A stretch of DNA of 64,000 bases from a virus. Its lineage: Duplodnaviria > Caudoviricetes. Numbering within the stretch: the first letter of the stretch is position 1; every line of letters begins with the position of its first letter. The position numbers were made by a program, and so were the translations under genes. The notes under the pieces are model-generated. The model had not been told where the DNA came from and ran no database searches. It was given only the letters and a program-made list of their open reading frames with translations. Shown here piece after piece: positions 1 through 64,000 of this stretch. The stretch covers positions 1-64,000 of the IMG/VR virus record IMGVR_UViG_3300042275_000327; one strand, 5' to 3'.

Positions 1-123
1 GCGAAAGCAGACCAACCTTGGCTTGTTGTACACAAGAAAAACAGAAGCAAACCAATTGTGATTTTGGATGCAGAAGAATTTTTTAAAATTTATAAAAAAA
101 CATTAGAGAGGAAAAAGAAATGA
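1..123 (+). CDS. 3' end of a putative Holliday-junction resolvase/PD-(D/E)xK nuclease (partial)
   Basis: Frame 1 reads ...QPWLVVHKKNRSKPIVILDAEEFFKIY...*, resembling the C-terminus of phage archaeal-type resolvases; its TGA overlaps the next ATG. Confidence 0.45.
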   Translation, partial: AKADQPWLVVHKKNRSKPIVILDAEEFFKIYKKTLERKKK

Positions 124-632
124 AAAAATTGATGATCGTATTGTTGTGTATTGGAGGGATGTTGTTTGGTGCTGAACAGGCAAGCACATCATTCAACGTA
201 AATCTAAAAATCGATCCTGTACATCAGATCAAGATTCTTAAAGAGACACCAGCAAATGTTGATGTGTTCGATACAGCAACGACATTGACTGGTCATACAT
301 TCACTGAACTTGCAACAAGTGTATCTGATTACAAGATGGTTGTGAAAACAAATAACAAAAGTCATGTATCTATTGATGTAATTGTAGAAAATATGAAGAG
401 TACAGGGATTACCAGTGAGATTGCATACACAATTGTATCTGGCACAAATGAGGTAACATCTGCAAGTACAGAGGTTACTGACGAGCTTTTCAGTGAAGCT
501 ATTCCTTTGTCAAATAACGGTATGCGCTTGCTTGTGCAACCTTTTACCATTACATTAGATAGTACAGATATTGACAAGGCCACAGCCGCAACATATATAT
601 CTGACATTGTATTTAAAGTTATCGCTCCTTGA
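120..632 (+). CDS. Secreted beta-sandwich protein, fimbrial-subunit-like
   Basis: Signal peptide MKKLMIVLLCIGGMLFGA; Thr/Val-rich; C-terminal ATAATYISDIVFKV strand resembles pilin/WxL-like subunits. Confidence 0.5.
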   Translation: MKKLMIVLLCIGGMLFGAEQASTSFNVNLKIDPVHQIKILKETPANVDVFDTATTLTGHTFTELATSVSDYKMVVKTNNKSHVSIDVIVENMKSTGITSEIAYTIVSGTNEVTSASTEVTDELFSEAIPLSNNGMRLLVQPFTITLDSTDIDKATAATYISDIVFKVIAP

Positions 633-670
633 TACCTTATTTTCTAGTGTTCATTTTTATCCTCCTTTTT

Positions 671-710
671 GGAGCTCTAAGTTGAAAAATTTAGAGCTCC
701 TTTTATTTTT
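671..710 (+). terminator. Rho-independent terminator
   Basis: Stem GGAGCTCTAA/TTAGAGCTCC followed by TTTTATTTTT. Confidence 0.8.
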
Positions 711-731
711 GAAAAAAGATTAAAATTTTTA

Positions 732-760
732 TTTACATAATAAAGATTATAGTATATACT
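732..760 (+). promoter_or_regulatory. Sigma70-like early promoter (class I)
   Basis: TTTACA-N17-TATACT with upstream A/T tracts and a downstream GAGGAG RBS. Confidence 0.75.
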
Positions 761-791
761 TTAATTAAGTTAAAGAAGAGGAGATTCAAAG

Positions 792-1028
792 ATGACTAAA
801 TTAGAAAGAATTGACAAACAAATAAAAGAGCAAATCGGGGATTTCTCTTTCACCAAAATTGAAGAAAGCTACAAAGATTTCTCAATTGATCAGCTGAAAG
901 CTGGAATTCTCAAACTGAAGAAAGAAGGAAAGCTGGAAGATCCAGAATTAACAAAGATGATGGATACTTTTGAAGCAAAAAACGAAAAAGCCTTTTTCAA
1001 GTTTTTAAATAAATCTTTTTACTGCTAG
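792..1028 (+). CDS. Hypothetical early protein
   Basis: GAGGAG RBS; first gene after the promoter. Confidence 0.7.
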   Translation: MTKLERIDKQIKEQIGDFSFTKIEESYKDFSIDQLKAGILKLKKEGKLEDPELTKMMDTFEAKNEKAFFKFLNKSFYC

Positions 1029-1046
1029 AATAGGAGATATTCAAAG

Positions 1047-1229
1047 ATGAATGACAGAGAAAAATGCCAAGAAATTGCAGAAGCTGAAAAAGGCTGTGGG
1101 AAGGTCAGTTTTTCGTGTGAAGAATGTCCTTTAATGATAGAAGATTCTAAATATCATTGTGGTAATTTTACAAGCAGCAAAAGAGCAGCTATAGCCTTTT
1201 TAGAAGATAATAAGGAGATTCAAAAATGA
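1047..1229 (+). CDS. Small Cys-rich hypothetical protein
   Basis: AGGAG RBS; KGCxxV..C..CPL motif shared with 4135..4389. Confidence 0.65.
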   Translation: MNDREKCQEIAEAEKGCGKVSFSCEECPLMIEDSKYHCGNFTSSKRAAIAFLEDNKEIQK

Positions 1230-1447
1230 AATACTACATTGAAAAAACAGTAAGAAGTCTTCCAAGAATTGGACATGAAAATGGGATTGTCACTCAGTTT
1301 TATCTGACAGCTCTTGGATTTGATACAGACAAGAGTGAGTGTGTCTATTTCAACTCTACTCAAGCAGAAGCAATCTGTAATACTCTACAAGAAATTCCTA
1401 CTGAAGAACAAGTAGAATTCAGGTATTATCCTGAAAAAAATTGTTAA
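1226..1447 (+). CDS. Hypothetical protein
   Basis: AAGGAG RBS, ATGA overlap. Confidence 0.65.
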   Translation: MKYYIEKTVRSLPRIGHENGIVTQFYLTALGFDTDKSECVYFNSTQAEAICNTLQEIPTEEQVEFRYYPEKNC

Positions 1448-1460
1448 AATCAAGTATACT
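1432..1460 (+). promoter_or_regulatory. Class II promoter-like site
   Basis: TGAAAA-N17-TATACT. Confidence 0.5.
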
Positions 1461-1481
1461 CTAATTATAGGAGATTCAAAA

Positions 1482-1868
1482 ATGGATATGGATAAAACAA
1501 GAGAAACAAGAATAAAGATTGAAAGAGCTATCGGCGAAGCTCTGATTGATTGGACTGAGAAAGAGAATCCAAAATTATCCAGAGATGAAGTCATGGAAGA
1601 TTCTATTAAGAATATTAATTCTTGGGAAGTCAAAGGGTCAAATCTTTCAGAAGATGAAGATGGAGTTTTAAAATATACTCTCATTGTTGAAAGACCTGGA
1701 TTAGTGATTGGATCAATGGGAAAACAGATCAAATTCTTGATTAAGCGTTCAAAAGAAATTCTTGGATTTGATTATGAACTTCATCTCAATGAACAAAAAA
1801 GATCTCATTTATATGATGTTATGGATGGATGGTTTTCTATGAGAATGCTTCAGGAGGGAATACTGTGA
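1482..1868 (+). CDS. Type II KH-domain protein, ribosomal protein S3-like
   Basis: YTLIVERPGLVIGSMGKQIKFL resembles the S3 KH segment ([14 protein letters not shown]) and has a GxxG loop. Confidence 0.65.
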   Translation: MDMDKTRETRIKIERAIGEALIDWTEKENPKLSRDEVMEDSIKNINSWEVKGSNLSEDEDGVLKYTLIVERPGLVIGSMGKQIKFLIKRSKEILGFDYELHLNEQKRSHLYDVMDGWFSMRMLQEGIL

Positions 1869-2350
1869 GATATCCAATAGAAGAATATGAAATTTTGTAC
1901 AAGGGAACAAATTATGATATGACTTGTAGAGGTCTACAATATACCATGGATAGAGAGCATGTTCATTATGGGGATATTGGTATTTGCTATAGTGGATTTC
2001 ATGCTTGTAGAAATCCTCAAAATGTTTCAGCATTTTATCCTGTTCTCACTGAAAATTGTAGGATATTCAAAATTCTTGGACATGTTGTTTCAGAATTCAA
2101 AGGTTTTAGTGGATATCCAAAAGTAGTTTGTGACTCTATCAAATTTTTAGAAGAAATTACAATTACAGATTTAATAGATGTTCTTGATAACAAGAAGATT
2201 GATGATCCTCTTTATAAGCTTGCACATAGTCTTGAATTTAGAATAGACAAAATGAGAGAATATAAAGAGAAAAAAAAACATATGAAGAAAAGGTATCCTG
2301 GTTCCTTAGAAGAATCTGGGCAACAAAATACTATACAATCAATCAGATGA
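1865..2350 (+). CDS. Conserved phage protein with GFHAC motif
   Basis: YKG...CRGLQY...CYSGFHACRNP motif; likely GTG start at 1865 after GGAGG. Confidence 0.55.
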   Translation: MRYPIEEYEILYKGTNYDMTCRGLQYTMDREHVHYGDIGICYSGFHACRNPQNVSAFYPVLTENCRIFKILGHVVSEFKGFSGYPKVVCDSIKFLEEITITDLIDVLDNKKIDDPLYKLAHSLEFRIDKMREYKEKKKHMKKRYPGSLEESGQQNTIQSIR

Positions 2351-2571
2351 AAAAATTCATTGATTATATAGACTCTTTAGATGATACACATCTTTTTCAT
2401 TTTTTATCTGCTGGCTGGGGTTATTCTCTAGATGATATCAGGAGTTTACCAAGAGAATTTAAATTTTTAGGAAAAAAATCTCATACTTATCCAGATTCTA
2501 GTGATTCTTATGAATATTGGTATGAGAAACAATCCAAAAAACTCAATAGAAAAAGGAAGACTCAAAAATGA
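2347..2571 (+). CDS. Hypothetical protein
   Basis: ORF with ATGA overlaps on both sides. Confidence 0.6.
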   Translation: MKKFIDYIDSLDDTHLFHFLSAGWGYSLDDIRSLPREFKFLGKKSHTYPDSSDSYEYWYEKQSKKLNRKRKTQK

Positions 2572-3620
2572 AGAATGAATTTTCTATAATTGAAGATAAA
2601 GAAACAAAATTTCTATTTTCAGAAGAAGCAAATTATGCTTTCAACAAAGAGACTGGATATATGGAATCTTGGGGAAGAACTCGAGAAGACAATCCTGTGA
2701 AGTTTCCTGCTCCAACAATTCTCGATTTTGAGGTCACTACCAAGTGCACTGGAGTTGGGGGAGTACTTTGCCCATTCTGCTATAAGGCAAATAATCCAAA
2801 TGGAAAGAATCTTTCTTTTGAGAATTTCAAAAAGATTTTTGATAAGCTTCCAAGATCTATCACTCAGATTGCTTTTGGAGCAGACTCTAAATGTATGACA
2901 AATCCTGATATTTGGGACATGATGCTTTATGCAAAAGATAAAGGAGTCATTCCTAATATCACAGTAGCAGAATTAGATAAAGAGACAGCTTGTAAACTTG
3001 CTTCTATTTGTGGAGCTGTTGCAGTCTCGAGATATCACAACCCAGACATTTGTTATAATTCTGTAAAATATCTTGCAGATTGTGGATTGAAGCAAGTCAA
3101 TATTCATTATATGATTGCAGAGGAGACTTATGATAGAGCAGTACAGACAATCAAGGATGCAGCTACAGACGAAAGATTGAAAGATTTGAATGCTATTGTG
3201 TTCTTGAGTCTAAAAACCAAAGGTAGAGGAGAGCACTTTCATCCTCTATCACAAGCTAAATTTGACTCTCTGGTAAATCTTTGCAATGAACTTAATATAT
3301 CATATGGTTTTGACAGTTGCAGCTCTCTGAAATATTTCAGGAGTCTCTCTGATAAAGAATACAAGCTTTACTCAGGTTATGTTCAACCTTGTGAGTCTAC
3401 TCTAGAAAGTTCATACATTAATGTAGATGGAGAATTCTTTCCTTGTTCATTTACTGAAGGAACTCAAGGATGGGAAAAAGGAATCTCAGTTCTAGACTGT
3501 GACAATTTTGTAGATGATGTTTGGAACAATCCTAGAACAGAAGAGTTCAGAAATAGACTTCTTGGTTCTACCTGTAAAAACAGATTTGGATGTCGTGAAT
3601 GTCCAATATATACAATCTAA
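2568..3620 (+). CDS. Radical SAM enzyme with C-terminal SPASM/Twitch-type domain
   Basis: DFEVTTKCTGVGGVLCPFCY (Cx7Cx2C); C-terminal PCES...YINVDGEFFPCSF...CRECP. Confidence 0.85.
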   Translation: MKNEFSIIEDKETKFLFSEEANYAFNKETGYMESWGRTREDNPVKFPAPTILDFEVTTKCTGVGGVLCPFCYKANNPNGKNLSFENFKKIFDKLPRSITQIAFGADSKCMTNPDIWDMMLYAKDKGVIPNITVAELDKETACKLASICGAVAVSRYHNPDICYNSVKYLADCGLKQVNIHYMIAEETYDRAVQTIKDAATDERLKDLNAIVFLSLKTKGRGEHFHPLSQAKFDSLVNLCNELNISYGFDSCSSLKYFRSLSDKEYKLYSGYVQPCESTLESSYINVDGEFFPCSFTEGTQGWEKGISVLDCDNFVDDVWNNPRTEEFRNRLLGSTCKNRFGCRECPIYTI

Positions 3621-3635
3621 ATGGAGAAAAAATAA

Positions 3636-3950
3636 ATGCTTTCAAACAATCTTGAATTTAAAGAGTCTGAAGTTTCTAATGACACTCTGATTTTGGTAAA
3701 TGGTTCTATTGTAGGAGATTTTAATACTGATGGAAGAGTTAGATTTTTTGGATCTTCTACCTCTATTACTCTTCTAGCATATGAGAATCTCAAGGATATC
3801 TGTAATAAGATAGAAGAAAATATCAGAATCCAAATAGAAAACGATTGGAATGAGTGTGATGACTGGCAGGAGAATGAAGCTTTCTTTGATGATCTAGGAG
3901 AAGATGAAGAAGAGGATTTTGTCTTCGATCCTGATGATACTTTTTTCTAA
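3636..3950 (+). CDS. Hypothetical protein with acidic C-terminal tail
   Basis: GGAG RBS; tail DDLGEDEEEDFVFDPDDTFF. Confidence 0.65.
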   Translation: MLSNNLEFKESEVSNDTLILVNGSIVGDFNTDGRVRFFGSSTSITLLAYENLKDICNKIEENIRIQIENDWNECDDWQENEAFFDDLGEDEEEDFVFDPDDTFF

Positions 3951-3961
3951 GGAGAACAAAA

Positions 3962-4138
3962 ATGATCTTTAAGCATGAACCAACAGGATATTATGTAGAA
4001 GCAGAAAGTCCTTTGAAAGCAAAGTATATTCTTCAAAAAGAAGTAAGAAAAGATTTTCATTCCATAGATTTTAAAAGAGTAGAATCTGTTCCTTTTATGT
4101 CTATTTCAAAATTTATCAATAGAAGGAGATCTAATTGA
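3962..4138 (+). CDS. Small hypothetical protein (58 aa, not in ORF track)
   Basis: AAGGAG RBS; MIFKHEPTGYYVEAE...; fills the gap between neighbouring genes. Confidence 0.55.
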   Translation: MIFKHEPTGYYVEAESPLKAKYILQKEVRKDFHSIDFKRVESVPFMSISKFINRRRSN

Positions 4139-4389
4139 CACAAAGAAAATTGATTCAGTCTATCATAAAGAGAAAAGGAAATTGTTCTCATGTTAACTGT
4201 GATGGAGGAAGTTATATTCCAGAGAAGTTTGGAAGAGAGATCTTGGAACCTTTAGAAGATTTTTCAAATCTAGGAGTTCCTTGTCCTTTGTATGATCAAT
4301 GCTCAAATGACTCTGATCAAAAAGATGTTCTGCTTATGGCAAAAGTATATATGAAAAAACTAAAGAAGGAAAAGAAAAAGGATGATTAG
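4135..4389 (+). CDS. Cys-rich hypothetical protein
   Basis: AAGGAG RBS with TTG start; KGNCSHVNC...CPL. Confidence 0.6.
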   Translation: MTQRKLIQSIIKRKGNCSHVNCDGGSYIPEKFGREILEPLEDFSNLGVPCPLYDQCSNDSDQKDVLLMAKVYMKKLKKEKKKDD

Positions 4390-4561
4390 TGAGCAAGAGG
4401 CTGAAAGATTTGCTGAAGAGTATATAGCTGAAACAGCTACTTTTTATCAAATTCCAAAAGAGTATATTGCAGATGATGAAGTAAAAGCTAATCTAAAAGA
4501 CTTCTTTATGAAGTTTATGAATAAGGAGAAAGACAATGAAGAAGAGAATGGGATTTGTTAG
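4382..4561 (+). CDS. Small acidic hypothetical protein (59 aa, not in ORF track)
   Basis: MISEQEAERFAEEYIAE...; overlaps the preceding stop. Confidence 0.5.
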   Translation: MISEQEAERFAEEYIAETATFYQIPKEYIADDEVKANLKDFFMKFMNKEKDNEEENGIC

Positions 4562-4619
4562 TAACAGCAGTTCAAGTAGTTTTTGTATTCTAGGAATTCC
4601 TTTTGGGAGAGAAGTCTAA
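4536..4619 (+). CDS. 27-aa GFVSNSSSSSF-motif peptide (family member 1)
   Basis: AAGGAG RBS then MKKRMGFVSNSSSSSFCILGIPFGREV*. Confidence 0.7.
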   Translation: MKKRMGFVSNSSSSSFCILGIPFGREV

Positions 4620-4629
4620 AATCTTTTTC

Positions 4630-4658
4630 TGAAAAATAGAAAAGATTTTTAATATACT
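4630..4658 (+). promoter_or_regulatory. Class II promoter-like site
   Basis: TGAAAA-N17-TATACT. Confidence 0.55.
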
Positions 4659-4683
4659 GTAGATATAAAGGAGAAAAACAAAG

Positions 4684-5127
4684 ATGTATTCACAAAGTAT
4701 AAGACTTGATCAGTTGTGCTATTTCAGTGAAATCAATTCAGAAAGAATTGACTATTTGTTTGAAGAAGCAAAAACTGTGGATTTAGATTTTGAATGGAAT
4801 TATAAGCTGTCTCTTAAGAATGAGCACTTTCATCTAAAGAAAGGATTTTATTATCTTCTTATGACTTTCTTTCTGACTTCTATCTCTTTCTTTATTCCTA
4901 TAAATCTTTTTGTAGTTTATCTAGTGTCTTTGTTTTTATGTATACTTGCTACAGAACAGATGTTTCTTTCTAATTGTTATACAAAGAAGACAAGAGAAGC
5001 TATAAATCTTTTTGAGACTGTCTCTAATAAGATATATAAAGAGATAGGATCTCTCATTCGAGACAATGATAGAATCATAGAAGAAATGAGAGAAATTCTA
5101 GAAGGATGGCCAGAAAATGAAAAGTAG
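4684..5127 (+). CDS. Membrane protein (2 TM)
   Basis: AAGGAG RBS; hydrophobic stretch FYYLLMTFFL...LFLCILA. Confidence 0.65.
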   Translation: MYSQSIRLDQLCYFSEINSERIDYLFEEAKTVDLDFEWNYKLSLKNEHFHLKKGFYYLLMTFFLTSISFFIPINLFVVYLVSLFLCILATEQMFLSNCYTKKTREAINLFETVSNKIYKEIGSLIRDNDRIIEEMREILEGWPENEK

Positions 5128-5632
5128 ACTAGGGTTTGTAAGTAATAGCTCTTCTTCCTCTTTTATTGTTGCTTTTGAAAAGCCAATAGAAAGATATAAA
5201 GAAGAAGAGTTGAAACTATTGTTGTTTAGAACAACTGATCCTGTGATTAAAGGATATTATGATGATTTAAGTACAGATGAACTTCTTAAATGTGCTCTAC
5301 AGAATGCTCAGGAAGTCTCTCTTAATGAAGATCTATCTTTTAGATTTCCTGAGGAAGATGAAGAGAGCTTCTATTTTCCTAAGGATTATTGGGATGCTAC
5401 TGAAACTCTAAAAGCTCAGGGATTTGATGAATACAGTAAAAAGATTGAAGAAGAGATGATACGAACAGCTAAAGAAAAGACAAGAGATCTTCTTAAAGAA
5501 GTTAGGAAAAGAAAATATGTTCCAGCTTATTATTACTTTTATTTTTCAGATAATGATGGGTCAGTATATAGCTATTTGGAACATGAAGGAATCTTTGAAA
5601 GACTTCCTTATCTGATGGAGAATAACCACTAG
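5117..5632 (+). CDS. GFVSNSSSSSF-motif protein (member 2)
   Basis: N-terminus MKSRLGFVSNSSSSSFIV. Confidence 0.85.
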   Translation: MKSRLGFVSNSSSSSFIVAFEKPIERYKEEELKLLLFRTTDPVIKGYYDDLSTDELLKCALQNAQEVSLNEDLSFRFPEEDEESFYFPKDYWDATETLKAQGFDEYSKKIEEEMIRTAKEKTRDLLKEVRKRKYVPAYYYFYFSDNDGSVYSYLEHEGIFERLPYLMENNH

Positions 5633-5633
5633 A

Positions 5634-6080
5634 ATGAAAAAGAGAAATGGTTTTGTGAGCAATAGTTCTTCTTCCTCTTTTATCATAAGAGCAGACTGTC
5701 TTAGAGATGACAATCCTTATGATTCAATGGAAGAAACAGAACTTGAAATAAAGTTTTTCAAAGAAAAAGGGTATCTACCAAAAGACTATCAACCTATTAT
5801 AGGAGAAAAAGCTCTTCAAGAAGAAATAGAAAAAATAAGAGAAAAAATTGAAGATTTAGATGTAAACTATTATTGGGACTTTGAATACTATAAGGGGTAT
5901 CTTTTGTTTTCCACTACTATGGACAACTTTGATATTATGGAATATCTAGAAACAATATATGGAAAGAGAAAAATTCGAAAAGCATTGGAAATCTTTCCTC
6001 ATAATGGATACAGAGAGGAATTAGGAATTTCTGGACTAAGAAATATGATAGACAAGTATTTTTATCCAATAGGGGATTAA
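5634..6080 (+). CDS. GFVSNSSSSSF-motif protein (member 3)
   Basis: N-terminus MKKRNGFVSNSSSSSFII. Confidence 0.85.
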   Translation: MKKRNGFVSNSSSSSFIIRADCLRDDNPYDSMEETELEIKFFKEKGYLPKDYQPIIGEKALQEEIEKIREKIEDLDVNYYWDFEYYKGYLLFSTTMDNFDIMEYLETIYGKRKIRKALEIFPHNGYREELGISGLRNMIDKYFYPIGD

Positions 6081-6083
6081 GAA

Positions 6084-6686
6084 ATGAAAATCAGAAATGG
6101 GTTTGTAAGTAACAGCAGCTCTTCTTCTTTTATTGTTATCTATGATAATATATGTGAAGAAACAGATTTATTCAGTACAGATGACTCAAAAGAAGATATA
6201 TGTAGGAAAATAGAAGAAGAATATCTTGATGATCCAAATTTTGTTTTTGTCTTTTTTCAAGGGACTTCAGGAGAATGTGCACCAATGCTCATTGAGCCTA
6301 ATGATGAGATAAAAATGTTCATCAAAGACAAAAAACTTTTTTCAGACAATAATGTATTCATACGACTTATTAAATCAGTATATATTCTAAAAAGTAAAAT
6401 AGCTCCAGATAATGTTTCTTTAGATACAGTCTATGATTGTACATCTTTTTTGAATAGTTTGGACAGTCAATTAAATTCATGCTCAATTCAATTCAGCAAT
6501 TTTGATAATTCATCTATTCATAAAGATGATCCATTAGCTCTAGAAAAGTTTGTCTCTTATTTAGAGATTAGACATGTTTTTGATCCAGATTATCAAAGAT
6601 TTGGATTTATATCAGAAACTGAATTTAATACTATGGACGAAGATATCCAAGAATACTATCGTTATCTTGCAGGAGAAATAAAATGA
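6084..6686 (+). CDS. GFVSNSSSSSF-motif protein (member 4)
   Basis: N-terminus MKIRNGFVSNSSSSSFIV. Confidence 0.85.
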   Translation: MKIRNGFVSNSSSSSFIVIYDNICEETDLFSTDDSKEDICRKIEEEYLDDPNFVFVFFQGTSGECAPMLIEPNDEIKMFIKDKKLFSDNNVFIRLIKSVYILKSKIAPDNVSLDTVYDCTSFLNSLDSQLNSCSIQFSNFDNSSIHKDDPLALEKFVSYLEIRHVFDPDYQRFGFISETEFNTMDEDIQEYYRYLAGEIK

Positions 6687-7162
6687 AGAAAAGAATAGGA
6701 TTTGTAAGCAACAGCTCCAGCAGCTCCTTTATTATAGGAGTTGCAAAAGTTCTTGACGAAGAAAAGTTGAAAGAAGATCTTTATGATATAGATGATTGTA
6801 AGATTATTTCAAAGAAATCTCTAGAAGCTTATCTTCTCAGAAATTCTGATGGTAGAGCGATTCCTCTTGAAGGATCAGATCTAGCAGGTCTAAAAGCTCC
6901 TACAAATGATGAAGAGCCTTGTTATTTTGAAGTTGATCAATTAGAAGATGATGATAAAATTCTTCTTGTCAACATAGGACATGGAGAAGATGATGGTCCA
7001 TTCTATAAAGAAGGATTCTATGGTCTAGATTATTCTATTGTGAATGAGGAATATTTTAAGACTAATTTTCCTGATTCTTACAAGATGTTGGAGTACTTGA
7101 AAGGAAAAGATGGAATTACTGAGAGGATGTCTTATCGATTTGGAGTTTCCAGAAATGGATAA
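6683..7162 (+). CDS. GFVSNSSSSSF-motif protein (member 5)
   Basis: N-terminus MKKRIGFVSNSSSSSFII. Confidence 0.85.
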   Translation: MKKRIGFVSNSSSSSFIIGVAKVLDEEKLKEDLYDIDDCKIISKKSLEAYLLRNSDGRAIPLEGSDLAGLKAPTNDEEPCYFEVDQLEDDDKILLVNIGHGEDDGPFYKEGFYGLDYSIVNEEYFKTNFPDSYKMLEYLKGKDGITERMSYRFGVSRNG

Positions 7163-7171
7163 GGAGAAAAA

Positions 7172-7801
7172 ATGTTAACTACAATGCATGCTTTTCTAGA
7201 AAGGAAAAACAATAAAGGAAAATGGGAATCATTAGATAAATGGTCTTATCAAGATGTTGATGGAAAAAGACAGTACTACATTTCCAAATATGATTCAACT
7301 TTTTATGGAGATGACAATGAGTTTTCAATGTTGTTTGGAGGTAGAAAAGATGAGGACAATTCTCCAATCATAGAATTGAGAGGACTTCCTGATGATATTT
7401 CATGGCAAGTAAAAAATTGTTATTCTCATTGGAAAAATGATGCTCATTCTCCATCTTGGTTTCTGTTATCAGAGTTGAAAGATTTTGATTGGGAAAAGAA
7501 ATATAAGAAAAAAGGTTTTCTTGATATTCGAGGATATGAACTTCTGATGAATGGAGATTATCCTTGGTATACATTCAATCCAAATTGGTATTCTCCAATA
7601 AAAGAATGCAAAGAAATTTCTGAAGAAGAAATGAAGAAAGTTTTAGAAACAAATGAAGAGAATGATGTGATTCTTTATTGTAAAACAATGTGGGAACAGC
7701 CTTATAAGAGTCTCTTTCCTTATCTTCTTGGACTAATTGAGAAACTTAAACAAAAAGGCTCTTTGGACTCTATGAGAATAGTCTATTGGTTTGATAATTA
7801 G
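7172..7801 (+). CDS. Conserved phage hypothetical protein
   Basis: RGLPDD...AHSPSWFLLSEL...RIVYWFDN motif pattern; AAGGAG RBS. Confidence 0.7.
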   Translation: MLTTMHAFLERKNNKGKWESLDKWSYQDVDGKRQYYISKYDSTFYGDDNEFSMLFGGRKDEDNSPIIELRGLPDDISWQVKNCYSHWKNDAHSPSWFLLSELKDFDWEKKYKKKGFLDIRGYELLMNGDYPWYTFNPNWYSPIKECKEISEEEMKKVLETNEENDVILYCKTMWEQPYKSLFPYLLGLIEKLKQKGSLDSMRIVYWFDN

Positions 7802-7813
7802 GAGTGTCCAAAA

Positions 7814-8071
7814 ATGAAGAAATTTGAAGCAGGAAATTATGTTCGATTTGAGTCAGGATGTTCTAGAGACAATCAGATTTTTCATGGAAAAGTTCTAGAA
7901 GAAGTTTCAGACACAGAAGTATTAATTCTTTGGGATGACTTCAGATTGTCAATTATGGATATAGAAGAAGAATATGAATTAAGACATTATGAGCCAGACG
8001 AACAAGAGGCAAAATTTCTTCAAGCATTGGAAGGTATCTATAAAGAATTTGGAGAGGAGGTTTTCAAATGA
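7814..8071 (+). CDS. Hypothetical protein (possible SH3-like barrel)
   Basis: FEAGNYVRF...GKVLE...VLILWD. Confidence 0.55.
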   Translation: MKKFEAGNYVRFESGCSRDNQIFHGKVLEEVSDTEVLILWDDFRLSIMDIEEEYELRHYEPDEQEAKFLQALEGIYKEFGEEVFK

Positions 8072-8373
8072 AAAAGAGAACAGGATTTGTAAGCAATAGT
8101 AGTTCATCTTCTTTTATTGTACATAAGAGTGAGATGACAGATGAAAATTGGGAAAAATTGATGGATCTCCTAGAAAGAATAAAAGAGGAAGAGTTCGACC
8201 ACTGGGGGTTTACTTCTGGATGGAATGATTCTGGAGTTTATTGGTATACTATGAATAATTACATAGAAGTCGCTTGGCATAACTTTCCAAGTGATTACAG
8301 AGAAGAAGTAAAAAGTCTTATTCATGATAGCTATAGATCTTTCAAAGAAAAGGTTTGTTTTGTAGGAGATTAA
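8068..8373 (+). CDS. GFVSNSSSSSF-motif protein (member 6)
   Basis: N-terminus MKKRTGFVSNSSSSSFIV. Confidence 0.85.
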   Translation: MKKRTGFVSNSSSSSFIVHKSEMTDENWEKLMDLLERIKEEEFDHWGFTSGWNDSGVYWYTMNNYIEVAWHNFPSDYREEVKSLIHDSYRSFKEKVCFVGD

Positions 8374-8375
8374 AT

Positions 8376-8918
8376 ATGAAAAAGAGAAATGGTTTTGTAA
8401 GTAATTCTAGTTCTTCTTCTTTTATTATTGTTTCTGATAAAGAAGAAATAGACACTCCATTAGCACTTAATGGAACAATTAAGATTCCTAGAAATGAGAT
8501 GGGAGAAATAGATTTTTCCAGAATAGGAGGATTCTATCAAGACTTTGACTCTAAACTGAATTTTATTGTTCTCCAGGCTCTCTATTCAGATATTCAAGAA
8601 TATATGGATGCTGTACTAGATGTACTGAAAATGAAATTTGGAGATGAAGTCAAATTTGAGATCAATCTCAGAAGAGAATTTTATGATTTCTATGAGGAAA
8701 ACGCTGATGAAAAAGGATTATACTATGGCTCTATAGATCATGATTCTATTGGAGGAGAATTCTACAATATGCTAGAAAGTGCTGCAAATGGAAATACAGA
8801 TGATCTATATAATTTTCTTTTCAAGTCAGAGAGTTATCTCATGATGGGAGAAGACGGATTTGAAGAGTCTAGAGAAGAGCTAGAAAAGAAAGGAAAAGTA
8901 TTTTCTGACTTTCTTTAG
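8376..8918 (+). CDS. GFVSNSSSSSF-motif protein (member 7)
   Basis: Likely start at ATG 8376 after AGGAG: MKKRNGFVSNSSSSSFII. Confidence 0.85.
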   Translation: MKKRNGFVSNSSSSSFIIVSDKEEIDTPLALNGTIKIPRNEMGEIDFSRIGGFYQDFDSKLNFIVLQALYSDIQEYMDAVLDVLKMKFGDEVKFEINLRREFYDFYEENADEKGLYYGSIDHDSIGGEFYNMLESAANGNTDDLYNFLFKSESYLMMGEDGFEESREELEKKGKVFSDFL

Positions 8919-8945
8919 AAAATAAAAAAGAGATTTTTGTATAAT
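8917..8945 (+). promoter_or_regulatory. Class II promoter-like site
   Basis: AGAAAA-N17-TATAAT, then TATATAGGAG. Confidence 0.45.
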
Positions 8946-8968
8946 ATGTATATAGGAGAAAACTAAAA

Positions 8969-9313
8969 ATGAAAGATGTAACAAAAATGAGTGTACAGGA
9001 TATTATTGACTATGAGCTGTATGGATTCACTTATCTCAAGAATATTGATGGAGAAAGAAAAGCTATTGTTGCAGGAATTCCCAAGAATGGGTCTGTCTTT
9101 GTTGGGTACTCTTTCTGCAATCCAAAAGATGACTTTGATGTGAATGAGGGCTTGAGAATTGCAATTGAAAGAGCTCTGAAGAATGACAACATGTATGATT
9201 TCTCAGAACTCCCAGACTATGCAAAGAAACAGAGGAGAGTTCTTCTTCATAGATATGTTGAACCTCTTGTTGCTCGAATGGCTCGTCGCTGGTATGATCC
9301 TAAGAAGAAGTGA
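8969..9313 (+). CDS. Conserved phage protein
   Basis: VGYSFCNPKDDFDVNEGLRIAIERA motif. Confidence 0.65.
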   Translation: MKDVTKMSVQDIIDYELYGFTYLKNIDGERKAIVAGIPKNGSVFVGYSFCNPKDDFDVNEGLRIAIERALKNDNMYDFSELPDYAKKQRRVLLHRYVEPLVARMARRWYDPKKK

Positions 9314-9317
9314 ATAT

Positions 9318-9370
9318 TGAAGAGAGAATTCTGAGGAGAGAATTAAAAAAGTTCTCTCTTCAGTCGCTTT
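9318..9370 (+). terminator. Intergenic hairpin, possible terminator
   Basis: CTGAGGAGAGAAT/GTTCTCTCTTCAG stem with a weak U-tract. Confidence 0.4.
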
Positions 9371-9380
9371 AGGAGAAAAT

Positions 9381-9587
9381 ATGACTTTTGAAGAAGAAAA
9401 ATCTAATGTTTACTCAGCAATAGAACTTTCTAAGACTTTTAAAAATAAATCTCTAATTGTAAAAATCAATAATTTAAATCTTGAAGAACTTATAAAAGAT
9501 TTATCAGAAAATGGGTATATTGTACGTGTAAATTTAATTTGTTATATTGATAAAAACATGTCTAGTATAACAATAACTTGGGAGTAA
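9381..9587 (+). CDS. Hypothetical protein
   Basis: AGGAG RBS. Confidence 0.55.
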   Translation: MTFEEEKSNVYSAIELSKTFKNKSLIVKINNLNLEELIKDLSENGYIVRVNLICYIDKNMSSITITWE

Positions 9588-9593
9588 ATAAAA

Positions 9594-10424
9594 ATGAAAG
9601 CAAATAGTCTGAGTATTTCAATCCCTTCAGAAGCCACTTGTAAAAAGAATTGTCCATATTGTGTTTCCAAAATGACTGGAAAAGCAAATGTGGATTATGT
9701 GAATTTCTTTAGAAATCTTAAGAAAGCTAGAAAGATTGCTGACAATGCAGATATTTCTTGTGTGATTATCACGGGAAAAACAGAACCTCTACAACTAGAA
9801 AACCTTGAGATGTTTCTTGATATTTGTAAGATGTTTCAAGACTATCCTATTGAGGTTCAGACAAATGGAACAACTCTGAATCAAGGAGCAGTTCTCAGAA
9901 CTCTGAATGAAGCAAGAGTCAATACTGTTGCTGTATCAGTTGACAATTGGAATCAGATGAGAGAACAGGGAGAAATCCTCAACAGACTTTCCAAGCTTGG
10001 ATTCAATACAAGAGTAACAATCAACCTTACAGAAAATATTCTTTCTCATAGTCATTGGGATTATGTAAGAATTTGTTCTTATAGTGGAATAAATCAGATG
10101 TCTTTCAGAGAACTGACGATTCCTAGTAATTTTGTAGAAACAAATGAAAGTAGAGAAGCTATCAATTATATCCAATCTGTAGATCTAGAGAAAGTAAAAA
10201 CTTTTCTTGAAGGATTCAATAATCTCATCCTTGAGGAAGGGACATTTGTAAGAAATCTCCCATTTGGAGCTAGCATCTATATGATAGATGGAATTTCTGC
10301 AACTATCTTCAGACATTGTATTCAAGAGAATTCTAATGAAGACGATATCAGAAGTCTTATCTACTATGAAGATGGTCATATGTCTACTTCTTGGTATGGA
10401 TCTAATTTTGGAAGGATATTCTGA
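9594..10424 (+). CDS. Radical SAM enzyme
   Basis: CKKNCPYC (Cx3Cx2C), IITGKTEP, EVQTNG, AVSVD. Confidence 0.85.
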   Translation: MKANSLSISIPSEATCKKNCPYCVSKMTGKANVDYVNFFRNLKKARKIADNADISCVIITGKTEPLQLENLEMFLDICKMFQDYPIEVQTNGTTLNQGAVLRTLNEARVNTVAVSVDNWNQMREQGEILNRLSKLGFNTRVTINLTENILSHSHWDYVRICSYSGINQMSFRELTIPSNFVETNESREAINYIQSVDLEKVKTFLEGFNNLILEEGTFVRNLPFGASIYMIDGISATIFRHCIQENSNEDDIRSLIYYEDGHMSTSWYGSNFGRIF

Positions 10425-11755
10425 TGGAACTCAATCCAAAATGGTCATGGGTAGAAACAGACTCAAAACAATTCTCTGCAGCTCTTGATGCAATACTAAA
10501 TACTGATGACAATCTCTTCCTGATAGGTCCAGCGGGAGTAGGAAAGTCTATTCTTTTGAAAATTGCTTATGATCACTTCAGAAATGTATTGGTTCTAGGA
10601 CCAACAGGAATTAGTGCTGCTAATCTCTCTACAGATGGAGTTCCAGCAACAACAATACATTCAGCTCTGAAGATACCACCAGTAAATGTCTATAATACTT
10701 TGAGACTTAGCAATGATGCCATAAATCTTATCACTAGAACAAAACTGATTCTAATTGATGAGATCTCAATGGTAAATGCTTCTTTAATGGATTTTGTTCT
10801 GAAAGCTTCTAGATTATCTTCAGAATTTGTAAAACCAAGAATTATCATCTTTGGAGATATCTTTCAGCTTCCTCCTGTAAGATCTGATAACATCTATGCT
10901 GTAAGCAAATACTTTGATAAGATCTATGATGGAAATTATTTCTTCTTTAGTGCAAGATTATATGAAAAATTCAAATTCAAGACTTTCCATTTGAATGAGG
11001 TATATCGACAGAAAGATCCTGTATTTAAGAATGCTCTGAATAGAATCCGTCTAGGAGTTTGTACTCAAGAAGACCTTGATCTTATCAATACAAGAGTAGT
11101 GAAGAACAAACAAGAATTCATTGACTCACATCCTTATATGTTGTATCTGGCTTCTACAAATAAGATTGTAAACAAGCTGAATCTTCAGTATACAGCAAGA
11201 CCAGAATTTACAAAGAGAATTACTTATGAAGCAATTCTGAAAGGAGACTTTGACATCAGAAATCATCCTGGACTAGATTACAAAATTGAGATTGCTCAGG
11301 GACAACAAGTGATCTGTACTGCTAATAATTCAGAAGGAGGATATCAGAATGGAACTCTTGGAATTGTAGAGGATGTCTTTGAGGATTTTGTAAGAATCAG
11401 AAAACAAGATGGAACTGTAGTCTATGTTATTCGACAGAACTGGGATAAATTTGAGTATTTCCTTGATGAAGAAACTGATGAAGTCACTCACAAATCTGTG
11501 GGATCTTGTAATCAAATTGCCTGCAAGCCTGCTTTTGCTGTAACATTCCACAAGAGTCAAGGTCTGACTTTAGATTCTATCTTCATAGATCTTTCTTCTA
11601 AGTTTGTACCAGAGTCAGGAGTCTATTTGGCTCTCTCAAGATGTAGAACACTAGAAGGAATTGGGCTCTCAAGACCGATCACTATGGATGACATCATTGT
11701 AAGTGCAGAAGCTCTAGAATTTATGTTGGAGAACTTTGATGAAGAAAATATATAG
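10424..11755 (+). CDS. PIF1/RecD-like SF1B DNA helicase
   Basis: GPAGVGKS, IDEISM, GDIFQLPPV, LNEVYRQ, AVTFHKSQGLTLD, YLALSR. Confidence 0.92.
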   Translation: MELNPKWSWVETDSKQFSAALDAILNTDDNLFLIGPAGVGKSILLKIAYDHFRNVLVLGPTGISAANLSTDGVPATTIHSALKIPPVNVYNTLRLSNDAINLITRTKLILIDEISMVNASLMDFVLKASRLSSEFVKPRIIIFGDIFQLPPVRSDNIYAVSKYFDKIYDGNYFFFSARLYEKFKFKTFHLNEVYRQKDPVFKNALNRIRLGVCTQEDLDLINTRVVKNKQEFIDSHPYMLYLASTNKIVNKLNLQYTARPEFTKRITYEAILKGDFDIRNHPGLDYKIEIAQGQQVICTANNSEGGYQNGTLGIVEDVFEDFVRIRKQDGTVVYVIRQNWDKFEYFLDEETDEVTHKSVGSCNQIACKPAFAVTFHKSQGLTLDSIFIDLSSKFVPESGVYLALSRCRTLEGIGLSRPITMDDIIVSAEALEFMLENFDEENI

Positions 11756-11830
11756 TTATACTACTTTATATAGAAGATTCATCTGGGAGTTTCCTCGAAT
11801 AACTGAGACTAAGATAGGGGATACTATATA

Positions 11831-12088
11831 ATGAAGTGTACATGGGAAGACTGTGATGAAGAAGAAGTCATAGAGCTAAGAGATGTATATGGAATGCCCT
11901 GGGCTCATCTTTGCAAAAAGCACAATAAAGAATTTGAGTCTTTATTGAGCACTGAAAAAGCAGAAAATATCTGTAAAGCTTGGATTCTAGCAAGAGGAGG
12001 AGCTGATGAATTAGCAGAAGATATTTCTATGATGTTTACTCAAAGATCATTTAGATCAAAGAAAGGAATATTTGGAAGTAAAAAATAA
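11831..12088 (+). CDS. Hypothetical Zn-binding protein
   Basis: CTWEDC...LCKKH. Confidence 0.55.
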   Translation: MKCTWEDCDEEEVIELRDVYGMPWAHLCKKHNKEFESLLSTEKAENICKAWILARGGADELAEDISMMFTQRSFRSKKGIFGSKK

Positions 12089-12107
12089 AAATTTTTTTAA
12101 AAAACTA

Positions 12108-12136
12108 TTTACTTTATAAGATTTATAATGTATAAT
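12108..12136 (+). promoter_or_regulatory. Sigma70-like early promoter (class I)
   Basis: TTTACT-N17-TATAAT. Confidence 0.75.
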
Positions 12137-12173
12137 GAAATTAAGTTAAAAGAAAAGAAAAGGAGATACAAAG

Positions 12174-12647
12174 ATGATCACTAAAAAAGAAATGGAAGAG
12201 AATAGTTTCTTGATCTCAAAAGTGGGGCTCAGGAAAAGCACTAAGAAGGACATAGTAAATAGTTCTTACTTTGACAAAGAGTCTAACAAGTATATGTTAG
12301 ACTATTACTCTGACAAAGGTCATGTAGTCAGAGAAGCCACTGACTTCGAAGTGAAAGTAATTGAAGAAGATTCCAAGTTTGTTGCTAGAAAACTAAAAAC
12401 TCTGATGGATACAGGGTTTTTTCAATTAGCTGAAGACTGGGGAGATGTTAAAAGACTAGTAAGATATAGAGTTGATAATAATCCTAAAACAAGAAGTTGT
12501 GATATTGACTATAATGAGAACGAAGGGTATATGGCTTATGAAAATTCTTCTAGCTGTTACAATATTGCTGATTTCAAATATCTTACTGAAAAAGAAAAGC
12601 AAGAATTAGTCGAAAAGTTTAAAGAACTCTGGTCTAAAATTAATTAA
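12174..12647 (+). CDS. Hypothetical early protein
   Basis: AAGGAG RBS. Confidence 0.7.
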   Translation: MITKKEMEENSFLISKVGLRKSTKKDIVNSSYFDKESNKYMLDYYSDKGHVVREATDFEVKVIEEDSKFVARKLKTLMDTGFFQLAEDWGDVKRLVRYRVDNNPKTRSCDIDYNENEGYMAYENSSSCYNIADFKYLTEKEKQELVEKFKELWSKIN

Positions 12648-12662
12648 AAAGGAGATTCAAAA

Positions 12663-13034
12663 ATGAAGATCAATGTTAACAACGAAGAGAGAGTAAATGA
12701 TGCTCTCGAGTCGGTCAATCAGAGAGTCAGAAATGCCTATGCTTATCATGTTAAAAACATGGTAGAACAGATTGAGAGGGATCTTTTAGCAAAAAAGCTC
12801 TCAAAAAAAGATTGGACATGGCTGCGTTTTTCATGCAATCCAAATGCACAGACATTCCCGAATGCTTATAAAGGCACACCAGAAGCAACCTACTTCGTCA
12901 TTGAAAGATTTCAAAGTGGCTGGTTTCTAGTCGATGTAAAGAGAGATGTTTGCAAAGGAACTCCAATCAGAATGGTCAGCCAGTTGACTGAAGATCAAAA
13001 GCAAGCAATCTTGAATGCTTTCTGTAAGTTCTAA
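12663..13034 (+). CDS. Hypothetical early protein
   Basis: AAGGAG RBS; AQTFPNAYKG motif. Confidence 0.7.
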   Translation: MKINVNNEERVNDALESVNQRVRNAYAYHVKNMVEQIERDLLAKKLSKKDWTWLRFSCNPNAQTFPNAYKGTPEATYFVIERFQSGWFLVDVKRDVCKGTPIRMVSQLTEDQKQAILNAFCKF

Positions 13035-13043
13035 ACTTGTTTT

Positions 13044-13073
13044 CCCTCCTTATAGTTTAAGGAGGGGTATTTT
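13044..13073 (+). terminator. Rho-independent terminator-like hairpin
   Basis: CCCTCCTTA/TAAGGAGGG stem followed by GTATTTT. Confidence 0.6.
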
Positions 13074-13094
13074 AAACCAAGGAGATGCTCAAAT

Positions 13095-14471
13095 ATGAAA
13101 GATGCTGCAACAAAAGTTTGTAAAATTCTCCAGGATCATGGACACCAAGCAGTCTTTGCTGGAGGATGTGTCAGAGACATGCTTTTGAAAAAAGAGCCTC
13201 ATGATATTGACATTGCCACTAGTGCTACTCCAAAAGAAGTTGTAGAAATTTTCAAGAAAACTGTTCCTATTGGAATATCTTTTGGAGTTGTTCAGGTTCA
13301 TATGGATGGATTTCAGTTTGAGGTTGCTACCTTCAGAACAGAGTCAAAGTCTTCCGATGGAAGAAGACCAGATTCTATTAAATTTTCCTCTATGGAAGAA
13401 GATGCAAAAAGAAGAGATTTCACAGTCAATGCTCTTTTCTATGATCCAATAAAAGATGAGATCTATGATTTTGTAGATGGGAAAAACGATATTTACACTA
13501 GAACTCTTCGATTTGTTGGAAATCCAAAAGAAAGACTTGAAGAAGATCAATTGAGAGCATTGAGAGCCATCAGGTTTTCTTCAAATGACTTCAAACTTGA
13601 TAAAGATACTTCTTTAGCTCTTTTATCAGCAGATATCTCTAAGCTCTCAAAAGAAAGAATCAAATCTGAATTGGATAAGATATTGCTGTTAAAAAATTGT
13701 TCTGAAGCTTTTGAAAGACTGATGGGATTTGGACTTTTAGAACAGATTATTCCTGAGATGAAAGATCTATTGACGGCATATCATGAAATAAGATGGCATC
13801 CTGAAGGACATCCTTGGAGACATACTCTTATTGTCTTGGATCTAGCTAGAAGTCGGACTGACAATCTTAATATTCTTTGGGGAGCTCTCCTTCATGATAT
13901 TGGAAAGCCAGCAACTGAAAAAGTCATAGACGGAAAATATACAAATCATGGACATGCTGAAGTTGGAGAAGAAATTGCAGAAAAGATCTTGAGAAATTTA
14001 AGAGCTCCTAATTGTCAGATTGATGAAGTAAAATTCTTGGTAAAGAATCATATGAGAATCAAGAATGCTTCCAAGATGAAAAAGTCTAAGATTGCTCGAC
14101 TGAAAGCAGAAAAGTTCTATGAAGATCTGAGACTTCTCTCTATCTGTGATTCTCAGGCAACAGGAATTCCAGAAAATCTTAATTGGGTAAAACACCTAGA
14201 CAAGGTAGAGGAATATAAGGAACTCCCAAAACCATTTCTCAATGGATATGATTTGAAAGATATTGGAGTTCTTCCAGGTTCCTGGATGGGATATCTTCTA
14301 GACAAGCTTATGGATCTTCAATTAGAAGGAAAGATAAGAGACAGAGAAGATGCTTTAGTTGAGGCAAAAAGAATAATTAAAGAAGATAAGAACGCTGATC
14401 ATACCTATTTTTCAAATATGATTCAGATGGGAATGAATCCAGGATTTATGAAAAGAAAATATGAAAATTAA
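13095..14471 (+). CDS. cca: CCA-adding tRNA nucleotidyltransferase (class II) with HD domain
   Basis: GGCVRD, DIDIAT, EVATFR, EDAKRRDFTVNAL, EEDQLRALRAIRF; HD motif LLHDIGKP. Confidence 0.9.
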   Translation: MKDAATKVCKILQDHGHQAVFAGGCVRDMLLKKEPHDIDIATSATPKEVVEIFKKTVPIGISFGVVQVHMDGFQFEVATFRTESKSSDGRRPDSIKFSSMEEDAKRRDFTVNALFYDPIKDEIYDFVDGKNDIYTRTLRFVGNPKERLEEDQLRALRAIRFSSNDFKLDKDTSLALLSADISKLSKERIKSELDKILLLKNCSEAFERLMGFGLLEQIIPEMKDLLTAYHEIRWHPEGHPWRHTLIVLDLARSRTDNLNILWGALLHDIGKPATEKVIDGKYTNHGHAEVGEEIAEKILRNLRAPNCQIDEVKFLVKNHMRIKNASKMKKSKIARLKAEKFYEDLRLLSICDSQATGIPENLNWVKHLDKVEEYKELPKPFLNGYDLKDIGVLPGSWMGYLLDKLMDLQLEGKIRDREDALVEAKRIIKEDKNADHTYFSNMIQMGMNPGFMKRKYEN

Positions 14472-14490
14472 ATAGAAATTTTTATATACT
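14462..14490 (+). promoter_or_regulatory. Class II promoter-like site
   Basis: TGAAAA-N17-TATACT. Confidence 0.55.
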
Positions 14491-14516
14491 AAATATATAG
14501 AAAGGAGAAGTCAAAG

Positions 14517-14732
14517 ATGAAGTATGAATGTGAATATCATATAATGAATCCAACAGGAGCTTTAAGACAAGTGGTTATAAAAAATGAAGATGACAGCATC
14601 AAGCTTCTGTCCATTCAAAAACTTTGGGTTTGTAGAAATTGTGGACTGAAAGTTTGGAAAGATCTTCCTGTTGTGAGAGCAGAAGACGTTTCTCCAGTTC
14701 CTGAAAATTGTGGTTTTTCTGTTTTATGCTGA
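14517..14732 (+). CDS. Small Zn-ribbon protein
   Basis: CRNCG...WKDLP; AAGGAG RBS. Confidence 0.6.
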   Translation: MKYECEYHIMNPTGALRQVVIKNEDDSIKLLSIQKLWVCRNCGLKVWKDLPVVRAEDVSPVPENCGFSVLC

Positions 14733-14742
14733 GGAAAAAGAC

Positions 14743-14952
14743 ATGCAAGAATATACAATAATCATTTTTGTAGAAAATATAGGAAATCTTAATTATCTTT
14801 TACGTCGTGGAAATGAATGGACTACTTTTATTTCTCCGAATGGAGAGAAATATAAAAAACATGAATTGAAAGAATTGATAGATGAAGCTACTTCTTTAGA
14901 TGGTCTCATGGGAATGTGGAAAATTGAATCTTATATAGGAGAATATATCTAA
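14743..14952 (+). CDS. Hypothetical protein
   Basis: Likely ATG at 14743 after GAGG. Confidence 0.5.
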   Translation: MQEYTIIIFVENIGNLNYLLRRGNEWTTFISPNGEKYKKHELKELIDEATSLDGLMGMWKIESYIGEYI

Positions 14953-14953
14953 G

Positions 14954-15352
14954 ATGATAAACTACAATGCAGAATTATATAACTATCTTTTAGATACATT
15001 AAGAAGAGGAACAGAAGCAGTTGAAAAGAGTATTCCTGTTTATGTCGAGCAAGTCCTAGAATATAAAGAGTTTACCTCTATATTTGGAATAATATTATCA
15101 TTGATTATTGTTGCTCTTTCTGTTGTCCTTTTTGTAATCTTTTACAAGAGATTTCTAAAGATGAAAAAAGAAAATACTTGGATTGATTCTATATTTGACT
15201 GTCCACTAGAATCTGTGTTTATCATAGGATCTTTGAGTCTTTTTGCAATTTTCATCTCTTATCTATTGAGTAATATCTACACTCTTGTGATGATCAATAA
15301 AGCACCTTTGATTTTCTTATTGAAATATACTATGAATCTTGGAGGATCTTGA
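14954..15352 (+). CDS. Membrane protein (2 TM)
   Basis: Two hydrophobic helices; AGGAG RBS. Confidence 0.65.
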   Translation: MINYNAELYNYLLDTLRRGTEAVEKSIPVYVEQVLEYKEFTSIFGIILSLIIVALSVVLFVIFYKRFLKMKKENTWIDSIFDCPLESVFIIGSLSLFAIFISYLLSNIYTLVMINKAPLIFLLKYTMNLGGS

Positions 15353-15353
15353 A

Positions 15354-15635
15354 ATGAAAAAAGAAGACAACTATTGTAAGGACTGTATCCATTTTGCTGG
15401 AGATAAGTATGATCCTTGGAGTACTGGATATTGTAAAGTACATTCACTAGAAATAAATCCTCTAAGGATTTCTTGCCGTGATTTCAATACTGTTCAGGAT
15501 CACAATCATGCTTGGAAGAAGACTATGGAAATTCGTACTATTAAAACAACTTTTGGACTTTGTGAATTTGTAGAAAAAGTTGAACAAAAGTCAGTATGTA
15601 TATACTGTGGAAAAGAAGAATGGAAAGAGGTATAA
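15354..15635 (+). CDS. Cys-rich Zn-finger protein
   Basis: CKDCIHF...GYC...C; C-terminal CIYCG...WKEV. Confidence 0.6.
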   Translation: MKKEDNYCKDCIHFAGDKYDPWSTGYCKVHSLEINPLRISCRDFNTVQDHNHAWKKTMEIRTIKTTFGLCEFVEKVEQKSVCIYCGKEEWKEV

Positions 15636-15637
15636 AA

Positions 15638-16291
15638 ATGGAATTTGACAAGAACAAGATTTTGACCTGTGTAACAGCAGACCAAGCAAAAGTTGGTCAA
15701 AAAGGATGGTTTGCTAATGATTTAGAAACCTTAGAGGCAAAGGCAATTTATTACAGTCCACATAAATTATATGAAATACTCAGTGAAGCAAATAACCTTA
15801 GATTTAAAAAAGAAACTCTCACTCTTTGGGCACTCTTCTACCCTGCACCAGAACCAACTTATGCAGAACGTCAAGCTGAGTGGGTAAAAGAGAACAACGT
15901 AAAGGAAGGAACAAAGGTACGTTTCATTAAAGGATTTGATGATAATGAAGATGGTTCAGATTGCTGTGAACACGAGGATGCAAAAGGGATAGAAGGCATT
16001 GTTGAGAGTATTACTAGAATGCATATATTTGTTTTTATTCCAGCAGTTTGTGGTTGGTCTGTCCCTTTCACCGCTCTAGAAGTCATCAAGGAACCATCCT
16101 ACCACCCATTCATGAATGCAGAAGAGTTTAAATATTACAGAGATGAATGGATTTGTTATAATGGTATAACATTCAAGCATGAAGGGTACACTGAAGAAGG
16201 TATTATCGTAGACCAAGAAATTATTGATTGGGATACAGCTTTTGAAAAATATCATTTTGAGAAAGAAGTACCATTCGGGATAAAGAAGTAA
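15638..16291 (+). CDS. Hypothetical phage protein
   Basis: Start MEFDKNKILTCVTADQAKVG after AGAGG; N-terminus recalls spirochaete phage proteins (unverified). Confidence 0.6.
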   Translation: MEFDKNKILTCVTADQAKVGQKGWFANDLETLEAKAIYYSPHKLYEILSEANNLRFKKETLTLWALFYPAPEPTYAERQAEWVKENNVKEGTKVRFIKGFDDNEDGSDCCEHEDAKGIEGIVESITRMHIFVFIPAVCGWSVPFTALEVIKEPSYHPFMNAEEFKYYRDEWICYNGITFKHEGYTEEGIIVDQEIIDWDTAFEKYHFEKEVPFGIKK

Positions 16292-16295
16292 AGAT

Positions 16296-17474
16296 ATGAT
16301 TTATGTAGTAACACCAGTTTATGAATATGATGAATATCCAAAAATAGAAGAATTTGATACAAAAGAAGAAGCTCTTCAATTTATCAGTAAAGATTTAGAA
16401 AGAAATTGGTCCTCTAGTTTTCAAAATGGTCCTGATGACTATACAGCAATAGAAGGAAGAAAACTAAAACTGAAGGCAATTCAGTATGCTAGCAGAGTCA
16501 TTGAAGATAAGACCAATTCTTGTGATCTGAAATTTCCTTATGAATGGGAAAAGATGATCTAACAAAGGAGAAAGAAATGATTTTTGTAATAATCCTTTTT
16601 CTATTAATTCTCATCTTTCTATATCAAGAAGATCATAAGAATATTTCAGATCCAGGTCCTTGGGAAGAATGGGATCAATATGATGAAAATAAAAAGGAAG
16701 ATAAATCATGACAAGAAATAGTGATGATCTGAAAAAGGAATTTAATCTCTCTTTGGAAAAACAAGCAGGATTTACTTACGAAAGATGGCTTGAAAACGAA
16801 ATTCAAAAGGTTGAGAATGAAAAAGAAGAATATAGAAGATTCGCTGACCGTATGTCATCGGAAGCTAACAGTTTAGCTGGACAGTTAAAGAGTATAGTTC
16901 ATCATCTTGACCATCGCATTGTTACAAATGGAGAATGGAGTAAAGTATGAAAATTGATAAGGACTATATATACCAAAATCAAAAACAAAGAGTCATTGGT
17001 GGTAATTTTCATGCAGGAAAAACAGCAGGACAATATAGTACACCAAAAGACAATGATTCAATACTTTGTGGTGGACAATGGAAAGATGCTATGGATAGAG
17101 ATCTAGAAAGAGATCCTCCAAGATTTGAAATTAACTATCATTATATACATCATACTATGAGAAATATTGCATTTGACATTTTTGATGATCAGGAGAAAAC
17201 AAAATGAAATCTAGAAAGAAGTCAGTAGTAATTGATGCAAATCATCAAATAGAACCAACATTTACTAAGGTAGGAGATAAGTAATATGGGAGATAGCTAC
17301 ATAATTACAGATATTGAGGTATATAGAGATGCCTACCAGATTAATTTAAGAAATACTTCTAATGAAGTAAGTGTTAGAACATTTATTACTAAAAGTATGT
17401 TATTAGAGCTATTAAGTCATGCTGAAAGTACTAGCAGATATAATGATTATATAGGGGAAAGAAATGAAATTTAG
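16296..17474 (+). other. Run of small hypothetical genes (16296..16562, 16708..16950, 16947..17207, 17286..17474)
   Basis: Consecutive short ORFs with RBS or overlaps; no recognisable motifs. Confidence 0.55.
17204..17284 (+). pseudogene. N-terminal remnant of a copy of the 17464 gene
   Basis: 34 of the first 37 nt match the start of 17464 (MKSRKKSVVIDA vs MKFRKKPVVIEA). Confidence 0.6.
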
Positions 17475-17922
17475 AAAGAAGCCAGTAGTAATTGAAGCAA
17501 TGCAGTTTAATGGATTAGAAGATTATCTAAAAATAGTAGATTGGGCTAAAAGTTTTGACGAATCAATTGCTGATGGATTCGGATATACAACTCCAATCAT
17601 GCTAATTCCTACATTAGAAGGAACAATGAGTGCCAGTCCTGGAGACTGGATTATCAGAGGAGTAAATGGTGAATTCTATCCTTGTAAGCCAGATATATTT
17701 GAGAAGACATATGATAAGGTAGAATTACCTAAAGAAATATCCCTTTCTCCTCTGACCATTACTTTTAACATTGATCCTAACACAGTCGAGCCTGAGTTCT
17801 TAGAAGATATAAAGTTTGAAGAGATTAAGGGTGATGTGTATGATATTCCTCTAGATATTATGAGGAAATGGATTGAGATTGGGAATGCCAAAGAAGAAAA
17901 ACAAACCACAAAGAATGTATAA
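17464..17922 (+). CDS. Conserved phage protein (KKPVVIEA/PGDW family)
   Basis: MKFRKKPVVIEAMQF...IPTLEG...PGDWIIRGVNGEFYPCKPDIFEKTY. Confidence 0.8.
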   Translation: MKFRKKPVVIEAMQFNGLEDYLKIVDWAKSFDESIADGFGYTTPIMLIPTLEGTMSASPGDWIIRGVNGEFYPCKPDIFEKTYDKVELPKEISLSPLTITFNIDPNTVEPEFLEDIKFEEIKGDVYDIPLDIMRKWIEIGNAKEEKQTTKNV

Positions 17923-17984
17923 TGTTTATATTTAATATGACGTGTAGTGTACTGATGTATATTATCGCTGCTGATTTATATTTT

Positions 17985-18106
17985 TTTCTTCCAACAGTGG
18001 AGAAGTGAAGGCATCCAAGGGTGATTGGATGATCAAAGGTGTAGAAGGAGAATTCTATCCTTGTAAACCAGACATTTTTGAAAAGACCTATAAACCAGTA
18101 GAATAA
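17985..18106 (+). pseudogene. C-terminal remnant of a copy of the 17464 gene
   Basis: Reads VKASKGDWMIKGVEGEFYPCKPDIFEKTYKPVE*. Confidence 0.65.
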
Positions 18107-18123
18107 AAGAGGATAGAATATAA

Positions 18124-18504
18124 ATGAAAGAAATGACAATAGAAGAAGCAATCTCTCATTGTTTGGATAATGTAAAGAAAGAAATGAAAGCTTTGCACTT
18201 ACAGTGTGCCCTTGAACACTTGCAATTAGCAGAATGGCTGATCAGTTTTGAAAGCTATAAATCCAAAGCAGAGTCTTATGACAGGTTGATCACAAATAGA
18301 GAGGAAACAATTCAAGGGTTTATTGAGAAATATTGGGACAAACAAGTAACTGACTTCCATTTGAGGATAGATAGTAGAAATTCATTTTATATTCATCCTG
18401 ATTTGATTAGTGGTGATACTGTCAATTTTGAGGTATGTGGAAACAGTTTGAAAACCATTTGTTATGATGCTTTACCAGATGAATGGAGGGAAAAAGATGA
18501 TTAA
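18124..18504 (+). CDS. Hypothetical protein
   Basis: MTIEEAISHC...CALEHLQLAEWL, a common phage motif. Confidence 0.6.
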   Translation: MKEMTIEEAISHCLDNVKKEMKALHLQCALEHLQLAEWLISFESYKSKAESYDRLITNREETIQGFIEKYWDKQVTDFHLRIDSRNSFYIHPDLISGDTVNFEVCGNSLKTICYDALPDEWREKDD

Positions 18505-18583
18505 AGTGGTTGCCTTCTGGATTGTTATGGCTGCTGTTATGCTTTTTTGGAATTGGTGTGCTCATAAGGATGATGAATTCTAG

Positions 18584-18778
18584 ATGATAATTTTAATTCT
18601 TTCTACAATCTTTCATGCTATTCTCTATTTTGTAGTTGTTCTTGTCTATCTTATCTCTATTTGTATTATTTATCTAGCAGTTTGTCTTATCACTGTCATC
18701 TTCTATCTTATCTATTTCTTCTGTAAAATTTTTCATATCAAATATCCAAAAATAATAAAAGAAATATTTGAAAACTAA
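18584..18778 (+). CDS. Small hydrophobic membrane protein
   Basis: Almost entirely hydrophobic. Confidence 0.5.
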   Translation: MIILILSTIFHAILYFVVVLVYLISICIIYLAVCLITVIFYLIYFFCKIFHIKYPKIIKEIFEN

Positions 18779-18811
18779 TGAGTATACTTTAAATATAAAG
18801 GAGAATTAGAA

Positions 18812-19045
18812 ATGATTGAGTCCAAGATTAATACAGCTAGAGTTGAAAAAGAATTTCCAAAATTGATGGTTTATGATGGTCTGATTGTTTTGATGAAAAT
18901 GAAAACACAATTTCATTATTCAGGAATTGTTTTATCAACTAGAGAAGATGAACTTGATTGGGTAGTAGGAGACTACTCTGATTCATGGTCACCAGACTTA
19001 TTTATTGATTTTAATGGTAGTGTAACAATAAGAAATAAAGGATAA
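18812..19045 (+). CDS. Hypothetical protein
   Basis: AAGGAG RBS; FPKLM...GIVL...GSVTIRN; AGAAAT-N17-TATACT upstream. Confidence 0.6.
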   Translation: MIESKINTARVEKEFPKLMVYDGLIVLMKMKTQFHYSGIVLSTREDELDWVVGDYSDSWSPDLFIDFNGSVTIRNKG

Positions 19046-19053
19046 AATTAGAG

Positions 19054-19428
19054 ATGGATAAATATAGAACTCTTGCATCAAAAATTTTTAACAAGACATC
19101 TGAAGAGATCTCCTCTGATCAAAGAAGAATAGCAAAAACTATTGGATTTGGAACTTCCTATGGAGGATATCTAAAGATGAATACTAAGAAAGAACTTGAT
19201 AATATAGAAAACTTTGTTTCAGGATTATCAAAAGAACAGTTTGATACTCTCTTTCGTAAAAACCTCTCATCAGAATTTCCTGACCTTGATATGGATTGGG
19301 AAGATGTTAGACAAACTCAAGAATCTATAAAGGATTCTTTCAATCTATTAGATTATGATACATTTGAAAAAAGACTTTTTGCCTTTCTTGATTCACAGGG
19401 AAAAAGTCCATCGGAGGAAAAAAGATGA
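19054..19428 (+). CDS. Small protein composed of DNA-polymerase motif fragments
   Basis: QRRIAKTIGFGTSYG (PolA motif B-like), FPDLDMDW (DnaE-like), DYDTFEKRLFAFL (PolA motif A-like). Confidence 0.6.
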   Translation: MDKYRTLASKIFNKTSEEISSDQRRIAKTIGFGTSYGGYLKMNTKKELDNIENFVSGLSKEQFDTLFRKNLSSEFPDLDMDWEDVRQTQESIKDSFNLLDYDTFEKRLFAFLDSQGKSPSEEKR

Positions 19429-20057
19429 AAATTGACCAGCTATTTGAAGATGCAGTAGAACCTATTGCTGAGAAAATTTCTGCTAGAAAACAAATGACAA
19501 GAGTTGCTTCTAGAACCATAAGAGATTTCAAACGAAAGAAAAAGTCTATTGAAAGAGGACATCTTAATTACCTGAAAGATCTTGTTCACTATAAAGGAAT
19601 GAACAAGTCCCCTCTTGAGATTGATCCTGATAGTAAATATGATGACAAGATGACAAAGATCTTTTCTAAGCTTCTTGAGCTGATAAATATTGTTAGATCA
19701 TATGGGATGGATGATATTTTATCAGAGTATATTCAGGCTCTTGAAGATAATGATATTTATTTGTCTTTCAATTCACCAGAATCAAAATTTACAGAAGAAG
19801 AACTACAAGAAATCAAAGAGACTATCTATAAGATGAATAATTTTCAGACAATCATCTGTGATAATGCTAATATAGTAAAAGATGAGCTTGCTCCAGAAGC
19901 AGAGAAAGAAGATTTTTCCAAAGCTTCAGAATTTCCTGTTCTAGCAAAAATCTACTATGATAAAGAAAAACTAGAAAAAGATCTAACTGAAAAAGGAAAT
20001 AGAATTCTTGAAAAAATGGATAAGACTAAGAAAGCATATGAATATGTTTTACAATAA
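19425..20057 (+). CDS. Hypothetical helical protein
   Basis: GGAGG RBS, ATGA overlap. Confidence 0.65.
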   Translation: MKIDQLFEDAVEPIAEKISARKQMTRVASRTIRDFKRKKKSIERGHLNYLKDLVHYKGMNKSPLEIDPDSKYDDKMTKIFSKLLELINIVRSYGMDDILSEYIQALEDNDIYLSFNSPESKFTEEELQEIKETIYKMNNFQTIICDNANIVKDELAPEAEKEDFSKASEFPVLAKIYYDKEKLEKDLTEKGNRILEKMDKTKKAYEYVLQ

Positions 20058-20246
20058 GGTAAAGATCTAAAAATGAAAAAGGATTATTGGAAGAGAATAG
20101 CAAGACTTAGGAAAAATATGTATCTATATTCTTGGACTTCTTATACTACTTCAGAATATCCCTTTTACAAAACAATAAAAGGAAGAATGAAGAAAGTAAA
20201 AGATGATGGAACAATCTATATCTATTAAATAAGGAAAAATACAAAA

Positions 20247-20681
20247 ATGGTAAAGTCATCAGCAAACATTGATCCTCTAACGGGAAAGCTCTATGTTGCT
20301 AGAGGTCATGGGTACATCATGAATATGGCAACAGCTTTTTGTGGAGTATATCATCAGGCTCCTTACGAATGCCAAGGATTCATCAATGAAGAAAATGAAT
20401 ATCTAAATAGAAAAGAAGCTTTTGCAGAAGCTATGAGATGTGAACAAATAACTGAAGATATGTATGGAAATCAAAATCTTTATTCAGAAGATATTTGGGA
20501 ACAGATAGAAGACAAATTCTATGAACTTTCTGCTACTGAAAAGACAAAACAGATTGCTGATGAAGTAGTTTCAAAATACGGAAGAAAACAATTTACAGAA
20601 ACAGAAGAGCGTATCAGACGAGCTATGAAAGTAATCTTAGCTGATTCATATTTTGAGAAATATCTTAGGGAGAGAGTATGA
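20247..20681 (+). CDS. Conserved phage protein
   Basis: QGFI...YLNRKEAF..A...QI...LYSEDIW motif. Confidence 0.65.
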   Translation: MVKSSANIDPLTGKLYVARGHGYIMNMATAFCGVYHQAPYECQGFINEENEYLNRKEAFAEAMRCEQITEDMYGNQNLYSEDIWEQIEDKFYELSATEKTKQIADEVVSKYGRKQFTETEERIRRAMKVILADSYFEKYLRERV

Positions 20682-21049
20682 TTCAAACAGAGCTTAAAAA
20701 AGTCTATAGAGTATTTGATCCTTCTGGAAAGGAAGGACTGTGGTATACTTCTGATAAGATTCAGACAAACAAAATTAAAAGAATACTTCCAGAGAATGAT
20801 ATGCCAATGGATAGATCAGCTGTTTATAGTCTTAATGATAAAATTTGGAGATCTTCTGCTTGTTCTTTTGAACAGTTGAAGTATTGGTTTTCTTTTGATG
20901 AATTATCAAAATTAATTTCTAATGGATTTATTCTAGGAGAATTTCTTGTTACAGAATGGATGGATCTACTTCATGGAGAAGTAATATTCAGTGAGGGATC
21001 ACTGAAAAGAGTAATTGATATAGACAGTCTTAAGGAAATAAAAATATGA
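20678..21049 (+). CDS. Hypothetical phage protein
   Basis: YRV...GLWY...LKYWF motif. Confidence 0.6.
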   Translation: MIQTELKKVYRVFDPSGKEGLWYTSDKIQTNKIKRILPENDMPMDRSAVYSLNDKIWRSSACSFEQLKYWFSFDELSKLISNGFILGEFLVTEWMDLLHGEVIFSEGSLKRVIDIDSLKEIKI

Positions 21050-21588
21050 TTCTAAACTATTGGGGATTAGTAAGAGCAAAAGAGAAAAACTCTGAAAGAT
21101 GGGTAGAAGGAACATATCATAGACATGTACATATGTATAAAACTCTTAATGATGAAAAAGCAGAAATATACCAAGAAATAATTTCTCATCTTGTAATTGT
21201 TGATGATGTCTGTAGAGGAAGTTCAAAAAATATTTCTTTTTTCGAAGTAATTCCTGAAACAATCAGTCCATATACTGGAAGAAAAGACAAATATGGAATA
21301 AAAATTTTTGTTCATGACATAGTGAGACCAAATTATTTTGACGGTAAATATTTTGAGGTTCTTCCTTGTGAAGGAAAAAGCGGACTTGAATGGCATCTTG
21401 GTGCTATCTCTAACTATTGGACAGGCAGAGAAGTAGAAATAATTGGGAATACTATAGATGATCCAAAGATGATGGAGAATGTTCCTGATGATTTGAATGC
21501 TCTACAAATATTTAATAGTGAGATAAATACTCAAAGAACAGATGAAGTAATATTGAAAATGTTTTATGAAGCAATGGCAAAGAAGTAA
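21046..21588 (+). CDS. YopX-family protein
   Basis: RAK...WVEG...PETISPYTGRKDKYGIKIFVHDIV...EIIGN. Confidence 0.75.
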   Translation: MILNYWGLVRAKEKNSERWVEGTYHRHVHMYKTLNDEKAEIYQEIISHLVIVDDVCRGSSKNISFFEVIPETISPYTGRKDKYGIKIFVHDIVRPNYFDGKYFEVLPCEGKSGLEWHLGAISNYWTGREVEIIGNTIDDPKMMENVPDDLNALQIFNSEINTQRTDEVILKMFYEAMAKK

Positions 21589-21665
21589 AAAGAAGAAAAA
21601 GTTTTTCATGCCAAAGAAAAAAGACTAGTGAAGAATTCTGAAGGAAAATATAGAAAGGTAAATAA

Positions 21666-22379
21666 ATGAGAACATTAGTAATTGGTGATATCCATGGTGG
21701 ATATAAGGCCATGATGCAAGTTCTGGAAAGAGCAAATTTTAATCTACAAGAGGATACTCTGATTGGATTAGGAGATTATGCAGATGGATGGCCAGAAGTA
21801 TTTGAGACAATAGAGTATCTAAGAAATCTTCCTAACTTCATTAGTGTTCTTGGCAATCATGACGATTGGCTTCTGGATTACCTGACAGCTGGGAACACCC
21901 CATTCATTTGGACTTCACAGGGAGGAACTGTTTCTATAAAGAGTTATGCAGGAGTCTCTCAGGAGCTCAAGGAAGCCCACAGAGAGTTTCTTCAGTCTTT
22001 TCCTTATTATTATATTACTAATGATAAATTATTCATCCATGGAGGTCCTACACCTGTAGAAAATGGAGTCAGAATTGATCTCATAAGTGGATATGATATG
22101 ATGTGGAGTAGAGAGCTCTTTAAAGATGTAGCTTATTCAGTATTTTACAATAAAGATATAGGTATCAAGACAGATCCATTTAAAGAAATTTACATTGGAC
22201 ATACAACCACACAGATGGTCCAACCAGATTTTACTCCAGTATCCAAATATGGGATATACATGTTGGATCAAGGAGCTGGATGGAATGGAAAATTGACTGT
22301 AATGGACATAGATACAAAGGAATATTGGCAGTCTGATCTTGTACCAACCCTGTATCCAGAAATAAAAGGAAGAAAATAA
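21666..22379 (+). CDS. Metallophosphoesterase (Ser/Thr protein phosphatase-like)
   Basis: GDIHG, LGDYADG, GNHD, FIHGG, IGHT, LDQG. Confidence 0.9.
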   Translation: MRTLVIGDIHGGYKAMMQVLERANFNLQEDTLIGLGDYADGWPEVFETIEYLRNLPNFISVLGNHDDWLLDYLTAGNTPFIWTSQGGTVSIKSYAGVSQELKEAHREFLQSFPYYYITNDKLFIHGGPTPVENGVRIDLISGYDMMWSRELFKDVAYSVFYNKDIGIKTDPFKEIYIGHTTTQMVQPDFTPVSKYGIYMLDQGAGWNGKLTVMDIDTKEYWQSDLVPTLYPEIKGRK

Positions 22380-22399
22380 AAAAGAATTTTGAATATACT
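22371..22399 (+). promoter_or_regulatory. Class II promoter-like site
   Basis: AGAAAA-N17-TATACT. Confidence 0.45.
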
Positions 22400-22422
22400 C
22401 TTTATATAGAGGAAAGATAAAC

Positions 22423-22734
22423 ATGTTAAAAACTGAATATATCACAGATGAAAAGCAATTCCCTAACAATTATGACACTCATTTCAATCACAGACCTGAA
22501 GGATCTGTAGAAATTTCAGAAGAAGAATTCTTCAATGAATTACTTTGTTGGAATTGGGACTTCATAGACAGTAAACAGATCACAGACGATGTAATGAGGT
22601 TTATAGAGAAATCTAGAATCTTCATGATGAGCACAAGATTTGGAGTTGTTGGAATCTATGTTGGTATCAGCTCAAAAGATAACTCCAAGAAATTTTACAA
22701 ATTTGGTCCTTGGAAAGAATTTTATGGATTTTAG
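22423..22734 (+). CDS. Hypothetical protein
   Basis: GAGG RBS. Confidence 0.6.
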   Translation: MLKTEYITDEKQFPNNYDTHFNHRPEGSVEISEEEFFNELLCWNWDFIDSKQITDDVMRFIEKSRIFMMSTRFGVVGIYVGISSKDNSKKFYKFGPWKEFYGF

Positions 22735-22745
22735 AAAACTTTTTA

Positions 22746-22774
22746 TTTACAAGACAAAGAATGTAGTATATAGT
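22746..22774 (+). promoter_or_regulatory. Sigma70-like early promoter (class I)
   Basis: TTTACA-N17-TATAGT. Confidence 0.7.
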
Positions 22775-22806
22775 AAAAATATATCAAATATTGAGGAGAG
22801 TCAAAA

Positions 22807-23301
22807 ATGACAAAATTGTATGGAATTCGAATTAGAGTAAAGTTAGAAAACATAAATCCTCTGATAGAGTTTATTGATTCCTTTAGAAAAAATCATGAAG
22901 GATTTATCTATGAGCATGAAGTTACTTTGGACTTCATTTCTCCAATTGTAAGAATTTTGTTCAAAGACCAGATGTCAAAGAGTTACTTCTTTGGAACAAA
23001 TTCTATTGATGTTACCTTAGAAAAAGAATGGGAACTCTATCTGAAAGAGCCTGAGAAGAAAAATACAAAAATTGTGATCTCAGAAAAGAATATCAAATCA
23101 GAAATAGAGAACTCCAAAGGATTGAAAAGAGAAGCTTGGAAATATTTTCGTAATTATTATCATGATATTGGAACCATGCATAGATATGCTTATCTCACTT
23201 ATTGTGAGACCTGCGGAAGCTGGTCAGTTCTAGAAACTCCATATGATGATACAGAAGAGAAAACTCTGAAAGATTGTTCTCATTGTTTGGGAGAGAAATA
23301 A
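22807..23301 (+). CDS. Hypothetical protein with C-terminal Zn ribbon
   Basis: CETCG...CSHC. Confidence 0.65.
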   Translation: MTKLYGIRIRVKLENINPLIEFIDSFRKNHEGFIYEHEVTLDFISPIVRILFKDQMSKSYFFGTNSIDVTLEKEWELYLKEPEKKNTKIVISEKNIKSEIENSKGLKREAWKYFRNYYHDIGTMHRYAYLTYCETCGSWSVLETPYDDTEEKTLKDCSHCLGEK

Positions 23302-23302
23302 T

Positions 23303-23596
23303 ATGTGGAATACTATTGTATTTGTAACCTTTGGAGTTCTTATTCTGGTATCTGTCATCTATGATGTAATCACCACAAAGAGATCTAAGGTAAGAGAAGA
23401 AGTTCTCGAAGTTGAAAATATTCTTATAGACTATGCAATAGAAAATGGAGTATTGTTTTCTTCTCAAATAAAAAGTATTCTTGATGAAGGAAAAGTCAGA
23501 TTTGCAGGGTTTGCTCTTGATGATCTTATCAAGCAACAAATATTTGGAATAGATCTTCAGAGCAAAGAATTGTGTTTTATCTATTTGAAGGATTAA
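23303..23596 (+). CDS. Hypothetical protein with N-terminal TM
   Basis: Hydrophobic N-terminus. Confidence 0.6.
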   Translation: MWNTIVFVTFGVLILVSVIYDVITTKRSKVREEVLEVENILIDYAIENGVLFSSQIKSILDEGKVRFAGFALDDLIKQQIFGIDLQSKELCFIYLKD

Positions 23597-23600
23597 AAAT

Positions 23601-24395
23601 ATGGATCACTACAAAATTATTTATGATGAAAACCAAGTAAGAGAATTCTACAGAATTCTTCCAAGACTGAAGCCAGCAGAAGTATATTTTCTCTCTATGT
23701 CTGCTAGAAATAAGTATTTATCAGAAGAAGAGAGAAAAGTCTTGAATCTTGGAAGAACAGAAATGTATGCAAAGACAATCATTCGTCATGATTCAGAAGA
23801 TGAATTTGTAAAGCATATTCGAAGACTTGAATGTGATGTGAGAGGATATACAACCAGAACTGGAAATCCAATTCCAGAAAGATGTTTTGTATGCTATGGA
23901 AATATCTGTCCTTCTGATACAATCAAGACAATCAAACGATTTCAAGATCTTTTGTCAGAATATATGAGTGAGTCTCTGAATCTCTCATTGAACTCTGGAG
24001 ATAGAGAGAAATTTCTGAATAGACTCAATAAAATAGATAATAATCTTATGTCTTATTATCAACAGAGTCATTCTAGCAAAATATGGTTTGATCTTGACAT
24101 AGATCTGAATAATAAGGATCTTATTCCTTCTGGAAAGATCATTCTTATCAGAAGACTTATTCAATTATCTCTAGAGTCTTTTAAGCTAGAAGGATTCAGA
24201 ATGATCTCAACAAGATCTGGATTTCATGTCTTGATTCTAAAGAATCAGATAAAATTCAATCCAAAAGTTCTCTGTGACGCAATCACAGAATCTGTTGGAG
24301 AGAATTTTATACAAGAAGTTGTTCACAATAAGAATGAGATGGTACCAATTCCTGGTACCTATCAAGCTGGATATCCAGTAAGTTTTATTAATTGA
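23601..24395 (+). CDS. Putative AEP (primase-polymerase) superfamily protein
   Basis: FDLDID (DxD), STRSGFHV (SxxGxH), PIPGT. Confidence 0.55.
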   Translation: MDHYKIIYDENQVREFYRILPRLKPAEVYFLSMSARNKYLSEEERKVLNLGRTEMYAKTIIRHDSEDEFVKHIRRLECDVRGYTTRTGNPIPERCFVCYGNICPSDTIKTIKRFQDLLSEYMSESLNLSLNSGDREKFLNRLNKIDNNLMSYYQQSHSSKIWFDLDIDLNNKDLIPSGKIILIRRLIQLSLESFKLEGFRMISTRSGFHVLILKNQIKFNPKVLCDAITESVGENFIQEVVHNKNEMVPIPGTYQAGYPVSFIN

Positions 24396-24409
24396 AGGAG
24401 AAAAGTAAA

Positions 24410-24745
24410 ATGTATGAAACAACAGCAAAAGAATCTATGATTGGAAAAACTCAGAATTATAGTGACAAAGAGTATGGCTATATCTCTAAAGGGGAATCTG
24501 TTGAAGCTGAAAAGAGGATAGGAGCTATAGAGAATCTTGTTTATAGAACAAGTGATCTTAGTAATGAAGCAGAGAAATTATCTGAAAGAATTGTTCTATC
24601 AGCAAAAATAAATTTTGGCTTAAAGACATTAGAAGAGACTAAGCCTGGAGAATATCCAGAGAGCAATATTGAGAGGATTTTGTATAATCTTGATATAGTT
24701 GCTAAGACATTTACTGACATAGACAGTCTATTAAAGGAGATATAA
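24410..24745 (+). CDS. Hypothetical coiled-coil protein
   Basis: AAGGAG RBS before ATG 24410. Confidence 0.55.
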   Translation: MYETTAKESMIGKTQNYSDKEYGYISKGESVEAEKRIGAIENLVYRTSDLSNEAEKLSERIVLSAKINFGLKTLEETKPGEYPESNIERILYNLDIVAKTFTDIDSLLKEI

Positions 24746-25267
24746 ATGGCTAAAGAAGAAGAATACAAAAGCTACATAAGAAGCCATAGAGAAAATGTAA
24801 AGAATGCATTTACATTTTGGAGAAGAACAGATGATGCTCAGAATCTTTTTGGAGGGGAAGGATTGGAAAATATGGAAAGTCTTATTGGAAACCATGATCT
24901 TTCTAAATATTCCACAGAAGAATTTGATGCTTATCGAAAGAATTTCTTTCCTTATGAGAATGAAGTTTCAGATGAATCAGCTTTCAGCGATGCTGTTCTT
25001 CATCACTACAATCACAATCCTCATCATTGGGAATATTGGGTCATACCGAGGAATCCAGAGAATGAGCTTATTCCTATTCCAATGAGATTCCTAGTAGAAA
25101 TGCTCTGTGACTGGACAGCAATGAGTTTTCAGAAGGGAGGATCTGTGATTAGCTGGTTTGAAGAAAATCAGGAAGAAATGGTTTTACATTCTGAGACAAA
25201 AGAGTCTATAAGATATCTTCTTCCTGGTTTTCAGTATGTTTTAGAATTAATGAGAGTAAAAGGATAA
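24746..25267 (+). CDS. HD-like metal-binding protein (DUF5662-like)
   Basis: HRENV, HDLSKY, HHY.HNPHHWEYW, EMLCDW. Confidence 0.75.
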   Translation: MAKEEEYKSYIRSHRENVKNAFTFWRRTDDAQNLFGGEGLENMESLIGNHDLSKYSTEEFDAYRKNFFPYENEVSDESAFSDAVLHHYNHNPHHWEYWVIPRNPENELIPIPMRFLVEMLCDWTAMSFQKGGSVISWFEENQEEMVLHSETKESIRYLLPGFQYVLELMRVKG

Positions 25268-25272
25268 CAAAG

Positions 25273-26425
25273 ATGATAACTAATAATAGCCCAAGTGGTC
25301 CACCAAAGAATAGAGTAAAGAATGATAATCTTTTTAATCTTGCTGTAGATTTATACCCTCTAAAAAGAAAAGGAAGAATTTCAATTGAGATAAACAGTGA
25401 AAACAAAGAAGGACTTATAGAATTTAGAGACAACTATGAAACTTCCTTCATGGTCATCAGGATTCGTTTTGAGGGTCCTAGTAAGTTTGATCCTCCTTAT
25501 ACTGTTGTAAATACTGTTAATGTCTATGTAGATAGAGTAGAACTTGAACTTGAAAGACAAGACTATCAAGGAATTTACAGAACAATGGTATCCATTCTTG
25601 AGAAAGAAAGAGAGTTCATAAAAAACAAGAATGAAGAAGACAAGCAAGATTTATTTTCTTTCTTGAAAGAGCTTAAAAAGGAGTATGGAATAAAATGATC
25701 AACAGCAAAGACCTATTGAAAGAACTGAGAGAGTTGACTATAAAATATCTAGAACTAAAAGGTCCAACTGATCTTGTAAGATCAACTAATGAAGAAGGAA
25801 CAGAAGTCAATTTCAGTCTATATGTAGATGGAATGAAAAATGATATTGATGTTCAATTCAAATTTAGTACTTGTGGTTATACAACTTCTCTCTGTTTCTT
25901 CTACAAATATAAACAAATAGAAGATTCTGATATAGAACTGGACATATTGAAAATTCTCATGTATTCATTACAAAAAGAGATTTTTAGAAAGACAGAACAA
26001 CAGGATTTGTATGATGATCTAGAGGTTTTATCAAAAGGAGTTCTGGAGCCATGAGTATGATAAAGAAAGGAGATTCAACTGGAGAAGATCTAGAGAGATT
26101 AAAACATCTTGGAAATCAATTTATCAATTTTAATTGTCCAAGTAAGCTCATCAGTCATTTTGATGAAAAAGATGAGTCAATAGATTTCCATTTAGAGAAT
26201 CAAGGGCTGAAAGGATATTTTGATTTCTATCTCTATAGAGGAGCTTGGTCTGAAGAATTAGAAGCTTATTGTAATTATAATGGAAAGAGAATGGAAGTAC
26301 CAGAACAATTAAGAATTCTTCATATATTGATAATGATCCTTGAAAAAGCTATCAAGGAAAAAGAGGAAGAATCTATCCTTATGAAAGATATTGATCTTCT
26401 AGAAAAGACTTGGGAAAAAGTATGA
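25273..26425 (+). other. Three tandem paralog-like hypothetical genes (25273..25698, 25695..26054, 26051..26425)
   Basis: Similar length and shared C-terminal pattern IL..L...LEK/LQK...DL..L.K. Confidence 0.5.
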
Positions 26426-26694
26426 TGAAAGCATTTGAAGTAATTGATAAGAGTGATTCCAATTTACAGACTGTGATTGCATTTGCAGAAAGTAGAATGA
26501 AAGCAAAGAGCCTAGCAAACAAGAAGTTCTTCAAGAAGTCCAGATACTTTGATCTGAATGCAAGAAGATGTCCTAAACTTGATAACTATTTTACTGTAAG
26601 AACAATTATTACAGGAGAAGACAAGAAGGATTATCCTTGTTTAGAAAAAGCTGGATGGCTCATATTAAAAGAACAGAAGAAAACAGAATTCTAG
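26422..26694 (+). CDS. Hypothetical phage protein
   Basis: MKAF...IAFAESRMKAKSLA...ARRCPKLD. Confidence 0.6.
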   Translation: MMKAFEVIDKSDSNLQTVIAFAESRMKAKSLANKKFFKKSRYFDLNARRCPKLDNYFTVRTIITGEDKKDYPCLEKAGWLILKEQKKTEF

Positions 26695-26873
26695 GCTCTG
26701 AATGCAAAGAATGCTACTATACAAACAGAATATCATTTAGTGTAATCTCCTTTTCACAATGCAAGAGTTGTGGGAAGGAGATTGTCTTTTCTAGTACAGA
26801 TGTTGACATGTATTGTCTAGACTGTGCTAGAGAGCTGAATGTTTGTAAAAGATGTGGAAGAAAATTAGATTGA
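26637..26873 (+). CDS. Zn-finger protein (start uncertain)
   Basis: Four CxxC pairs. Confidence 0.45.
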   Translation: MFRKSWMAHIKRTEENRILGSECKECYYTNRISFSVISFSQCKSCGKEIVFSSTDVDMYCLDCARELNVCKRCGRKLD

Positions 26874-27292
26874 GAAAAAGAACATTTCTAGAATGGGCAA
26901 ATTTCCTTCATATGCATATTGCTATGGATAAAGACAAGACAGCTTGGGCTTTCACAAGTAGACCAAAAATAGATCTACAGGAACAAGCTTGGATTCCAAG
27001 AAAAGAAGAGATCTACTTTTCTCTTCCAGAAAATTCTTTTTCTTTTGATGGAGACTGGAAATACAGTCTTAGATGTCCAGATTGTAATGATTATGAGATC
27101 TCTGTAGAAGAAACATTTGAATTAAATGAAAATATATTTGTCTGTCTTCCTTCTAGAACACATACTTGTGAAGAATGTGATCTCAAAAATTCTAGTCTAT
27201 GTGTTAGAGCTCCAGAATGCATGAGTTCTATACGAACAGACAGAACAGATATGATATTTAAACTATATAACTGTACAAAGGAGAACGAATAA
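26870..27292 (+). CDS. Cys-rich hypothetical protein
   Basis: IAMDKD..AWAF...P; CEECDL...C...C..RTD. Confidence 0.55.
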   Translation: MRKRTFLEWANFLHMHIAMDKDKTAWAFTSRPKIDLQEQAWIPRKEEIYFSLPENSFSFDGDWKYSLRCPDCNDYEISVEETFELNENIFVCLPSRTHTCEECDLKNSSLCVRAPECMSSIRTDRTDMIFKLYNCTKENE

Positions 27293-27293
27293 A

Positions 27294-28277
27294 TTGGCAA
27301 AGAAAAATGGACCTTCTAAAGAAAGAACAATAGACATTTCAAACTCATATGCAAGATATGGAACACAAGCAACTCTGTCTACATTTGGAATTCAAGAAGA
27401 GACTATGAAGAGATATCTTCGAGAATTTAGAAAGATTCAGGGAAAAGAAGAATATGAGAACATCATTCTTGCAGGAAGAATGAGAGATAAATATTCAAAG
27501 AAAGAGATTGATGCTATTATAAATGACAAAGCTACAGGACTGAATGAGATCAATGTGGAAACAGTAAAACTGAAAGGAAGTAATTCTATCAAGTTTGCAG
27601 TTCTATCTGATCTCCATCTAGGCTCTAAGTTTACCTCAGACTCTTTTATGAAGAAAGCTATAGAATATATAAACAATTTAGATCTAGACTTTGTGGCACT
27701 TCCTGGAGATGTTACAGAAGGCATGAGCAATAGAGATGGACATGTATATGAACTGACTCATATAGGATATCAAGCTCAGAAGAATTATGCAGTCTCTCTT
27801 CTGAGTGAGATCAGACATCAGATGTTTGCAATCTCTGGAAATCATGATGGCTGGTTCTTCAAGAGCATAGGAGCTAGAATTGTGCAAGATATTTGTGACT
27901 CTATTCCAAATGCAACTTATTTAGGAGATGACTTTGCGACTCTGAGAGTTCCTAATGGACCTGATATTGGACTGTGGCACGGATTTGATGGGGCTGCTTA
28001 TGCCAAAAGTTATCGATTACAAAAAATTATTGAATCCATTGATGTTGAATGCAGACCACAACTACTTCTTGCAGGACACGATCATAAGTATGTTTCTCTA
28101 TTCTCTGGTGGAGTTTATGGACTTGGATGTGGATCCATGCAGTCTCAGTCTAACTGGATGAAAGGAAAGAGACTAGAAGCAAATGTAGGATTCATATTAG
28201 GTGAGCTCAATTTTGAAGGAAAGAGAATCATTGGATTTACCCATACATTCATGAGACCTATGTTTTTAGAAAAATAA
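27294..28277 (+). CDS. Calcineurin-like metallophosphoesterase
   Basis: SDLHLGS, PGDVTEG, SGNHD, LWHG, AGHDH; TTG start after AAGGAG. Confidence 0.88.
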   Translation: MAKKNGPSKERTIDISNSYARYGTQATLSTFGIQEETMKRYLREFRKIQGKEEYENIILAGRMRDKYSKKEIDAIINDKATGLNEINVETVKLKGSNSIKFAVLSDLHLGSKFTSDSFMKKAIEYINNLDLDFVALPGDVTEGMSNRDGHVYELTHIGYQAQKNYAVSLLSEIRHQMFAISGNHDGWFFKSIGARIVQDICDSIPNATYLGDDFATLRVPNGPDIGLWHGFDGAAYAKSYRLQKIIESIDVECRPQLLLAGHDHKYVSLFSGGVYGLGCGSMQSQSNWMKGKRLEANVGFILGELNFEGKRIIGFTHTFMRPMFLEK

Positions 28278-28295
28278 AAAATTTTTAAAAAAGTA

Positions 28296-28324
28296 TTTAC
28301 ATAAGATGAAAGATAGTATATAGT
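28296..28324 (+). promoter_or_regulatory. Sigma70-like early promoter (class I)
   Basis: TTTACA-N17-TATAGT. Confidence 0.7.
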
Positions 28325-28359
28325 ATTAATGTAAGGTTAGATTAAAAGGAGATCCAAAG

Positions 28360-29613
28360 ATGGAAAAAAAGTTCAACATAGTTCAAGAAAGACTAGCAGG
28401 ACATTTCTCAGTTCTTACCTATAAGGGATTCCAACCAAGAGGAAATGGAGTTGCTTCACTAGAATTCAGTGAAGAGATTGCTGGAAGTCTGGCAAGAACT
28501 TTCACAGTAGAGAGTGGAAGAAAATGCTGGATTGAAGAAGTTCAGTATTTCACAGTTTCCAGAGTTGTCACTTGGGGACCAGAACCCATAGAGACTTTAA
28601 ACTCAAAAGGAGATTTTGAGGTTCTTACAGACAAGACAAATGCTATGAAATTTACTGTTCAAGAAGCAGAAGCTTTGGTCAAAGTAGGAATGGAAAATAG
28701 CAAACCAAATATATATGAATATTATTATTCAGCGATATTGTAATAAGGAGATTTAAAAGATGAAAAACGGAGCTAAAATCTGGGAAAGGAAGAATGAAGG
28801 ATACTATGTGGCAAGAATGATTTATGGTATAACTATGTGTATTAGAAAGCTCAGTAAAAATGAGTGGGAATATGATGTGAGTACTGATGAATACACTTAT
28901 TATAATGGGACTTGTGGCTCCCTTCCTCAAGCAAAAGTTGAAGCATATGAACGATATCAGCAACTGCTTGAAAACCACAAGAGTGAATTGATTCAGAATA
29001 GAGGATGTTAGTAATTATATACTTGGAGATGTTGTTCCAATCTATAGATTGAGATAATCCAAAAAGGAAGTACAAAAATGAAACTAAGCTGGGTCAAGCA
29101 AAAAGGGAAAGGAAGAACTTATCAATCCAACCCAGAAGAGAATATCAAGATTGTTGTCAAAGAATTGAGTTGGTCATACTCAGTATGGTACATTTATAAG
29201 AATGATGCTGTTATTGAAAGAGGACAGTCTTCTCATCTAGAATGGGCAATAGAAGAAGCAGAAACAGCTTATAATAAAAAAGGAGAAAATGTATGAATGC
29301 AGTAATGAGTCAACAAACAAAGTTTATGAATGAGTCAGGAATAGATATTGATGAATATGATCAAGATGAATTTGTTCAGTATCTTGCAGAAAAAGCAGAA
29401 GATCTAGAGAACAAGTTGTCTCAGAAAGATCTGAAAGAAAAGTGTGATCACTGTCTTTCTCACAAAATTCCAGATCTTAGATTTGTGAAGAGGATGAGAC
29501 AAGTAATCTCTTCAACTACTGCAACAGAAATTCTAGTGTTACAGCAGAAAGAAGAATGTGATCTCTGTGGAGAAGAGTTCTGGAAAGATGTTCCTATTAA
29601 AGAAGAAAAATAA
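28360..29613 (+). other. Four small early genes (28360..28743, 28760..29011, 29078..29296, 29293..29613)
   Basis: Each has an AAGGA(G) RBS; 28760 and 29078 look paralogous; 29293 ends in CDLCG...WKDVP. Confidence 0.6.
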
Positions 29614-29621
29614 AAAATCTA

Positions 29622-29650
29622 TTTACTTTTTCTTCATTATATTTTATAAT
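29622..29650 (+). promoter_or_regulatory. Sigma70-like early promoter (class I)
   Basis: TTTACT-N17-TATAAT. Confidence 0.75.
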
Positions 29651-29682
29651 GAAATTAAGTTAAAAAAGATAAGGAGACAAAA

Positions 29683-30780
29683 ATGTCAAAACCAAAAATC
29701 GAACAGTATTCAGAAGCTAGCTCAGAGTTTGCAAATCTTGCAGGGGACATTATCAAAAATCTGAAGGATATCTGGGAATCAGAGACTGGAAAATGGATTC
29801 CAATTGTTTATCTTCAAAGAGGTCCAAACAGAGAATTTGTAACTTTTTCTCCAAAGCTGAGAGACAGTGACAACGAGGAAGTCCTCGGATATTGTGAATA
29901 TCTTGGAGGAGCGTATCAAATCATTCTTTCTGAAGATCTTCTTTCAGAATCTGTTTCATATGAGACATTCAAAGAAGTTGTTTCTCATGAGTTTGCTCAC
30001 TTCATTGATGGAATTGTATATCAACATTTTGGTCATGACAAAACTTTCAAAGAAATCTGTAAGGTTCTTGGTATTGAGAATGATCAAGCTTTCATGAAGC
30101 ATTCTCTTTCAGAAGTATCAAAAACTTCTAATGTGCTAGAAAAAGTGAAGAAACTTCTTGCTCTTTCAGAGAGTCCAAATATGAATGAAGCACAAGCAGC
30201 ACTTCTGAAAGCAAAACAACTTATGAGAGAATATGGAATTTCTGATCGTCAGAATTCACAAGAAAAGATCTACCGAGTAGCTCTCACAGATTATAAGAAT
30301 TATACAACTGAGATTTCTGTTATTCTTCAGATCATCAGGAGGATGTCAAATTGTTGGCTGCTTCTTTCAGATAATAAAGCTTATGCTCATGGAACTTATT
30401 CAGAATGTGAGATTGCTTCTTATCTTTTTGACTATCTGAAAATTGAGTTGAATAAACTCTATCAGACAGCAAAGAGAGAAGGAAGACTTTCTTATGGAGC
30501 AAAGAAATCTTTCTACCTTGGAGCAGAAAGAGAAATCTTGAAGAGATTTGATATTCAGGATGCTGAAAAAGGATCAAAAGATATTATCAACTATGAATTT
30601 GAAAATGAAGATTCTGCAAAGAAGTTCATCTATCCTTCTCTAAACCTCAGTAAGAAAAAGCTTTCAGGACAAGTCAGCGACTATCAAGCATATTATTATG
30701 GAACAAGAGCTGGTCAGAATCTTAGAATCCGGAATGGAGTAACTTCTAGTTCTTCAAACGAGACGCTGTATCTAAACTAA
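29683..30780 (+). CDS. SprT-like zinc metalloprotease fused to a DUF2786-like domain
   Basis: HEFAH...HFGHDKTFK (HExxH); KVKKLLALSESPNMNEAQAALLKAKQLM. Confidence 0.8.
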   Translation: MSKPKIEQYSEASSEFANLAGDIIKNLKDIWESETGKWIPIVYLQRGPNREFVTFSPKLRDSDNEEVLGYCEYLGGAYQIILSEDLLSESVSYETFKEVVSHEFAHFIDGIVYQHFGHDKTFKEICKVLGIENDQAFMKHSLSEVSKTSNVLEKVKKLLALSESPNMNEAQAALLKAKQLMREYGISDRQNSQEKIYRVALTDYKNYTTEISVILQIIRRMSNCWLLLSDNKAYAHGTYSECEIASYLFDYLKIELNKLYQTAKREGRLSYGAKKSFYLGAEREILKRFDIQDAEKGSKDIINYEFENEDSAKKFIYPSLNLSKKKLSGQVSDYQAYYYGTRAGQNLRIRNGVTSSSSNETLYLN

Positions 30781-30796
30781 AAAGGAGAAATTAAAA

Positions 30797-31051
30797 ATGA
30801 AATATATTATTGTTAGTGATGGAATTTTAGAACAGGCTATTGTTTTTTCTGAAGGAATTTCTCACAGAGATGCTTACAAATATCATGGACAAATCAGGTC
30901 TGCTGGTTTCTGTCATGCTACTGTACATACTGATGATCAATGGGGAGATATAACTCTAAGATGGAATTGTTATGGAATGAGTATGTCATTAGATATGATA
31001 TCTCGTGGAGTAGAGGATTCTAAAATTTTAAATAGACAAATTACACTTTAA
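30797..31051 (+). CDS. Conserved phage protein
   Basis: IVF...H...SAGF...CYG.S.SL...SR..DS motif. Confidence 0.65.
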   Translation: MKYIIVSDGILEQAIVFSEGISHRDAYKYHGQIRSAGFCHATVHTDDQWGDITLRWNCYGMSMSLDMISRGVEDSKILNRQITL

Positions 31052-31064
31052 GGAGAAATTAAAA

Positions 31065-31295
31065 ATGATTAAAGACAAAAACAAAATGCCAGAAACAAGA
31101 CCAGTAATTGATCTGAGTGGACCTCAGGGAAATGCCTTCTATCTTCTTGGGATAGCAAAGAAATATGCTATTCAAATTGGAAAGACTTCCCAAGAAATTG
31201 AGAGTCTGATGAAAGAGATGAAGTCTAGTGACTATGAGAATCTAGTGGAAGTTTTTGATAGAAACTTTGGAGACTATGTTGATATCTATCACTAG
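31065..31295 (+). CDS. Conserved phage protein
   Basis: IDLSGPQGNAFYLLG...MKSSDYENLVEVF. Confidence 0.7.
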   Translation: MIKDKNKMPETRPVIDLSGPQGNAFYLLGIAKKYAIQIGKTSQEIESLMKEMKSSDYENLVEVFDRNFGDYVDIYH

Positions 31296-31924
31296 AAGAT
31301 AGCATTATAAGAAAAGAAATATAGATCTTTATCTTCAATAGAATCATATTTTAAACAGGAAAAGGAATTCATATACTGTATGTGTTCCTTTTCTTTTATT
31401 TGCTGGAGCTCTTCTGATGAATCTTTTGGATTCAAACAATTAACTATATAGTAGTTCTCTAAGAATTCACTGGAGAAGCTCTGTGAATCATCTGGAAGTA
31501 GTTGGAATAAAGTTGAGTCAGTAGTATCTGTATATAATTCTAAATAAGCAGAAAATGGCTGAAGTCTTTCTAGAACCTTTCCACTTTTGCAGATCTTGTC
31601 TGATTTAGAAAGACCTAGATTATTGTCTAGGGAATTCCAAAATTTTTCTGTTATCGTCTTATAAGAAACAAAATGGATTCTGATAGAAAATTTATATTCC
31701 AGAGAATGAAGACAGATAATGTCTAGATCTTCATTGTAGTCTACAGAATCAAAGTCAATAGGAGAATAAGTGTCATAATAATAGACTCTTCTCTTTCCAT
31801 AGTATGATCCATTAGAGAAAAATACATTTCCATTCTTTACTCCCAGACCAAAAGGCTGAGTAAGATTTGTCTGTGGAAATATGAGAGCTGTCTTCTTATT
31901 TTTCTTTAAAAAATCATTTGTCAC
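31292..31924 (-). CDS. Hypothetical protein
   Basis: 210-aa ORF, last gene of the minus arm. Confidence 0.6.
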   Translation of the reverse strand: MTNDFLKKNKKTALIFPQTNLTQPFGLGVKNGNVFFSNGSYYGKRRVYYYDTYSPIDFDSVDYNEDLDIICLHSLEYKFSIRIHFVSYKTITEKFWNSLDNNLGLSKSDKICKSGKVLERLQPFSAYLELYTDTTDSTLFQLLPDDSQSFSSEFLENYYIVNCLNPKDSSEELQQIKEKEHIQYMNSFSCLKYDSIEDKDLYFFSYNAIF

Positions 31925-32364
31925 ACAAAGATTCCTACAGTAGAGGTAATAAGAAGTGCTAATATGGAAACAATTAGAGCTTTTTTAGAGATAGATAGAT
32001 TTTCATTGTGCATTTCTTGCTTCTTCCTTTCTTCTTCTCTTTGTTCTGCTTCAGCTTCAAGTCTATCATCTAGATCAGTGATCTTCTTACAAATCTTTTC
32101 TTCCAGATCTCTTAATTCTCTTTTTGTTGCAAAGATAAGATCATATCTAGCTTCTTGTGCTTTTATATCGGATATTGCCTTCAAATACTGATTCAAAGAA
32201 TTTTTTATCTCATTTATATCTTGTGATAGTCCCAATATCTGACTCCTCATTCCATTTTGTCCATCAATCCCAATCAGAGTCACTTTCAGTGCTTGAATCT
32301 CTCTACTTAAATTAGCAATTTCCTTTGACTTTTGCTTTTGATCTTCTCTAAATTCTGATTCCAT
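31921..32364 (-). CDS. Coiled-coil protein with C-terminal TM (possibly lysis-related)
   Basis: Heptad-rich, GIDGQNGM, C-terminal hydrophobic helix. Confidence 0.55.
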   Translation of the reverse strand: MESEFREDQKQKSKEIANLSREIQALKVTLIGIDGQNGMRSQILGLSQDINEIKNSLNQYLKAISDIKAQEARYDLIFATKRELRDLEEKICKKITDLDDRLEAEAEQREEERKKQEMHNENLSISKKALIVSILALLITSTVGIFV

Positions 32365-32373
32365 TCAACTTCT

Positions 32374-32628
32374 CTACTTCTTATTCTTCTCTTCTGCATG
32401 AGCCTGAATTCCTTTTGCGATATCCCCAATTGCCATTATTCCACCAGAGGCAGTTATCATTGAAATAGCAAGAGGAATAGCTTCCCATCTCTGATAGGCA
32501 AATATCAAAAAGGAAAGCACAATTGATGATATGATTCCTAATGCTCCAAAGACAATTCCTATCATAAACCCTATTCTAAGAGCACTTGTTACATTTGGTT
32601 CATATTCATACCATTTGGTCTTTTCCAT
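32374..32628 (-). CDS. Putative holin (2 TM)
   Basis: 84 aa, two TM helices, charged C-terminus. Confidence 0.45.
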   Translation of the reverse strand: MEKTKWYEYEPNVTSALRIGFMIGIVFGALGIISSIVLSFLIFAYQRWEAIPLAISMITASGGIMAIGDIAKGIQAHAEEKNKK

Positions 32629-32645
32629 AATAATATAGTTCCTTT

Positions 32646-33881
32646 TTAATAGAAGAAGGATACACAGCCTGGACCACCGCTTCCACCTCTAGCAGCTTCT
32701 CCAAGTTGTCCCCAGCCACCACCACCACCTCCACCAAAGAAACCAGACCAACCAGAATTACCTTGGTTTGGAGATCCTGCACCACCTTTTCCTCTAGAAT
32801 AACCACCACCCCCACCAGCATACTCTGTATCAGTTCTAGCTGGTCCTGGTTGACATCCCTCTATGTAGCCAACTAGTCTTTCTCCTTCAATATATACTGA
32901 AGTATCAAATGATAATGTTGGAGCTGTGTGTTTGCTTTCTGAGCCCTGTCCTCCCTGAAAGCTAAAAATTGAATTTGCTATCGTTGCACTATCAAGTGAA
33001 TATGGGTCTGTTGGATCATCATAACCACTGCCTCCTCTTCCTTTTGGAGCAGTGACCATTATACTACCATTAGGATAATAGACATATGAGTTAGTCCCAT
33101 CACTTCCTTTATTATTAGGTCTATTTTCCCATCCTGTCCAATCTCCATATGATCCACCATTATGAATTGAAAAACAATAGTCAGTAGAAGTACTTCTTAC
33201 AGAATAGTTAGATCTATATGGTCCTATAGGAATTCTAACAAGACAGTGCCCAGCTCCTGATCCACCTGAACCACCATAGCTATATCTACTAGAGACCCAT
33301 GCTATTGTTGTGTAGACACCTCCAGCTCCACCACCTCCTCCACCAGTTATCTCAGCATAAATATATTTTGGAATTCCACAATAAGACAAGGGAACTCCAA
33401 AATAATAATCTTGATTTCTAGTTCCAGAATTGGTAATAGATGTTGGAGCAAACGCATCTAGATATTGATTGCTCATAGGATCATTTATATTGATTCTCTC
33501 TATTAGTGAATAATTTGAATCTCTACTATAAGATTGGAAAATATAAAGATCTGTATCTGTTCTTGATAGATAATAAAATTTTCTTTGGGAAGATCCCACA
33601 TATGTTCTACTAAAGTTCAAATAATATCTTCCAAATCTTGGTCTACAGCCTTTAGCTAATAGAGGAGGAATAGAACCAAGATCAGAATTGAGATAAGAAT
33701 TAATATTGACTCCTGTTCCAGGAAAGCTTCCTTGAGATGGTATATTAGATACTGGAAAGTCTTTTCCTGTATTTTTGAATCCATAAGAAGCTAAAGGAGC
33801 AACAGGATCTGTAGCTGGATCTCTTGAATATTCTACTAGATCTGCTAAGTCCTGTCCATTAATCTCGTAACCAGTCTTCAT
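32646..33881 (-). CDS. Glycine-rich tail fibre/adhesin protein
   Basis: GGGGGGAGG tracts and ending GGSGGPGCVSFFY; follows a fibre gene. Confidence 0.7.
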   Translation of the reverse strand: MKTGYEINGQDLADLVEYSRDPATDPVAPLASYGFKNTGKDFPVSNIPSQGSFPGTGVNINSYLNSDLGSIPPLLAKGCRPRFGRYYLNFSRTYVGSSQRKFYYLSRTDTDLYIFQSYSRDSNYSLIERININDPMSNQYLDAFAPTSITNSGTRNQDYYFGVPLSYCGIPKYIYAEITGGGGGGAGGVYTTIAWVSSRYSYGGSGGSGAGHCLVRIPIGPYRSNYSVRSTSTDYCFSIHNGGSYGDWTGWENRPNNKGSDGTNSYVYYPNGSIMVTAPKGRGGSGYDDPTDPYSLDSATIANSIFSFQGGQGSESKHTAPTLSFDTSVYIEGERLVGYIEGCQPGPARTDTEYAGGGGGYSRGKGGAGSPNQGNSGWSGFFGGGGGGGWGQLGEAARGGSGGPGCVSFFY

Positions 33882-35980
33882 TATATTCTCTCCGATTCTA
33901 ATTTCTCTATCTTAGCTGTCAGTTCTTGAACTGCTTTGAGAAGAACACCACAGACATCTGAAAGAGCCATTGTGTTGCTGTCTTTTCCGGTCATAATTTC
34001 AGGTGTATCTTCAGCAATAAATCCTATATGCATATAAGAATCAGGGTCATCTATATAAGAGTATCTAACAATTTTTGTATTCTTTACAATTTCCAGAGCA
34101 TTCTCTTCAGCTTCAGAGATATTCTCTTTCACTTTTCTAGAAGAAGAAGCATTAAAAGAAGGAGCAGTCACTTCTGAAGTGAATGTTTTTGCTCCTCCTA
34201 TAGACTCTGTCCCAGATCTGTGAACTAGATTGCTAGAAGATCCATCGATAAAAGATTTGTTGACTGCAGAAGAACTTGATGCAGGAGTGGTTGGAACACT
34301 AGGAGAATTACTGAAAGTCTTAGTTCCAGAAAGAGACTCATCTCCTGTTCTGTGGAGAACATTACTAGAAGATCCATCCAGATAGGCTTTGTTAATAGCA
34401 GATCCATTTCCTGCTGGTGTAAGAGGAACACTTGGAGAAACACTGAAGGTTTTTGTTCCAGAAATAGTTTCAGTTCCATCCTTATGGACAACACTATTAG
34501 CAGTATCATCTAAATAAGACTTGTTGATCGCTGAGGATGCTCCAGCAGGAGTAGTTGGAATACTAGGAGAAGCACTGAAAGTTTTTGTTCCCTCAATAGT
34601 CTGATTTCCTGTAAGTTTCACTCCTGTACTGTCATAGAATTTCTTAGAAACTACTTCAGAATCTAGAGTAGGATCTGTCACAGGAACTTTTGGAAGAGAA
34701 CTAAAAGTCTTCACATCTGCTATTGTCTGATCCCCAGTAAGTTTTACTCCTGTATCATCATAGAACTTCTTGGATACTACTTCAGAATCCAAAGTTGGGT
34801 TTGTAATTGGAACTCTAGGAAGAGAACCAAATGTCTTTACTCCAGAAACAGACTGGTCTGTTGTGAGCTTGATAGTATTGTCATCATAAAATTTCTTAGC
34901 TACAGCATGAGAAGGATCTGTTGGAGTCAGAGGAGTTCCACCTGAAGACGAAAGCTTAGGAAGAATATTAAAAGTCTTTTCCCCTGTAACAGTCTGTGAT
35001 CCTGCCTTATAGACGACATCTTCTTCTAGAGAAGTTGCTCTGTTTTCAATAGCAACAGCCTTTTCCCAGAGTTCTCTGATAGCCATGTCTAGAGTAATCA
35101 GTCCATCAGCATTTTTAGCAAAAACCTCAGAAGTTCCAGCATCTTTTACAAGAATAGTGGAAGACTTGATTTCTCCTCTTTCTGCTGATCTACAGCTATA
35201 GATATCATCTCCTTTGATATCTGTTCTTCCTGCTCCTCTCTTTATGATAGCAAGAACTTTTCTTCCATAAAAAGGCTTTGTTGTAGGACTGGCAGATTCA
35301 ACACCTTCTTGAACTCTGAGTATTCCAGAATTATCTAAATATAGATAATCCCATCTTCCAAAAGAAGAAGTATCTGATATTATAGGAGAATATTGTCCTA
35401 CAAGTTCTACAAGGCCAGAGTCTGTAAGAACCTTTCCACCTTCTACATAAACTTTTTTCTCATTTCCTGTTCCTACAGGAGTTCTTACAACAAGGAGAGG
35501 AAGTAAATGGTCTGACTGAGGATTAGCAAAAGCTCTGTCTGCTCTTGTATAGTCAAAAGAGTTTGTTGAAGCAATTGTTGTTCCATCAAAGACAATTTTT
35601 CCAAGAATGAGATCTTTTTCATGTCTCTCTGTTATAGCTTCTCCAAGAGACTCTGTAACTTGAATGAACTCCATATAGTTTTCAGAATCTTCTGCCCAAA
35701 CATATCTAACAACAATAAGAGGTCTGTCTATATCTTCTGCAATACTTATGACAACAGGATCTAATGTTCTGATTCTCACAGCAATATCAGAATTTACTGT
35801 AGCATCTTCTATAATTACAGAGAGTGGATCAATAGAAATAGATGTTCCTGTCACTCTATTGAAGACTCCTCCCTCATAAATTCCTGGAGGAAGTGTCTTA
35901 GAGAATATTCTATTGAACTGAGCTGATTCAAGAGGTTGTCTGTAATGAAAAACTCTTTGTTGTCTACCAATGTCTGCCAT
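33881..35980 (-). CDS. Tail fibre with internal repeats and C-terminal peptidase S74-type chaperone
   Basis: Seven G.(Q/E)(T/S)..G.KTF...P repeats; SSRKVKENI...HIGFIAED.PE...LLKAVQEL. Confidence 0.85.
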   Translation of the reverse strand: MADIGRQQRVFHYRQPLESAQFNRIFSKTLPPGIYEGGVFNRVTGTSISIDPLSVIIEDATVNSDIAVRIRTLDPVVISIAEDIDRPLIVVRYVWAEDSENYMEFIQVTESLGEAITERHEKDLILGKIVFDGTTIASTNSFDYTRADRAFANPQSDHLLPLLVVRTPVGTGNEKKVYVEGGKVLTDSGLVELVGQYSPIISDTSSFGRWDYLYLDNSGILRVQEGVESASPTTKPFYGRKVLAIIKRGAGRTDIKGDDIYSCRSAERGEIKSSTILVKDAGTSEVFAKNADGLITLDMAIRELWEKAVAIENRATSLEEDVVYKAGSQTVTGEKTFNILPKLSSSGGTPLTPTDPSHAVAKKFYDDNTIKLTTDQSVSGVKTFGSLPRVPITNPTLDSEVVSKKFYDDTGVKLTGDQTIADVKTFSSLPKVPVTDPTLDSEVVSKKFYDSTGVKLTGNQTIEGTKTFSASPSIPTTPAGASSAINKSYLDDTANSVVHKDGTETISGTKTFSVSPSVPLTPAGNGSAINKAYLDGSSSNVLHRTGDESLSGTKTFSNSPSVPTTPASSSSAVNKSFIDGSSSNLVHRSGTESIGGAKTFTSEVTAPSFNASSSRKVKENISEAEENALEIVKNTKIVRYSYIDDPDSYMHIGFIAEDTPEIMTGKDSNTMALSDVCGVLLKAVQELTAKIEKLESERI
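34165..35020 (-). repeat. Intragenic tandem repeats of about 42-48 codons (7 copies)
   Basis: e.g. VKLTGDQTIADVKTFSSLPKVP / VKLTGNQTIEGTKTFSASPSIP. Confidence 0.8.
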
Positions 35981-36015
35981 CTTTTTAATTCCTTCTATTT
36001 ATAAAAATAGTTCTT

Positions 36016-37914
36016 TTATCTTTCAAAAATTACTCCTAGATTCAGATGATAATAGTTATACGCAAATTCTATTGCAGGAAATGTCATATAGCATAGCAGC
36101 TGATCTACTGTAGGATTTAGAGCAGTTCTTACAAAGAGCCCTGCTTCTGTTATCTGCACTGGATTTTCTGTATAGACTTCATGTAAATATAATTTATGTC
36201 CTGCTCCAAAAGAGGTGGAATAGTTATATCTATAAATCTCTATAGAGTCCACTTGTTCTATTGATTCAGTGAATATAATTGAGACAGTTGGAGTGACATC
36301 ATATGCAATTGTTCCTGATACAAATTTATCGTAGTCAGACACAAGATTTCCAGCTCCATCGTCAGTGACATAGTGAATCTCTTCTCCATCTCCTGGAATA
36401 GGAATCTTAATGACTAGATTGTAGGAGCCAGGAATGATCTCTTCTAAGAAAGAAGCTGTATAAGTATCTCCTGTATTAGAGACAGTCTCTCTATATTCTT
36501 TTTCAAATGATGTCTCAAAACTGATCTTTCCAGTAGTATAGTCAACTGTTCCAGTACAATAATCACTTTCTAGAACTCCATATCCATTATCTGTTATTTT
36601 CATCATTGTGCTGAAAGGATCAGGATTAGAAAAATCTACAAAAGCCATCTTGAGAGTATTTGGTTTGAGAGGAGCAGCAGAAGCTAGTAGAGGAAGATCA
36701 GTATATCCAAACCCTAGTACAAGATCACTGAATATGATTCCTCCTACAGACTGTCCAATATACTCTCCAATTGCTCCCATATAGGAAGCTGACTCATATC
36801 TTTCTTCAGGATAGGGTTGTTTCCATTGAATAGGATAGCTGAGCTCTGTAGGATATGTTGGAGTGACATCACTGTATTCTGGTATTTCTTGAGTTCCTAT
36901 TCCAAATTGTATATAGGAAATTTGATTATATGAAACAATTCCTTCAGCTAGAACATTTGGATTCATCACAGCTTTAGCATTCAATTCTCCAAGACTAGAA
37001 GTCAAGAAGTTAGAAAAACCTGTTTTGTCAATAAAGAAAGTTAATTGAATTCCAATATGAGGAACTTCTGATGCTTTCTTATTATAATAAAATCCAGAAA
37101 ATAGATAAGCTGCAGAGTCTGCTGTATAAAGGTAGGAATTAAGAGTTCCAGTAGAATCATATCTGAAAAAAGTCTGATCTGCAATCATTTCAAATGAGAT
37201 ATGCTTTGTAGGATTTTTCAATTCTACTAAAGAAGCATCTAAAACAAGATTATCATCTAGAAGATATTCTTCCTCAGAATCAAGAGTAAACTCTTCTTTT
37301 GTTCTTCCGATGAAATCTCCTGTTACATCTTGTCTGTAGAAAGAAGAATATGGTCTATCAAATCCAAGTAGATAAGAAGAATCCTCCAATGTTGAATCTT
37401 CGTCATCAATAAAGTTGTAAGTCTCAAAGGAATCTTCTAGTCCTGTTAAAATATTTGGAACAAGATCTCTGATAATGACTTTATTTCCTGTAAAAATATC
37501 AGAATTTGTTGTTGTCTGGTAGACAGAAATTCTATTTGTAAAAGACAAATTCAGAAAGTTGAAAAAAGACTTATATACCTGATAGAGAGCTTTGTTCTTT
37601 ACTTGGAATGGAATCTTCAATAGTTCTTGTCTCAAGAACTCAGTCACTTGTTCTGTAGAAAGACCGTATGCTGTAGTAAGGAGATTTTCTATCACAGACA
37701 GGAAGTTATAATCTAATTCATAAACAAGATCTCCTAGCTCTTTCAATCTCTCCAAGTCAGTTACAGAAGTGGAGAACAGAGTTTTCTTCTTGTCTATTTC
37801 TGTTCTCATAGTCAGAATTTCTTCCTCGACTGTATCCATAAGAGCAACCCAGAAATCATTTCTGAGTGAAGCAGGTATTTTCTTCTGTAGTGATAGACTT
37901 GTTACTTCTGACAT
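36016..37914 (-). CDS. Baseplate/tail structural protein (wedge-like)
   Basis: Follows the gp6-like gene; TDNGYG/TDDGAG..GTVDY repeats; ITEAGLF. Confidence 0.6.
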   Translation of the reverse strand: MSEVTSLSLQKKIPASLRNDFWVALMDTVEEEILTMRTEIDKKKTLFSTSVTDLERLKELGDLVYELDYNFLSVIENLLTTAYGLSTEQVTEFLRQELLKIPFQVKNKALYQVYKSFFNFLNLSFTNRISVYQTTTNSDIFTGNKVIIRDLVPNILTGLEDSFETYNFIDDEDSTLEDSSYLLGFDRPYSSFYRQDVTGDFIGRTKEEFTLDSEEEYLLDDNLVLDASLVELKNPTKHISFEMIADQTFFRYDSTGTLNSYLYTADSAAYLFSGFYYNKKASEVPHIGIQLTFFIDKTGFSNFLTSSLGELNAKAVMNPNVLAEGIVSYNQISYIQFGIGTQEIPEYSDVTPTYPTELSYPIQWKQPYPEERYESASYMGAIGEYIGQSVGGIIFSDLVLGFGYTDLPLLASAAPLKPNTLKMAFVDFSNPDPFSTMMKITDNGYGVLESDYCTGTVDYTTGKISFETSFEKEYRETVSNTGDTYTASFLEEIIPGSYNLVIKIPIPGDGEEIHYVTDDGAGNLVSDYDKFVSGTIAYDVTPTVSIIFTESIEQVDSIEIYRYNYSTSFGAGHKLYLHEVYTENPVQITEAGLFVRTALNPTVDQLLCYMTFPAIEFAYNYYHLNLGVIFER

Positions 37915-37921
37915 AGGCTTC

Positions 37922-39796
37922 TTATGTTAATCCTTGTGTATCTATATTTACTTCATTGATTCCAAATATCTGATTTCTTCCTTTTGGAATGATATCTACC
38001 TGAGTGGTTCCTACTTGGAACTCAAATTTCAACTGAAGATTATCATGCCAATCTGCTGGGATTCCTTTTCCTACTGAGACACCTTCTAGAATTGCTGTAT
38101 TGTAGTTGAAAACATCTGTAGGAACAATAGGAGCAATCTCAAATGTATCTCCAAAATTAGGAATTCCATCATAAGGAGGAATATCTTCAGAGATGAAGGT
38201 TCCTGCTCCATCATCTGTAGCTATATGGAACCAGCCACCAGTAGTCTCATTCTGATACGAATATGGATGATCTGTTGGAAGAGTATCATCAACATTTCTT
38301 ATATAGATCTTCAATGACTCTGATCTTATACTAGAATGTCCAAGATCAATATCAAAATAGTAAGTCAATCCAGAGGTATCTTCAAAATTACTGATCTGGA
38401 ACAGAATAATGTCAGTTACATGATAAGAAACTGATGGAATAGAATTGATGAAAGAATAATACTGGGAGAAATATAGATTCTCCTTGAATTCTCTACTTAC
38501 ATTTGAGATCTTATATTCTTCTAAAAGATCTTCAGATACTCTGTTTCTTACAAAGTCTGCAGTGAAGACTGTCTTGTCAAAATAGACTGTAGTGTTCACA
38601 TCAAAATAAGTTATCTTTGGACTGACAAACTGAATAATATCTGTAAGACATTTTCTTGGGAGAAGAGCTTCTTGTATAGCATCCTGCTGATCTTCATCAA
38701 TAGGAGTAGCTTCTCCTGTAATATCAGAGATGACAAGTCCAGAGACATAAATCAGATTCTCATTCAACTCAATGAAATTTCCAATAGGATCATTGTTGTC
38801 AATATTAGTTTCTGCTTCTCCCCAGACAGACACTTTGTCAGGAATGTTTGTATTGATAATTGCAGCAGTATAGTCTTGTTTTGTGACTAGTGTATTTCCT
38901 GTCTTGAAAGCAAGAGGAGCAGACTGTCTTATAGTCTCAATATCTTCTATTTCTCTTCCTCCTGTCACATAACTTCTATTAGTACAATAGAGACTGACTG
39001 CAGTCCCATTGACATCTCTGAAGGAAGAAATCACTTGAGTAATGTTGTTTGTTCTAAGAACTTCTCCTAATTCACCAGCAGTCTCAATGAAAGTAACAGA
39101 AATGATATCTCCAGAAGTGATCTTCTTAGATGTCAGACCATCTCCAAATGAGATTGTAATACCAGAGAAATCTAGATTATTTTTTATTGTATAGATAAGA
39201 TCATCTTTTCCAGAAGACTCCCCAAAGTGGTCTACCTTATTCCATACAACATTGTTGACTCTGACTTCTAGTATCTCATCTTCTACACTGTCATTCTCAA
39301 TATAAACTGAATGATTTGTCAGCTCAATATCTGTATAAGTAGAAGTAAGAAATTCTTCTGTTCTTACAAGTCCTTGGACAATTGGAACAAGAGTCTCATT
39401 ATTAGAAGAGAATAGACTTGCTTCTTCATAGGAAGCAAAATAGTATTCTCCATTGTAGAATTGAGAAAACTTAGGAATGTTCACCTGATATGGCCAAGAT
39501 CCATTGAATGACGGAGAAGAAGAAACTGAAAGATTCCCCTTAGCTCCGATCTTTCTGTGAGGAGTGTATCCAAAAAAGTCTGACTGAGCAATCAGAGAAG
39601 ATAAATTCTGGGCAGTAGACCACTTTGCCTCATTTGTAAGATACTCATTATATCTCATTTCTTCTGACAACTCTTCTGCTATAGCTTCAATGAGTCTTTG
39701 GTTTGTTGAATAGAATAAGATACCACTATTTTCCAATCTCTTTGAAAGATTGTCTTTCAGTCTATCTCGTATTGCTTCAAAGGTGAATTCAATCAT
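37922..39796 (-). CDS. Baseplate wedge protein (T4 gp6 / baseplate J-like)
   Basis: TA...S...GYTP, ISFGDG, GGREIEDIETIRQSAP, LVTKQDY, VWGE. Confidence 0.85.
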   Translation of the reverse strand: MIEFTFEAIRDRLKDNLSKRLENSGILFYSTNQRLIEAIAEELSEEMRYNEYLTNEAKWSTAQNLSSLIAQSDFFGYTPHRKIGAKGNLSVSSSPSFNGSWPYQVNIPKFSQFYNGEYYFASYEEASLFSSNNETLVPIVQGLVRTEEFLTSTYTDIELTNHSVYIENDSVEDEILEVRVNNVVWNKVDHFGESSGKDDLIYTIKNNLDFSGITISFGDGLTSKKITSGDIISVTFIETAGELGEVLRTNNITQVISSFRDVNGTAVSLYCTNRSYVTGGREIEDIETIRQSAPLAFKTGNTLVTKQDYTAAIINTNIPDKVSVWGEAETNIDNNDPIGNFIELNENLIYVSGLVISDITGEATPIDEDQQDAIQEALLPRKCLTDIIQFVSPKITYFDVNTTVYFDKTVFTADFVRNRVSEDLLEEYKISNVSREFKENLYFSQYYSFINSIPSVSYHVTDIILFQISNFEDTSGLTYYFDIDLGHSSIRSESLKIYIRNVDDTLPTDHPYSYQNETTGGWFHIATDDGAGTFISEDIPPYDGIPNFGDTFEIAPIVPTDVFNYNTAILEGVSVGKGIPADWHDNLQLKFEFQVGTTQVDIIPKGRNQIFGINEVNIDTQGLT

Positions 39797-40188
39797 CTCA
39801 ATCTCCTGATGTTTTCAATCATATTGATACTCTCTCTAAATTCTGGACTATAAGCTTCAATATGAATTTCCCAGTATTCTCTTTCATAATTAGGAATCAC
39901 TTCAATCAGATTTGGAATAAGAACAGGATAGAACTCATCAACGAATCCATCTAAGATTGCTCTTTTGATAGCTAATGATGTTTCTTCTGATATAGGCTTC
40001 ATGAGCCATCTTGTAATATATCCACCTCTATCAGGATCTCTGATGATTTCTCCTTTGAAAGAAGATATCCACTGTCTTAAAGCATTAGTGATTGCTTCTC
40101 TTCCTTCAAGGATCTTAAGAGCTCCAGTAGTCTCGAGTTCTGCATCAATAGAGTAGTCTTTGTAGAGTGTCTGATTGGTTGTTTTCAT
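39793..40188 (-). CDS. Baseplate wedge gp25-like protein
   Basis: AITNALRQWISSFKGE...P.RGG; located upstream of the gp6-like gene. Confidence 0.75.
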   Translation of the reverse strand: MKTTNQTLYKDYSIDAELETTGALKILEGREAITNALRQWISSFKGEIIRDPDRGGYITRWLMKPISEETSLAIKRAILDGFVDEFYPVLIPNLIEVIPNYEREYWEIHIEAYSPEFRESINMIENIRRLR

Positions 40189-40210
40189 AGTATTCTAATA
40201 ATAATAGTTT

Positions 40211-41776
40211 CTAAGAAGCAAAAATTCCATTTGCTCTATGTAGAATACCATTTGCTGTCACTTCTCTATTCACTGTTATAGAAGAAGAAGTTCTAGAAAT
40301 GACTAGAAAAATTCCTTCAGTAGGAATATAGATATATTGTCCTGATGAAAGTTCATGCTCTCCTAGTGTGAGAACAAAACCAGTCAGATCTTTAGTGTAT
40401 GAATAAGAAGCAGTCTCATAGGCTAAAGACTGATCTGAGCCACTATCATATATATCAATGGAGCTCATGTCTTGAATCTTTACTCTATAGCTATATAGTT
40501 TATTAACTTCTATAGAAGATTCATCCTGGAAGCTCAGAGTGACCTCTGGGAGGTCAATAGAACTTACTTCATACTCTGCTCCATATGCATCATTAGATAA
40601 GTCAGAAGTTGAAAGAATTTCTTTTCTATAAATGATAATTCTACTAAAGCAAGGAAGAGAATTTACTAAAATGATAATTCTGTTCTCTTCGTCTCTGAAT
40701 ACTGCAGAAATAGAAGGAGTAGGAAGAAACTTTTCATAGTCTGATTCAAAGAGGATCTCTAGTTGTTTTTTCTTTTTTGCTAAAGAGGTGATTGTGTTAG
40801 ATAAAGCAATAGATAGCCCTTGAACTGAAACAAGTGTAGATTGAGGTTTTCCCAACATCAATTGAATCCAGAAATAATACTGCTTTCTTATTCCAGTCGT
40901 TAGATCTCCATTGAAGCTCTCCATCAAAAAAGAAACTCTTTCTAACAAACTTGTTTTTATTTCCTCCAACTTAGTTTCTATCGAACTTGGACTTCCCTCA
41001 AATCCTAGAAGTCCATCAAAGGTTGTTCTATTATAAGTGCCTTGAAGTGTATTCAGAAATGACTGAAGATCTGCTTCAAATCCTGAAATTGTTATCCCAT
41101 AGCCTTCTAGTCCTACTGGTAAATCTAGATAGCTATCTGGATTTGTCAGAAAAGGATTGCTGCTAGAAGAAATATAAATTGATTCTAGCTTATCTGTATA
41201 GAAAGATGCAAGATTATTTAAAGCATCTATAAGATCTGTTATCAAAATTTCTAGTGTAGAATCATAAGAGTCTCTATGAGTATAATGTCCTTCTGTATCT
41301 TTGTCTTCTCTTGCTGCTCTTATTTCAACAACTTTTGCAACAACTAAACCAGCAGGTATACCAATAGAAGAGTTATCATAGTCACTAGTAGAAGACATCC
41401 CATTGTTTGAGAGCCATCTAGAGGACTCATTGAATTCTTGATCAGATATAGAAGCATAAAATCCATCGCCATTTGGAGAGGAAAGATCATCTATCATCTT
41501 ATTCATAAGAGAGGTAGAATAAGCATTTTGTGACAATACTAAATTAGGAGAGGAGAAAGATCTATTGTCAATAAAATTAATTTCTTTTGCCATTAGAGCA
41601 AGAATATCCAATATTGCATATTCATCAGGATTTACAGCTGACCTAGTAAGATATTGATAGATAAAATCCCTTTCTTCTTCAGCAATGACTTTATTCTGTT
41701 CAATAGTTATTTTTCCTGATAAAGAAAGAGCTCTCTCTTCTACTAGTGAGTCTATTTTTTCTTGTATCGAAATCAT
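40211..41776 (-). CDS. Hypothetical virion protein (C-terminal FN3-like segment)
   Basis: IIIYRK...FQD...YSYRVK; baseplate cluster. Confidence 0.55.
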   Translation of the reverse strand: MISIQEKIDSLVEERALSLSGKITIEQNKVIAEEERDFIYQYLTRSAVNPDEYAILDILALMAKEINFIDNRSFSSPNLVLSQNAYSTSLMNKMIDDLSSPNGDGFYASISDQEFNESSRWLSNNGMSSTSDYDNSSIGIPAGLVVAKVVEIRAAREDKDTEGHYTHRDSYDSTLEILITDLIDALNNLASFYTDKLESIYISSSSNPFLTNPDSYLDLPVGLEGYGITISGFEADLQSFLNTLQGTYNRTTFDGLLGFEGSPSSIETKLEEIKTSLLERVSFLMESFNGDLTTGIRKQYYFWIQLMLGKPQSTLVSVQGLSIALSNTITSLAKKKKQLEILFESDYEKFLPTPSISAVFRDEENRIIILVNSLPCFSRIIIYRKEILSTSDLSNDAYGAEYEVSSIDLPEVTLSFQDESSIEVNKLYSYRVKIQDMSSIDIYDSGSDQSLAYETASYSYTKDLTGFVLTLGEHELSSGQYIYIPTEGIFLVISRTSSSITVNREVTANGILHRANGIFAS

Positions 41777-42201
41777 ATCACTCCTCCACTTGTATAATAA
41801 GTAACAACAGCTTGAGCAAGAATACTAGCTGCCATCTGTATTTGTGCACCTTGTCTCATTGATAGAGCAGATTCTATTTGCTGTCCTAGAAGACTTAATC
41901 CTACAGGAGGTGCTGTGGGTGCAATTAGAGATACTCCATTAGCAATCAGTCTAGAAGTTATTGAAATTTGAGTTCCTTGCCTCATTGACAATGCCTGTTG
42001 AATCATAGATATTCCTGCAGATGTGCCTGTTGGAATTAATGGGACTGGAGTAGGAATAACAGGAAATAATCCCATTGGTGCAACTGATGCTACAGCTGAG
42101 GAAATCATAGATGCAGTTATCTGAGTCTGAGCTCCTTGCTTCATAGACAAAGCAGAAATAAACTGACTTTGTAAAATTGAAAGTCCAGCTGCTATTGGCA
42201 T
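41773..42201 (-). CDS. Small hydrophobic protein with three internal repeats
   Basis: ALSM(K/R)QG(A/T)Q x3. Confidence 0.65.
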   Translation of the reverse strand: MPIAAGLSILQSQFISALSMKQGAQTQITASMISSAVASVAPMGLFPVIPTPVPLIPTGTSAGISMIQQALSMRQGTQISITSRLIANGVSLIAPTAPPVGLSLLGQQIESALSMRQGAQIQMAASILAQAVVTYYTSGGVI

Positions 42202-42407
42202 ATTTTCTTCATCAGATTAGAAATCTTTTCTATACAATAAGAAGCAGATTTCCTACTCTTCAATATCAGAGAGGTCTCGTGGACAAAATATTCTAATATA
42301 TTCAGTCTCTCTTCTTTCCTTTCTTTGTCTGTGGTGATAGAAAGAAATTGATTTGCTAAGTCTTGTCTTCCTGTTGATACTAGCTGTTTATAAATCTCAT
42401 TTTCCAT
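42192..42407 (-). CDS. Hypothetical protein
   Basis: AAGGA RBS; lies between the spike and the repeat protein. Confidence 0.55.
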   Translation of the reverse strand: MENEIYKQLVSTGRQDLANQFLSITTDKERKEERLNILEYFVHETSLILKSRKSASYCIEKISNLMKKICQ

Positions 42408-42418
42408 ATAATGATTCC

Positions 42419-43192
42419 TTAGTCTGTCTGTATGATAGACTTCATATTTTCTAATCTTGACTTCAGAGCACTCAAAGGAGCTCCAGAAGATTCTTGAGCA
42501 GGCATTGTTGGACCAGTTGGTGCTATATGATTATGGTCTAAGAGCTTTTCTAATATTTCCTTCAATGGACTAAATAGAACTGCAAAATCAGAAGCATTTC
42601 CAATTTCAAAACTTTCAACATTTGAAAATATCACCTTCTTACTTTCATTGTCAAATAGAAATGAGACATTAGAAAAGACAAACTGAATTGATCCATTTTC
42701 TAAAAAATCAATCTCAGACTCTAGATACTTCAGTTTCATTGTCCCATTAGACCTTATATGAATAAAAGATCCAGATGGAAATATAGTTCCTTGTTCTCCA
42801 GTTTCTGTATTGGTAAACTGAATTTTTCCGCTATTGTCTTTCAATAGTCTAGGTTGAGGATATGTCTGTTCTTCTAGATCTTCTATAGCATTCTGTACTT
42901 CTTCCAATAAAGACTCATAAGGATACTTTGGCTCTAAATATGGAACCTCATCTAGATAGTAGAAAGCTGTCCAGTCTTCTGATACTTCACAGTAGATAAA
43001 AGAATCTAACTCTGGTACTGAGTGTATGAAAGCTCCATTCTCTTTAGACATTCCAGAAATATCTCTGATAAGAGGTCTTGCCCAAGGAAGATCATCTACA
43101 GAATATGAGTTCATCTCAGGAAAAATTCTTACCTGAACTTTTCCCTTTAAATCTGGATCATTGTTGTCTATAACTAATGCTAATTTTTTCAT
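42419..43192 (-). CDS. Baseplate central spike (gp5/gpV/VgrG OB-fold)
   Basis: VIDNNDPDLKGKVQVRI...LPWARP...VPE; C-terminal HNH..PTGPT. Confidence 0.8.
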   Translation of the reverse strand: MKKLALVIDNNDPDLKGKVQVRIFPEMNSYSVDDLPWARPLIRDISGMSKENGAFIHSVPELDSFIYCEVSEDWTAFYYLDEVPYLEPKYPYESLLEEVQNAIEDLEEQTYPQPRLLKDNSGKIQFTNTETGEQGTIFPSGSFIHIRSNGTMKLKYLESEIDFLENGSIQFVFSNVSFLFDNESKKVIFSNVESFEIGNASDFAVLFSPLKEILEKLLDHNHIAPTGPTMPAQESSGAPLSALKSRLENMKSIIQTD

Positions 43193-44355
43193 CTCATTAA
43201 TTTCCCAGTCAATTTACTCTGTAGAGGATATTCTGTTTTCTGTCTTGAAAGAATCATTTGTGTATATCCTTTCATTTCTTTAGAATTCCAAGAATGCTTA
43301 GTCCCTTCAACTAGATATTTTCCAGAATAAGAAGCAGAAGTAGACTCACTCTCATAGTCAACATCCAATTCTACTGTAAGTCCTGCTCTTACAGATGTAT
43401 CTAGAAGAGTAGTAACAACAATCTTGTCAGTAAGAAAATTTTTCTTTTTGAGAAGATTGATTTTTATCTTTGCTTGTTCAATTGAGGTAGAAGAGCTGAA
43501 TTTGTCATTGAAAACTATATACTTCTGAGTATATAAGTCTAAAATATTCATTCTGGAGTTTATATTATCAACAAGTCTCTTCTCTTCTTTTTCTAATCCT
43601 AAGGAGCCAGACTCATCAAAGTAGAACAAATCAAAATTCAGATAGTCATGAATGTCTTCTAGTTTAGATGTGTATGGTCTGAAATCCAGAACTTTCTGAA
43701 CTTCTCTTATATCTTTTCTTCCTACTCTATAGACAAGAGTCTTAGAAGCAGACTTATCAAGCATACTAGAAAGAGTCTCATAATGAAATCTATTAGAAGA
43801 ATCTATAAAGCAATAGAAAGGCTCCTCTGAGTTCTCTGATGAACGAGAATTAGGAAGTAGTATAGTAGTAATGAAGTCTTTGAAGGATAGTCCTGGATTG
43901 TAATATGGGCTATCCTGTATTCTATTAGTTCTCTCTATAGAAAGGCTTTTGAACTTCTCATTCTGTACAATAGATCTGACTATCTCTGAAGGAACATCAG
44001 AGTAGGCTTTACTTTCAGAAGTGAATTTTGTAATAAATGAATGAATCAGATCAATCCCAATCTGTCCATTCATATATTGAGAATACTTCTGGTCTATTGT
44101 CTGAAAATTATTCACTACAAATGGAATTGTGACATCTTCATTATTATATCCAATTGTGAATACAAAATCAAGACCAAGAGTTCCTAGTCTGGACTCTAGA
44201 AATATTCCTGAAGAATCATTGAGAGACATCTTGGCTTTTGGATAGATAGAATAAATAGAATCCGACAATGAAAGATCTGCATCCCTTGCATCTAGAAAGG
44301 ATGAAGATCCATGAACTTCTAATTCTAATGTATAGAGGTCAGCAATTGAATTCAT
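43189..44355 (-). CDS. Baseplate hub protein (gp27-like)
   Basis: RAG..VEL...SGKYLVEGTKH; upstream of the spike. Confidence 0.65.
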   Translation of the reverse strand: MNSIADLYTLELEVHGSSSFLDARDADLSLSDSIYSIYPKAKMSLNDSSGIFLESRLGTLGLDFVFTIGYNNEDVTIPFVVNNFQTIDQKYSQYMNGQIGIDLIHSFITKFTSESKAYSDVPSEIVRSIVQNEKFKSLSIERTNRIQDSPYYNPGLSFKDFITTILLPNSRSSENSEEPFYCFIDSSNRFHYETLSSMLDKSASKTLVYRVGRKDIREVQKVLDFRPYTSKLEDIHDYLNFDLFYFDESGSLGLEKEEKRLVDNINSRMNILDLYTQKYIVFNDKFSSSTSIEQAKIKINLLKKKNFLTDKIVVTTLLDTSVRAGLTVELDVDYESESTSASYSGKYLVEGTKHSWNSKEMKGYTQMILSRQKTEYPLQSKLTGKLMR

Positions 44356-44672
44356 TCTTTGTCTACTTTATTCTTTATGAGGAATCTATCAAGATCTCTT
44401 TTACTAGGCAATAATATAGTTTCTCCTGGAGTGAGAATATGAACTGAACTTATTCCATTCATCCATAGTACAATATCATCATATTCAGAAGAACCATAGG
44501 ACTCATAACAAAGAAGATAGAATCTTTCCTTATATCTTTGAGTAATTGTTACCTCTTTTAGAGGATCATTGAAGACAAATTCTTTTATTGGAAAAGAAAG
44601 AACATCAGGATATTTGTCTCCCTTATCATTTGTCATATGGCTTTCTTTCATGGCTATATATCTAGATTTCAT
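44352..44672 (-). CDS. Baseplate wedge gp53/LysM-like protein
   Basis: MKSRY...R.YLLCYE.YG...IVLWMNGI...L.PGETILLPS; likely start 44672. Confidence 0.7.
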   Translation of the reverse strand: MKSRYIAMKESHMTNDKGDKYPDVLSFPIKEFVFNDPLKEVTITQRYKERFYLLCYESYGSSEYDDIVLWMNGISSVHILTPGETILLPSKRDLDRFLIKNKVDKE

Positions 44673-45304
44673 AGAAGACCCACCATGTCTTGTAACATCT
44701 CTACAGTAGCAGAGAATATAGTTGTGAAGGACAGTTCCATTGTTCCCCAAATAGGATATCCAAATTGATCAGTATGCTTAGAAAATGTTGGAACTGCTCT
44801 AGTGAGAATGATGTTAGAGATCTTGAAATTTCCAATATAACAGTGAATACTTTTGTGTTTTCCCAATCTAGAATCCTCAAAAGCAGACAAAACAGAAGGT
44901 CCTGGACCAACTAAAGATCCCTTAGCTCCTGTTTCTGTTGGGAGAACCATTTTTGTCAAAGCTATCATTGGATCAATTACTTCAGTCTTTGCATCATTCA
45001 GCATAGAAAATCGAATGCTCAGTGTTGTTGATAGAGGTTCAGTTCCTGTCCAAGTCTGAAATCCTAGTTGTTTCCATTCTCCTCCTATAAGTCCAGCAGC
45101 ACCAGAAGATCCAGTTGAGCTCAATACTCCAGCAATCATCTTGAAAGCTTTTGGAGAAGAAGACTCAGATAGAGAACTATAGCTAGAAGAAAAATTCAGA
45201 GTGAGATCTTCATTAAGAATCATTCTAGCATTTTCTGTTCCATCTATAGGACCTCCATCTTGTTGGAAGATAACTTGTTTTCCTTTAGAAATTGGTATGA
45301 TCAT
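44669..45304 (-). CDS. Tail tube initiator/baseplate protein (gp48-like)
   Basis: W.GTEP.S..L...F; PTFS...GYP; directly after the tape measure. Confidence 0.55.
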   Translation of the reverse strand: MIIPISKGKQVIFQQDGGPIDGTENARMILNEDLTLNFSSSYSSLSESSSPKAFKMIAGVLSSTGSSGAAGLIGGEWKQLGFQTWTGTEPLSTTLSIRFSMLNDAKTEVIDPMIALTKMVLPTETGAKGSLVGPGPSVLSAFEDSRLGKHKSIHCYIGNFKISNIILTRAVPTFSKHTDQFGYPIWGTMELSFTTIFSATVEMLQDMVGLL

Positions 45305-45307
45305 TTA

Positions 45308-47911
45308 TTACCTCAATAGCTCGAAATCTAATTTTCCTGGCATTCTCAATTCTGTTATAGAAGGAGCCATCTCTTTATCCTTAAGAGTGTCTAAAATGGA
45401 AGAAAGAAGAGTAACCATCTTATTGAAAGCTGGATTGTCAGAAATTTCAATAGGAGTTTGAATTGCTGTCACTTCTTTAGCTGTAGACTTATAAGATTCT
45501 GAATACGGATTGAAAGAAAGTTTTGCTGCTTGTTTATTCTCATTTAACAGAATAGGAGAATTCTGAGTGGCTACAATAGAATCTTCAGGATGAGTCCTAA
45601 TAATTTGTCCATCTTTATAGATAATAGCATCATCTACAGGAGAAGTTAATCCCTTAAAGGAATCCTTGAAAAAATCTTTGAAGAAAGCCCCAGTCTTCTT
45701 AAAGAATCCTTCATCTTCTTTAGACTGAGTTTCTTTAATAGGCTGCTCTGTACCATAGTAAGAAGAATACTTATCAATTATTCCCTGATTAGTCCCAACA
45801 GTTTCAGGAACAGGAAGACTTTTTTTAGCATAGTCTGCATTTGTATAATATGCTGCTTCATCAGGAGTAGGATTTTTAGATCCTTTCAGCTCTTGGTCTT
45901 TTCCAAGTCCTACAAATTGAAGACCTTTCTGAAGAAATCCTGGAAGGATACTCCATATCCATTCTCCAATACTATCAGCTATATTTGTAAACCAGCTTGT
46001 GAACTTTTCAGACAGATCTTGAAATATCTTATTGTCTTTCATTCCATCAATCCATCCTTTTACAATATTGAATGGACCATCAAGAACTCCTAATATAAGT
46101 TCTCTTACTACTCCTAAAACTTTTTTCCATAAACTCTTGTCTTCATCAAAGGCAATTTCAGATATATTCTCAAATCGAGTTTTCCAACCTGAGAAAAATC
46201 CTGTAATCCCACCAACAATAGGATCTATAATCAGACTGAACCATTCTCCTATCTTGGTTTTGAATATCTCATATTTAGCATCCCACTCATCATTGAGAAA
46301 TAATTTTATTGTTGCATCAGCACCAATAAGAATTCCATCAGTGAAAGAGACTATTCTATCTACTATTCCACCTATGATCTCTTTTCCTATAGAGCCTATT
46401 TTCTGCCAAACAGTTAGCTCATCATCCCCAAGAATATCAGACATAGTAGTCCATCTAGACCCAAAAAATGATGATAAACCACCTTTTACAAAATTATATG
46501 GAACTTCTACAATTCCTAGGATGATCTCCTTTCCTATAGAACCTGTTTTCTGCCAGAAAGTCAATTCATCATCTCCTAGAATCTCTTTGATACTATTGAA
46601 TCTGAAAGTAATGCCAGAAAACACTGAGCTAAATCCATCAATCAGAGGACCAAATAGAGATCTTCCTATCTGAATTACAGAAGTCTTAATTAGTTCTATA
46701 TCCTCAGTATTCTCATTTAGCCATGTCTTCACATTTGCAAGTTGTTCTTTAAACCAGTCTCCAACTCCTTGGAAAAACTGAGCTATATTTTCTCCTCCAA
46801 TCCAGCCTAGAACTCCGCCTAAGACAGCACCAGCTAATCCTCCAGCAAGAGCACCAATAGGTCCACCTGTGAGCATTCCAACACCAGCACCTGTCATTGC
46901 AAATTTTCCAGCATTCTTGAAGGCATCCTTTATGTCTCCACCTTCTCCAGTTCCTCCAAAAAATCCTCCAAGACTAGCAGAAATCTTAGATACTCCCCAG
47001 TTATCTGCTTCTCCCACAGCAATAATTCCATCAATTACTCCCCAAAGAATCCCTCCTGCAAGAGAGGCAATCCCAGCTCCTTTCAACAAAGCTGGTCCAA
47101 GACCTCTAACAGTTGAAGAAGCTAGGCTTCCTGCAGCAAAGTCACCTAGACCAGAGTCTTCACCTGAAACTCCTTTTCTTCCTAGAAGTTTATTGATAGA
47201 CTCAGAGATAAAGACAGCAGCAGATCCTATTAGGCCTGCTCTTTTTAAATTATCTGCTCTAGCAGGAACTTTCTTTTGTAGAAATTCTCCAGCATCTTCT
47301 TCTTTTTCTTTTCTTTTGAAAATCTTTGAAAATCCACCCTTGATCATATCATTCACCTTGATACCAAGTAGATCTTCAAGAGGAGAAGTGATAACACTAA
47401 ACATACCAAGAGAAGAATTCAGTAGAGAGTCTGTGATAGAGCTAACAGAAGACTTGAAAGTATCAACCATCTTGGAGGGTTCTTTAGAACTTTTTGAGAA
47501 CTCTTCTACTGCTTCTTGTATGTCTTCTGTATTCTTTGACATCTCAATGTAGGCTTTTACATTGCTGATTTGCTCATCAGACAGAGAGGAAGAACTAGTA
47601 AATCCTTCAAGTTGCCCAGCAATATTCTTTGAAGCTTCTAGGAATTTCTTAGATGTCATCTCTATAGACTCATCATAGACTTTAAGAGATTTCTCAATCA
47701 CTTCTCTAGACAGTCCAAAAGACTCTGCTGCTTCCTCTCTAGTATCCCTTTCTCTCTGAAGATCCAAAACCTGCTTTTTTGAAGCTTTCAATTCTTCTTG
47801 ATAAGAAAGAACTTTACTTTTTTCAGACTCAGACAGATTTTCTATCAAATCAGATAGAAGATTTTCTAGAGGACTTTCGCTTTTTGTTACACCTGAAGGA
47901 ATTCCTGCCAT
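45308..47911 (-). CDS. Tail tape measure protein
   Basis: 867 aa, helical, Gly/Ala-rich hydrophobic core, W/F-spaced repeats; VDDAII...THPED. Confidence 0.8.
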   Translation of the reverse strand: MAGIPSGVTKSESPLENLLSDLIENLSESEKSKVLSYQEELKASKKQVLDLQRERDTREEAAESFGLSREVIEKSLKVYDESIEMTSKKFLEASKNIAGQLEGFTSSSSLSDEQISNVKAYIEMSKNTEDIQEAVEEFSKSSKEPSKMVDTFKSSVSSITDSLLNSSLGMFSVITSPLEDLLGIKVNDMIKGGFSKIFKRKEKEEDAGEFLQKKVPARADNLKRAGLIGSAAVFISESINKLLGRKGVSGEDSGLGDFAAGSLASSTVRGLGPALLKGAGIASLAGGILWGVIDGIIAVGEADNWGVSKISASLGGFFGGTGEGGDIKDAFKNAGKFAMTGAGVGMLTGGPIGALAGGLAGAVLGGVLGWIGGENIAQFFQGVGDWFKEQLANVKTWLNENTEDIELIKTSVIQIGRSLFGPLIDGFSSVFSGITFRFNSIKEILGDDELTFWQKTGSIGKEIILGIVEVPYNFVKGGLSSFFGSRWTTMSDILGDDELTVWQKIGSIGKEIIGGIVDRIVSFTDGILIGADATIKLFLNDEWDAKYEIFKTKIGEWFSLIIDPIVGGITGFFSGWKTRFENISEIAFDEDKSLWKKVLGVVRELILGVLDGPFNIVKGWIDGMKDNKIFQDLSEKFTSWFTNIADSIGEWIWSILPGFLQKGLQFVGLGKDQELKGSKNPTPDEAAYYTNADYAKKSLPVPETVGTNQGIIDKYSSYYGTEQPIKETQSKEDEGFFKKTGAFFKDFFKDSFKGLTSPVDDAIIYKDGQIIRTHPEDSIVATQNSPILLNENKQAAKLSFNPYSESYKSTAKEVTAIQTPIEISDNPAFNKMVTLLSSILDTLKDKEMAPSITELRMPGKLDFELLR

Positions 47912-47918
47912 TTATATA

Positions 47919-48119
47919 TTATCCTTTTGTTCCTAATAGAGGACATATCATTGGATGCTTTTTCTTATAATCATTCAATCGTTTTACTTGCATGATGATC
48001 TCATGTCCTCTAAATTCATATAGATCTCTTTTAGACCAAGACATTTCTTTACCCAAAAGAAATATCAAATCCTGAATCGTCTGTTTGTTCCAGGGTCGAT
48101 AAGAAATGAAATGTTCGAA
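47919..48119 (-). CDS. Second tail/baseplate chaperone frame (gp51/GT-like), probably reached by +1 frameshift
   Basis: DLIFLLGKEMSWS..DLY..; overlaps the upstream gene in the +1 frame; no convincing start of its own. Confidence 0.55.
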   Translation of the reverse strand, partial: FEHFISYRPWNKQTIQDLIFLLGKEMSWSKRDLYEFRGHEIIMQVKRLNDYKKKHPMICPLLGTKG

Positions 48120-48996
48120 AATCAAACCTCCGGATAATGGTCTTCTTAAGCTCTTCACTGTAGAACTCTACTTCTGGATCAATTCCAAATGTAAAGTGTT
48201 CTTTCACAATCTCTTGGTATTTCTTCAATAGAGAAAGACTCAGGTTTGGAAGAACTTCTAGTTTTTCTTCTACAGTCTCTAATTTCTTTCCATTATAAGA
48301 ATCAATCAGAAGAGCTTGGTTGATTGATAAGAAATCAGAAGATCTTCTCTTTTGATAGTCTTTGTACTTATCAAATTCTTCTACAGTCTGAGTTCCCTTA
48401 CTCACTTTCTTCTTGATTTCTGAGAGGTCATTCTCCTCTTGAGAATATTTCATTTCTACTAATTTATAAGCAATGATCTCATTCTTCACCTTAGGAAGAA
48501 CAAATTTCACTTCTGCTCCCTGATACTTTATAGTAATAGGAAGATTCACTTTCTCTTCTAAAGAAGTTGTCTTTATCTGACTGAAAGGAATAATTGCTTT
48601 CCCAATATTTTCTTTAGTTCTTAGATCTTTTCTATCTAAATCTGGATTCAGATAATATGGCATATCTTCTAATTTAGGAGAATACCATGTACCAAGAATA
48701 GTCATGAGAATTTCTAGTACATCATTCTTATGAAGATCACCTGCATCTATGTCCTCAAATATGACAGAGTTGAGAACCTGGACAATCACTTCTGTCTCAT
48801 TGTTTTCATCAATGTCAGCAATTGCTAGAGCTTCTTCAAAAGAATAGTCTCTAATATGCAAAATGCTAGGAATGCCAAGCTTTCCAACTGAAGACAACTT
48901 TATAGGAATGTATCCTGCTGGTACCAGTTTTGTCTGTGACTCTTTCACTTCTTCTTTCTTAAAAAATAAATCGTTTGCTTTTAAATCTTTTTCCAT
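48049..48996 (-). CDS. Tail/baseplate hub assembly chaperone (T4 gp26-like)
   Basis: IKLSSVG...HIRDYSFEE...FVLP...FGID; sits between tube and tape measure. Confidence 0.65.
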   Translation of the reverse strand: MEKDLKANDLFFKKEEVKESQTKLVPAGYIPIKLSSVGKLGIPSILHIRDYSFEEALAIADIDENNETEVIVQVLNSVIFEDIDAGDLHKNDVLEILMTILGTWYSPKLEDMPYYLNPDLDRKDLRTKENIGKAIIPFSQIKTTSLEEKVNLPITIKYQGAEVKFVLPKVKNEIIAYKLVEMKYSQEENDLSEIKKKVSKGTQTVEEFDKYKDYQKRRSSDFLSINQALLIDSYNGKKLETVEEKLEVLPNLSLSLLKKYQEIVKEHFTFGIDPEVEFYSEELKKTIIRRFDFRTFHFLSTLEQTDDSGFDISFG

Positions 48997-49010
48997 CTTA
49001 ATTTCTCCCT

Positions 49011-49796
49011 TTAGATGTTTCTCAAAATATTTCTATAATTCTCTCTACTCGTAGAGTATCTCAAATCAGCATCATAGAATCTATCTGCTGTAAAATTCAC
49101 ATTCCAAACAAGTTGTTCTCCATCATCATAAGTCAATGCTGTTTCTTCCAAACCAAGAATTCTCACATTTTCAAATACAAATGTCTTTGTAGTAACTTCT
49201 TCTATCATATCTCCAAAGTCAGGCATAATAGAATTTAGTCCATTTTGGACTTTAGAAGAAAGAATAGATCCACCTTGTGAAGCTAATCTACTCAGAGGAA
49301 AAGGAAGAGCAGCACTGGCTTCTTTCTTAGCTTTTTGTATAAGAGTTTGACTTGTGATTGCTTGTAGATTCTTTACTTTTTCTGTTATGTATTTCTCAGA
49401 AAACAATCGATAAGCTGAAGGATCCATTTTGTATGAATAAAATTGTATTGTTGCTTGCTTAGTCTTTGGCTCTGAACTAGAAATAAAATTTCCATTTACA
49501 GAATCAAAAACTTTATTCATCCAATTCTTGAAATATTCATATACTGAGAATTCTGTATTTTCTCTTATAGTTATTGAAAAAGTAGAGGGCATTGTATATC
49601 CAGTATAGAAATTCTCTCCAGTAGGATAAGACTCTGTTTCTAGCTGAGTGAAAAAAGGAAGATTTGTAGATATAACATTATATTTACTAATTGTGTAGAC
49701 AGATTCGTCCCAGTCTTCTAGGTAGAAATCCCAGAGATTGTTGAATTGAGGTGGTCTTGTATAAGAGTACTGTAATTGGTCTATATTTCCCATCAT
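49011..49796 (-). CDS. Tail tube-like protein (gp54-like)
   Basis: FSITIRE...YFKNWMNKV...L.YD..WNVNF. Confidence 0.6.
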   Translation of the reverse strand: MMGNIDQLQYSYTRPPQFNNLWDFYLEDWDESVYTISKYNVISTNLPFFTQLETESYPTGENFYTGYTMPSTFSITIRENTEFSVYEYFKNWMNKVFDSVNGNFISSSEPKTKQATIQFYSYKMDPSAYRLFSEKYITEKVKNLQAITSQTLIQKAKKEASAALPFPLSRLASQGGSILSSKVQNGLNSIMPDFGDMIEEVTTKTFVFENVRILGLEETALTYDDGEQLVWNVNFTADRFYDADLRYSTSRENYRNILRNI

Positions 49797-49820
49797 ATAA
49801 TAAAATAGTTGTTTATTTCG

Positions 49821-49854
49821 TAAAATCTCCAGCCCAATACTATCAGGCTGGAGA
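49821..49854 (-). terminator. Terminator after the tail tube gene
   Basis: TCTCCAGCC/GGCTGGAGA stem then TTTTA on the minus strand. Confidence 0.65.
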
Positions 49855-49917
49855 AAAGGGAGGTAGGGAGAAAACCTTCTGCTGATTTTGAAGTCAGCAT
49901 AAATTTTTTAATTAGTT

Positions 49918-50451
49918 CTAAGCTTCTGATCCAGGAATACACTTCACAAAAGAAAGTGTAACTGAGACATTCAATACTTCTCCAGTACTTGTCTGATCAA
50001 AAGATACACTACCTAGATTCTTGATCCAAGCATTTGTAAACTTCCAGCCTTTATAAGTGACAGTACCATTAGAATCCATAGGAAATACTGAGAAGTTTGT
50101 TCTCAAAGAAGACGAGGCAGTAAGAGGACTTACATCTTCTGCTACTGCTCCAGTATCATCATTTCCTATCAACTGTTTCCAGGTCATTAGCTCATCATAG
50201 ATAGTCCAATATTTATCTACTCTGAATGTGAATGTGAATTCTTTTGGAGTAGTAATATTTCCTTTTGGTTTTTCAAATTCCTGAGTCTTGTAATGAACAA
50301 CATAAGAGTCTTGAGAAAACTCAGGAATATCAAAATTAGAAATTCTAAATTGGAGTGCTTCTGCATTTGCCATGAAAGAAAGAGGTTCAAATACAATCAT
50401 TCCTTCATTATCTACTGCATCATCACCCATCTTAAAGGCAATATCAAGCAT
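49918..50451 (-). CDS. Tail tube protein (gp19-like)
   Basis: FDIP...FTFTFRVD..W.F.NAW..LG.V.FD...VTLSF; follows the sheath. Confidence 0.8.
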   Translation of the reverse strand: MLDIAFKMGDDAVDNEGMIVFEPLSFMANAEALQFRISNFDIPEFSQDSYVVHYKTQEFEKPKGNITTPKEFTFTFRVDKYWTIYDELMTWKQLIGNDDTGAVAEDVSPLTASSSLRTNFSVFPMDSNGTVTYKGWKFTNAWIKNLGSVSFDQTSTGEVLNVSVTLSFVKCIPGSEA

Positions 50452-50675
50452 TATTTCTTCCCCTTTTTCTTCTCTTCCATATCATCCTCAGAGTCATCGT
50501 CGTCTTCTTTCTCTTCAGGATCTTCTTTGTCTTCTTCGTCATCAGATTCTTTCTTCTTAGCTTCGAAAACCTCGATCTTATCACCTTTTTCAAGAATGAT
50601 ATTAGTCCCAGGAATCCTCACTTCTTCTTCAATGACCAAGATAGTTCCTTCTTCTTTCTTTTCTTCTATACGCAT
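50451..50675 (-). CDS. Small acidic virion-associated protein
   Basis: EEVRIPGTNIILEKGDKI plus an acidic tail; AAGGAG RBS. Confidence 0.6.
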   Translation of the reverse strand: MRIEEKKEEGTILVIEEEVRIPGTNIILEKGDKIEVFEAKKKESDDEEDKEDPEEKEDDDDSEDDMEEKKKGKK

Positions 50676-50688
50676 TTTCTATTTCTCC

Positions 50689-52542
50689 TTATTCAAACAT
50701 TTCTTCTACAGATGAAGTTTGTGGTGTATTGATAAAAGTAAACACAAGAGTTCTAGATTTCGGAGTAACTTTTACACTCACATCCAACCTGAATTCCTCT
50801 CTTGCTCTTACTTCATCATTGTTGTTTTCGCTATCACATTTTACATAATATGAATCTATCACATTCAGAGGAGCAACTGTCATAGGCTGAAGAATAGACT
50901 CAGTCTTAGTTCTGACAATGTTTCTATGGATTGTATCATTCAGTTTTACAATCTGATACGGAAGAACTTGAGAAGTAATATTTTTCAGAATGTAATCAGC
51001 AATCATAGAATAATCACTGAATGAGTAATCACTAAGTTCAGCAAGAGAGGTTCTTCTTGAAACAATCATAGCTCCATAAGATGGATCATATACAATAGGA
51101 TTGATCCTAGCTTCGTCCATAAGTTGAAGATTTGCTTCAGAAGGATCATAGATCGATCTTATATATCTTCCACTTGTCAGCTGTCCACCAACTCCATTCT
51201 CATTGATCCAAGCTACAGACAAACCACCAAAGGCATTTACCCAAGAGTCTGCATAGTTTTTAGCAATCTCTCCCATAGGAGTCCAGACAACATTTCCTTT
51301 CTTACTATAGAGATTGTTCATCTCAAACCATCCCCAGAAATAACTGAATCCTCTATCCTGAACTCCAAGAGAAGTCTCAATAGTTGTTGATTCATCAGCA
51401 TTTGCCATTGGGAGTAAGAATCTAGAATATTTCTGATAAGTATCTCTTAATTCTTTCATCAAAGTAGGAACATCTGAATCTAGAGTAGCATCAAAGAATA
51501 CATCTGCATAATAGGTTCTGAAAGATTTAAAATAGTTGTATCCAGTTGTCACATCAAGATCAGAGATATCTCTACTTCCACCTGAAAGAGTTACATAAGA
51601 AGTTCCTTCCTCAAATGTAGTGAAATCAGCTCCACCTTCTACATGAGCAATGAAGAAATCATGATTTTTAAAAACTGTTGAAGTATCAATTATCTGTCCA
51701 AATCCATTAGTTGCTCCAGGAACAATACTAAATTCAATAGGAGAATTATTATTTGCATTATAAGTTCCATATGAATTCTTATTCTGGAAATACAGCTTGA
51801 AAGCTCCTGCTCCTTCAGATTCTACCATTGCCTTGATGTAAGCACTTCCAGCACCAACTGTAGTGAGCATACAATAATAGTCAGATAGATCTAGAGTGAA
51901 TTGAACAGTAATATCATCTGTAGTTTCTACTGCAAATTCAGTATCAAAAGTGATCTGAACAACACCAGTAGCACTATCATAAATATTTGTTTCGATAGCA
52001 TCAAGAGGAGTTCCAGTGAAAGTATCTTCTGTATTAGTGATTCCTTCTATAGCAACACCATTCTGAAGAATCTGCATTGACTCAACCACATACTCATCAG
52101 CCCAAGAATCAGTCTGACCAGAATAAGCTTTGGTGCCTTCAACAGAAGTAAGCTTCTTGTAAAAAGTAACAGAGCTCAAATCTGTTACAGGATTAATTCC
52201 TTTGAATCCATCAGTCACTGCTCTATAGCCTGGAGTTGCAGGATCACCAGAAGATCCAGGACCTATCAGTAAAGCTGAATGATATCCATCAAGGGATGGA
52301 GAAGATATCCAAATAGGATATGATTTGTTATATTCAATTGCTTCCAATAGATCAGGATTGTTTTTTGTAGGCTCTCCTAATAGACTTAGAATCCTCTGAG
52401 TTTCTCCCTTAGCAAAGAGAACAGGCTTCTCTAAGCTTCTTTCAGCTCTGACAACAGTAGCTCCTGTTCCAGTGCCTGCAGATGGAAGAGACTTCTGGCT
52501 TCTATTATCTAGAATTGTTGATATTCGCCATGAATTTGACAT
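50689..52542 (-). CDS. Tail sheath protein
   Basis: RINPIV...RRT...YYVKCDSENN..VRA..F.LDV.V..TP; typical sheath C-terminus. Confidence 0.9.
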   Translation of the reverse strand: MSNSWRISTILDNRSQKSLPSAGTGTGATVVRAERSLEKPVLFAKGETQRILSLLGEPTKNNPDLLEAIEYNKSYPIWISSPSLDGYHSALLIGPGSSGDPATPGYRAVTDGFKGINPVTDLSSVTFYKKLTSVEGTKAYSGQTDSWADEYVVESMQILQNGVAIEGITNTEDTFTGTPLDAIETNIYDSATGVVQITFDTEFAVETTDDITVQFTLDLSDYYCMLTTVGAGSAYIKAMVESEGAGAFKLYFQNKNSYGTYNANNNSPIEFSIVPGATNGFGQIIDTSTVFKNHDFFIAHVEGGADFTTFEEGTSYVTLSGGSRDISDLDVTTGYNYFKSFRTYYADVFFDATLDSDVPTLMKELRDTYQKYSRFLLPMANADESTTIETSLGVQDRGFSYFWGWFEMNNLYSKKGNVVWTPMGEIAKNYADSWVNAFGGLSVAWINENGVGGQLTSGRYIRSIYDPSEANLQLMDEARINPIVYDPSYGAMIVSRRTSLAELSDYSFSDYSMIADYILKNITSQVLPYQIVKLNDTIHRNIVRTKTESILQPMTVAPLNVIDSYYVKCDSENNNDEVRAREEFRLDVSVKVTPKSRTLVFTFINTPQTSSVEEMFE

Positions 52543-52600
52543 ACTATTTTAGTCTCCTTCGAAATTTAATTCGGTCTTTATAATTAAATAGTTATACGAA

Positions 52601-53380
52601 TCAAGAAAAAGTTGTTTCTTCATTTATATGATCTATCACACCAGAAAGAAGTGTATCATAGTCATCCCAGTCATGAATCTCTAAATCTTTTGACATAGCA
52701 AAAGAAGCAAGAATAGTTTTTGGAATCCAGAATTTCTCATCATCTGTTTTAATCAAATATGTATCTAAAGAAAAATTCAATCCTATCGTTCTGATCTTAT
52801 TCTGCTGTAACCAATCATCTTCACTGTATGTAGGACTATAATCTATAGAATTAAATGTAACATTTCCATAGTTTTCATAAATATTATCTCCAATCTGGAA
52901 CTTTGGTTTAATAAGAGTTTCCATCGCAGCTTGCCATTGTAATTCAGAAAAAGCAAATTGTATATCCATCTCTTCAGTGGAAAAATATGTTCCTTCATAG
53001 GAGATCCTTAAAGGAGACAATTTTATCTTCTTTTTAGATACCCAATCCATAATCCCTAGTCTTTCTAATTGATTGTTGTTGAGAGTCCTTTCAGTTGAAG
53101 AATCTTTTCCACTTGATGAGACAGCATAATTCATGAATGGCATATTGAGTGTATTAATTTGAAAACTAGAAACATCTGGATTTTTACTAGACTGCAACTT
53201 CAATCTTCTTCTAAAAGCATGTTCATTTGATGAATATATGATTCTATTTGGATCATTTGGAAACAGAAAAGATTGCAGATATTGATTTATTGCAATAGTA
53301 GAAGACAGATATACATTATAGAAATTAGATGTGTCATAATAAGATCGATTAAAGACAATCCTTTCTTTCTCTATGTTCAA
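52601..53380 (-). CDS. Putative tail terminator/neck protein
   Basis: Position upstream of the sheath; MPFMNY motif. Confidence 0.45.
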   Translation of the reverse strand: MNIEKERIVFNRSYYDTSNFYNVYLSSTIAINQYLQSFLFPNDPNRIIYSSNEHAFRRRLKLQSSKNPDVSSFQINTLNMPFMNYAVSSSGKDSSTERTLNNNQLERLGIMDWVSKKKIKLSPLRISYEGTYFSTEEMDIQFAFSELQWQAAMETLIKPKFQIGDNIYENYGNVTFNSIDYSPTYSEDDWLQQNKIRTIGLNFSLDTYLIKTDDEKFWIPKTILASFAMSKDLEIHDWDDYDTLLSGVIDHINEETTFS

Positions 53381-53865
53381 AATATTACTCCAATTCTTAA
53401 TCCAATTGCAAGAGGATTTCCTGATAAAATAGTAGAAACTTGTATTTTTTCTAAAAGAACAATCCCAACATCTACTGAGAAAGTATAATTTGTTAGACCT
53501 GAGATCCCAACAGAAGGAGAAACAAATTTTGGTTTTGACTTCTTAGAAAGTAAATCAGATAAATCATCTCTATCTTTTATAGCATCTTTATAGAGATCAT
53601 CTAGATCAGACTTTTCTTGTTTTACTTTTGTATAATTAGATTTAAGATCATCAACAACATTCAATAGATCCTCATGATCAAATCTTTCTTCTAAGTAGAG
53701 CTTTGACATCTCAAGGAAAGCTTCTAATTCTGTATATCCTTCTGGAATTTCTACAATCCGAGGTCCTCTAGATGTTTCTATCTCATAACTAGAAGCAAAT
53801 AGATTGCTAACAGTAAGAAGAAAAATGAAACTAAAGACCAGGAAAAAATTTCTTAGCTTTTTCAT
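53377..53865 (-). CDS. Secreted/outer-membrane coiled-coil protein (spanin-like)
   Basis: Signal peptide, coiled coil, C-terminal amphipathic beta-strands ending in F. Confidence 0.4.
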   Translation of the reverse strand: MKKLRNFFLVFSFIFLLTVSNLFASSYEIETSRGPRIVEIPEGYTELEAFLEMSKLYLEERFDHEDLLNVVDDLKSNYTKVKQEKSDLDDLYKDAIKDRDDLSDLLSKKSKPKFVSPSVGISGLTNYTFSVDVGIVLLEKIQVSTILSGNPLAIGLRIGVIF

Positions 53866-54109
53866 CTCTATCCTCTTTTTTATCTAGATTATCATTTTTT
53901 ACTTCATCAATATCATCTATAATGTCATCTAATTCTTGTTCATCATTTTTTAAATCTTTTTCTTTGTCTTTAATATTCTTATCAGTTTTCTTTATCTCTT
54001 CTTTCTTCTTTTTCACAAGATCACTTAGATCAGAAGTGTCTCTCCTAAAAAGAACTGACAATAAGAACAACCCAATTGGAATCAGTATGTACCATATAAA
54101 TTTTTTCAT
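53831..54109 (-). CDS. Membrane-anchored coiled-coil protein (i-spanin-like)
   Basis: N-terminal TM plus charged coiled coil; overlaps the next gene. Confidence 0.4.
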   Translation of the reverse strand: MKKFIWYILIPIGLFLLSVLFRRDTSDLSDLVKKKKEEIKKTDKNIKDKEKDLKNDEQELDDIIDDIDEVKNDNLDKKEDRDEKAKKFFPGL

Positions 54110-54513
54110 TCCTCTTTTCCTCTTTCTTTGATATCTGTGATATCTTGTTTAAGATTGTCCATCTGTTGTTTTAGATCTTCTTTCTCTTCTGAAGAAGCAT
54201 CTAGCATTCTTCTTTTTAGATCTATCATATCATACTCTAAGTCTAAAATTGTTCTTTGATCATCTGTAGAGAGAGCTTCCATATACCTTTTAATCTGAAC
54301 ATTACAAGAATCCACATTATCAAATAAATATCCATAATAATCATCTACTATATTATAGAATACTTTTGCATTTGAAAATCTAATTGAAGTAATTCTTCCA
54401 GTAAAAAGTTCCTTTTCTATTTCATATTTCTCACAGTGAGAGCTCATAGGATAGAACTCTACTATATCATTAATATCATAAAGTGAAAAGTATTCTTTCT
54501 CAAATATTCTCAT
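54106..54513 (-). CDS. Hypothetical protein
   Basis: ORF with ATGA overlaps. Confidence 0.6.
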   Translation of the reverse strand: MRIFEKEYFSLYDINDIVEFYPMSSHCEKYEIEKELFTGRITSIRFSNAKVFYNIVDDYYGYLFDNVDSCNVQIKRYMEALSTDDQRTILDLEYDMIDLKRRMLDASSEEKEDLKQQMDNLKQDITDIKERGKEE

Positions 54514-55478
54514 AATAAATCCTTGTCTTTCATTCTCTTTTGAACCATACTTGCCATGTTGTTATAGAAAAATTTTATTTGCATTATGATTCCATAGAGA
54601 TGTTTATCTAAAAAATATGGATCAGAACCATGAAGATCTGAAGAATTCCAAAACTTTGGAGCTATATCAGTTGGAAATAAACTAGCATCTATCTGAGATA
54701 AGAAAAAATTCATACCTTGCCAATGTAGGGAAGGAGAAGTACTGAATACTTGAACATTAGCAACTTCAAGAACATCTTTGATTTCTCTCCAAGTAATCTT
54801 TTTTGTTTCTAAATAGTTAGGTCTAGTCTCTTTCAGCCATTCCATAAAATCAAGAATCTTAATGTAGACTATGTATTTCTTATCTAAATTCTTTTCTATC
54901 TCAAAATTGTTCTCTGGATTCACTTGTCCAAACTCATAGTCATCTGGATAAATTGGAGTTGTGGCTGTAGTCTCAAAGATAAATAGAACAGATCCATCAT
55001 TATTTAATTCACAATCTTTTATCTTTGCTGTGTAGTTCTCCGCTTTAACTGCAGAGTTTCTTTGTTTACGAGTTCTTTTAGTAAAGTTTGATATAGCATC
55101 TTTTGTCATAAGACCAGATAGAGTTATCCACTCTTTCAGAACTTTAGATTCTCTTACTTGTTGATTCTTAGAATTCCCATAAATGCCAGAGATATCTATA
55201 GAGATAATGAACAGATCTTGAGTCTGTCCATTGTATTCTTCTAGTGGAATCAAAGGAGAAAATAGAAGTTCTTCTGTATGTGGAAATAGTCTTACAGAAA
55301 ATAGATTGAAGTTTTTCAGAACTCTTTGAGTAGTAAGAGGAATATTAGATCTTCTGGAATCATAAAATACAGCAATTGTTCTCTGAGAAAGTCCAAGTAC
55401 TCTTATAAAAGAGACATACTTCAAATGAGACAATCCAAGATTTTGTTTTAATTTGACTCCAGAAGTTTCTTTTTTCAT
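54510..55478 (-). CDS. Hypothetical protein
   Basis: 322-aa ORF; PSLHWQG...DKHL motif. Confidence 0.65.
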   Translation of the reverse strand: MKKETSGVKLKQNLGLSHLKYVSFIRVLGLSQRTIAVFYDSRRSNIPLTTQRVLKNFNLFSVRLFPHTEELLFSPLIPLEEYNGQTQDLFIISIDISGIYGNSKNQQVRESKVLKEWITLSGLMTKDAISNFTKRTRKQRNSAVKAENYTAKIKDCELNNDGSVLFIFETTATTPIYPDDYEFGQVNPENNFEIEKNLDKKYIVYIKILDFMEWLKETRPNYLETKKITWREIKDVLEVANVQVFSTSPSLHWQGMNFFLSQIDASLFPTDIAPKFWNSSDLHGSDPYFLDKHLYGIIMQIKFFYNNMASMVQKRMKDKDLL

Positions 55479-55487
55479 TTAGCTATC

Positions 55488-57650
55488 CTATAGTACTTCT
55501 ACTGGTGTTTGACTCACTAATACACCATTGGTTATTGTTGATGTTAGTGTATAGAATTTTCCATTAGAAGTATCAGCTATTACTTGGTCATTGTTCAGCA
55601 CATTCACTTCCATCTCCGGTGCCAGTGGTTCGCTTCTTGACAGCTCCACGTAGAACACCTCATTTTCAACTGCACCAGTAACCGTCAACGTAGTTCCTAC
55701 AAGCGTATAGCCTGTGCTCGGTACTTCGTAGGGTTCAAGGTTCTCGTCATAGCCAGTGAGCTTGTCAATCGTGCCTGTGTATGGAAGAATGATTTGAGAG
55801 CTTGCGTTGGTCTGGTGCGAGCCTTCGTAGTAGGGTTCGTAGTAGACCGTGCCATTAGGCTTGGCTTGGAGGATGCCAGAGGTGGTGAGGGGGGTGATGA
55901 TGGGGGTGGCGAGTTGGTAGTAAATTACTGTTCCGGCAAGGGAGGCTCGGGCTTCTGCAATGGTGGCGTAGGTGCCTTTGGCTACAGGAAAATAGAGTCG
56001 TTGTTGGGCAGAAGCCCCTCTTTTCCCAATTCCTCCTCTATGTTCAATCTTATCAAGACCCGTCACATCCTCATAACCTAGTACTTCTGGCCCATATGGA
56101 CTAAAAATTACTCCTTGTACAGTAATTTCCCATAACAATTGGTCTATATCAAACACTCTCGTATACCACCAATTATTGTTTACACCAGTCGTATTATTTA
56201 CCCCTGCTATATCACTCTCCTGCAACACATACCTCTGCACATTCTGCACCTTCACCAACTGCCCATTCACAACTTTGACTTCATCAGATATTGCCGGAAC
56301 ACTCCGCAATTCCTCATTGTCTGAGAGGTAGAGAGTGGAGTCGGTGTAGGGTTCGTAGGGAGTGGCGGTGGAGCCGAGTTCGAGTTGGATGTTTGTGTAG
56401 TCGATGGTTACGGAGTTATCTACATCCCAAGATGTGTGCAAAATCACCCATATGACTCCAGAGTCAGGGGCTGTAAAAGTTACTGATTTTGAGCCTGTGC
56501 CGGAGTTTGAGCCAAGTTGTGCAAATGCACCAACAACTTCAGAAGATGTAAGCAGACCGTCAGCAACAGCCGTGAATGCAGGGGTGGATGATGTACCAGA
56601 AATCAGTGTTGCCATCCTTGTAAGTGTGTACAATGCGCCTGCTACAACGGAAACCTTGAAGCCGACTCTGGCGTAAGTTCCACTTGCGTTTGTTATTCTC
56701 ATGCCATCAGAAATTATAGTTTTTGTGCATGACCCCCTGTTTGCAAGAATCGGTAAGGTAGTATCAAACAAGTTCCTCCCCACACTCCTCAACCTCGCCG
56801 GCAACTGAATCGACTTCGTGCCATCGAAGTAATTAGAGAATAGTTTTGCACAGTCGGCTTCGGAGGGTTCGTTGCCGGAGCCGTAGATGGATGTGAGGTT
56901 TATGATATTGTAACCATCAACATAATACTCTAACGTATCTGCTATAACAGAAAAGCAGACAGTTAAAGCATCATTATTTGGAGCAGTGTAAACAATCTTA
57001 AATTCTAACCATGTATTAGTATCGCAAGTTGACAAATCTATCCTGTTTGTGGCAATTGCTGTTGTACCAGAATATAACCCGAAGTAATGAGTCTCAGCAG
57101 TGTTTGCGGTTATTCTCATCCATGCGCTAATATAATATGTATGACCAGAGATAACACTTCCAACTCCAAAACCACCACGAGTTGCTCCACTTGGATGTTT
57201 AGACAATTTCATGGAATAATCGCCATATAAGGAATACTCACTAGACCGTGTTAAAGTAGGTGTGTACCAACCAAGATTACTAAAGTAAGGATTGCCACTA
57301 GTGTAATCTTGCGCAAAATCCCCATTCTCCACCAAGTTCGTCGCCGTCCTCCCCTCAATCGTAGGATTCGCCCTGCCTGTCGCTCGTGCGTCTAGGGGAA
57401 CGATTCCAACATCCGAGAAGTCCAAGGTAGCACCGTTGCCCTGCTGTAACGTCTGCTTGACAGATGCAAGGTCTTGCCCTTGTTGAACTATCGCTGTTTC
57501 TGTCTTATCTATTCTAGTTTCAACAGGAGCTAAAAAGTCTTCTCTTGTCTGATAGACATATCCACCATCTTGCTCAATAGAGACAATATCAGTATTCTGA
57601 GCTTCTGTGATTTCTGGTTGATCTGAATATAAAATTGTGTTTACTGCCAT
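55488..57650 (-). CDS. Fibre/receptor-binding protein with carbohydrate-binding-like domains
   Basis: IEGRTATNLVENGDF, SVGRNLFD, IQLELGSTATPYEPY, YYQLATP motifs; GC-rich body. Confidence 0.75.
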   Translation of the reverse strand: MAVNTILYSDQPEITEAQNTDIVSIEQDGGYVYQTREDFLAPVETRIDKTETAIVQQGQDLASVKQTLQQGNGATLDFSDVGIVPLDARATGRANPTIEGRTATNLVENGDFAQDYTSGNPYFSNLGWYTPTLTRSSEYSLYGDYSMKLSKHPSGATRGGFGVGSVISGHTYYISAWMRITANTAETHYFGLYSGTTAIATNRIDLSTCDTNTWLEFKIVYTAPNNDALTVCFSVIADTLEYYVDGYNIINLTSIYGSGNEPSEADCAKLFSNYFDGTKSIQLPARLRSVGRNLFDTTLPILANRGSCTKTIISDGMRITNASGTYARVGFKVSVVAGALYTLTRMATLISGTSSTPAFTAVADGLLTSSEVVGAFAQLGSNSGTGSKSVTFTAPDSGVIWVILHTSWDVDNSVTIDYTNIQLELGSTATPYEPYTDSTLYLSDNEELRSVPAISDEVKVVNGQLVKVQNVQRYVLQESDIAGVNNTTGVNNNWWYTRVFDIDQLLWEITVQGVIFSPYGPEVLGYEDVTGLDKIEHRGGIGKRGASAQQRLYFPVAKGTYATIAEARASLAGTVIYYQLATPIITPLTTSGILQAKPNGTVYYEPYYEGSHQTNASSQIILPYTGTIDKLTGYDENLEPYEVPSTGYTLVGTTLTVTGAVENEVFYVELSRSEPLAPEMEVNVLNNDQVIADTSNGKFYTLTSTITNGVLVSQTPVEVL

Positions 57651-57656
57651 GTTAGG

Positions 57657-58640
57657 TTACACTCCATAAGTAAAATCATAAATTGGATTATAGAAGAAAG
57701 TATTTTCAAAATCTTTTCCTATATAAATAGTTATAGGATCGCTAAATTCTATCTGAGTTCCAAATGATAAAATATCTGTTCCAGAGACAACTCCAAATAC
57801 AAACTGATCTCCTCCACTTTCATATCCAAAAACATCTCCTTCATCTGTCTGGAGAATATATGTTTCTAAATCAAAGACAACAGAACACTCTCCTGTAATA
57901 AGATTCATAGCAACAGAAAACTCAGTCTCTGAACCAGAATAATCAGAAGATTCTTCCCTTGTTCCCTGAGGTGTTACTAGCTTAGCATACATCTTTAGAT
58001 CTTTATAATAGAGAACCAAATAGTTTTCTGAATCTTGATATAGAACAAAAAATGGAAGAGAAACTCCAGAAGGCTGATATCCATCAAGTACAATCTTTCC
58101 ACTAGCTGTAGCAAAATCTGAAATTGGATACTCTTCAGAGAAAGAGACAGTTTTCTTTTCTAAAGCTTCTTCTGATGAATCTTCCACAAAAGAATCTGTG
58201 TTAGGTACTAATCCCCAAGGAGAAATTAGAAAAGCATCATAGGCTGTCCAATCATCTTTTTCAAATATGACTGTGCTAGAATCATGAGAAAAAACTGCAG
58301 TTGTAGTATCATCTATTGTCTCAAAAATTGCTTCTCTGAATTCTGTTGTAAAGACAAATAACTTCAACTTATTTCCTACACCTGTAAATCCATAGGAAGC
58401 TTCTATCATAGACTTCACAGTAAAATGAACTGCTCGTTTAGAATATACAGATTTTCCACCTGTGATCTGATAGCCAGAATATGACTGTGGAATAGAATTC
58501 AGAGGAGTTGAGTATTTCAGGATTTTTTCCACTGAAGATACAGGAATCTTTTTCAGAAGTAAACCCTCTTCTGTTATAAAGTAATCTGTATCTTTTAGAT
58601 ATCCTGTTTCTGTTAATGAATCTACATGTCTATTTTTCAT
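57657..58640 (-). CDS. Hypothetical virion protein
   Basis: Shares its N-terminal module with neighbouring fibre genes. Confidence 0.6.
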   Translation of the reverse strand: MKNRHVDSLTETGYLKDTDYFITEEGLLLKKIPVSSVEKILKYSTPLNSIPQSYSGYQITGGKSVYSKRAVHFTVKSMIEASYGFTGVGNKLKLFVFTTEFREAIFETIDDTTTAVFSHDSSTVIFEKDDWTAYDAFLISPWGLVPNTDSFVEDSSEEALEKKTVSFSEEYPISDFATASGKIVLDGYQPSGVSLPFFVLYQDSENYLVLYYKDLKMYAKLVTPQGTREESSDYSGSETEFSVAMNLITGECSVVFDLETYILQTDEGDVFGYESGGDQFVFGVVSGTDILSFGTQIEFSDPITIYIGKDFENTFFYNPIYDFTYGV

Positions 58641-58650
58641 ACGTCTCTCT

Positions 58651-58899
58651 TTAAAAAATTAATACTGCTAATCCAATTCCCAACACATCTACAACCAAAT
58701 CAGCAACGGACAATTTACCATCTGTCAGCTTGTCCCATATCTCTTTTGTAACTCCCACAAGGATGCCAACAGCAATTGCCCCATTTATATCCCACTTGTC
58801 TGCCAGTGTGTACACCAAAGCGTAAGTGATGGCAAAATGCGCTACTTTGTCGATGTGCTTTACCAACGTGTTCTCAATGAATTTTATTAAGTGTTTCAT
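58651..58899 (-). CDS. Small VanZ-like membrane protein
   Basis: DKVAHF...KEIWD...DLVVDVLG; likely start 58899. Confidence 0.65.
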   Translation of the reverse strand: MKHLIKFIENTLVKHIDKVAHFAITYALVYTLADKWDINGAIAVGILVGVTKEIWDKLTDGKLSVADLVVDVLGIGLAVLIF

Positions 58900-59237
58900 A
58901 CCTCGCCTCTCACAATCTCTTCCCATTCCATCCTCTGTGCAAGCAACTCTTTTCTGGATTCAAGTTTCTCCTTGTACTCCTCAGAGTCTGTTCCATATAC
59001 AAGAGCGTATCGGTTGAGTTGCACCTCTACCCAATCAGTATCATTGAGGTTTTTCTGTGCCTGCTTTGCCATTTCCTTCTTATGCAATTCATCAAAAGAC
59101 TCATTGCCATATGTGCGATAATAATCACACTCATATTGCATACCATCTTCTGTTTTATGCTCAATAAAATTGCCCCGAACTTCACGGACATTCCCAAATT
59201 TAAACTCTGTTTCTTTTGTATCAACAAACATTTTCAT
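58896..59237 (-). CDS. Putative tail fibre assembly chaperone
   Basis: AGGAG RBS before ATG 59237; L.DTDW...R..W motif; directly after a fibre gene. Confidence 0.55.
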   Translation of the reverse strand: MKMFVDTKETEFKFGNVREVRGNFIEHKTEDGMQYECDYYRTYGNESFDELHKKEMAKQAQKNLNDTDWVEVQLNRYALVYGTDSEEYKEKLESRKELLAQRMEWEEIVRGEV

Positions 59238-59319
59238 TTTATTATCTCCTATTAACTCCACCGGAGTGCAAAATCGCTTGCAAGCAAACACCCTGAAAAA
59301 ATTTTCAAAAAACGACAGG

Positions 59320-59340
59320 GCAGGGGTTGCGCACCCCTGC
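59320..59340 (-). promoter_or_regulatory. GC-rich hairpin just downstream of the fibre stop codon (DGR-type cis element)
   Basis: GCAGGGGT-GCGCA-ACCCCTGC, 9 nt after TAG. Confidence 0.55.
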
Positions 59341-59349
59341 ACCCCCGAA

Positions 59350-61344
59350 CTAACCGATAAGGCGGGACCCGACGCTGTGGACGGAGTTCCCCGGCGCATG
59401 GTAACCATGGCAGCAGAAGAGGGAAACAATGACACCCTTGCTCCAGTCGCCACCGGAGAGCAAAATGCGCACACCGTCGTAAGTGGCAGTGAAGTTGTAC
59501 ACATATGCTGCGTAGAACGTTCCAGAGCCTGCTCCTCCTCCTATCACTATTACATAGTCAACAGAGCCTTGGTCGGTCACGAATGGCTTACGTGTAAGCT
59601 GATAGCCATTGCCATCAAAATACTCTCCATCTCCTGTGTATATCCATCCTGCATCAGAGCGTGGGTCAGAGACGTTATATTTGCTCTGGTCAAAGCAAAC
59701 ATAATAGGCACCGTTATATCGGGCAAATCCGTAAGTGAATGACCATACATTCCCCCAGAGGTCCCACATACCACGATATGATACGTGTGAGCGTGCCTCA
59801 CTTCCGAATTGCAGGATGTAACCTGAGCCACCTCCCAGAGCGTCAATCTGGGATGATGGAACCGGTTGTCCCCAACTTACAATTGAGGTTGTGCCGGCTG
59901 TAGAATCGAAAGCCGCTCCATCAACGGTGATTCTCTTGTTTGATGCGTTATAATCGGTGATAGATGTGATTTTGCGGTTTGCTGCAACGCTGTTGTTTGA
60001 ATATGCAGTTCCAATCTGCATGACCATGCCAACATACATGTTGGTCGCTCCTGCATTCGGAATGATGACGCTGGTTGCACCAGTCTGGCTGACCGAACAT
60101 ACAAATTCGCTACCGCTACCATATGGCATACCGGAGTTGATTCCCTGCCCGAATTTTGCTTTCTGGTCCCAGTCTCCAGCTTCCACTGCCATCAGCAATC
60201 CCAGCTTGTGGTGGGTAGCCGAATCATCGAGCCACCATCCACCATCACCCTTTGCATATGCAGTGGTGATGAAAGAGGTGTAGGTACGGTTTACTTCGAC
60301 ACCCATATCCGGCTTTGAGCGCAACTCTGTATCGTATCCAGCAGGAACACGACCAACAAGACGATACTCAACAGGATTGCCATCCTTATCCAACCATGCT
60401 GGGTAAAATCCAACTACAGGCTGTGTGGCTATACGAATATGACGGACGTTGTCAACATCGATATAATCTTGGAACCAAAATTGCGGAATGAGTGTCATAT
60501 ACTCACCGTCTACGGAAGAGTAATTACTATCTCCAAGTTCTGCCAAAATGTTCTTATTGCTATCCACCTTTACCTGTCTAATACCTTTCCACGGATAGTA
60601 GTTGTCAAAGTCTGATGCAATTGCGTTCACTCCATCAGGAGTCCCAAAATTCAGTCCTACAGCCATGTCAGTACGTGTGTATGTGTCTGTATCATTGTCC
60701 CATTCCAAACCAAATATTTGCAGTGATTGGGTTTCTAAACGTGACACCCTTGTATCAATCGGGTCAACTGCATCCTTGACGCTCTTGGCTACTGAGCCTT
60801 CGGTGGTGTCGTCGGCTTCGAGGGTAGTAATATCAGATTCTAAGCTATTGATATCACCTTCTGCAGTTGACAATCTTGTCTCATGACCAGCAATTTCATC
60901 TGCATTTCCCTTTACAGTTTCTGTAATTCTTCCTGCTCCAGCTAAATCATTGAAAGCAGTAGAGTCATTATAGACCCCACCAGATAACCAATCAGAAGTT
61001 GTAGTATCCCAAAAATACCAATTTCCATCAGCTTCAACAACATAAGTGAATGAATGGTCTGGATCAGCTGTCTGTAGATCTACTAAAGTATCATAAACAC
61101 CTCTTGGACCACCTACAGATAAAGCATCCACTTGATCCTGTAAAGTCCCAGCATGATCATTTACTTCTTTTAATGTTGTACCATCCCAAGTCTCTCCAAC
61201 AATGGGCTTCTTCAGATCTTCATAAGAAATCTTCTTCATATCAAGGAGTTCTTCTCCTTGTTGTATTCCTAACAAGTCTGTATTCTGGGGATCGGTGGCA
61301 GTCCTTGGTATAGCTGCAAATCCTTTTGGTGTTAATTCTGACAT
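59350..61344 (-). CDS. Fibre/receptor-binding protein with C-terminal CLec (FGE/Mtd-like) fold
   Basis: YRGMWDLWGNVWSF...SGGDWS.G......GSRL*, typical of DGR target C-termini. Confidence 0.75.
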   Translation of the reverse strand: MSELTPKGFAAIPRTATDPQNTDLLGIQQGEELLDMKKISYEDLKKPIVGETWDGTTLKEVNDHAGTLQDQVDALSVGGPRGVYDTLVDLQTADPDHSFTYVVEADGNWYFWDTTTSDWLSGGVYNDSTAFNDLAGAGRITETVKGNADEIAGHETRLSTAEGDINSLESDITTLEADDTTEGSVAKSVKDAVDPIDTRVSRLETQSLQIFGLEWDNDTDTYTRTDMAVGLNFGTPDGVNAIASDFDNYYPWKGIRQVKVDSNKNILAELGDSNYSSVDGEYMTLIPQFWFQDYIDVDNVRHIRIATQPVVGFYPAWLDKDGNPVEYRLVGRVPAGYDTELRSKPDMGVEVNRTYTSFITTAYAKGDGGWWLDDSATHHKLGLLMAVEAGDWDQKAKFGQGINSGMPYGSGSEFVCSVSQTGATSVIIPNAGATNMYVGMVMQIGTAYSNNSVAANRKITSITDYNASNKRITVDGAAFDSTAGTTSIVSWGQPVPSSQIDALGGGSGYILQFGSEARSHVSYRGMWDLWGNVWSFTYGFARYNGAYYVCFDQSKYNVSDPRSDAGWIYTGDGEYFDGNGYQLTRKPFVTDQGSVDYVIVIGGGAGSGTFYAAYVYNFTATYDGVRILLSGGDWSKGVIVSLFCCHGYHAPGNSVHSVGSRLIG

Positions 61345-61374
61345 AATTTTATCTCCATAATAAAATAGTTCTTT

Positions 61375-62586
61375 TTAGACTTCAAAAGCAAAGTATTCAG
61401 TTTCAGAAAATCCTAACACTTCAGTATCTGAAAAAAGAATTGGAATAGGATCATCATAAGTATCATCTAATAAGTATCTCTCATATGTTCTATCATATAG
61501 ATGTTGAATTTCTGCTTTTTCAGCTTCAATTCCTAATTCAATATAAAAAAATCCAAAAGCACCAGAGAATGTTTCCATTCCTATAGAGTTCAATCCTGTA
61601 AAAGATGTTATTCCTTCAAAAGCAACAGAAAGTTCTCTATCTATATAGACATATACTTTTCCAGTTGAGTCACTTACAAGAGAAATCATATGAAATCTCT
61701 TATCAAAAATTGGAGCAGCAGCTAAAACAGAATATCCTGTAGAATCTATTAAATTCAACATTCCTAAATCATAATCAAGAATAATTCTGTTATTAGCACT
61801 TGAAGTATTTCCTAAAAGATCTTCTGTTCTGTTCGAAGGTCTTACCCAGAAAGTAATTGTCCAATCAGAAGAAGTGTTTAGATCAAAAGGAGTTATATCA
61901 ATAGAAGTCAGTGAACTGAATAGTAATGTTTTTATACCAGACAATGTTTCAAAAACTACAGGTCTTTTTGTAGCATCAGCTTGTCCAATTGTTTCTGTCT
62001 CAATCTGATTATGAATCAAAGAAATCTCATCCTCATCCCAAGTATTTCTTGCATCATCAGGATCCCACATCTGAGAAGGTCTAGCAGGATATCCTGGAAG
62101 ATCAAAGTCTCTAAGCCAACTTTGTGTATTTGCTAAATTTCCTTTCCAAGAATAAATTTTTGTCTCTACTGCAGTTGAATCATCTTCTTCATAAGTACTG
62201 GTTGTTCCATCTTCGAAAAAGATCTTTATAGAATTTGGAATTCCAAGTAGATGAGTCATCCATCCTTTTGTAGTATCTAATGTTCCATTGGTATCTATGA
62301 GAACTGAAGCACCATGTATAAAGCTATCTTCTGAAAGATCATATCCATAACTTTCTAAAAGAGCTTTTCCAAAGAGATAGAATTCTCCCCTTGTTTCTGC
62401 CGGTCTAAAATTTCCAGCAAGATTGAAGAAAGAGTATTCAATAGACTCTTTTATTCTTGAATAGAGATCTGCTTTTAAATTCAGACCAGAGATTTTCAAT
62501 GGAATTCCATTATCTCTATCTATCAGAAAAGCAGCATCATCAGCTATTGTTGTTATCTTATTATCTAATTGTGTTATTCTAGGCAT
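61375..62586 (-). CDS. Virion protein with LamG/concanavalin-like domain
   Basis: DWTITFWVRP...FHMISLV...VYVYID...EIQHLY. Confidence 0.65.
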   Translation of the reverse strand: MPRITQLDNKITTIADDAAFLIDRDNGIPLKISGLNLKADLYSRIKESIEYSFFNLAGNFRPAETRGEFYLFGKALLESYGYDLSEDSFIHGASVLIDTNGTLDTTKGWMTHLLGIPNSIKIFFEDGTTSTYEEDDSTAVETKIYSWKGNLANTQSWLRDFDLPGYPARPSQMWDPDDARNTWDEDEISLIHNQIETETIGQADATKRPVVFETLSGIKTLLFSSLTSIDITPFDLNTSSDWTITFWVRPSNRTEDLLGNTSSANNRIILDYDLGMLNLIDSTGYSVLAAAPIFDKRFHMISLVSDSTGKVYVYIDRELSVAFEGITSFTGLNSIGMETFSGAFGFFYIELGIEAEKAEIQHLYDRTYERYLLDDTYDDPIPILFSDTEVLGFSETEYFAFEV

Positions 62587-62588
62587 CT

Positions 62589-62792
62589 TTATTCCTCTAC
62601 TTCAGTGGATGCATCAAAAGGATCAAAATACTGAAATAGATCTTCATATTGATTCTCATTCCAGAGTCTCTTTCCTTCTATAGTCTGGATTGATGGAAAG
62701 ACAATCTTCTCATCTAGAACTTTTGCTTCATCATATTCAGATAATCTTTTTGTTATTTTTGATGATACTCTCATCATGCTCATTACTTCCAT
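62589..62792 (-). CDS. Hypothetical protein
   Basis: Short ORF filling the gap; TAATG overlap. Confidence 0.5.
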   Translation of the reverse strand: MEVMSMMRVSSKITKRLSEYDEAKVLDEKIVFPSIQTIEGKRLWNENQYEDLFQYFDPFDASTEVEE

Positions 62793-63817
62793 TACAAATA
62801 CACCTCAGATATCTTGTTGTTCATATAATTAGAAATTCCATCATATCCTATAAAAATAGTTTCATACTGGAATAGATTCTCAAATTCAAATAAGTATTGT
62901 TGGTTTTGAAATCCTACAGCAATAGAGTCAGTTGTGAAGAACATAATAGGAGTATCACGATAGTTTTCTAATCCACAGAGAGAATACCTGAATTCTACTC
63001 CAGAATTCTTCCCTATCATTGCTCCCATATAATTAGGAAGAACAACAAGACTTGCATAATTGTCAGAATCCTTATAAAAAGAGATCAATACAGAAAGATC
63101 TACATCAGATAAATCAGCTGTCTGAAAACTTGGTTCTGATAAATAATCAATTGATCTATAATCACCAACTATTGATTCTGCATCTAATAGAAAAGTTTGC
63201 TCGTCATCTTCAAAGTTGTAAGAAAAATACCATCCATACAAAGAATCAAATTCTAATTTAATGGAGATAGCACCAACAAAATCAGCTCCGTAGGAAATTT
63301 CTTTTAATGGATCAATAGTATCTATATAAGTTCTGTATCGATTCATCCAAAGTGCTCTGTGTTCATCTGAGAGTAATCTGGAACTAATACTGGAATAAGG
63401 AAAATTTAAATAAGCTGGAGTTGAAATAGAATCAACAAATGGAAGAATTAAATTCTCTTTATAAAGACTAGGATTTTCACAGTCTGTACTGAATAAAAAG
63501 AATACTTCTGAAGTTTCTGTGACAGCTAGATGATAAGGCTCTTTTGCATACACTTTAGCATAAAAAGGAATATCAATAAATCCAGAATCACACTGAACAA
63601 TGTAGTCACCAGGACTCAAGATCAGAGATTGATCTTCAGTATCTCTTGGATATAAGAAAAGATTCTCATACCTTTTTCCTAAGAAAGAACTCTCTGAAAG
63701 AAAAGAAATTCTTCTAGAAAGTGGTCTTACAACAGAATTCCTTCTTATCAAAGTTGTAGAGATAAAATCTTCTCTTATAACTGAGGATATTTTAGACAAA
63801 TACTCTAGAGTAATCAC
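62792..63817 (-). CDS. Hypothetical virion protein
   Basis: GTG start after GGAG; C-terminal YKDSDNY...IFIG resembles 57657..58640 (YQDSENY...IYIG). Confidence 0.6.
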   Translation of the reverse strand: MITLEYLSKISSVIREDFISTTLIRRNSVVRPLSRRISFLSESSFLGKRYENLFLYPRDTEDQSLILSPGDYIVQCDSGFIDIPFYAKVYAKEPYHLAVTETSEVFFLFSTDCENPSLYKENLILPFVDSISTPAYLNFPYSSISSRLLSDEHRALWMNRYRTYIDTIDPLKEISYGADFVGAISIKLEFDSLYGWYFSYNFEDDEQTFLLDAESIVGDYRSIDYLSEPSFQTADLSDVDLSVLISFYKDSDNYASLVVLPNYMGAMIGKNSGVEFRYSLCGLENYRDTPIMFFTTDSIAVGFQNQQYLFEFENLFQYETIFIGYDGISNYMNNKISEVYL

Positions 63818-64000
63818 TTAAATTCTCCAGTCAACTTCTAAGTCATTTGTACTCTCAGGTCTATTGACGATCTTTATTCCTCCACCATATTCAACTACAA
63901 AGTCTTCTGATGAAGAGAAATCAACTGAGTCAGCATCCAAATATTTGGCTAGATCTTCTTTTATCTTATCTGAATTTGCCTGAGTAACAGAAATCATATA
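63818..64000 (-). CDS. Hypothetical protein (possibly partial)
   Basis: Open frame from the window edge to TAA at 63818-63820. Confidence 0.45.
   Translation of the reverse strand, partial: YMISVTQANSDKIKEDLAKYLDADSVDFSSSEDFVVEYGGGIKIVNRPESTNDLEVDWRI

Follow-up and report, generated by a model that had tools for sequence, protein, structure and literature searches.

A conserved N-terminal tag on variable phage proteins and its Twitch-like radical-SAM partner: a probable protein-modification system of large phages

Tag and enzyme, a conserved phage pair

The window analysed here, a stretch of 64,000 nucleotides from a Caudoviricetes virus (IMG/VR record IMGVR_UViG_3300042275_000327), harbors a gene for a radical-SAM enzyme (2568..3620, + strand) and, downstream, an array of small genes whose products possess the same N-terminal tag and little else in common. 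Tag and enzyme are inherited together, in the same orientation and next to each other, in very different phages, and they probably form an undescribed protein-modification system. The balance of the evidence tilts towards a two-component phage system, in which a Twitch-type radical-SAM enzyme would recognise an N-terminal 16-mer carried by a variable repertoire of small acidic early proteins and modify it. No paper describing the tag or its partner enzyme family was found in the literature.

Seven ORFs of the + strand, starting at 4536, 5117, 5634, 6084, 6683, 8068 and 8376, begin with MK[KSI]R[MLNIT]GFVSNSSSSSF[CI][IV]. Gly is residue 6 in all seven, in agreement with the preliminary description, which had reported a common motif at a fixed distance from Met; the full 147,626-bp genome contains no further copy of the motif. 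The array, interrupted by untagged ORFs at 4684, 7172 and 7814, is located in an early-type region on the strand opposite to the structural genes. Its first member (4536..4619) is a remnant of an ‘FC-I-x-G’ type protein, since in-frame stops follow after only 27 amino acids, of which the last 11 lie beyond the tag. The six full-length products comprise 101-200 residues, with a pI of 4.35-5.15 and a net charge of -9 to -21. The 171-residue product of 5117..5632 belongs to the widespread phrog_7397 / RB16p111 family, which it matches over positions 1-170 of 170 (E 1.9e-7), and conserves D145 (YSDNDG), E155-H156 (LEHG), F160 and the C-terminal His171; the match of the other six tagged ORFs to phrog_7397 is limited to its first 18-36 positions, that is, to the tag. 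The 148-residue protein (5634..6080) has its body in the largest body cluster (38 members, ‘T-x-MDNFD’ motif), while the bodies of the 200-residue (6084..6686) and 101-residue (8068..8373) proteins are singletons among the 418 compared. The 159-residue protein (6683..7162) has about 100 full-length relatives and conserves E102, D104 (NDEGD), F107, Y117 and a C-terminal G-x-x-R-N-G. The last member (180 residues, 8376..8918), whose ATG sits inside a longer TTG frame starting at 8355, falls in a body cluster of 14 with an ‘IDHxS’ motif. The anti-phage defence and counter-defence models of PADLOC gave zero matches for both radical-SAM proteins of the window and for five tagged proteins.

The 48-nt tags are 75% identical, as compared to 40% for the next 48 nt. 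Within the 14 invariant residues, any two copies use different codons at a mean of 6.4 positions (range 3-10), and Ser codons switch between AGY and TCN at positions 11-15. These codon switches confirm an earlier claim: selection on the tag acts at the peptide level and not on the DNA. The bodies are as acidic and mutually dissimilar as initially described, those of this phage falling in distinct BLAST clusters, which remain unlinked by profile comparison. Once the tag is removed, the 418 bodies distribute into 152 BLAST clusters, and hhalign links four pairs only among the 20 largest. Tagged proteins range from about 70 to 390 residues across loci. In one large tagged family, the tag runs directly into a CxxC zinc-ribbon knuckle, the CxxC pairs coming after the tag, and this sequence arrangement indicates that the tag is portable between folds.

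AlphaFold models of two members suggest how the tag is built. In the model of the 5117 product (pLDDT 90.4), residues 1-10 are disordered and residues 13-20 form the first strand; in that of the 6683 product (pLDDT 89.6), residues 1-10 are at about 53 and the first strand spans residues 12-23. Both models give residues 1-10 a pLDDT of 44-53 and the next strand values above 90. According to these two confident models, the tag would begin as a free arm (residues 1-10) and continue, over residues 12-20, as strand 1 of the fold. The idea of a leader put forward at the outset is to be amended to this extent: a detachable leader does not agree with a tag whose second half is the predicted first β-strand.

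In the radical-SAM superfamily, a three-cysteine motif where a partial TIM barrel begins holds the SAM-binding 4Fe-4S cluster. The 2568 enzyme exhibits this motif, C60-x7-C68-x2-C71, invariant across 30 aligned homologs; its spacing is CX7CX2C, and several homologs have the canonical CX3CX2C. Pfam PF04055 is recorded for many homologs, but scores below passing for the 2568 product itself. The family counts over 2000 homologs at about 50% identity (phrog_7293, E 2e-111); it also conserves an N-terminal extension of 50 residues, and its cluster loop carries an insert. The SPASM type assigned to it earlier stands as a Pfam match (PF13186, 24.5 bits against a cut-off of 21.5), but not as a full SPASM domain. 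The latter binds two auxiliary clusters through the pattern CX9-15GX4C ... CX2CX5CX3C ... C, while a Twitch domain is a truncated SPASM with four cysteines and a single auxiliary 4Fe-4S cluster. The seven-cysteine pattern is absent from the 2568 product: its auxiliary domain comprises CX12GX4C (C275-G288-C293) and CX2C (C342, C345), and the protein ends 5 residues further. These four cysteines are invariant or nearly so. Compared with solved structures, the family profile matches BtrN only (4m7t/4m7s, E 0.002, residues 271-350), with the cysteine columns aligned. Judged by its cysteine pattern and this alignment, the tail is assigned as a one-cluster Twitch domain. An NCBIfam scan returned no anSME and no FxsB match, and only NirJ2 far below threshold (16.9 vs 500 bits).

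Linkage and co-variation across phages

Homologs of the 2568 enzyme were used to anchor 96 loci (80 viral contigs and 16 MAG contigs), of which 77 possess tagged ORFs within 10 kb. In these 77 loci, 282 of 282 tagged ORFs lie on the strand of the enzyme and 247 are downstream, at a median distance of 1.6 kb. Among the 19 loci without a nearby tag, seven are RB16/KP15-type phages, with tags about 20 kb away; at about 8 enzyme loci, no tag could be recognised in the vicinity. Conversely, seven tag-bearing viral contigs have no enzyme, all of them only 8-36% complete. Unbiased clustering of the neighbours in the 96 loci retrieved only tagged families as recurrent (30, 18, 17, ... loci). No untagged family is found in more than 9 of the 96 and no third component recurs, whether protease/peptidase, transporter or RRE gene. 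The number of different tagged proteins reaches 13 in a single genome.

Among 50,697 cultured-phage records, the enzyme is present in 173 and an RB16p111-type tagged protein in 175, in the same genera; this co-occurrence comes largely from one related group and is not made of independent cases. About 173 cultured phages, E. coli phages RB16 and RB43 among them, carry both parts. An independent lineage in culture is represented by Vibrio phage D479, which has the enzyme and 3 tags.

Within the tag, logos anchored on its other half show K2, R4, N10 and S11 about 100% conserved, and S12 is found in 409 of 413 cases. Positions S9, S13 and S14 accept Ala, Gly, Thr or Cys; the hydroxyl is therefore dispensable there, and the whole Ser run need not be the substrate. 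Thr9 tags are uniform within a genome and, in 7 of 9 contigs tested, lie beside a sister enzyme clade that is 27% identical to the main type, while the enzymes that accompany Ser9 tags have 36-69% identity to the 2568 enzyme. In a further locus (L084), all four tags have W7/G9. Such pairing of the Ser9-to-Thr variant with a diverged enzyme clade points, at the sequence level, to co-evolution of tag and enzyme. Together with the tight directional link, it favors, for the 2568 family, the initial suggestion that the tag is a recognition piece for a radical-SAM enzyme.

Proposed mechanism and known systems

The 2568 enzyme would recognise M-K-x-R-x-G-F-V-S-N-S-S-S-S-S-F on a changing set of early proteins, six of which are intact here. 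Binding would involve the free arm together with the beginning of the strand, and would probably precede or accompany folding, as in the case of anSME and sulfatases. Because the models place the Ser run in a core strand, only residues 1-11 would be exposed to the enzyme once the protein has folded. A hydrogen would then be abstracted from one never-substituted residue, N10, S11, S12 or S15, an invariant Ser being favored. Since BtrN and anSME are dehydrogenases, the most likely chemistry is, by analogy, oxidation of the Ser side chain to an aldehyde, while an epimerisation or a cross-link in the tag may also be envisaged. The modified residue would be positioned at the mouth of strand 1, presumably beside the conserved acidic loop and conserved C-terminus proper to each family, and the same chemical handle or built-in cofactor would be given to many different proteins. 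More tentatively, and with low confidence, such a covalent change at N10-S12 or S15 (most likely Ser to aldehyde, otherwise epimerised or cross-linked) may arm thousands of unrelated small acidic phage proteins. Early phage gene regions are the usual home of host-takeover and anti-defence genes, and the acidity, small size, early-region position and rapid turnover of the tagged proteins fit such a role.

Of the known systems, anSME/AtsB offers a close parallel, as its radical-SAM enzyme likewise has an Fe-S auxiliary domain at the C-terminus, and the short Ser/Cys motif on which it acts is conserved close to the N-terminus of whole proteins, as opposed to exported peptides; the phage enzyme would act on its tag in a similar way. 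The anSMEs act on whole proteins before folding, one enzyme for many substrates, and the modified residue ends inside the folded protein. However, the tag is devoid of the anSME substrate motif (C/S)-x-(P/A)-x-R and the phage enzyme matches no NCBIfam anSME model, which leads to rejection of membership; moreover, the enzyme has one auxiliary-cluster motif instead of two, the tagged proteins are not sulfatases and form no common fold family, and the system is phage-borne. BtrN, a 2-deoxy-scyllo-inosamine dehydrogenase and the founding Twitch-domain radical-SAM enzyme, resembles the phage enzyme in its auxiliary domain and in ending soon after CX2C. It oxidises an alcohol, a plausible chemistry for a Ser-rich target, but its substrate is a small molecule, its very low identity to the phage enzyme is confined to the auxiliary domain, and the N-terminal extension and cluster-loop insert are features of the phage enzyme.

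RiPP maturases (streptide StrB/SuiB, sactipeptide and triceptide cyclophane enzymes) likewise combine one enzyme with several adjacent genes whose products have a common recognition sequence and are otherwise variable. In contrast, the phage products are folded proteins of 70-390 residues and not peptides, and the tag is, in the models, part of the fold and not a removable leader. A RiPP cluster, which combines a short precursor bearing a removable leader or follower with a protease, transporter or RRE, was rejected on the modelled 159- and 171-residue domains with the tag as strand 1 and on the neighbour clustering. Haft and Basu reportedly associated, in 2011, FxSxx-COOH peptides with the FxsB radical-SAM/SPASM enzyme. 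These occur in vWA-MoxR (VMAP) conflict systems, where the motif lies at the extreme C-terminus and is released by a metallopeptidase (zincin) (Kaur et al. 2020, PMC7159879). The likeness lies in rapidly diverging small proteins, a short conserved F-x-S motif, a radical-SAM neighbour and a context of biological conflict; in RB16-type phages, the tagged genes also flank a vWA protein, and among the ORFs of this phage that were examined, none beside the array encodes one. The N-terminal position of the phage motif, the lack of an FxsB match and the lack of a recurrent peptidase led to rejection of this membership too.

Among other explanations, the tag may be a docking handle that binds the enzyme, or its product, non-covalently and unmodified. 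The tagged proteins would in that case serve the enzyme as interchangeable adaptors, regulators or subunits for substrate delivery, its true substrate being a small molecule, a nucleic acid or a host protein. This is rather unlikely, although linkage and co-variation are equally compatible with binding or modification, a free N-terminal arm suits strand-type docking, and the tagless enzyme loci suggest that the enzyme may have a tag-independent job. Up to 13 tagged proteins competing for one enzyme would be unusual for subunits, and to keep N10-S11-S12 and S15 invariant, with both faces of the strand involved, is more than a docking strand would normally require. Furthermore, SPASM/Twitch enzymes, including the nearest solved relative, act directly on the molecule that they bind. 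It is improbable that the tagged proteins are one very diverged superfamily with a common α+β core, the motif being its first strand and a ligand- or metal-binding loop and the enzyme acting in a common pathway, for instance in synthesis of the ligand, without touching the tag. The 5117 and 6683 models do have a common layout (tag strand, strand and acidic D-x-D/E-G loop, helix, conserved C-terminal strand) and the same weak PDB matches (1w1o, 3pm9, 2y3y, 2nzc, 6wi5 and 9gab), and several other body clusters exhibit a strand followed by an acidic motif. Yet these fold matches are all below Z 5, and the range of lengths, the 152 tagless clusters with so few links and the different fold of the zinc-ribbon family disagree with a single origin; the invariant residues 1-10, disordered in both models, must therefore serve an outside partner. 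An internal strand of a single characterised fold, named at the outset as an observation against the tag idea, is recovered in the models as far as the strand is concerned, but not the single characterised fold.

A sorting signal sending variable proteins into the virion or to another site is highly improbable. It has a precedent in T4 IPI-III, hypervariable small proteins with a common N-terminal capsid-targeting sequence that is cleaved off, and the RB16-type tag carriers are T4 relatives. But the tag has no L/I-x-E prohead-protease site, and clipping would unfold the protein, as the distal half of the tag is a core strand in the models; the array lies apart from the structural genes, in the early-type region described above. 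The one-to-one, co-oriented linkage to a radical-SAM gene and the tag-enzyme co-variation would also be left unexplained, and we know of no enzyme partner of the T4 internal proteins. The preliminary description had the array bracketed by two radical-SAM enzymes, both acting on the tag, with 9594 as a second maturase. Its position is correct, the 9594 product has a Pfam Radical_SAM match, and 9594 homologs lie near tags in two loci (L061 and L202). These are, however, the only 2 of 214 tag- or enzyme-bearing loci that have one; two unrelated ORFs separate 9594 from the array, and its product is a member of another viral radical-SAM family, one that has no auxiliary domain. Co-occurrence and synteny thus hold for the 2568 homologs and not for those of 9594, which is a bystander outside the conserved pair. 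Action of both enzymes on the tag is scarcely credible here, and at the family level close to refuted.

Significance for phage biology

The features newly found are the Twitch tail, assigned by sequence, with BtrN as its nearest match, the arm/strand anatomy predicted for the tag, the pairing of the Ser9-to-Thr variant with an enzyme clade, and the cultured phages having both parts. The tag matches about 4,260 protein clusters of 110-350 residues in public data, with no known domain, and both tag and enzyme are spread over large phages, with T4 relatives of enterobacteria at one end and megaphage fragments at the other. Because cultured phages of E. coli, Klebsiella, Enterobacter and Vibrio carry both parts, the question is directly testable. 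Should the tag prove to be modified by the enzyme, phages would for the first time be known to run a radical-SAM maturation system for their own proteins; on the more tentative reading given above, of a covalent change common to the tagged proteins, these would be a new class of enzyme-armed phage effector. Such a modification would also shed light on a large block of the phage ‘dark matter’ encoded in early gene regions.

A conserved N-terminal tag on a clustered gene array

Seven + strand ORFs, starting at positions 4536, 5117, 5634, 6084, 6683, 8068 and 8376, open with the sequence MK[KSI]R[MLNIT]GFVSNSSSSSF[CI][IV], hereafter the tag. The set reported in the preliminary description is confirmed by ORF listing and by a search of all six frames across the full 147,626 bp of the genome, in which the motif was found nowhere else. 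Six of the seven ORFs are full-length (101-200 aa). ORF 4536 stops after 27 residues and meets further in-frame stops beyond, and is therefore a remnant of a tagged gene. In this decayed copy (4536-4760, +), the tag is followed by 11 residues, and weak similarity to members of the 'FC-I-x-G' type runs beyond the first stop.

Between pairs of copies, a mean of 6.4 codons differ across 14 invariant residues, serine codons switch between AGY and TCN at tag positions 11-15, and nucleotide identity is 75% in the tag as compared to 40% in the following 48 nt. These codon patterns bear out the earlier proposal and argue for selection on the peptide; a DNA- or RNA-level repeat is ruled out by the codon divergence. 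The tag-stripped remainders of the window proteins (bodies) are acidic (pI 4.35-5.15). The genes are close-packed or overlapping, with untagged ORFs 4684, 7172 and 7814 in between. Convincing terminator-like sites on their strand were found only at 671-700 and 13043-13067. On the opposite strand are the genes for the myovirus tail and baseplate, and megablast returned no cultured phage with near-identical DNA to this region.

To note, the untagged ORF at 7172-7801 (+) encodes a 209-aa protein matching phrog_10141 (E 4e-28), a 28%-identical homolog of which adjoins tagged genes in another fetched locus (L038). A DUF7666 protein (1829-2350, +; E 3.5e-16), encoded two genes upstream of the radical-SAM gene at 2568, is not conserved across related loci. 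On the other side of the array, an SF1B helicase of the RecD2/Pif1/Dda type (10424-11755, +; AAA_30 and PIF1 domains) translationally abuts the second radical-SAM gene, the stop of which overlaps the ATG at 10424. A CCA-adding tRNA nucleotidyltransferase-like gene (13095-14471, +; PolyA_pol head, RNA-binding and HD domains; E 5e-38) is directly preceded by the strong terminator-like hairpin at 13043-13067.

Across 431 distinct tagged proteins, the logo reads M-K-[I]-R-x-G-F-V-S-N-S-S-S-S-S-F-[IV]-[IV]. Conservation was counted on logos anchored on one half of the tag and read on the other, which avoids circularity: K2 (302/303), R4 (303/303), N10 and S11 (essentially 100%), S12 (409/413) and S15 (404/413) are nearly invariant, while S9, S13 and S14 tolerate Thr, Ala, Gly or Cys. 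The bodies are diverse: 418 of them fall into 152 BLAST clusters, and for the 20 largest of these hhalign detects relatedness in only four pairs; 92% of the bodies have a pI below 6. Pfam searches with the seven window proteins and 148 body-cluster representatives yielded two zinc-ribbon matches and nothing else, and NCBIfam and PADLOC scans gave no match. A search of 5.8 billion proteins with the first 40 residues retrieved ~4,260 clusters of 110-350 aa, the best 120 of which contain no relevant Pfam domain.

The radical-SAM enzyme and its linkage to the tag

The radical-SAM gene at 2568-3620 (+), hereafter the enzyme, matches Pfam SPASM and phrog_7293 (E 2e-111) and belongs to a family of more than 2,000 members at ~50% identity. 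Its cluster motif is C60-x7-C68-x2-C71; several homologs possess the canonical CX3CX2C, suggesting that the extra residues are a loop insert. The protein stops shortly after the tail motifs CX12GX4C and CX2C, so that the remainder of the SPASM pattern is missing. BtrN is the only solved structure found by the family profile (E 0.002), over the tail and with the Cys columns aligned. Such a tail, together with the BtrN match, identifies a Twitch-type enzyme with one predicted auxiliary cluster. Its closest mechanistic model is BtrN, followed at a greater distance by anSME, both being alcohol-oxidising dehydrogenases. Inteins (Pfam Hint and intein-splicing domains) interrupt some homologs, the enzyme gene matches as two pieces in two cultured phages, and it borders directly on a homing endonuclease gene in Vibrio phage D479; the intein, split and endonuclease cases are homologs P0160, P0201 and P0233 and records KX431559.1, NC_029013.1 and OZ195776.1. 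Highly conserved genes tend to be the ones that selfish elements target.

The association of enzyme and tag was assessed in 96 loci harboring an enzyme homolog (80 viral contigs and 16 MAG-binned contigs, flanks up to 10 kb). At least one tagged ORF lies within these flanks in 77 of the 96, with up to 13 in a single locus; all 282 tagged ORFs are on the strand of the enzyme and 247 are downstream of it, at a median distance of 1.6 kb. Among the 19 loci without a nearby tag, seven are RB16/KP15-type T4 relatives, in which tagged genes are located ~20 kb from the enzyme and flank a vWA protein; ~8 of the 96 are truly tagless. In an unbiased clustering of same-strand neighbours, the recurrent families, the enzyme aside, are all tagged (30, 18, 17, 17, 17, 15 and 11 loci). 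No untagged family occurs in more than 9 of the 96 loci, and no recurrent protease, transporter or other helper was found near the enzyme. The system is therefore composed of two components, the enzyme and the tag.

The reverse search, using a degenerate DNA pattern for the tag in viral contigs, returned more than 119 stretches among the matches listed. Of 118 new ones among these, 44 contain the enzyme themselves and for ~27 more it was found elsewhere on the same contig. In a sample of ten contigs whose fetched stretch has the tag but not the enzyme, three encode the enzyme elsewhere, and the other seven, which lack it, are only 8-36% complete. Enzyme matches labelled bacterial or archaeal (MAG contigs L081-L096) look like phage contigs, and among them the pair was not seen in any clearly cellular setting outside phages; one of them, the 178-kb contig L088 assigned to Flagellimonas marina, closely resembles KP15/RB16-type phage loci in the ORFs of the stretch that was fetched. 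Some enzyme loci harbor small paralogs of another kind, three to five per array, that share N-termini of their own (L031, 8276-9937; L077, 12452-14461), for example MLKN..IR.L.I..C.DL..NYPKI; they stand in place of the Ser-rich tag or alongside it and may represent further tag types.

Of 50,697 records of cultured phages, 173 carry the enzyme and 175 an RB16p111-type tagged protein, with matching genus counts. The carriers, including RB16, RB43, Lw1, KP15, KP27, Miller and CfP1, form one related group, so these records are not independent; another cultured lineage is represented by Vibrio phage D479, in which the enzyme and three tags lie within 9 kb. In Escherichia phage RB16 (record positions 67262-71000), the tagged genes RB16p108 and RB16p111 flank RB16p109, whose 739-aa product begins with a vWA domain, and the enzyme, RB16p156, is encoded 20 kb away. 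No vWA gene was seen beside the array in the window.

Tag and enzyme also vary together. Tags with Thr9 (GFVTNSSSSSF) occur in 11 tag-anchored stretches on 10 contigs, the change being present in every tag of those stretches. In the three Thr9 loci that include an enzyme, it is only 26-28% identical to that of the window, as compared to 36-69% for the enzymes of 83 Ser9 loci. The same sister enzyme was found in three of five further Thr9 contigs searched, and one more matched the family profile weakly, as a sister-type enzyme would; thus, seven of nine Thr9 contigs tested carry a sister-type enzyme, the two negatives being 29-33% complete. Over its full length, the sister enzyme can be aligned to the main type and has 27 of the 39 conserved columns intact, among them the DSC, PCE and PCSF motifs; a pairwise alignment shows the C-terminal CxxC to be present as well. 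Differences at E55, K73, N75, N112 and V211 adjoin the cluster motif, which is spaced CX7CX6C in the sister enzyme. In locus L084, all four tags read W7/G9, and no substitution specific to this variant was found in the conserved columns of the enzyme. If the tags of one genome share a direct partner, they are expected to change in unison and the enzyme to split accordingly, as is seen here; shared descent could produce the same co-variation.

The preliminary description had proposed both flanking radical-SAM enzymes as partners of the tag. This holds for the gene at 2568 and not for that at 9594-10424 (+), whose 276-aa product has CX3CX2C at residues 16-23. Homologs of the latter occur in only 2 of 214 tag- or enzyme-bearing loci (near tags in L061 and L202) and make up a largely viral family of their own, which has no auxiliary domain; the 9594 gene is therefore a bystander. 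A glycyl-radical system, in which R-x-G-F would resemble RVxG[FY] with 9594 as the activase, was rejected: 9594 is unlinked to the tag, G6 becomes S, N, R or K in some tags, and the bodies are probably far too small to shield a glycyl radical.

Predicted structures of tagged proteins

Two members, 6683 and 5117, were modelled with confidence by AlphaFold2 from family alignments; their bodies share no similarity by BLAST clustering or profile comparison. The 6683 model (mean pLDDT 89.6) has residues 1-10 at pLDDT about 53 and its first strand at 12-23; for 5117 (mean 90.4), the values are 44 and 13-20. In both, the first strand belongs to an alpha+beta sandwich, suggesting that the tag is not a detachable leader, and the earlier idea of a leader is not borne out in that form. 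Each family has conserved residues of its own in the loop that follows a late strand and at the extreme C-terminus (NDEGD loop, DYD and C-terminal G-x-x-R-N-G in 6683; YSDNDG, LEHG and His as last residue in 5117), and these would probably adjoin the start of strand 1. The idea that the Ser run forms a MIDAS-, HAD- or P-loop-like catalytic loop in a Rossmann-type fold was discarded, the models being antiparallel alpha+beta sandwiches with the Ser run inside strand 1.

Structural elements follow one another in the same order in the two models, which also retrieve identical weak PDB matches with Z below 5 throughout, and an ancestral core common to both families is possible. In another large family, the tag continues straight into a CxxC zinc-ribbon knuckle, and is therefore also strand 1 of a different fold. 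Fold searches (both models against the PDB with Foldseek and VIA wide; one each against BFVD and ESM Atlas) yielded no more than generic ferredoxin/ACT-like rows, none of them exceeding Z 4.5 or TM 0.39, which is no proof of a new fold. Co-folding of the enzyme with the 6683 protein, SAM and two 4Fe-4S clusters, performed without controls, scored 0.21 and 0.11, below the mark of 0.32, and weighs neither for nor against a pairing.

Interpretation and precedents

Four explanations, each less likely than modification of the tag, compete for these observations. The tag may be a docking handle that is bound without being modified, which would equally fit the genomic pairing; against this, the closest solved relative, BtrN, chemically transforms the molecule that it binds. 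The tagged proteins may instead be one diverged superfamily: the shared order of elements in 6683 and 5117 is consistent with this, and the zinc-ribbon family and the scarcity of links between body clusters speak for distinct bodies. A sorting signal would account for one N-terminus on many bodies, and the recurrence of the enzyme as the partner of the tag favors recognition by that enzyme. A role for the 9594 product as well is suggested by its position beside the array, and its rarity in related loci argues against it.

Full-text literature searches found no description of the tag motif or of the enzyme in RB43/KP15-type phages, and a paper on an unknown DNA modification in KP15 and KP27 mentions neither the enzyme nor the tagged genes (PMC5219037). 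What comes closest in print is the FxSxx-COOH/FxsB peptide system of vWA-MoxR conflict systems (PMC7159879), from which the phage system differs in motif position, processing and enzyme family. The present analysis adds where the tag sits in the predicted structures, the assignment of the enzyme to the Twitch type with BtrN as its solved relative, the finding that the second enzyme does not belong, the two-component composition obtained by unbiased clustering, and the pairing of Ser9 and Thr9 tags with enzyme clades.

That enzyme and tag are functional partners is well supported and likely; that the tag is covalently changed is favored by a narrower margin over its staying intact, and any single chemistry for such a change is improbable when taken individually. 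The best-supported reading is that of a two-component phage system in which a Twitch-type radical-SAM enzyme recognises, and probably modifies, the tag.

Follow-up and report, generated by a model that had tools for sequence, protein, structure and literature searches.

The closest described counterparts of the small gene reported here are the fingers of family A DNA polymerases (Klenow, KlenTaq, Bst and Pol theta; PF00476) and the split polA genes of phages. In split or intron-interrupted phage polA genes (those of Agatevirus, of the SPO1-like phage Goe26 and of Ralstonia phage Bakoly) an ORF boundary lies near motif B, as in the gene described here, and in the three examples listed in Table 1 (L009, L012 and L013) the break falls within a few to ~70 codons of that motif, which shows that the polA region around motif B is a recurrent breakpoint. 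The PolA of the T7-like phage S-SBP1 is split between its exo and pol parts (PMC10201439). Since the published reclassification of PolA discarded sequences shorter than 350 aa (PMC10201439), fragments of the size described here lie outside its scope.

The DNA that we analyzed, referred to below as the window, comes from an uncultured phage and makes up the first 64 kb of its linear record (147.6 kb, with an estimated completeness of 86%). It contains an ORF of 124 codons that is colinear with the fingers of family A polymerases from residue 2 to about residue 96, sharing with them the R/K/F/Y residues of the O-helix and the FP-x-L-x-x-W helix. The ORF differs from those polymerases in that it stands alone at 124 aa, without palm, thumb, exonuclease domain or motif C, and scores below the Pfam cut-off; within the fingers themselves, the His of D-x-H is replaced, about 8 residues are inserted after Y-G; the C-terminal 28 residues could have come from either of two PolA regions. 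It also differs from the split polA genes, the pieces of which are adjacent and jointly make up a whole enzyme, whereas this ORF lies 70 kb from a complete PolA that was not its donor and has no complementary pieces. We conclude that, apart from a short helical tail at its end, the ORF is essentially one contiguous fragment of the PolA fingers tip, equivalent to KlenTaq 636 to ~705. As to its origin, we favor a captured polA fragment, left behind by recombination yet still read as a gene, to which we assign a probability of roughly 0.6.

The ORF was found exactly where the first-pass annotation had placed it (Table 1). The stop codon of the upstream gene ends at position 19045, and the ATG of the ORF follows 8 nt after that stop. 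At the other end, the GGAGGA ribosome-binding site of the downstream gene falls inside codons 120-122, and this 210-aa gene (19425-20057) is predicted from the ATGA overlap to be translationally coupled to the mini-ORF. The 16-nt junction sequence that holds the ribosome-binding site and the overlapping stop and start, GGAGGRAAAAAGATGA, has two occurrences in the window, 15 of the 16 positions being identical between 19413-19428 and 18485-18500 (repeat family D8). The two copies bracket a 928-nt block with three small ORFs, of which the mini-ORF is the last, and the duplicated junction could be a cassette boundary or a chance match (rough expectation ~0.1). The in-frame codon log-likelihood of the ORF was 0.43 per codon, which exceeds the mean for the plus-strand ORFs of the genome (0.32 +/- 0.09), while the other five frames were negative (-0.44 and -0.93 for the other forward frames). 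Native codon usage was seen in each of the sub-segments taken separately (residues 1-37, 38-89 and 90-124), and the GC3 of 0.19 is like that of the neighboring genes. With an intact frame and a codon score above the genome mean, the ORF is not an obviously decaying pseudogene, in agreement with the earlier assessment.

Table 1. Features of the fingers-fragment ORF, its accessory block and the split polA genes used for comparison. Positions are those of the window, except in the last three rows, which refer to the phage named.
Feature	Position	Strand	Basis or remark
Stand-alone PolA fingers-fragment ORF, 124 codons	19054..19428	+	ORF table, sequence
Shine-Dalgarno-like AAAGGA	19037..19042	+	11 nt upstream of ATG; read from sequence
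PolA helix N, loop and O-helix (motif B), residues 2-37	19057..19164	+	Pfam, Klenow/Pol I alignments, HMM, phage PolA alignments
Colinear PolA post-motif-B helices (O1, O2, FP-x-L-x-x-W helix), residues 38-96	19165..19341	+	Alignments, HMM, structural re-alignment
Supposed "DnaE" heptapeptide, residues 76-82	19279-19299	+	Inside post-motif-B segment
Predicted amphipathic helix (101-114) and tail, residues 97-124	19342..19425	+	Helix prediction
Motif-A-like element, residues 100-112	19351-19389	+	Motif A tests
GGAGGA Shine-Dalgarno and ATGA stop/start overlap	19413..19428	+	ORF table, sequence, repeat search
CCA-adding enzyme / poly(A) polymerase-family protein with HD domain	13095-14471		PF01743, PF01966, PF12627
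YopX-family protein, two calcineurin-like metallophosphatases, DUF5662 protein	21046-21588, 21666-22379, 24746-25267, 27294-28277		Same accessory block
Bacillus phage SDFMU_Pbc (L009, Agatevirus) polA pieces	517-3174, 3453-4112		First CDS stops 8 codons past motif B; gap of 278 nt to the next CDS
Ralstonia phage Bakoly (L012) polA pieces	1753-2904, 2908-3723		
Bacillus phage Goe26 (L013) polA pieces	114-1931, 2782-3708		

Residues 2-37 had been assigned to PolA motif B, and this assignment was borne out. PF00476 matched residues 2-38 with an E-value of 2.5e-6 and 27.1 bits (26 bits in a six-frame search), a score under the family's gathering cut-off of 34.3 bits, and there was no other Pfam match in the ORF. 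Klenow aligned to the motif at chain residues 409-444, other solved Pol I chains aligned at the same place, and a cellular Pol I of 833 aa (P0003) had 59% identity to the ORF across residues 1-37 (pairwise E 1e-13). Within residues 24-37, the R, K, F, G, Y and G of the O-helix pattern R-x-x-x-K-x-x-x-F-G-x-x-Y-G are kept, R24, K28, F32 and Y36 being the equivalents of Klenow R754, K758, F762 and Y766. Two substitutions were seen in this stretch, where the His of D-x-H has become Tyr and the Asn of N-F-G has become Gly.

The PolA likeness does not stop at motif B. With cellular Pol I profiles there was no colinear signal over residues 38-124 (401 of 1000 shuffles scored as well), because the cellular enzymes are too divergent in this part, and phage PolAs were needed to see it. 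In tblastn searches against isolated phages, the PolA alignments ran far past residue 37, spanning residues 2-89 of the ORF with Acinetobacter phage Ab1-TPeters, 2-82 with Gordonia phages and 2-80 with Ralstonia phage RP13. When residues 38-124 were compared with the post-motif-B segment of the PolA of Gordonia phage Nibbles, a z of 6.8 was obtained (1 of 3000 shuffles as good), and residues 38-89 against the full-length Nibbles PolA gave a z of 5.65 (0 of 1500 shuffles as good) at an offset of 0 after motif B; the PolAs of Ab1 and RP13 gave the same offset for residues 38-89 (pooled p ~0.007). Two IMG/VR PolAs also supported the alignment of the tail (z 3.3 and 2.3), one of them (L037) aligning out to residue 96. 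An HMM built from diverse PolAs took up residues 2-87 in a single domain of 50.2 bits, and an alignment of the ORF with five diverse phage PolAs had 11 columns invariant in all six sequences. All residues that are invariant here among the functional PolAs are retained, except the His of D-x-H; F75 and W82 are among those kept. A language-model search with residues 38-124 placed 20 of the 30 nearest clusters in a small-protein family, 32% with PF00476, which we treat as a lead only.

The heptapeptide at residues 76-82 lies inside this colinear segment, and it had been taken for the catalytic PD-x-D-x-DF motif of DnaE, so that the protein would be a mosaic in which two polymerase families each contribute active-site motifs. 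The letters do occur, and as an exact pattern they are rare by chance (8 of 200,000 shuffles), but no profile of DnaE/Pol III alpha (PF07733) matched the ORF at E<=10, and the heptapeptide falls on the FP-x-(L/V)-x-x-W helix of phage PolAs, in native order and ~40 residues past motif B. Since the heptapeptide is colinear with a PolA helix and no DnaE profile matches, the two-family mosaic is refuted; the supposed DnaE motif is PolA's own post-motif-B helix.

From the single sequence the AlphaFold model was poor (pLDDT 46), while a model based on an alignment of 14 natural PolA segments had six helices and a pLDDT of 70, reaching 85-92 over residues 1-30. A Foldseek search with the better model returned no match at E<=0.001 (best E 0.44), and its top neighbors were all family A polymerases. 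On re-alignment of the PolA-informed model, residues 1-90/96 corresponded to KlenTaq 636-700/705, Bst 679-743/750, Klenow 731-795/802 and Pol theta 2356-2420. In KlenTaq, residues 636-705 form the mobile end of the fingers, which is made up of helices N, O, O1 and O2. Superposition on PolA fingers gave Z scores of 4-5.3 and an rmsd of 2-3 Å over 55-65 residues, a weak match from a model that was informed by PolA rows. That the structural match is weak (Z ~5) and not independent of the rows used in modeling is to be set against the reading as a captured leftover.

The last 28 residues are where the readings divide. Sequence comparison offers two candidate origins for residues 97-124, one being a permuted motif A/helix L and the other a diverged version of the colinear "GRRR" strand region with a 7-residue insertion. 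The first-pass annotation had seen PolA motif A at residues 100-112. In a targeted test the motif A blocks of 11 PolAs gave a mean z of 2.8 (3 of 3000 shuffles as good), compared with a mean z of 0.19 for the colinear GYV...GRRR segment in the same head-to-head test; a null drawn from 466 real phage ORFs put a motif-A match of this quality at ~0.2-0.3% per 42 residues, before correction for ~12 alternative blocks; p was 0.001-0.005 in these targeted tests. A diverse whole-domain HMM, applied to residues 90-124, had motif A as its best site (p 0.010-0.023), and a cellular Pol I HMM gave p 0.044 for the element. Against this, pairwise comparison with full-length PolAs put the motif-A score at chance (p ~0.3), with motif A still the top site in 6-10 of 12, and both MAFFT and global alignments placed the same residues colinearly on GYV...GRRR with an insertion of 6-7 residues. 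Taken together, the targeted tests and HMMs (p ~0.01-0.05 corrected) are suggestive of motif A homology, and the colinear reading fits equally well. The reversed order of motifs that had been claimed relative to Pol I rests solely on this marginal element. The ORF begins at helix N, and no PolA signal was found upstream of it in any frame; the catalytic Asp of motif A, N-terminal to motif B, is absent; the motif-A-like element lies out of its native place, at the C-terminus, and is predicted to be helical.

If the element is motif A, the ORF might be a circularly permuted fingers domain, in which motif B and the post-motif-B helices are followed by motif A/helix L moved to the C-terminus. Such an arrangement could have come about by tandem duplication of a fragment with trimming at both ends, and the product could be a functional, self-contained fingers domain. 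The point at which the ORF begins is exactly the end of the motif A block in native PolAs, as a permutation would have it, and residues 101-114 are predicted to be helical, like helix L, even where the aligned PolA rows have a strand; the preference for motif A in the unbiased whole-domain HMM, in the full-length PolAs, and against shuffles and real proteins points the same way. The pairwise scores at chance level and the colinear placement with one insertion speak against it, as do two further observations: a second, degenerate copy left by a tandem duplication was not found in any frame of the flanks, and HMMER aligned a small ORF of another phage (L046, below) colinearly too. In addition, the hypothesis was derived from the same sequence on which it was evaluated. 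Overall, we regard a permuted domain as unlikely. Nevertheless, the C-terminal likeness to motif A is not explained by a simple contiguous fragment, and this counts against the captured leftover.

Homologue searches placed the ORF on its own. Near-length, longer-protein, single-sequence and alignment searches found no homologue among 1.84 and 5.8 billion proteins, nor in IMG/VR. In an exhaustive HMMER search of the 1.84 billion representatives, the one real match besides the ORF itself was P0003, over residues 1-37; a second match, P0002, was rejected as a repeat-protein artefact. In IMG/VR, searched with the single sequence and with an alignment, every match lay inside a PolA frame of 696-1109 aa or a split piece of 321 aa. 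The phage has a PolA of its own, encoded ~70 kb away as a complete 834-aa frame that covers PF00476 model positions 3-375 and has its own motif B and post-motif-B helix. This polymerase is identical to the ORF at 10 of 22 positions of motif B and has no similarity to it in the tail, and a recent duplication of the resident gene was rejected on these grounds. The closest donor lineage that was found has ~33-36% identity in the tail, and the lack of anything closer is a point against capture.

The resident enzyme also bears on whether the ORF could be a subunit of a split polymerase, supplying fingers in trans to a core encoded elsewhere. There is precedent of a kind in the isolated phages with polA split near motif B and in the exo/pol splits of T7-like PolAs (PMC10201439). 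However, the sole other PolA locus in the 148-kb record (86% complete) is a complete 834-aa frame, and no other PolA pieces were found nearby in six frames, so that this reading is largely refuted and we consider it extremely improbable. No other PolA remnant, frameshifted or not, was found in six frames within 2 kb on either side of the ORF. Motif C (H-D-E), the thumb and the exonuclease domain are absent from the 124 aa, the HMM match ends at position 335 of 557, and none of them appeared further on in six frames. Since palm carboxylates in a palm context, motif C, thumb and exonuclease domain are all lacking, the product cannot polymerize. The description of the ORF as polymerase-derived and far too small to be a polymerase holds.

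The window has a GC content of 34%, and the ORF sits among tightly packed small plus-strand genes in what appears to be an early/accessory block. Its neighbors include a CCA-adding enzyme, a YopX-family protein, metallophosphatases, a DUF5662 protein and ORFans (Table 1). No tRNA genes were found in the window and there was no Rfam match; no homing endonuclease or second polymerase was found near the ORF, promoter and terminator scans at the locus were at chance level, and no meaningful flanking repeats surround the ORF. The genes flanking the ORF had no relatives in our searches. The phosphatase at 21666 has relatives in 17 viral contigs that are otherwise non-syntenic; these 17 loci share almost nothing else, and the fingers-fragment ORF is absent from them. 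Another gene of the block, an ORF with a PGDYG domain (17464-17922), is followed immediately by a truncated second copy of its 3' end (17990-18107), the DNA of 18020-18104 being ~79% identical to that of 17641-17725. Phages as different as those of Streptococcus, Cellulophaga and Brevibacillus have PGDYG genes that are matched by the same stretch of 85-95 nt. This remnant lies 1 kb upstream of the fingers-fragment ORF and looks like a recombination scar, and with such a truncated copy nearby, the accessory block carries scars of recombination.

In this setting, illegitimate recombination may have captured a fragment of polA into an accessory block that bears other scars. The donor was a foreign phage-type PolA lineage, and not the phage's own complete polymerase; the breakpoint would have been near motif B, where breaks are frequent in phage polA genes. 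The fragment would have gained an ATG at its first codon, with the reading frame running on as far as its junction with the downstream gene; the two are putatively coupled in translation. Its product is most likely a translated by-product without a selected catalytic role, and any activity would probably be binding through the retained face of the O-helix, not enzymatic. The intact frame fits capture, since a piece taken from a real gene will naturally be open. The ORF resembles the gene remnants and fragment-derived ORFans of mosaic accessory regions in being a singleton among small genes, with the truncated PGDYG copy close by; it differs from typical remnants in its intact frame, start, codon usage and coupling, and in that it matches a discrete structural subdomain, not an arbitrary piece. 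Two observations weigh against a leftover: native codon usage throughout, including residues 90-124, together with coupling on both sides, also fits a long-maintained, selected gene, and the keeping of PolA-invariant residues, except the His of D-x-H, is unexpected under long neutral decay.

Such features could instead belong to an exapted binding protein, a free fingers tip kept for binding a host factor, a defence sensor, nucleotides or a replisome partner, a class that includes the decoy or mimic originally proposed for this ORF. The intact frame with codon usage above the genome average, the position in an early/accessory block and the retention of R24, K28, F32, Y36 and the structural residues F75 and W82 are what such a protein would be expected to have. 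The conserved residues are equally expected in a recently captured piece of a working polymerase, though, and no homologue in the databases searched gives a sign of spread or selection. PADLOC returned no match for the ORF and its neighbors, and neither the ORF nor the neighbors had a defence-related signature. The premise of a two-family display of epitopes has fallen with the mosaic. We judge exaptation improbable, and the decoy in particular is pure speculation; the captured fragment explains the anatomy with fewer assumptions than a decoy or mimic.

A possible parallel to the fingers-fragment ORF was found in a 190-kb IMG/VR phage (L046:11998-12579). This ORF of 193 aa is likewise a small ORF in a phage with a full PolA, which has a complete 702-aa frame, and it has a colinear likeness to PolA from motif B through the post-motif-B region (HMM 266-378) that is weak but significant (1 of 2000 shuffles as good). 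It also has a similar D-aromatic-x-x-hydrophobic-E-x-R element ~20 residues after FP-x-L. The L046 ORF differs in its Arg-rich N-terminal helix and has no Pfam match, it matches its own PolA best in another region, and it has no sequence similarity to the fingers-fragment ORF (best BLASTP E 0.16, off-register). It is a parallel, not a proven relative. One could go further and propose that stand-alone, possibly permuted PolA fingers-tip proteins are a recurrent accessory class of large phages, which arise repeatedly from polymerase genes and are kept, as decoys or regulators, for what the O-helix binds (nucleotides, a partner in the replisome or a host protein that senses phage polymerase), with this ORF and the L046 ORF as two independent members; we hold this to be distinctly improbable.

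The case warns against deducing a mosaic origin from short "active-site motifs". Should the ORF be nothing more than a captured fragment, it shows cleanly how, in nature, a phage accessory region can make a new small ORF out of a discrete structural subdomain that belongs to an essential enzyme, and such ORFs would be raw material for gene birth. Should fingers-only proteins prove to recur and to be under selection, they would be binding modules of a new kind, derived from polymerases and active in phage-host conflict or in the control of replication. Polymerase engineers, too, would have an interest in a PolA fingers tip that folds by itself in isolation.
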